A DNA stretch of 20,000 nucleotides, from the sequence record DRR378314_409. One strand, given 5' to 3'. Below the pieces are notes generated by a model, which made no database searches, was not told the origin of the DNA, and was given only the letters and a program-made list of their open reading frames with translations. Position numbers and translations under genes: made by a program. Positions 1 to 20,000 of this stretch are shown here, piece after piece. Every line of letters starts with the position of its first letter. Positions within the stretch are counted from its first letter, which is position 1.

Positions 1-1481
1 ATCTTGTCGAACTCCACGCCAAACGTATCGGATAGAATTTGCCGGAAAGCAGTTTCTCGGCCGTGTCCCTGACTGCTGCCACCCGTCGCGGCAGATACCG
101 TTCCATCTGGATTTAAAGTGACCGTTGCGCTTTCCCATCCCTGACCGCAAGGTTCGATGTAAAAAGAAAGGCCTAGTCCCTTCAGAATATCCTGATCTGC
201 TGTGTCCTCGATTTTTTTCTTTTTAGAAAAATAGTCTGTGCTGTTAATGAGATCATTGAATAGATTTGCATAATGGCCGGAATCCAGATGGGCTCCGGTG
301 ATGGTTTTCTGGTCCAGATCTTCTGATTTTCGAAAATTTTGAAGCCGTAACGCCACCGGATCCAAGCCGGTTTTCCGGGCAGCCTCATCTACCAGTCTTT
401 CGATCAACGTGACAGCTTCAGGTCTGCCCGCGCCCCTGTAAATTCCCACAGGTGCTGTATGAAGCTTAATTCCGTTCGTCGTGAGATCCAGCGCGTCAAT
501 TTTATAGGGGCCGGGTAGCATGCGCATCGCATTCCATGCAGGAATGGCCGCACTATTTGGTAACCAGTGACCGACAGGCGCAAAAGCTTCTGCTTTCAGG
601 GCTAAAAACTGACCGTCTTTATTGAGCGCAAGTGATCCTTTGGTTTTCAGGCCCCGGCCATGTGTTGCAGAGAGTAGGTCCTCGTTGCGGGTAGAAATCC
701 ATTTGACTGAGCGTTTGAGTTCAAAGGCAGCCCATACCGTAAAAACTTCTTCTGGGTAGAGAGAGGCTTTCATGCCAAAAGCCCCGCCGACATCTGGTGC
801 GATTACATTGATTTTCTCTGCCGGAATGTTGAGAATACGGGCGAGTTCGCTTTTTGCCCGGTGGGGCGTTTGGGTCGAAAGGTAAACCAGAACACTTTTA
901 TCTGTTGCGCAATATTCGACTGCTATTGCCCGGTTTTCCATCGGTGAGGGCGCCAGTCTTGGATGCTGAATTTCAACTTCAACAACGTGATCAGCTTGTG
1001 AAAAATTATCATCGACATTGCCCGTCTGCCATGACTGCCCAAGTACGTTTGGTGTCCCATCATCAACAGAGCCTAGTGAAACCCGAACAGTGTCAGAGGG
1101 GTCTATGTCTGCGATGACCAACTCAGCAGCGTCCTGTCCGATTTGGGAAGTAGAGGCAGCGATCGCCGCGATCGGTTGTCCAACGGCCTCAACATGACCA
1201 TCAGCAAGGATCGGGTAATCAAGTTCTTCTACCTTTTCAAGGATGGGATTGACTTTTAACTTGCCTAAATGCCGAACATCTTTTCCTGAAAATACGCTAA
1301 TAACATTATCTAGATCCTTAGCCTCTTCCAGATCTAAAGAGGTAATTTTTCCGTTAGGTGTGTTGGCGCGAATAAACGTGATGTATAGTGGATCTTTCAA
1401 GGGGACATCATCCACATAACGGCCGGCCCCGGTGATGAGTTTCTCATCTTCAACCCTCAATACGGCATCGCCGATCCGCAC
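1..1481 (-). CDS. Xanthine dehydrogenase-family molybdopterin-binding large subunit (CoxL/CutL-like, form II-type loop); 3' end truncated by the window edge
   Basis: Manual minus-strand translation from GTG at 1481 (GTAGGGAAA upstream) gives MRIGDAVLRVEDEKLITGAGRYVDD...PMENRAIAV...STQTPH...APDVGGAFGMKASLYPEE...APVGIYRGAGRPEA...GWESATVTLNPDG...GGSSQGHGRETAFRQI. The start and the last segment at the window edge are in the same frame. These are hallmark Moco-binding motifs. The ORF track misses it because no stop codon lies in the window. Confidence 0.95.
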   Translation of the reverse strand, partial: MRIGDAVLRVEDEKLITGAGRYVDDVPLKDPLYITFIRANTPNGKITSLDLEEAKDLDNVISVFSGKDVRHLGKLKVNPILEKVEELDYPILADGHVEAVGQPIAAIAASTSQIGQDAAELVIADIDPSDTVRVSLGSVDDGTPNVLGQSWQTGNVDDNFSQADHVVEVEIQHPRLAPSPMENRAIAVEYCATDKSVLVYLSTQTPHRAKSELARILNIPAEKINVIAPDVGGAFGMKASLYPEEVFTVWAAFELKRSVKWISTRNEDLLSATHGRGLKTKGSLALNKDGQFLALKAEAFAPVGHWLPNSAAIPAWNAMRMLPGPYKIDALDLTTNGIKLHTAPVGIYRGAGRPEAVTLIERLVDEAARKTGLDPVALRLQNFRKSEDLDQKTITGAHLDSGHYANLFNDLINSTDYFSKKKKIEDTADQDILKGLGLSFYIEPCGQGWESATVTLNPDGTVSAATGGSSQGHGRETAFRQILSDTFGVEFDK

Positions 1482-1681
1482 TTTCCCTACACTTGCAGGT
1501 TTCTGCCTTACCAATGGCGTAGAGCGATCTTTTTTTTGAAACCATTTGAAAAACTTCAATAAATTTCTCCGTCCGGCGCGGCTGATGTCTTTTAAAGACC
1601 CCGTTTGCAAGCAGGGGTGTTGATTGATTGCGCTTTAACTTGTCCAATATTGGCTATAATTCCAAATCATAATAATTTATC

Positions 1682-1706
1682 TTGGTATCAGAATTATGGA
1701 TAACAA
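1682..1706. promoter_or_regulatory. Putative LysR recognition box (T-N11-A dyad) in the divergent Mo-hydroxylase/nadX intergenic region
   Basis: TTGGTATC-AGAATTATG-GATAACAA is an imperfect palindrome with a TAT-N11-ATA core. It closely matches the box at 3539-3563. A second TAT-N11-ATA lies at about 1655-1671. Confidence 0.6.
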
Positions 1707-1771
1707 CCTGCCTTCGATATTGGTTAGCTTATGAGTAGATGTTGACCCGAGAGAGAAAAGAGAATGCAAAA

Positions 1772-2566
1772 ATGAAGCTAGCAATAATTGGGTATGGTGC
1801 CATTGCCAGCTACGCTGCAACCAAACTACGTGAAATTAATGATGTTGATTTGGCTTATGTGATTTGCCGTCAGGGGCGCGAAGCAAATGCCGTGCAAGCA
1901 ATCGGCGGTGCCGTGCAACCCATTATCAATGCGCAGCAGATAGCTGATGAAGTCGATCTGGTTTTGGAGTGTGGTGGGCATGAAGCTTTTAAGGCGCACG
2001 CACCGATCATTTTGGAACAGGGCTGCGATCTGGTTTCCGTATCCTCAGGTGTGATGTCGGACGGTGAGTTGGCTGATAGGCTGTGGCAAATCTGTGAGCA
2101 CTCCGGAGCTCGGCTGGAATTTACGACCGGCGCAGTTGGGGCCATGGATGCGTTGAACGCTGCGCGCATCGGCGGCCTGGAGGAAGTTCTTTATATTGGG
2201 CGAAAACGACCCTTGGGCTGGAAAGGGTCCAGAGCAGACACTATTCTCAATCTGGAGAGTGTACAAGAACCGACGCTACATTTTAAAGGTTCCGCCAGAG
2301 AGGCTGCAAAGCTTTATCCAAAGAACGCGAATGTTGCTGCAACCATCGGTATGAGCGGCATTGGTATGGAGAAGACGTTTGTCGAATTGTATGCAGATCC
2401 AACAATCGACAAGAATATTCATGAGCTGCAGGTGAAAGGCGCTTTCGGATCTTTTACCTTTCGAGTGGAAGGAGCCTCGCTTCCCGATAACCCAAAATCA
2501 TCGGCTTTGACGGCTATGAGTGTCGTCTCTTCGGTTCAAAAGCGCGTTTCCAGGATTTCAACTTAA
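1772..2566 (+). CDS. nadX: L-aspartate dehydrogenase (NadX family)
   Basis: N-terminal Rossmann motif MKLAIIGYGAIA and family motifs VECGGH, GAVGAMDAL, GSAREAAKLYPKNANVAAT, NIHEL (conserved His) and NPKSSALTA. ATG 1772 is preferred over 1739 because it begins directly at the Rossmann strand. Confidence 0.9.
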   Translation: MKLAIIGYGAIASYAATKLREINDVDLAYVICRQGREANAVQAIGGAVQPIINAQQIADEVDLVLECGGHEAFKAHAPIILEQGCDLVSVSSGVMSDGELADRLWQICEHSGARLEFTTGAVGAMDALNAARIGGLEEVLYIGRKRPLGWKGSRADTILNLESVQEPTLHFKGSAREAAKLYPKNANVAATIGMSGIGMEKTFVELYADPTIDKNIHELQVKGAFGSFTFRVEGASLPDNPKSSALTAMSVVSSVQKRVSRIST

Positions 2567-3534
2567 TGGCCGTTGGCTTCTGAGATCTTGGCGGCGGTTA
2601 ATTTGAGTTCCTGCAAGAAAACCTCAGCGGCTGGTGAGAGCCCGCCATCCCGGCGATAGGAAACACCAACAGCACTTAAAGACTGTTGAATGGGGCTTTT
2701 AATTTCTACCAAAGTGCCACTTCGAAGTTCATCCTCGATAACATGGTGGGGCATCATACAGAGCATATCACTCAACCGAATGAGTTCCCGGTTGGTCAGA
2801 AATGAAACTGACTCCACAGCGTTTTCCGGTGGCGTATAGCCATTATCCAAAAACTCTTTTTCAAGTTGACGGCGAAGCGTTGTGTCGTTGGGCGGGAGGA
2901 TCCATCCGAATAGTTTTAAGTCATCAAAGCTTGCCTGCCCCTTGTGGTTGGCAAGTGGATGGCCGGGCCGGGCAACGACGCAGAAATCTTCCTTTAACAG
3001 CCGTTCTTGAGAAATATGTTTACGATGTCGATATTCGGTGAGGCGTCCAAGAACGAGATCTACATCTCCGGTCTGCAGGGCAGGCATCAGAATATCGTTT
3101 GTGCCTTCACGAATAACAATACTGACATTTGGTCTGGCTTCATGCACTCGGGCGATTGTTTCTGGAAGTAACTTGGCAGAAGCCGCTAACAGGGTTCCAA
3201 TAACAACTCGTCCTCCCAACCCCTCATTTAGGTTGTCCAGCTCCTGCGCTGCGTTAGAAATTTGCGTCAGGATCAATTTACCATGTCGAACAAGCGCTTC
3301 CCCATAAGAGGTGGGAAGGGCACCACGGTTTGTTCTGTCAAACAACGTAACTCCAAAATCCGCCTCCAGATCTTTGATAAGCTTGGTTGCTGCGGGTTGG
3401 GAAATGTTGAGTTCCTTGGCTGCATGCAGGATGCTGGAATGTTCCGCGACAGAGACAAGTAATCGTAACTGCTTGAGTTTCAGACGTGTAGAAACACGCT
3501 CGGCAATTTTAATATGTCTGTTCCGGTCGATCAT
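2563..3534 (-). CDS. LysR-family transcriptional regulator (resembles the GbpR/GalR/PcaQ group)
   Basis: N-terminal HTH RLKLKQLRLL...SILHAAKELNISQPAATKLIKDLEADFGVTLFDRTNRG, followed by a LysR substrate-binding domain (GDVDLVLGRL, WILPPNDTTLR). Confidence 0.95.
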   Translation of the reverse strand: MIDRNRHIKIAERVSTRLKLKQLRLLVSVAEHSSILHAAKELNISQPAATKLIKDLEADFGVTLFDRTNRGALPTSYGEALVRHGKLILTQISNAAQELDNLNEGLGGRVVIGTLLAASAKLLPETIARVHEARPNVSIVIREGTNDILMPALQTGDVDLVLGRLTEYRHRKHISQERLLKEDFCVVARPGHPLANHKGQASFDDLKLFGWILPPNDTTLRRQLEKEFLDNGYTPPENAVESVSFLTNRELIRLSDMLCMMPHHVIEDELRSGTLVEIKSPIQQSLSAVGVSYRRDGGLSPAAEVFLQELKLTAAKISEANGH

Positions 3535-3538
3535 GAGT

Positions 3539-3563
3539 TTGTTATTGCATTTTGGAATACCTA
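3539..3563. promoter_or_regulatory. Putative LysR recognition box immediately upstream of the lysR start codon, divergent to the dioxygenase gene
   Basis: TTGTTATT-GCATTTTGG-AATACCTA has a TAT-N11-ATA core and lies 4 bp from the lysR ATG, the classic autorepression/divergent activation layout. Confidence 0.65.
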
Positions 3564-3642
3564 ATTCTAGTTAATTCAGTTGAACCACTATCTGGATCAG
3601 ATTAGCCTCTATGGGATAATAGACAAGATTGCAGGGATACTG

Positions 3643-4206
3643 ATGCCATTACATCCAAGATTTGCTCCATTTAATTTCGCGAAATGGGTGGAAGATAATC
3701 AGGAGAAATTGAAGCCACCTGTGGGAAATCAGCTGCTTCATCATGACAGCGGCATGATTGTCATGGTGGTTGGCGGGCCAAACACACGGGTAGATTTTCA
3801 TGATGATCCGGTAGAAGAGTGGTTCTACCAGATCAAGGGCGACATGATGCTGAAAATCTATGAGGATGGGGAGATTTATGATGTTCCTATTTTGGAAGGT
3901 GAAGTCTTTATGATGCCCGCCCATACAATTCATGCGCCTCAACGCCCGCAGGAAGGTTCCGTTGGGATTGTGGTTGAAGCTCCGCGCATGACCCACATGA
4001 AAGAAGGGTTTGAGTGGTTCTGCTTCGGATGTAATCGAAGATTACACAGAGCCGAAGTATCCCTAATGGATTCAAGTGCGATTGTGACCGAACTTCCAAA
4101 GGTTTATGAAGCGTTCCATGCGGATATGAACGCGAGAACCTGTCCAGATTGTGGGGAAGTTCATCCGGGCAAGGGGAAGCCACCAGAAGGTTGGGTTGTT
4201 CTATAA
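3643..4206 (+). CDS. nbaC: 3-hydroxyanthranilate 3,4-dioxygenase (HAO/NbaC family cupin)
   Basis: LKPPVGN, VGGPNTRVDFHDDPVEEWFYQIKGDM (His and Glu Fe ligands), HAPQRP (His and Arg), VVE, and the rubredoxin-like CFGC...CPDC site. ATG 3643 has GCAGGGA upstream. Confidence 0.92.
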   Translation: MPLHPRFAPFNFAKWVEDNQEKLKPPVGNQLLHHDSGMIVMVVGGPNTRVDFHDDPVEEWFYQIKGDMMLKIYEDGEIYDVPILEGEVFMMPAHTIHAPQRPQEGSVGIVVEAPRMTHMKEGFEWFCFGCNRRLHRAEVSLMDSSAIVTELPKVYEAFHADMNARTCPDCGEVHPGKGKPPEGWVVL

Positions 4207-4215
4207 TAGAGCTGA

Positions 4216-5226
<1,011 letters not shown>

Positions 5227-5249
5227 TCATCTCCCGAGGGAGTATGCCG

Positions 5250-5291
5250 AATTAAGCCGCCGAAAATCTGGGTATTTGAGGCGGCTTGATT
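5250..5291 (+). other. Intergenic stem-loop between dctP and dctQ (mRNA stabiliser or partial terminator)
   Basis: AATTAAGCCGCC...GGCGGCTTGATT forms a 12-bp stem with one G-U pair, followed by a short T run. Confidence 0.6.
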
Positions 5292-5322
5292 TTGTCTGTG
5301 AAGGCGGGTTTAGTAGTATCTT

Positions 5323-5880
5323 ATGTTAAGTCTCTTGCAAAAATTGTCCGGCCATATTTTGAGCGTTGAGAAAATTGTCATGATTTTCCTCGCAGCTTTG
5401 GTGACGGGCCTCATTCTTTTGAATGTTGTGACAAGGTCTATGGACTACGCGCTCTACTGGGTCGATGAACTGGCGATCTACTCCATGATCTGGATGGTTA
5501 TGATCGGGGCCTCTATGATTGTGAGGCTTCGTAAGGGGATTTCGGTGACCATTGTAGAGGAGTTTCTCTCCCTCAATCAACAAAGTGCACTTTCGCTTAT
5601 CGTCGATTTGGGCATTCTGCTTTTTGCTGCATTTTTGATCTGGTTGAACTTTCTCTGGTACGATCCGATCACTTTGATTTCTGTTGGGTTTGACCTTCAG
5701 GCCTTTTCCGAAGATAGCTTTAATTTTATTTATGAAGAACCGACCAATACCTTGGGTATTCCTAAATTCTGGATCTGGCTCATTATGCCTATTATCGCTG
5801 TGACGATGACCTTGCATGCGCTGGTTAATTTTCTGGAACGCCTGTTGGGTAGGCCTTCAGCTGCACCGGAGTTGATCTGA
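5323..5880 (+). CDS. dctQ: TRAP transporter small permease (DctQ)
   Basis: About four hydrophobic helices and the motif NVVTR...WVDELAIYSMIWMVMIGAS. Lies between dctP and dctM. Confidence 0.9.
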   Translation: MLSLLQKLSGHILSVEKIVMIFLAALVTGLILLNVVTRSMDYALYWVDELAIYSMIWMVMIGASMIVRLRKGISVTIVEEFLSLNQQSALSLIVDLGILLFAAFLIWLNFLWYDPITLISVGFDLQAFSEDSFNFIYEEPTNTLGIPKFWIWLIMPIIAVTMTLHALVNFLERLLGRPSAAPELI

Positions 5881-5882
5881 CC

Positions 5883-7145
5883 ATGGTAGCTGTCGTTTTT
5901 TTCGTTATCTTAATGATGGGATTTCCCATCGCATTGGTCCTGGCTGTCTCAGCTCTGTTTTATATCTTCTACTCAGATCAGGCAGTCCTGCTGCAGTCTT
6001 ATGTGCAGCAGTTGTTTTCAGGTGTACAGAGTTATGGGCTGCTTGCTGTTCCGCTTTTCATGCTGGCGGGGGAGTTGATGAACGAAGGCGGTTTAACCCG
6101 GCGCCTCATTGATTTTGCCAGTGTGTTTATCGGTCGTGTCCGGGGTGGCCTGGCTTATATCAATTTAATCGTCAACATGATGATGGCGTCTATTATCGGT
6201 TCGGCGGCCGCACAGATTGCGATCATGTCCCGGGCCATGGTGCCGGAGATGGAGAGCAAGGGGTATGATCGGTCCTTTGCAGCGGCAACCACCGCTGCGG
6301 GTGGTTTGTTATCTCCGATTATTCCGCCCTCAATGTTATTTGTAATTTATGGGGTGCTCGCCCAGATTGCCATCGGTGATATGTTTATCGCGGGTATTTT
6401 CCCGGGGCTATTAATGTCATTTGGATTTTTCGTCGCGATCGCTTTTTTGGGACGGAAATATGAATATCCCGTGGGTGAGAAGAAGACGAGAAAAGAGATC
6501 AAGACATCTCTTGTGATGGGGCTGCCAACCTTGTTAATCCCGGTAGTGATCGTCGGGGGTATTTTGGCAGGTTTTACCACCCCAACTGAATCTGCTGCTG
6601 TGGCCTCTGTCGTCGCATTTATACTTGGGAAGTTCTTCTATAAAGAACTAAAGAAAGAACAGATCCCGGGTGTTCTGTTAAGGACGGCGCTGAATACCTC
6701 CATTGTTGTGTTCATTGTGGCAACCGCCAACCTGTTTGGCTGGATCATCATATATGAACAGGTTCCCCAGAACCTGGCAGCACAGCTGGTTGAGATTACG
6801 ACGAATCCTTTGGTATTCCTTCTTATTGTCAATCTGGCCTTGTTGTTTGTTGGCATGATCCTGGACGGGATTGCGGCGCTTATTTTGGTTGTTCCTATTC
6901 TGTTGCCAATTGCACAGGATAACTATGGGATTGATCCCTACCACTTTGGGGTCGTGGTCTGCCTAAATCTGGTCCTGGGACTTTTAACACCGCCTGTGGG
7001 GGCCGGACTTTTTGTGACAACTGCCATGACCGGCGTTAAGCCAGGCGCACTTTTCAAAGCCTTGGTTCCGTTTCTGGTGACAACGGTTCTCGTGCTTCTA
7101 CTGATCAGCTGGCAGCCGCAAATTGTGACTTTTCTGATCCAATAG
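5883..7145 (+). CDS. dctM: TRAP transporter large permease (DctM)
   Basis: LLAVPLFMLAGELMNEGGLTRRLI, GGLAYINL, GSAAA, SPIIPPS, TPTESAAV and GLLTPPVG motifs in a 420-aa hydrophobic protein. Confidence 0.95.
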   Translation: MVAVVFFVILMMGFPIALVLAVSALFYIFYSDQAVLLQSYVQQLFSGVQSYGLLAVPLFMLAGELMNEGGLTRRLIDFASVFIGRVRGGLAYINLIVNMMMASIIGSAAAQIAIMSRAMVPEMESKGYDRSFAAATTAAGGLLSPIIPPSMLFVIYGVLAQIAIGDMFIAGIFPGLLMSFGFFVAIAFLGRKYEYPVGEKKTRKEIKTSLVMGLPTLLIPVVIVGGILAGFTTPTESAAVASVVAFILGKFFYKELKKEQIPGVLLRTALNTSIVVFIVATANLFGWIIIYEQVPQNLAAQLVEITTNPLVFLLIVNLALLFVGMILDGIAALILVVPILLPIAQDNYGIDPYHFGVVVCLNLVLGLLTPPVGAGLFVTTAMTGVKPGALFKALVPFLVTTVLVLLLISWQPQIVTFLIQ

Positions 7146-7260
7146 GCGGGGTTTTTGATCGACCTATAAAGGCGAATTGCCTCTGTTCATTCTGCTTCCT
7201 TCTGACTAGGATACGGCCAATAGAAGATAAGGGTCTACCTATAAAATGATTGAGGGAATA

Positions 7261-8907
7261 ATGCAGAAAACGGGCGGTCAGTTAATTGTAGAATGTCTTG
7301 AGACGCAAGGTGTGGACCGGATTTTTTGTGTGCCGGGGGAAAGCTATCTTGCGGTTCTGGACGCCCTCCATGATAGCCCGATCGAGACGGTTCTCGCCCG
7401 CCAGGAAGGCGGAGCAGCGATGATGGCGGAAGCCGATGGCAAGCTGACGGGCCGCCCCGGCATTTGTATGGTAACGCGGGGACCAGGTGCGACCAACGCC
7501 TCTTCGGGTGTACATGTTGCAAAGCAGGATTCTACACCGATGATCCTGCTGGTTGGCCAAATTGGCCGCCGAATGAAAGGGCGGGAGGCTTTTCAGGAAG
7601 TTGACTATCGTCAGACATTTGGAGATTTGGCAAAATGGGTCACAGAAATTGACCATGCTGACCGAATTCCAGAGGTTTTAGCCCATGCATTCTACGTGGC
7701 AATGAGCGGACGTCCGGGTCCAGTTGTTATCGCACTGCCAGAAGATATGCTCTGTGACATCTGCGAAGTTGATGTTGGCCCTCGGGTAGAGGTGCCAGAG
7801 CCGGCCCCAACGGATGAAGCCATAGGTGCGTTCGGCCACATGTTATCATCTGCGAAGTCTCCTTTTCTGCTGTTGGGCGGAAGCCGCTGGACCGAAGCGG
7901 CCGTTAAAAATGTTCATAAATTTGCCGAAGCCTGGGGGCTGCCGGTAGGCTGTTCCTTCCGCCGTCAGCAGCTATTTGATCATCTTCATCCTAATTATGC
8001 AGGTGATGTCGGGCTTGGCATAAATCCGTCGTTGAAAGACCGGATCGCGGCGAGCGATTTGGTTATTCTGCTTGGTGCGCGTTTCAGTGAAAACCCAAGT
8101 CAGGGGTTTAGTCTGTTTGATATTCCAAAACCCAAACAGTCGATTGTGCAAATCCACCCTGGTGCTGAGGAAATTGGCCGTATTTATACGCCTGACCTTG
8201 CGATGAATGCGACCCCGGGCACGTTCTTAAATAAGGTTCTTCAGCTTGAGCCCGCGCCGTTCGAAGGATTGGCCGGAGCTGCCCATGAGGCCTATTGTGA
8301 GTGGACAGATAATCTTCCCGCCACGCCGGGTGACGCAGAAATGGGTCCCATCATGCAGCAGCTTCGGGAGCGGTTACCTGGTGCGGTCATTGCTAACGGG
8401 GCAGGTAATTACGCCATTTGGGTGCATCGGTTTTGGCGGTTTCGGCAATTCGGATCCCAGCTTGCTGCGACTTCCGGGTCAATGGGGTATGGCCTGCCTG
8501 CTGCAGTGGCCGGTGCTTTGCGCCAACCACAGAAACCATTGATCTGTTTCGCTGGTGATGGCTGTTTTCAAATGACCATGCAGGAGTTCGGAACGGCACT
8601 ACAGTCAGGTGCAAATTTTTTGACAATTCTGGTGGATAATGGGGCTTACGGGACCATCCGTATGCATCAGGAGCGGGATTATCCCGACCGGATCAGTGCG
8701 ACGGAGCTTCAAAATCCTGATTTTGCAGCTATAGCCAAGGCCTATGGCGCTCACGCTGAGACGGTTGCTAAAACTGAGGAATTTGCGGGCGCTCTTGATC
8801 GGGCACTGGCAAGTGGAAAAGCGGCCCTTATTCATATTAAGACGGATCCGGAAGCGATTACGCCGGCAATTACCCTGACTAACCTTCGAGGAAGTGGAAC
8901 GAAATAA
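7261..8907 (+). CDS. Thiamine diphosphate-dependent enzyme (acetolactate synthase large subunit-like fold; substrate unknown)
   Basis: TGGQLIVECL, FCVPGESYLAVLDAL, RQEGGAAMMAEA (catalytic Glu), TRGPGATN, SGSMGYGLPAA and the ThDP motif GDGCFQM...DNGAYG. ATG 7261 follows GAGGGA. Confidence 0.9.
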   Translation: MQKTGGQLIVECLETQGVDRIFCVPGESYLAVLDALHDSPIETVLARQEGGAAMMAEADGKLTGRPGICMVTRGPGATNASSGVHVAKQDSTPMILLVGQIGRRMKGREAFQEVDYRQTFGDLAKWVTEIDHADRIPEVLAHAFYVAMSGRPGPVVIALPEDMLCDICEVDVGPRVEVPEPAPTDEAIGAFGHMLSSAKSPFLLLGGSRWTEAAVKNVHKFAEAWGLPVGCSFRRQQLFDHLHPNYAGDVGLGINPSLKDRIAASDLVILLGARFSENPSQGFSLFDIPKPKQSIVQIHPGAEEIGRIYTPDLAMNATPGTFLNKVLQLEPAPFEGLAGAAHEAYCEWTDNLPATPGDAEMGPIMQQLRERLPGAVIANGAGNYAIWVHRFWRFRQFGSQLAATSGSMGYGLPAAVAGALRQPQKPLICFAGDGCFQMTMQEFGTALQSGANFLTILVDNGAYGTIRMHQERDYPDRISATELQNPDFAAIAKAYGAHAETVAKTEEFAGALDRALASGKAALIHIKTDPEAITPAITLTNLRGSGTK

Positions 8908-8937
8908 CCCTTTCAGACCTGTATGGTTTTCTGTGTT

Positions 8938-8969
8938 AAATGCCGGCTTCGTAAGTCGGCATTTTTTTT
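8938..8969 (+). terminator. Rho-independent terminator after the ThDP enzyme gene
   Basis: AAATGCCGGCTT-CGT-AAGTCGGCATTTTTTTT is a GC-rich stem with one G-U pair followed by 8 T. Confidence 0.85.
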
Positions 8970-8974
8970 GGGAA

Positions 8975-9013
8975 TTGACATGCGATAGAAATTGTCTAAC
9001 GTTAGTTAGAATT
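8975..9013 (+). promoter_or_regulatory. Sigma70-type promoter of the tetR-carboxylase operon overlapped by a palindromic putative TetR operator
   Basis: TTGACA (8975-8980), 16 bp spacer, TAACGT (8997-9002). The inverted repeat TCTAAC-GTTA-GTTAGA (8995-9010) covers the -10 element. Confidence 0.65.
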
Positions 9014-9031
9014 AGTGAGGTGTATGAGCCA

Positions 9032-9631
9032 ATGAGCGATAAGAAGTCGATTGCTGAAAAATCTCGATCCCGGATTCTAGACCAGGCCGCCCGACTGTTT
9101 CGCCAAAAGGGATATGCGGCAGTATCTTTGCGCGGTATTGCCGATGCGGCCGGCATGAAGGCAGGAAGCGTCTATTATCATTTCAACAGCAAGGATGACA
9201 TTGTCCTTGAAGTTCTGAACCTGGGGATCAGCAAAGTCCATCAGTCTGTTGAGGCGATATATGAGGATGGCAAGGATACAAATACTCCCGCTGAACTTAT
9301 CCAGAATAGTATTGCAGCACATTTGAAAGCGTTGCTGTCGCATTCAGATTATACCTCTGCCAACGTGCGAATTTACGGACAGGTGCCGGAAGCAATTCAA
9401 AAGCAAGCCTTGGAAGTGCGTAAAGGTTATGAGGGGCTATGGGACCAATTGCTGAATAAATTGGCCACTGAGAACGCGCTTCGTACCGATGTGGATCTGA
9501 AGTTTTTCCGGCTGGCTTTAATCGGCTCTCTGAATGCAACGCTGGAGTGGTTCGACCCTGAAAAAGGGGATGTGGATGATTTGGCTGACGTCTATGGCCG
9601 AATTTTACTGAACGGAATAATGAGAGACTAA
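9032..9631 (+). CDS. TetR/AcrR-family transcriptional regulator
   Basis: HTH ILDQAARLFRQKGYAAVSLRGIADAAGMKAGSVYYHFNSKDDI and C-terminal GSLNATLEWF. ATG 9032 has GAGGTG upstream. The longer start at 8894 would span the terminator and promoter. Confidence 0.93.
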   Translation: MSDKKSIAEKSRSRILDQAARLFRQKGYAAVSLRGIADAAGMKAGSVYYHFNSKDDIVLEVLNLGISKVHQSVEAIYEDGKDTNTPAELIQNSIAAHLKALLSHSDYTSANVRIYGQVPEAIQKQALEVRKGYEGLWDQLLNKLATENALRTDVDLKFFRLALIGSLNATLEWFDPEKGDVDDLADVYGRILLNGIMRD

Positions 9632-9632
9632 A

Positions 9633-11234
9633 ATGGTTGTGATGCAAAGCGCGATTGATCCGGACTCAGATCAATTTAAGGAGAATCAGACCTATTTCGA
9701 CGGATTGCTCGATCTTTGGCGAGAGAGAATGCTGCAAGCAATGTCCAGTGGTCGTGAAAATTTGAAGGAGCGACATCGGGAGCGTGACAAGCTTATTGTA
9801 CGAGAAAGAATTGACCGACTTGTTGATCCGGGCACCGCTTTCCTGGAGCTTTCCCCGCTCGCCGCATGGGGGCAGTATGGGGGTGACCTAGCCGCTGCGG
9901 GAATAGTCACCGGAATTGGTTGGGTGTCAGGAACGCCATGTGTCCTGATTGCAAATGATGCGACTGTAAAAGGCGGCTCTTTCTTTGCAGAAACGGTCAA
10001 GAAACATATCCGAGCGCAGGAGATCGCAGAAAAACACCGTCTGCCATGCCTTTATTTGGTCGATTGCGGAGGTGCCTATCTGCCCGAACAGGATCGGGTT
10101 TTTCCGGATCGCGACCATTTTGGCAATACATTCTACCGACAATGCCAGTTATCGGCTCAAGGTATACCCCAGCTTTCAATTGTCTTTGGAGGATGTACGG
10201 CTGGTGGGGCTTACATTCCGGCTCTTTCAGATCAGGTGATCATGGTTGAAGGGAATGCCCGAATTCATCTGGGCGGGCCGTCTATTGTGAAGGTTGCCAT
10301 CAACGAAGATGTGGACGGAGAAACCCTTGGAGGCGCGCGGATGCACACGGAAGTCTCCGGAGTTAGTGACCATCTGGCTGCAACAGAAGAGGAAGGGCTC
10401 GCCAGACTTCGTGACATCGTTGCAAAGCTGAATATGGAACGGAAAAGTCGGCCTGCCAAAGCGGTTGTTCAGGATCCACATTATAGCGGCGAGGAACTCA
10501 CCGGAATTGTCAGTCATGATCGTAAGATCCCATATGATATTCGGGAGATTATGATCCGCCTTGTTGACGGAAGTGACATTCAGGAATTTAAGCCTGACTG
10601 GGGAAGCAGCCTTGTTTGTGGGTTTGCCGAAATTTACGGAATGCCGGTTGGAATTTTGGGAAACAATGGAGCCCTTTTTTCGGAAAGCTCTTTGAAAGGC
10701 GCTCAGTTTATCCAGCTTTGTGATCAGCGAAATATACCATTGCTTTTCCTGCACAATATCACTGGGTTCATGGTTGGTACGGAGGCTGAACGGGGGGGGA
10801 TTGCCAAAAACTCCGCGAAGATGGTTTATGCCATGTCGGTTGCCCGCGTTCCCAGAATCTCTCTAATCGTTGGGGGATCCTATGGCGCAGGTAACTATGG
10901 TATGTGTGGCCGCGGCTTTAGACCTGATTTTCTCTTTGCCTGGCCGACGGCTGAAGTGGCAACCATGTCTGCCGATATTGCCGCGAACGTGATGCTTGAG
11001 CTTAGGCGCGGAAAACATGGTAGTGCTGCAGCAACGCCTGAAGAGCTGGATAAGATCGAACAGACAGTCCGCCAGCAATATGAGGAACAAAGCGATCCTT
11101 ATTATGCCACCTCACGCCTTTGGGATGATGGGATCATAGCACCGGCGCAAACACGGACGGTTCTTGCTCTTTGTTTGGACCTTATCAGGAGCACGCCGAC
11201 AGTTGATCAGTTTTCACCAGTTTATAGGATGTAG
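9633..11234 (+). CDS. Biotin-dependent acyl-CoA carboxylase carboxyltransferase (beta) subunit, methylcrotonyl-CoA carboxylase (LiuB/MccB)-like
   Basis: RERIDRLVDPGTAFLELS, ANDATVKGG, KKHIRAQEIA, VFPDRDHFG, CTAGGAY, GAQFIQLCDQRNIPLLFLHNITGFMVG, GGSYGAGNYGMCGR, YYATSRLWDDGII and C-terminal VYRM. Confidence 0.92.
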   Translation: MVVMQSAIDPDSDQFKENQTYFDGLLDLWRERMLQAMSSGRENLKERHRERDKLIVRERIDRLVDPGTAFLELSPLAAWGQYGGDLAAAGIVTGIGWVSGTPCVLIANDATVKGGSFFAETVKKHIRAQEIAEKHRLPCLYLVDCGGAYLPEQDRVFPDRDHFGNTFYRQCQLSAQGIPQLSIVFGGCTAGGAYIPALSDQVIMVEGNARIHLGGPSIVKVAINEDVDGETLGGARMHTEVSGVSDHLAATEEEGLARLRDIVAKLNMERKSRPAKAVVQDPHYSGEELTGIVSHDRKIPYDIREIMIRLVDGSDIQEFKPDWGSSLVCGFAEIYGMPVGILGNNGALFSESSLKGAQFIQLCDQRNIPLLFLHNITGFMVGTEAERGGIAKNSAKMVYAMSVARVPRISLIVGGSYGAGNYGMCGRGFRPDFLFAWPTAEVATMSADIAANVMLELRRGKHGSAAATPEELDKIEQTVRQQYEEQSDPYYATSRLWDDGIIAPAQTRTVLALCLDLIRSTPTVDQFSPVYRM

Positions 11235-11245
11235 GAGTGACACAT

Positions 11246-13249
11246 ATGTTTTCACGTGTACTTATCGCCAATCGCGGTGAGATCGCCTGCCGGATCATGC
11301 AGGCTTGCCGTAAACTGGATATCGAAACAGTTGCCATTTATTCGGATGCCGATCGATCCGCTCTTTTTGTAGAGGACGCTGATATTACTGTTCCTTTGGG
11401 GGGCGGTGATGCTTCTTCTACTTACCTGAATGTTGATAAAATCATTGCGGCAGCAAAAAAATGTAAGGTAGACGCCATTCACCCCGGATATGGGTTTCTG
11501 TCTGAAAATGCTTCATTTGCAGAAGCTGTTGAAGATGCGGGATTGGTATTTATCGGTCCCAAATCTCAAGTTATTCAATTGATGGGATCAAAAATCGCTG
11601 CCAAAACCAAAGCCGCTCAAGTCGGCGTTCCCATTGTTCCAGGATATCAATCAGATGATCAATCGGACAAGAGCTTACACGACGCGGCTAAAGGCATCGG
11701 TTTTCCGATCCTGATTAAAGCCAGTGCAGGCGGCGGTGGTCGGGGGATGCGTCTGGTTCAAAAGATTGAAGATTTTGCAGGCGAGCTCAGTCTGGCTCGG
11801 CAGGAAGCAGAAGTCTCATTCGGAGATCCTGCAATTTTGCTGGAGCGCTATGTGGAGGCTGCCCGCCATATTGAGGTTCAAATATTGGGCGATCAGCATG
11901 GAAACATCCTGCATCTCTTTGAGCGGGACTGTTCTTTGCAGCGGAATAATCAGAAAGTCGTTGAGGAAGCGCCAGCACCAAATTTACCTATGGCTATAAG
12001 AACTGAAATGCTCTCTGCTGCAGTACAGTTAGCTGAGGCGGTTCAATATCAAAATGCCGGAACAGTTGAGTTTATTTACGATCCAAACCGGCAGGAATTT
12101 TATTTTCTGGAAATGAATACCCGCCTTCAGGTCGAGCATCCGGTCACAGAGTTGGTAACGGGTATCGACATTGTTGAATGGCAAATTCGCATCGCTGCAG
12201 GGCAAGAAATTTCATTTCAGCAAACAGATGTTTCACTGAACGGATGGGCAATCGAGGCACGATTGGCTGCGGAAAACCCAGCGGAAGATTATATGCCACA
12301 AACCGGCCTGATCAAGCGATATCGGGCGCCGGCAGGGCAGGGTATCCGGATCGATACTGGCATTCAGGAAGGCAGCGAAGTCACCCACCATTATGACAGC
12401 ATGCTGGCGAAATTGATTGTTCATGCAGAAACCAGAGAGACTGCTATTCGCAAGTTGGATAAAGCGCTCCATAAATTTGAGATCGAAGGATTTGAAAGCA
12501 ACTTAAAATTCCTCTCCGATTTGATCCAGTTGCCAGCATTTAGCAACGGTACGCATACCACCCATCAGATTGAAACCGAGTATCCAGAGGGCTGGATAGT
12601 CAAAGAATTGGATCCCTCAATTCTGGGATTAGCAGTGTTGTGTTTTCATCAGCATAGATTGCAGTCCGCCCCTATCTGTCCATGGACAGATTTGGGAAGT
12701 TGGCGACTAACCGATGAAATAGGGGCCGGGGGTATATCTTTCTATTATTTGATGGGGCAAGACGGCGTTGCATCCGGCTTTCAGATTGAAAACCTGAAGG
12801 CCCAGTATTCGGTGCGGCAAGGGGCTGATGAAATAGTCGCGGGCAAGATTTTGAAGGCTGGCCCTGGTACTCTCACTCTGGAGATGAGAGATCACCGCCA
12901 CACCCTCACATACGAAGTTGTGGGCGAAACCGTCCATCTACAGTTCCAAGACCGAAGCTATGGATTTCAGTTTTGTTCTATGGAGACGCATTTGCTGGCC
13001 GGAACCAAGAACGCGGCCAAAGATAGCAATCAAATTATGGCCCCTATGCCAGGCTTAATTGTGGAGGTTCTGGTGCAGTCTGGTGACTTAGTTCAAGCAG
13101 GGCAGACTGTTATCGTTTTGGAAGCTATGAAATTGATGCAAAAGCTGACAGCGCCGATAAGTGGGGTGGTGGACACAATACCAATCCAACCGGGAGATAC
13201 GCCACAAAAAGGGAAACTGTTGCTTTCTATTGAACCGGTTGATGGCTGA
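11246..13249 (+). CDS. Biotin-dependent acyl-CoA carboxylase alpha subunit (biotin carboxylase plus biotinyl domain), LiuD/AtuF-like
   Basis: VLIANRGEIA, HPGYGFLSEN, KASAGGGGRGMR, RHIEVQI, ERDCSLQR, FLEMNTRLQVEHPVTE and the C-terminal APMPG...EAMKL biotinylation site. ATG 11246 lies 8 nt after AGGAG. Confidence 0.93.
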   Translation: MFSRVLIANRGEIACRIMQACRKLDIETVAIYSDADRSALFVEDADITVPLGGGDASSTYLNVDKIIAAAKKCKVDAIHPGYGFLSENASFAEAVEDAGLVFIGPKSQVIQLMGSKIAAKTKAAQVGVPIVPGYQSDDQSDKSLHDAAKGIGFPILIKASAGGGGRGMRLVQKIEDFAGELSLARQEAEVSFGDPAILLERYVEAARHIEVQILGDQHGNILHLFERDCSLQRNNQKVVEEAPAPNLPMAIRTEMLSAAVQLAEAVQYQNAGTVEFIYDPNRQEFYFLEMNTRLQVEHPVTELVTGIDIVEWQIRIAAGQEISFQQTDVSLNGWAIEARLAAENPAEDYMPQTGLIKRYRAPAGQGIRIDTGIQEGSEVTHHYDSMLAKLIVHAETRETAIRKLDKALHKFEIEGFESNLKFLSDLIQLPAFSNGTHTTHQIETEYPEGWIVKELDPSILGLAVLCFHQHRLQSAPICPWTDLGSWRLTDEIGAGGISFYYLMGQDGVASGFQIENLKAQYSVRQGADEIVAGKILKAGPGTLTLEMRDHRHTLTYEVVGETVHLQFQDRSYGFQFCSMETHLLAGTKNAAKDSNQIMAPMPGLIVEVLVQSGDLVQAGQTVIVLEAMKLMQKLTAPISGVVDTIPIQPGDTPQKGKLLLSIEPVDG

Positions 13250-13264
13250 TAAGGGAAATGAAGA

Positions 13265-14410
13265 ATGAAAAATAACGTGTATTTTAGTGAGGAGCATATG
13301 ATGCTCCGCGATCAGGTGAAGAGATTTATTGCCGAAGAAGTTTTGCCATATGGGGATCAATGGGAGACGGCAGGCATGACCCCTCGGTCCGTGATCAAGA
13401 AGATGGGAGAGCTTGGGTTTCTAGGTATTCAATATGATCCCAAATATGGCGGCGCAGGTCTGGATGTGCTGGCAAGCGCCGTCTATGCGGAGGAGCTTGG
13501 TAAATCTTCTTTCGGCGGCTTTGCGATTACAGCGCTTGTTCACACGGATATGGCCTCCCCGCATCTTGCCAATGCAGGAAACGAGGCACAAAAAGCTAAA
13601 TATATGAGCGATATTATCGCTGGAAATATTGTGACCGCAGTAGCCGTCACTGAACCGGATGCAGGTTCAGATGTGGCGGGGATCAAAACCCGCGCTGTTG
13701 AGGATGGCGATTATTGGGTGCTGAACGGAACCAAAATGTTCATCACAAACGGAGTCCATGCAGATCTATATTTTGTGGCGGCCAAGACGGATATGACTGC
13801 AAAGGGTTCACGCGGCATCACCATTTTTATTGTTGAAAAAGGAGCGGATGGATTTTCCGTCGGACGCTCCCTCGACAAGATGGGATGGAAATCCTCCGAT
13901 ACAGCCGAGTTGGTTTTTGAGGACGTTCGGATCCATAAAGATAACGTGTTGGGGGAGGTTAATCGTGGATTTTATGCAATTATGCAAAATTTCCAAAACG
14001 AGCGAACGGTCCTCGGCGCTCAAGCGCTTGGTGAATGCCAAAAGGCGTTGGAGCTAACCTTGGAATATGTGAAAGGGCGTAAGGCGTTTGCCAAAACGCT
14101 ATGGGATAAGGATGTTATCCGGCAGAGATTGGCGATGCGCCAAGCGGAGGTCGCGGCAGGTCAACAGCTCTTGTATCACGCGGCGTGGATGGACGCGAAC
14201 GACATGGAGTGCGTCAAGGAAGTGTCTATGGTGAAAGCTTATTGCGGTGAGCTTGTGAACCGGGTGATGTATGACTGTCAGCAGTTTCATGGTGGTTTTG
14301 GATATATGCGTGAAGCTCCAATTGAGCGGATGGCCAGAGATGCACGGGTGCATTCCATTGGCGGCGGAGCGACCGAAGTCATGCTGGAGGAAATTGCTAA
14401 ACGCTCCTGA
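13265..14410 (+). CDS. Acyl-CoA dehydrogenase (LCAD/AtuD-type)
   Basis: AVTEPDAGSDVAGIKTRA, LNGTKMFITNG, KMGWKSSDTAELVFEDV, FQNER (LCAD/IVD-position Glu), QFHGGFGYM and RDARVHSIGGGATEVM. Confidence 0.93.
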   Translation: MKNNVYFSEEHMMLRDQVKRFIAEEVLPYGDQWETAGMTPRSVIKKMGELGFLGIQYDPKYGGAGLDVLASAVYAEELGKSSFGGFAITALVHTDMASPHLANAGNEAQKAKYMSDIIAGNIVTAVAVTEPDAGSDVAGIKTRAVEDGDYWVLNGTKMFITNGVHADLYFVAAKTDMTAKGSRGITIFIVEKGADGFSVGRSLDKMGWKSSDTAELVFEDVRIHKDNVLGEVNRGFYAIMQNFQNERTVLGAQALGECQKALELTLEYVKGRKAFAKTLWDKDVIRQRLAMRQAEVAAGQQLLYHAAWMDANDMECVKEVSMVKAYCGELVNRVMYDCQQFHGGFGYMREAPIERMARDARVHSIGGGATEVMLEEIAKRS

Positions 14411-14448
14411 TTTCATATTCTCGCGGCCTCAAAAAAACGAAAACATGC

Positions 14449-14499
14449 TGGACATTCTTGCTGATGGCCGTCTAAAACCGGCTCAATTATAAATTATAA
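14449..14499 (+). promoter_or_regulatory. Putative bioY promoter with downstream AT-rich palindrome (possible repressor site)
   Basis: TGGACA (14449-14454), 17 bp spacer, CTAAAA. The palindrome TTATAA-A-TTATAA lies at 14487-14499. Confidence 0.35.
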
Positions 14500-14538
14500 C
14501 TTCGGTCAATTATCGCGACTGAGAAGGCGTCCTGTTAC

Positions 14539-15087
14539 ATGACAACTAAAGATATTGTCTATATTGCTTTGTTTGCAGCCTTGATGGCAGCCCTTGGTGT
14601 CGTTCCGCCCGTCCCCGCATCCGCGTTTGGTGTGCCGATTACGGCTCAATCATTGGGTCCTATGCTGGCTGGTGGTATCCTTGGTGCGCGCCGGGGTGGA
14701 CTTTCTATGACATTGTTCGTGGCGCTGGTCGCTTGCGGCCTGCCATTACTGTCTGGTGGCCGCGGTGGGCTTGGTGTTTTTGCAGGGGCCAGTGGCGGTT
14801 TTGTCGTCGGTTTTATTGTCGCAGCTTTTGTTGTTGGCTTAATTGTTGAGCGGTTCTGGCAGAATTTGAATATGTTCCATGTTGCCATAGCCTCTGTGTT
14901 TGGCGGAATTCTGGTTCTGTATGGTATAGGTGTTCCCTGGTGGTCCTTGGCTGCCGAAGTTCCTGTGATGGACGTTCTTAAAGGGTCAATGGTGTTCATT
15001 CCTGGTGACCTGATTAAAGCAGGGCTGGCAACGGCCATTATTCTGGTTACAAAAAAATCCTACCCGCTGATTACGAGAACGGCTTAA
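14539..15087 (+). CDS. bioY: Biotin transporter S component BioY
   Basis: MTTKDIVYIALFAALMAALG, VPITAQSLG, LGARRG, GLPLLSGGRGG, SGGFVVGF and FIPGDLIKA are BioY signature segments. Confidence 0.93.
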   Translation: MTTKDIVYIALFAALMAALGVVPPVPASAFGVPITAQSLGPMLAGGILGARRGGLSMTLFVALVACGLPLLSGGRGGLGVFAGASGGFVVGFIVAAFVVGLIVERFWQNLNMFHVAIASVFGGILVLYGIGVPWWSLAAEVPVMDVLKGSMVFIPGDLIKAGLATAIILVTKKSYPLITRTA

Positions 15088-15110
15088 GTTCTAGAAGGTC
15101 ACCTGAAGCG

Positions 15111-15788
15111 ATGATCAAGCTTGAGGATGTGAATGTTTCGCTTGATGGACGGGATATTCTGAAATCCATATCGTTACACCTGCAAGAGCATCGGGTTGGG
15201 ATTATCGGTCTTAATGGGTCGGGTAAAAGTACGTTTTCCCGCCTGTTAAATGGCTTGCAACTTCCCTCCTCGGGTAGCGTGTCTGTCGATGGCTTTGAGA
15301 CGAAAGAAGATGGCAATCGGGTCCGGGCCCGGGTTGGTTTCGTCTTTCAGAATCCGGATAATCAGATTGTTTATCCGATTGTTCGCGAAGACCTTGCCTT
15401 CGGCCTGAAGAATATAGGCCTTTCTAAAACCGCGATCCAAAGTGCGGTTGATCGGATCTTAAGCGAATACAAGCTTGTTCATCTTGGCGATCGTTTGACG
15501 CATCAGTTAAGTGGCGGTGAGAAGCAAATGGTGGCGCTCCTCGGTGTGTTGGTGATGCGCCCTAACTATTTGGTGCTGGATGAGCCGACAACACTTCTGG
15601 ATTTGCGAAATAAAAAGCGCCTGATGGATCATGTTGAGCTGCTGTCTCAAAGAGTGGTTATGGTCACTCATGATCTGGATCTACTGACAGATTTTGACCG
15701 GGTAATTTGTATCCATGAAGGTGAGATTTATGCCGACGGGAAGCCTTCCGTTGTTCTGCAGCAGTATCGGGAGCTGTGTAGCCGATGA
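15111..15788 (+). CDS. bioM: ECF-type biotin transporter ATPase BioM
   Basis: Walker A GLNGSGKST, Q-loop VFQNPDNQI, LSGGEKQ, LDEPT and THDL. Adjacent to bioY. Confidence 0.9.
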   Translation: MIKLEDVNVSLDGRDILKSISLHLQEHRVGIIGLNGSGKSTFSRLLNGLQLPSSGSVSVDGFETKEDGNRVRARVGFVFQNPDNQIVYPIVREDLAFGLKNIGLSKTAIQSAVDRILSEYKLVHLGDRLTHQLSGGEKQMVALLGVLVMRPNYLVLDEPTTLLDLRNKKRLMDHVELLSQRVVMVTHDLDLLTDFDRVICIHEGEIYADGKPSVVLQQYRELCSR

Positions 15789-16408
15789 CCGGATTTTATT
15801 ATCCTGCGCACTCCGTTATTCACCGCGTGCCTGCTGGCCTTAAGCTCTTGGCACTTGTGCTGTTAGGCACTTCGATTTTTCAGGTGGAACGGCTCGAAAT
15901 TTTACTTGGCGTTTCCCTGATTGTTCCGCTGCTCGTCTTTGCCGCAAAGTTACCACTCATAACGCTTTGGCGGCAGTTGCGACCAGCGATTTGGGTGTTG
16001 GGATTTATCTTTGCGATCCAGTATCTGATGATTGGGTGGGAGGTTGCACTGTTTGTCGTTCTCAGATTTGCGATTCTGATTTTGGCGGCGGGAGTTGTCA
16101 CTTTAACTACCAAAGTCTCCGAACTTGTTCGCGCGATCGAGACGGTGCTGCAGCCCTTTCGGCGCTGGATTAGTCCTGAGAAAGTCAGTATGGCCATTAC
16201 GCTTGCTATCCGGTTTATTCCGGTGCTTTCTGCCATCACTGAAGAGGTGAGGGCGGCTCAGAAAGCGCGCGGGCATGAGCGAAACGTCCTGGCAATTTTG
16301 GTGCCGGTTATCGTGCGAACTTTAAAGATGGCAACGGAGGTAGCCGAAGCGTTAGATGCAAGATCGTTTGCAGTTCAGGGCCATCACCGATCAGAAAAAA
16401 ATAGCTAA
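15785..16408 (+). CDS. bioN: ECF-type biotin transporter T component BioN (EcfT/CbiQ family)
   Basis: SVIHRVPAGLKL, LAIRFIPVL and two ARG-type motifs (AQKARG, ALDARS). ATGA overlap with bioM. Confidence 0.9.
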   Translation: MTGFYYPAHSVIHRVPAGLKLLALVLLGTSIFQVERLEILLGVSLIVPLLVFAAKLPLITLWRQLRPAIWVLGFIFAIQYLMIGWEVALFVVLRFAILILAAGVVTLTTKVSELVRAIETVLQPFRRWISPEKVSMAITLAIRFIPVLSAITEEVRAAQKARGHERNVLAILVPVIVRTLKMATEVAEALDARSFAVQGHHRSEKNS

Positions 16409-16881
16409 CCGGCCTGTTCGGCTGTCCAGGCTGCTAGTATGTCTCTGGCTTCTGCTGTTTTATCTTTGGAATGAGCGGGCTCAATCGGGGCGGTGAGTTC
16501 AATGACATATCCATTGGGGTCCCGGAAATAAATGGACTTGATAAATTCATGATCTGCGACACCCCGGGTTTCGATCCCGGCGGCTTTTCCTTTTTCAAAC
16601 ATGGCCATCATATCATCCATGGTTACCTCAAGCGCGATATGCAGGTCATAATCATGCTGTTTCTTAAATTCGAATGGATTGTCTGGAACTTCAAAAAAGG
16701 CGAGGGCGGAGCCATCATCCAATTGATAGAAACTATGTAATGCTTTTGTTTCGCGCCCGGTTTTGCTTTCCTTAATCTCAAACGCCCGGATAAGCGGTAA
16801 TCCCAGAAAGTCTTCGTAAAACTGACGCGTTTCCTCGGAATTGCGGCAGCGATAAGCGTTGTGATGTAGTCCCTTGATCAT
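16405..16881 (-). CDS. VOC (glyoxalase/bleomycin resistance/dioxygenase) family protein
   Basis: GLHHNAYRC...FYEDFLGL, LAFFE, LHIALEV and SIYFRDPNGYVIEL give the His/Glu/His/Glu metal ligand pattern. Confidence 0.9.
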   Translation of the reverse strand: MIKGLHHNAYRCRNSEETRQFYEDFLGLPLIRAFEIKESKTGRETKALHSFYQLDDGSALAFFEVPDNPFEFKKQHDYDLHIALEVTMDDMMAMFEKGKAAGIETRGVADHEFIKSIYFRDPNGYVIELTAPIEPAHSKDKTAEARDILAAWTAEQAG

Positions 16882-16917
16882 TGTCTTTACGTCCTTTTCC
16901 AGCGCAACCTCTTTCCT

Positions 16918-16946
16918 AATGTGAGGTCTTCAATAAGACTGGTCAA
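16918..16946 (-). promoter_or_regulatory. Putative sigma70 promoter of the VOC gene with a dyad in the spacer
   Basis: Minus strand reads TTGACC, 17 bp, CACATT. The spacer contains GTCTT-ATTG-AAGAC. Confidence 0.4.
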
Positions 16947-16976
16947 GACTATGCCAAGCATTGATGACGTTTTCCC

Positions 16977-17005
16977 TTGAGTTTCAGGTCGTTTTTCGTC
17001 ATAAC
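16977..17005 (+). promoter_or_regulatory. Putative sigma70 promoter of speD-speE
   Basis: TTGAGT (16977-16982), 17 bp spacer, CATAAC (17000-17005), an alphaproteobacterial-style -10 lacking the final T. Confidence 0.45.
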
Positions 17006-17052
17006 GCGGCCACAAATTCCTACTGAGCAATAGTGCTAGAGGCGTGGTCAGG

Positions 17053-17478
17053 ATGGCTAAAATTACAGAATTAAACCCTCTTGCCCAATCAGCAAGACCA
17101 GATGGTAAACCGGATTATTTTGTTGAGCGGGATGGGCTTGTCTTTGCTGGAACCCATCTCATCGTGGATCTTTGGCAGGCTCAGCAGTTGAACGATCCGG
17201 AATTAATCGAGAGAACCCTCCGCGATTGCATTATTGCAGCAAACGCTACGCTATTGCATTTTCATATTCATGCGTTTGAACCAAATGGCCTGTCCGGTGT
17301 AGCTGTGCTCGCAGAAAGTCATATCACATTTCATAGCTGGCCCGATCAAGGCTATATGGCACTGGATATTTTCATGTGTGGTAAAGCAGAGCCGCATAAA
17401 TGCATCCCAATTTTAAAGGCAGCCTTTCAGCCGGGGTCTGTTCAAATCAGCGATTTGAAGCGGGGAATAGTCGGATGA
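17053..17478 (+). CDS. speD: S-adenosylmethionine decarboxylase proenzyme (class 1B, SpeH-type)
   Basis: AGTHLIVDLW and GLSGVAVLAESHITFHSWP...DIFMCG, including the E-S-H self-cleavage/pyruvoyl motif. Coupled to speE. Confidence 0.93.
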   Translation: MAKITELNPLAQSARPDGKPDYFVERDGLVFAGTHLIVDLWQAQQLNDPELIERTLRDCIIAANATLLHFHIHAFEPNGLSGVAVLAESHITFHSWPDQGYMALDIFMCGKAEPHKCIPILKAAFQPGSVQISDLKRGIVG

Positions 17479-18332
17479 TCGAAGTGTTTGATGAGGATTT
17501 GCATGCAGGTGTGAATCTTGCTCTTGAGGTTGGTGAAATTTTATATCGGGAAAAGACCGAGCATCAGGACCTGATGATTTTTGAGAACAATCGGTTTGGC
17601 CGCGTTATGTCCTTGGATGGAGCAGTTCAAACTACGGAACATGATGAGTTCATCTATCATGAGATGTTTGCTCATGTGCCGATCCTTGCCCATGGCTCAG
17701 TCGAGCGGGTTTTAATTATCGGCGGCGGCGACGGGGGTGCGGCCTGTCAGGTCCTGAAGCATAAAAATGTGACGGCTACTCTTGTCGATATTGATCGGAC
17801 GGTTATTGATCTTTCCGCTCAATATATGCCAACGGTCAGTGACGGAGCATTTGAAAACCCACGGCTTGAAATTGTTGTAGCCGATGGCTGCAAATTTGTG
17901 AAGGAAACCGACAAGAAGTGGGATGTGATTATCATCGATTCTACGGATCCACATGGCCCGGGGGAGGTTCTTTATTCCAAAGAATTTTATGCCGATTGCA
18001 AGCATTGCCTGACCCATGGTGGTATTATAGTGACGCAAAATGGCGTCCCTTTTGTCCAAGCGGATGAGCTTCGCAATAGTTACGATCGGCTGGGTGAATT
18101 ATTTGCAGATGTCAGTTTTTATATGGCCGCGATCCCAAGCTATGTGGGAGGAGCTTTGGCGTTTGGCTGGGCAACTGATGATCAGTCCCTTCGCAAGGTA
18201 AATCTGGGTAATCTGGCGGAACGATTTCTGACAGCAGAAATCGAAACCGATTATTACAGCCCTGAAATTCATCAGGCCTCGTTTGTGCTGCCTTTTTTCG
18301 TTCAGAAAATCCTCACTAAAGAAAATAACTGA
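17475..18332 (+). CDS. speE: Spermidine synthase (polyamine aminopropyltransferase)
   Basis: FGRVMSLDGAVQTTEHDEFIYHEM, VLIIGGGDGG, VDID, DVIIIDSTDPHGPG and YYSPEIHQASFVLP. The start at ATG 17475 overlaps the speD stop (ATGA). Confidence 0.95.
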   Translation: MIEVFDEDLHAGVNLALEVGEILYREKTEHQDLMIFENNRFGRVMSLDGAVQTTEHDEFIYHEMFAHVPILAHGSVERVLIIGGGDGGAACQVLKHKNVTATLVDIDRTVIDLSAQYMPTVSDGAFENPRLEIVVADGCKFVKETDKKWDVIIIDSTDPHGPGEVLYSKEFYADCKHCLTHGGIIVTQNGVPFVQADELRNSYDRLGELFADVSFYMAAIPSYVGGALAFGWATDDQSLRKVNLGNLAERFLTAEIETDYYSPEIHQASFVLPFFVQKILTKENN

Positions 18333-18335
18333 CGG

Positions 18336-19811
18336 TCAGCACTCAACCACGTTCACGGCAAGCCCACCTTGAGACGTTTCTTTATATTTACTGAGCATGT
18401 CGATCCCGGTTTGGCGCATGGTTTCAATAACCTCGTCCAGTGACACGACATGAGTTCCGTCGCCAGCCAACGCAAGCCGTGCAGCATTTATTGCCTTCAT
18501 CGCTCCCATCGTGTTCCGTTCAATGCAGGGGATTTGAACAAGTCCGCCGATGGGATCGCAAGTGAGGCCAAGATTATGCTCCATCCCGATTTCAGCAGCA
18601 TTTTCGACTTGCTCATTGGTGCCGCCAAGGACTGCGGCTAAAGCTCCCGCCGCCATGGAACAGGCAACTCCTACCTCGCCTTGACAACCAACTTCAGCCG
18701 CTGAAATTGAGGCGCGTTTCTTATAGATCGAACCGATAGCGGCGGCGGTAAGAAGAAAATCGCGCGTTCCCTCTTCAGTTACGCCGGGGCAAAAGCGTTG
18801 GTAATATTTAAGAACCGCCGGAATAACCCCCGCAGCCCCATTTGTTGGAGCCGTTACAACGCGACCGCCGGCGGCATTTTCTTCGTTGACCGCCAGGGCA
18901 TAAAGATTGACCCAATCCAATACAGTCAGTGGGTCACGGGACGCTCGCTCAGGGTTGGCCATTAGCTCCTTGTAAAGAGAAGAGGCGCGCCGCTTCACAT
19001 CCAGCCCCCCTGGTAACACACCATCCGTATCACATCCGCGTTGAATGCAATCGATCATTGCAGTTGAAACACGATCGAGGAATTCATTGGTTTCATTTTC
19101 ACTGCGCCAAGCGGTTTCATTCTCGCGCATAATCTCTGCAATGGTCAGGTTTTTTTCTTTTCCTATTTTCAACAGCTCATCAGCCGATGTGAAAAGGTGA
19201 GGGAGTTGGATGTTGTGGCCCCGGGTTTCAGACCGATCACCTTCATCGTGGGACACTACATAGCCGCCACCGACCGAAAAATAGTCCTTTTCTGCCAGGA
19301 GTTCGCCGGTTTCTGTAAAGGCGTAAAATCGCATGCCGTTCGAATGCTCTTCTAGGATTTGATCCGTTAAAAATAACAGATGATCGTCCTCGAAAAACGG
19401 GATTTCTTTTTCACCGCCCAGGGGAAGTTTGTGATCGGTGCGGATGGCTGCAATTTTTCTGTCGATACTTTCTGGATCAATACTGGAGGGAGCTTCTCCA
19501 CTTAAGCCCAAAAGAATTGCGATATCCGTGCCGTGCCCACGGCCTGTCAGGGCAAGAGAGCCGTATAGCTCTACGATAACTCGGGCGCAATCCTTCATCA
19601 AATCGGATGCGCATAGAAGATCTGCAAAGCGCCGACCTGCGCGCATCGGACCCACCGTATGCGAAGAGGATGGCCCAATACCGATGGTATATAAATCAGT
19701 CACGCTAATATTGACTTCAAGTTGGGAGGTAGGGACCGGTGTCGGGTCCCGAAATTGCCTCGGCACAACCGGAGTTACATTTCCAAGTCCAGTATTTTTC
19801 GGTGTCGTCAT
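18336..19811 (-). CDS. sdaA: L-serine ammonia-lyase, iron-sulfur dependent (single-chain type), with an N-terminal extension
   Basis: [93 protein letters not shown] and [13 protein letters not shown] 19811 follows AGAAGGGA. Confidence 0.96.
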
Positions 19812-19860
19812 CAAGGCATCCCTTCTAGCTCCGAGCACAACATGTGCCCGGGTTTTAGAT

Positions 19861-20000
19861 GCCCCCTCTGTCCATGAACCTGAAAGATTACCGGAGTCCC
19901 GGGTACCTCTTCGGTGGAGCTTTTTCACGCAAGCTCTCTCTCCAGAGTCCTGAATTTCTGGCCGTACTTTTGCCTGAGAGTTTCCGGGGCGGTTGCTCCT
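19861..20000 (-). ncRNA. Tandem glycine riboswitch (aptamer I truncated by the window edge; aptamer II complete at about 19866-19947)
   Basis: Minus strand reads AGGAGCAACCGCCCCGGAAACUCUCAGGCAAAAG (3' half of aptamer I), then ACUCUGGAGAGAGAGC...GCUCCACCGAAGAGGUA...AAUCUUUCAGGUUCAUGGACAGAGGGGGC (aptamer II). Aptamer II carries the conserved GGAGA, CCGAAG, CUYUCAGG and GGAC blocks and a CUCUG/CAGAG P1. Confidence 0.92.

Follow-up and report, generated by a model that had tools for sequence, protein, structure and literature searches.

A conserved gene cluster around 3-hydroxyanthranilate dioxygenase as a candidate ACMSD-independent uptake and catabolism module

Organization of the locus

The window analyzed here comprises 20,000 nt of the sequence record DRR378314_409, read on one strand, and carries the cluster genes at positions 3..7145 (Table 1). 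All genes named in the initial annotation were recovered in their places. The gap of 36 nt between HAO and dctP spans 4207–4242, and the KIRI and DAIDMD motifs attributed to DctP are present in its translation as KKIRITP and QVDAIDMD. The genes kynA, kynB, kynU, nadA, and nadC, which had been described as missing from the window, were found in none of the other ORFs scanned, three of which have no NCBIfam match. Translation of HAO probably starts at the ATG at 3644 rather than at the ORF opening at 3580 since this ATG is preceded by AGGGA and the HAOs of relatives have lengths of 187–193 residues. The ThDP enzyme downstream of the TRAP genes is possibly cotranscribed with the cluster; the first strong terminator-like hairpin in intergenic DNA downstream of HAO lies at 8938–8964. 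The membership of this enzyme in the cluster is uncertain: orthologs with 74–77% identity follow the TRAP genes in only two (L001 and L002) of the 19 other loci compared.

Table 1. Genes and candidate regulatory elements of the cluster region
Feature	Position	Strand	Evidence
Mo large subunit, XDH/CoxL family; N-terminal 536 aa, running off the left window edge	3..1610	-	Pfam Ald_Xan_dh_C, MoCoBD_1, MoCoBD_2; NCBIfam
Degenerate dyad GGTAT-N10-GATAAC, candidate LysR site, Mo subunit/nadX divergent intergenic region	1684..1704	.	Similar dyad in L001, L002, L032–L034
NadX-type L-aspartate dehydrogenase homolog	1739..2566	+	NF009828, 311.8 bits (cut-off 177)
LysR regulator, PcaQ-like; convergent with nadX, divergent from HAO	2563..3534	-	PcaQ, 223.5 bits, below cut-off (303.8)
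Dyad GTTATTGCATTTTGGAATAC, candidate LysR site, lysR/HAO intergenic region	3541..3560	.	Sole match of the dyad pattern in the window
HAO/NbaC, 3-hydroxyanthranilate 3,4-dioxygenase	3644..4206 (ORF opens 3580)	+	NF009763, 243.7 (cut-off 220); TIGR03037, 224.2 (cut-off 145.95)
TRAP solute-binding protein DctP	4243..5226	+	Profile matches; KKIRITP, QVDAIDMD
TRAP small membrane subunit DctQ	5323..5880	+	Profile match
TRAP large membrane subunit DctM	5883..7145	+	Profile matches
ThDP enzyme, acetolactate-synthase superfamily (PRK08199 type)	7246..8907	+	NF006052, 825 bits (cut-off 539)

Ring cleavage, uptake, and regulation

HAO lies above both NCBIfam equivalog cut-offs, and an alignment to 1yfu shows conservation of every Fe-binding position, of the Arg/Arg/Glu residues that contact the substrate, and of the four Cys. 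In a tree, HAOs of the cluster type can form one branch, nested among classical HAOs. These features strongly support a genuine dioxygenase for 3-hydroxyanthranilate (3-HAA), and, hence, its ring-opened product would be 2-amino-3-carboxymuconate semialdehyde (ACMS), a compound that cyclizes spontaneously to quinolinate.

The nearest solved structures of DctP are 4paf, 4pai, and 4pbh (Foldseek, E 7e-135; 68% identity), all of SPO1773 from Ruegeria pomeroyi DSS-3, with 3,4-dihydroxybenzoate, 3-hydroxybenzoate, and benzoate as their reported ligands. SPO1774, adjoining SPO1773 by locus tag, is annotated as HAO, so that the closest solved homolog of DctP also has an HAO gene as its neighbor. Import of an aromatic carboxylate by the TRAP system is strongly supported. 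Unlike the benzoates reported for SPO1773, 3-HAA is proposed as the ligand of the window's DctP. The type of transporter varies: A TRAP system like that of the window occurs in 15 loci, another TRAP system in two, and a Liv-type ABC transporter in two.

Apart from L071 and L072, which carry only a 28%-identical LysR, all of the other 19 loci contain an ortholog of the LysR regulator (48–85% identity), 17 in total. The dyad in the lysR/HAO intergenic region reads GTTAT-N10-GAATAC, and the pattern G[GT]TAT-N9-11-GA[AT]TA[AC] matches only there in the window, against a mean of 0.18 matches in 200 plain shuffles. The block around this dyad is conserved in five related loci, as are both dyad elements in the corresponding intergenic regions. 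The two dyads are candidate sites of the cluster LysR. The LysR boxes that the initial annotation saw in both divergent promoter regions are confirmed only in part; ATTCCAAA, the shared 8-mer, lacks specificity, with five window matches versus 1.8 expected.

Mo subunit and aldehyde dehydrogenase

The Mo subunit carries the motifs QTPHR and IYRGAGRPEA. Among NCBIfam models, glyceraldehyde dehydrogenase alpha fits it best, and 8uem, 1t3q, and 4zoh are its closest relatives of solved structure. It shares the domain set of Form II CoxL-like and quinoline 2-oxidoreductase-type large subunits, and the cluster Mo subunits feature QTPHR, YRGAGR, and the C-terminal Glu motif GVGEAG. Full-length relatives have 707–789 residues. 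Unlike the genes of that type, the cluster Mo gene has no Fe–S and FAD subunit genes next to it in most loci; it is linked to a DHDPS-like gene, and an ALDH can take its place. Such Fe–S and FAD partner genes adjoin it in only two of 12 loci, which counts against the reading preferred below.

Across the 20 loci, 14 have the Mo subunit and six a KGSADH/SSADH-like ALDH; none has both and none has neither. The six ALDHs are 67–78% identical to each other, and their closest relatives are the alpha-ketoglutaric semialdehyde dehydrogenase 5x5t (E 5e-145) and SSADH. This mutual exclusion strongly supports the same job for both proteins, namely aldehyde oxidation, and makes the Mo enzyme most likely an aldehyde oxidoreductase and not a ring hydroxylase.

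A DHDPS-like partner of HAO

To the left of the window, the initial annotation had expected genes for Fe–S/FAD subunits, ACMSD, and an ALDH. Instead, a DHDPS-family gene directly follows the Mo subunit in all 12 related loci of the Mo type with sufficient sequence on that side; CoxG/S/M come after it in only two of these and ACMSD in none. By analogy with these relatives, the DHDPS-like gene of the source organism would lie just outside the window, to the left of the truncated Mo gene. Counting all locus types, it is visible in 18 of 18 loci reaching far enough. Among 401 Pseudomonadota genomes, orthologs occur in nine, all belonging to the 22 HAO-positive genomes, and in each of the nine, HAO and the DHDPS-like gene reside on the same contig at most 12 kb apart (hypergeometric p=7e-13). 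An uncharacterized enzyme of the DHDPS/NAL superfamily as the obligatory partner of HAO is, hence, strongly supported.

This family lacks the Tyr/Thr/Tyr triad of DHDPS and NAL (GSTGE is replaced by GKQGE, YxxP by WSHP, and YY by HF) and, for this reason, aldolase chemistry is not assured. The protein scores far below every named family model (the highest score is 86 bits, where 281 would be required). Pairs of a DHDPS-family enzyme and an alpha-ketoglutarate-semialdehyde dehydrogenase are familiar from glucarate, pentose, and hydroxyproline catabolism. The cluster resembles these in pairing a Schiff-base DHDPS/NAL-superfamily enzyme with a KGSADH-like ALDH but differs in its substrate, which would be a ring-cleavage product instead of a sugar acid or pyrroline, and in the distance of its DHDPS-like protein from all named family models.

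NadX and NAD synthesis

The catalytic His of NadX (NIHE) aligns with the prokaryotic ASPDH position in 2dc1 and 1j5p, with no variation among 10 cluster copies. Of the 20 loci, 18 carry NadX; its absence within 10 kb in L070 and L075 counts against the preferred reading. NadA and NadC were each found in none of seven cluster-bearing genomes, four of them with contigs of 3.7–4.4 Mb, while the same searches matched 12 of 14 control genomes. It follows that the cluster does not make NAD. Of the two closest genomes, one lacks kynureninase, whereas this enzyme is encoded along with the cluster genes on the Phaeobacter plasmid and in L069. The absence of NadA and NadC from the seven genomes, and of kynureninase from that one genome, supports the initial proposal of uptake and degradation of an exogenous amino-hydroxy-aromatic acid rather than a tryptophan-to-NAD route.

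Synteny and comparison with classical loci

The DHDPS-like gene, Mo large subunit, NadX, LysR, HAO, and TRAP system occur together in 11 of 39 Sneathiella-order genomes and in eight further genomes of the 401-genome Pseudomonadota sample; the neighborhood check thus found the gene set syntenic in many genomes. Literature searches turned up no published description of this combination, in line with the earlier remark that it is not recognizable as a characterized pathway.

The classical lower pathway for 3-HAA and 2-nitrobenzoate consists of NbaC, NbaD (ACMSD), NbaE (semialdehyde dehydrogenase), and NbaF (deaminase). The cluster has the first enzyme in common with it—its HAO passes the NbaC equivalog, keeps the active-site residues, and branches from within HAOs of classical context—and would share 3-HAA catabolism as its purpose. 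Classical HAO loci (L073 and L078–L088) carry ACMSD, a RidA-like deaminase, a TIGR03216-type semialdehyde dehydrogenase, and/or kynureninase. In contrast, loci of the window's type contain no ACMSD, RidA-like deaminase, or TIGR03216-type dehydrogenase and have the DHDPS-like enzyme, the Mo aldehyde oxidoreductase or KGSADH-like ALDH, and NadX instead. An ACMSD query matched none of five cluster genomes (a search run without a positive control genome), and HOA aldolase (TIGR03217) was above cut-off in none of the five. A TIGR03216-type dehydrogenase is encoded elsewhere in two of these five genomes, which again counts against the preferred reading.

Interpretation

On balance, we favor, by a modest degree of belief, that most of a module under LysR control is present in the window and serves the uptake and catabolism of exogenous 3-HAA; this module would be independent of ACMSD and would not feed NAD synthesis. 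A specific chemistry can be offered tentatively, at somewhat less than even confidence: ACMS would be cleaved into an aspartate/oxaloacetate unit and a C3 aldehyde, with the C4 unit and the nitrogen fixed as L-aspartate. The DHDPS-like enzyme would bind the 2-imino/2-oxo tautomer of ACMS via its Schiff-base lysine and, on chemical reasoning, may cut C3–C4 in the fashion of a hydratase-aldolase. Cleavage would release iminoaspartate or oxaloacetate as the C4 unit and malondialdehyde or malonate semialdehyde as the C3 aldehyde, which the Mo enzyme or ALDH would oxidize. NadX would serve as a genuine aspartate dehydrogenase running reductively and convert the C4 unit and nitrogen into L-aspartate. 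A point against this scheme is that a lysine Schiff base at C2 would expel the amino group, so NadX would have to reaminate oxaloacetate, which appears wasteful.

The DHDPS family also includes decarboxylating enzymes, e.g., 5-dehydro-4-deoxyglucarate dehydratase, whose model is among the weak matches of the DHDPS-like protein. The cluster could be a bacterial counterpart of the metazoan HAAO–ACMSD–ALDH8A1–ASPDH route, an unlikely reading but the best placed of the alternatives. Here, the DHDPS-like protein would be a nonhomologous ACMS decarboxylase working through a Schiff base, and possibly a deaminase as well; the (amino/hydroxy)muconate semialdehyde so formed would be oxidized by the Mo enzyme or ALDH; and NadX would turn 2-aminomuconate into a C6 amino-dicarboxylate by the reduction reported for human ASPDH. 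The four cluster enzymes match the metazoan route one to one, and both systems tie an ASPDH-family enzyme genetically to HAO and an aldehyde-oxidizing step. In a recent preprint, human ASPDH is described as a 2-aminomuconate reductase downstream of HAAO, prokaryotic ASPDH is treated as an NAD-synthesis enzyme, and a shifted His of the metazoan reductase is linked to 2-aminomuconate reduction (10.64898/2026.06.05.730449). Unlike that enzyme, NadX of the cluster keeps its His at the prokaryotic ASPDH position; the cluster also lacks ACMSD, and its ALDH belongs to the KGSADH/SSADH-like subfamily and not to the TIGR03216 muconate-semialdehyde type of classical loci. Moreover, a C6 product would need several more enzymes, none of which recurs in the 13 ORF-clustered loci, and the lack of an above-cut-off HOA aldolase in the five genomes speaks against it as well.

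Considerably less probable is a role of NadX and the DHDPS-like enzyme upstream of the ring-opening step, with NadX oxidatively deaminating (3-hydroxy)kynurenine and the DHDPS-like enzyme substituting for kynureninase by cleaving the resulting 2,4-dioxo acid to 3-HAA and pyruvate. The argument is one of chemical analogy, kynurenine being aspartate with an aryl ketone for the beta-carboxylate, and the lack of kynureninase in one of the two closest genomes agrees with it. However, kynureninase accompanies the cluster on the Phaeobacter plasmid and in L069, the solved DctP homolog was reportedly crystallized with small benzoates, and ACMS would be left with only an aldehyde-oxidizing enzyme downstream, quinolinate being a dead end without NadC.

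A shade lower still ranks the initial proposal that the Mo enzyme hydroxylates an imported or ACMS-derived N-heteroaromatic acid (quinolinate, picolinate, or a quinoline carboxylate) and that the cluster degrades this heterocycle. The Mo subunit is related to the large subunits of quinoline 2-oxidoreductase (1t3q, E 3e-112) and 6-hydroxypseudooxynicotine dehydrogenase (7dqx, E 6e-99), and ACMS cyclization would supply quinolinate. The replacement of the Mo subunit in six of 20 loci by an NAD-dependent ALDH, which cannot hydroxylate a pyridine ring and never co-occurs with it, speaks against this proposal; in addition, hydroxypyridine ring-cleavage or amidase genes recur in none of the 13 ORF-clustered loci, and HAO keeps all 3-HAA contacts. 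Least probable of all is a supply of NAD precursors, in which HAO and/or NadX would yield quinolinate or a different pyridine to be used in making or salvaging NAD: Both families are known from de novo NAD synthesis and Phaeobacter NadX bears the RefSeq GO term "NAD biosynthetic process," but NadA and NadC are missing as described above, and high-capacity transporters, a LysR regulator, an aldehyde-oxidizing enzyme, and plasmid carriage suit catabolism.

For the preferred reading of 3-HAA catabolism, the absence of ACMSD, the usual second enzyme, from a conserved 3-HAA gene set points to new enzyme chemistry and not to NAD synthesis. If the proposed chemistry is true, the module with its five functions would be self-sufficient.

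Gene Content of the Window

The left part of the window very probably encodes the uptake of 3-hydroxyanthranilate (3-HAA) and its catabolism independent of ACMSD, the decarboxylase of ACMS, which is the ring-opened product of 3-HAA 3,4-dioxygenase (HAO). An ORF list combined with Pfam and NCBIfam scans bears out all gene calls of the initial annotation, its 36-nt gap between HAO and dctP, and the motifs it quoted from DctP, which are present in the window protein. Genes of the kynurenine pathway, nadA, and nadC, which it had reported as missing from the window, do not occur among the scanned ORFs either.

Features of the window discussed in the text
Feature	Position	Strand	Evidence or remark
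XDH/CoxL-family Mo large subunit	3..1610	-	first 536 aa inside the window; Pfam and NCBIfam scans
Dyad GGTAT-N10-GATAAC	1684-1704		intergenic region
NadX-type aspartate dehydrogenase	1739..2566		NF009828, 311.8 versus cut-off 177
LysR regulator	2563..3534	-	ORF list, Pfam and NCBIfam scans
Dyad GTTAT-N10-GAATAC	3541-3560		intergenic region
HAO	ORF opens at 3580; likely start ATG at 3644		both equivalog cut-offs passed
dctP, dctQ, dctM	4243 to 7145		PF03480, PF04290, and PF06808 all match
ThDP enzyme	7246..8907		downstream of the TRAP genes
TetR gene	ORF 8894-9631		downstream of the ThDP gene; listed start GTG
Terminator-like hairpin	8938-8964		strong; after the ThDP gene
TetR gene plus liu-like acyl-CoA carboxylase set	8894-14410		between ThDP and BioY/ECF genes
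BioY/ECF genes, speD/speE, serine ammonia-lyase			further downstream in the window

The Mo gene runs off the left edge, where the initial annotation had suggested looking for Fe-S/FAD subunits, an ACMSD gene, and an aldehyde dehydrogenase. In the two closest relatives, L001 and L002, the Mo gene encodes 730-738 aa and is directly followed by a different gene, encoding a 317-aa member of the dihydrodipicolinate synthase (DHDPS) family. This DHDPS-like gene is thus known from relatives and is presumed for the organism of the window, in which it would be expected to overlap the stop codon of the Mo gene.

The ThDP enzyme is of the PRK08199 type (825 bits) and distant from acetolactate synthases, with a best PDB match at E 9e-68. 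Its gene begins 100 nt after dctM. As a core member of the cluster, it was rejected: only three of the 20 loci have an orthologue after the TRAP genes, namely L001, L002, and the window itself. The gene may have joined the operon in this lineage alone. The TetR and liu-like set (carboxyltransferase, biotin carboxylase/BCCP, and acyl-CoA dehydrogenase) lies between the ThDP and BioY/ECF genes in the window, whereas in L002 (15483-17884) BioY directly follows the ThDP gene—the close relatives differ here by an insertion or a deletion. The true start of TetR is probably further downstream than the listed GTG because this codon precedes the hairpin and the TetR_N match begins only at residue 61.

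Synteny and Distribution

A scan with NadX leads to L001 and L002, two MAG contigs of Sneathiella sp. with the gene order of the window and identities to it of 85-91% for HAO, 81-89% for DctP, 78-84% for LysR, 54-64% for NadX, and 56-58% for the Mo subunit. Compared with L002, the window has diverged far more in its Mo subunit (58%) and its NadX (64%) than in HAO (91%), DctP (89%), DctM (90%), and LysR (84%), a pattern suggesting that the two are either faster-evolving or exchanged. Within the Sneathiella order, a NadX search matches 17 of 39 genomes, whose flanks were mapped by tblastn. The gene-neighborhood comparison proposed in the initial annotation finds the combination syntenic in 11 of these 39 genomes and in eight further Pseudomonadota. 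Five other loci of the order (L042-L046, from genomes G003, G013, G015, G038, and G009) carry a distant NadX (36-45% identity) with a likewise distant ThDP enzyme (25-28%) within about 5 kb; HAO is absent from their tblastn-mapped flanks, and they represent a second, different NadX context.

In an even set of 401 Pseudomonadota genomes—including G422, which is flagged as unpublished, is NadC-positive, and bears on none of the conclusions—HAO occurs in 22 and the DHDPS-like orthologue in nine. All orthologue matches have E<=1e-146, and none falls between 1e-40 and 1e-146. The nine carriers are all HAO-positive, with both genes on the same contig within 12 kb (p=7e-13 in a count that ignores kinship).

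Marker proteins mapped on 20-kb flanks (reaching about 10 kb, some contigs being short) resolve two HAO contexts. The classical loci (L073 and L078-L088) combine HAO with ACMSD, a RidA-like deaminase, a semialdehyde dehydrogenase of the TIGR03216 type, and/or kynureninase. Window-type loci amount to 20 with the window included, and the DHDPS-like gene is present in all 18 that reach far enough. Further components are a LysR gene, NadX in 18 of the 20 (two of them distant copies that end an ABC operon), and a transporter, which is the TRAP system of the window in 15, another TRAP system in two, and a Liv-type ABC importer in two, with one contig too short. The Mo large subunit is found in 14 loci and an NAD-dependent aldehyde dehydrogenase (ALDH) in the other six; no locus has both, and none has neither.

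The ABC variant (L071, 6358-11348; L072, 10437-15850) has its distant NadX last in the operon and also features an alpha/beta hydrolase (BD-FAE/Abhydrolase_3). In L075 (8117-9538) and L076 (10266-11624), a glutamine-synthetase-like gene lies directly beside HAO; its scores fall short of the cut-offs of GlnA, type III GS, and gamma-glutamylputrescine synthetase, and its product may deal with ammonia or attach gamma-glutamate to an amine. One of these two loci lacks NadX. A gene replacing NadX was sought in the two NadX-less loci, L070 and L075, and nothing informative was found.

The DHDPS-like family is abundant in marine bacteria of the Roseobacter group, in Sneathiella, and in rhizobia. Its genes frequently reside on plasmids, with 47 such records belonging to Phaeobacter, Ensifer, Tritonibacter, Ruegeria, Rhizobium, Chelatococcus, and others. 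Phaeobacter, Ruegeria, and the Ensifer plasmids offer carriers that are harmless and experimentally tractable. The annotated cluster on pGal_C110 of Phaeobacter gallaeciensis additionally carries kynureninase and a TctCBA transporter.

HAO, Uptake, and Regulation

HAO of the window scores 243.7 on NF009763 (cut-off 220), 224.2 on TIGR03037 (cut-off 145.95), and 156 bits on PF06052. In an alignment with the Cupriavidus enzyme 1yfu, the His/Glu/His positions that bind the iron, the Arg/Arg/Glu positions in contact with the substrate, and the four Cys positions of the rubredoxin-like site are all identical. With these positions kept, 3-HAA itself is therefore the most likely substrate. In the HAO tree, the 19 cluster-type sequences can be grouped on one side of a branch with a support of 77/63, present in 72% of the bootstrap trees, and this branch is nested among the classical HAOs.

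The closest structures to DctP are 4paf, 4pai, and 4pbh (E 7e-135), with an entry title naming Ruegeria pomeroyi SPO1773 and presumably with hydroxybenzoates as ligands. The carboxylate-binding Arg is present (KKIRITP), and R172 is invariant in 11 orthologues; the AlphaFold model of the protein is mediocre (pLDDT 62.7). SPO1774 is listed as HAO in a table of PMC3390766.

The LysR-type boxes that the initial annotation had seen in both divergent promoter regions stand in part. A dyad is present in each of the two intergenic regions and is conserved in five related loci. The 8-mer shared between the regions, ATTCCAAA, is non-specific and was dropped as a specific operator word, with five matches versus 1.8 expected.

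The Probable Aldehyde-Oxidizing Enzymes

The Mo subunit belongs to the XDH/CoxL family by its large-subunit domains and by its active-site Gln, YRGAGR loop, and Glu. The window fragment features the motifs QTPHR and IYRGAGRPEA; the C-terminal Glu (GVGEAG) lies past the window edge and is present in all eight full-length relatives aligned. Its best named model is the glyceraldehyde dehydrogenase alpha subunit. Among the relatives, only L035 (4333-9431) and L036 carry genes for CoxG, CoxS (2Fe-2S), and CoxM (FAD), which come after the genes of the Mo subunit and the DHDPS-like protein and share one operon with them; partners for expressing the Mo enzyme are best taken from these two loci. Elsewhere in their genomes, G001 and G002 possess nine and seven Fer2_2 genes, respectively.

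The ALDHs found in place of the Mo subunit are 67-78% identical among themselves. They are most closely related to alpha-ketoglutaric semialdehyde dehydrogenase (KGSADH) and succinic semialdehyde dehydrogenase (SSADH), not to the TIGR03216 type of the classical loci. We read the mutual exclusion of Mo subunit and ALDH as a putative non-orthologous displacement, by which both enzymes would oxidize the same substrate, probably a small, carboxylated aldehyde.

Absence of the Classical 3-HAA Route

ACMSD (Amidohydro_2) is found neither in the window nor in the 19 other loci of its type, and an ACMSD query from the classical locus L073, run without a positive-control genome, matches none of five carrier genomes. 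L073 also features a dehydrogenase that scores 765.8 bits on TIGR03216 (cut-off 693) and a RidA-like deaminase (PF01042). Both are absent from the window-type loci, where the ALDHs score 235-295 on TIGR03216. A TIGR03216-type dehydrogenase is encoded elsewhere in the genome of two of the five carriers, HOA aldolase exceeds its cut-off in none of the five, and kynureninase is absent from G002. Within the full-text literature searched, with subscription journals and supplements outside its reach, no paper ties HAO to a DHDPS-family enzyme, a bacterial aspartate dehydrogenase, or a TRAP transporter in one pathway.

NadX and NAD Synthesis

NadX passes the NF009828 model. In the alignment with 2dc1 and 1j5p, its catalytic His occupies the position known from the archaeal and Thermotoga aspartate dehydrogenases. 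According to a June 2026 preprint (10.64898/2026.06.05.730449), human ASPDH is a 2-aminomuconate reductase with the His shifted two residues upstream. The shift, as the preprint describes it, is absent in NadX of the window, which reads D-K-N-I-H-E, its His occupying the ASPDH position and an Asn standing two residues before it; N-x-H is found in all 10 aligned NadX copies.

The partners of NadX in de novo NAD synthesis, NadA (PF02445) and NadC (PF01729), are each missing from all seven carrier genomes searched, four of them with contigs of 3.7-4.4 Mb, while the same family searches matched 12 of 14 control genomes. The initial annotation had inferred a degradation module rather than tryptophan-to-NAD synthesis, and these counts agree with it. 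In the Pseudomonadota sample, NadC is missing from eight of nine cluster genomes versus 31 of 392 others (Fisher p=3e-8). The association was set aside as functional evidence: it is at least partly phylogenetic because 34 of the 39 Sneathiella-order genomes lack NadC whether or not the cluster is present. The NadC-less lineages apparently obtain their NAD by salvage.

The DHDPS-like Protein and the Fate of ACMS

The DHDPS-like protein has 135 of 317 positions invariant among 15 sequences. The Schiff-base Lys is retained (AIKYS); together with a Tyr/Thr/Tyr triad, it forms the catalytic residues of DHDPS and N-acetylneuraminate lyase (NAL). In place of the three triad residues, the protein carries W (WSHP), K (GKQGE), and H (LHF), respectively, invariant in the 15 orthologues. 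Its assignment as a DHDPS or N-acetylneuraminate lyase proper was rejected, the triad not being kept, and in the family-model scan it falls far below the cut-offs of all named models. The family comprises 6132 sequence clusters at E<=1e-30; each of the best 120 of these 6132 reaches an identity of 76% or more and has a generic name only.

Among 13 loci with clustered ORFs, no gene recurs beyond the transporter, HAO, the DHDPS-like enzyme, the aldehyde enzyme, and NadX, and hence this five-part module should by itself be sufficient to reach central metabolites. For the route as a whole, we tentatively favor a cleavage in which the DHDPS-like enzyme would split ACMS into a C4 unit and a C3 aldehyde, with NadX acting on the former. 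The imine tautomer of ACMS is a 3-substituted iminoaspartate. Bound as a lysine Schiff base, it would be hydrated and then undergo retro-aldol cleavage at C3-C4. Hydration and retro-aldol cleavage are the chemistry of the hydratase-aldolases of the DHDPS superfamily. The predicted products are oxaloacetate or iminoaspartate and malondialdehyde or malonate semialdehyde. The small C3 aldehyde would pass to the aldehyde-oxidizing enzyme, and oxaloacetate or iminoaspartate would be the natural substrate of NadX.

In the main alternative, which mirrors the metazoan route, the DHDPS-like enzyme would decarboxylate ACMS and NadX would reduce 2-aminomuconate. We consider it unlikely: the ALDHs of the cluster are KGSADH/SSADH-like and not of the TIGR03216 subfamily, the NadX His occupies the aspartate dehydrogenase position, and the downstream genes of such a route are missing from the cluster.

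Implications

3-HAA is a central catabolite of tryptophan, and two fates have been assumed for ACMS, quinolinate formation and decarboxylation by ACMSD. Cleavage of ACMS could amount to a widespread and undescribed third fate, in which a new enzyme of the DHDPS superfamily yields a C3 aldehyde together with a C4 unit of the aspartate family; at this breadth, the proposal is possible though somewhat doubtful. If it is true, the DHDPS/NAL superfamily would gain a new reaction, and a class of substrates could be named for a stand-alone form-II-CoxL-like Mo enzyme, so that one of the many groups of CoxL-like Mo enzymes without an assignment would receive a function. The proposal would also give a physiological role to the orphan aspartate dehydrogenases of bacterial genomes without NadA or NadC and thereby explain the persistence of these genes in bacteria unable to make NAD from aspartate. 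For marine and rhizosphere bacteria, the module would then constitute a sink for tryptophan-derived aromatic amines.
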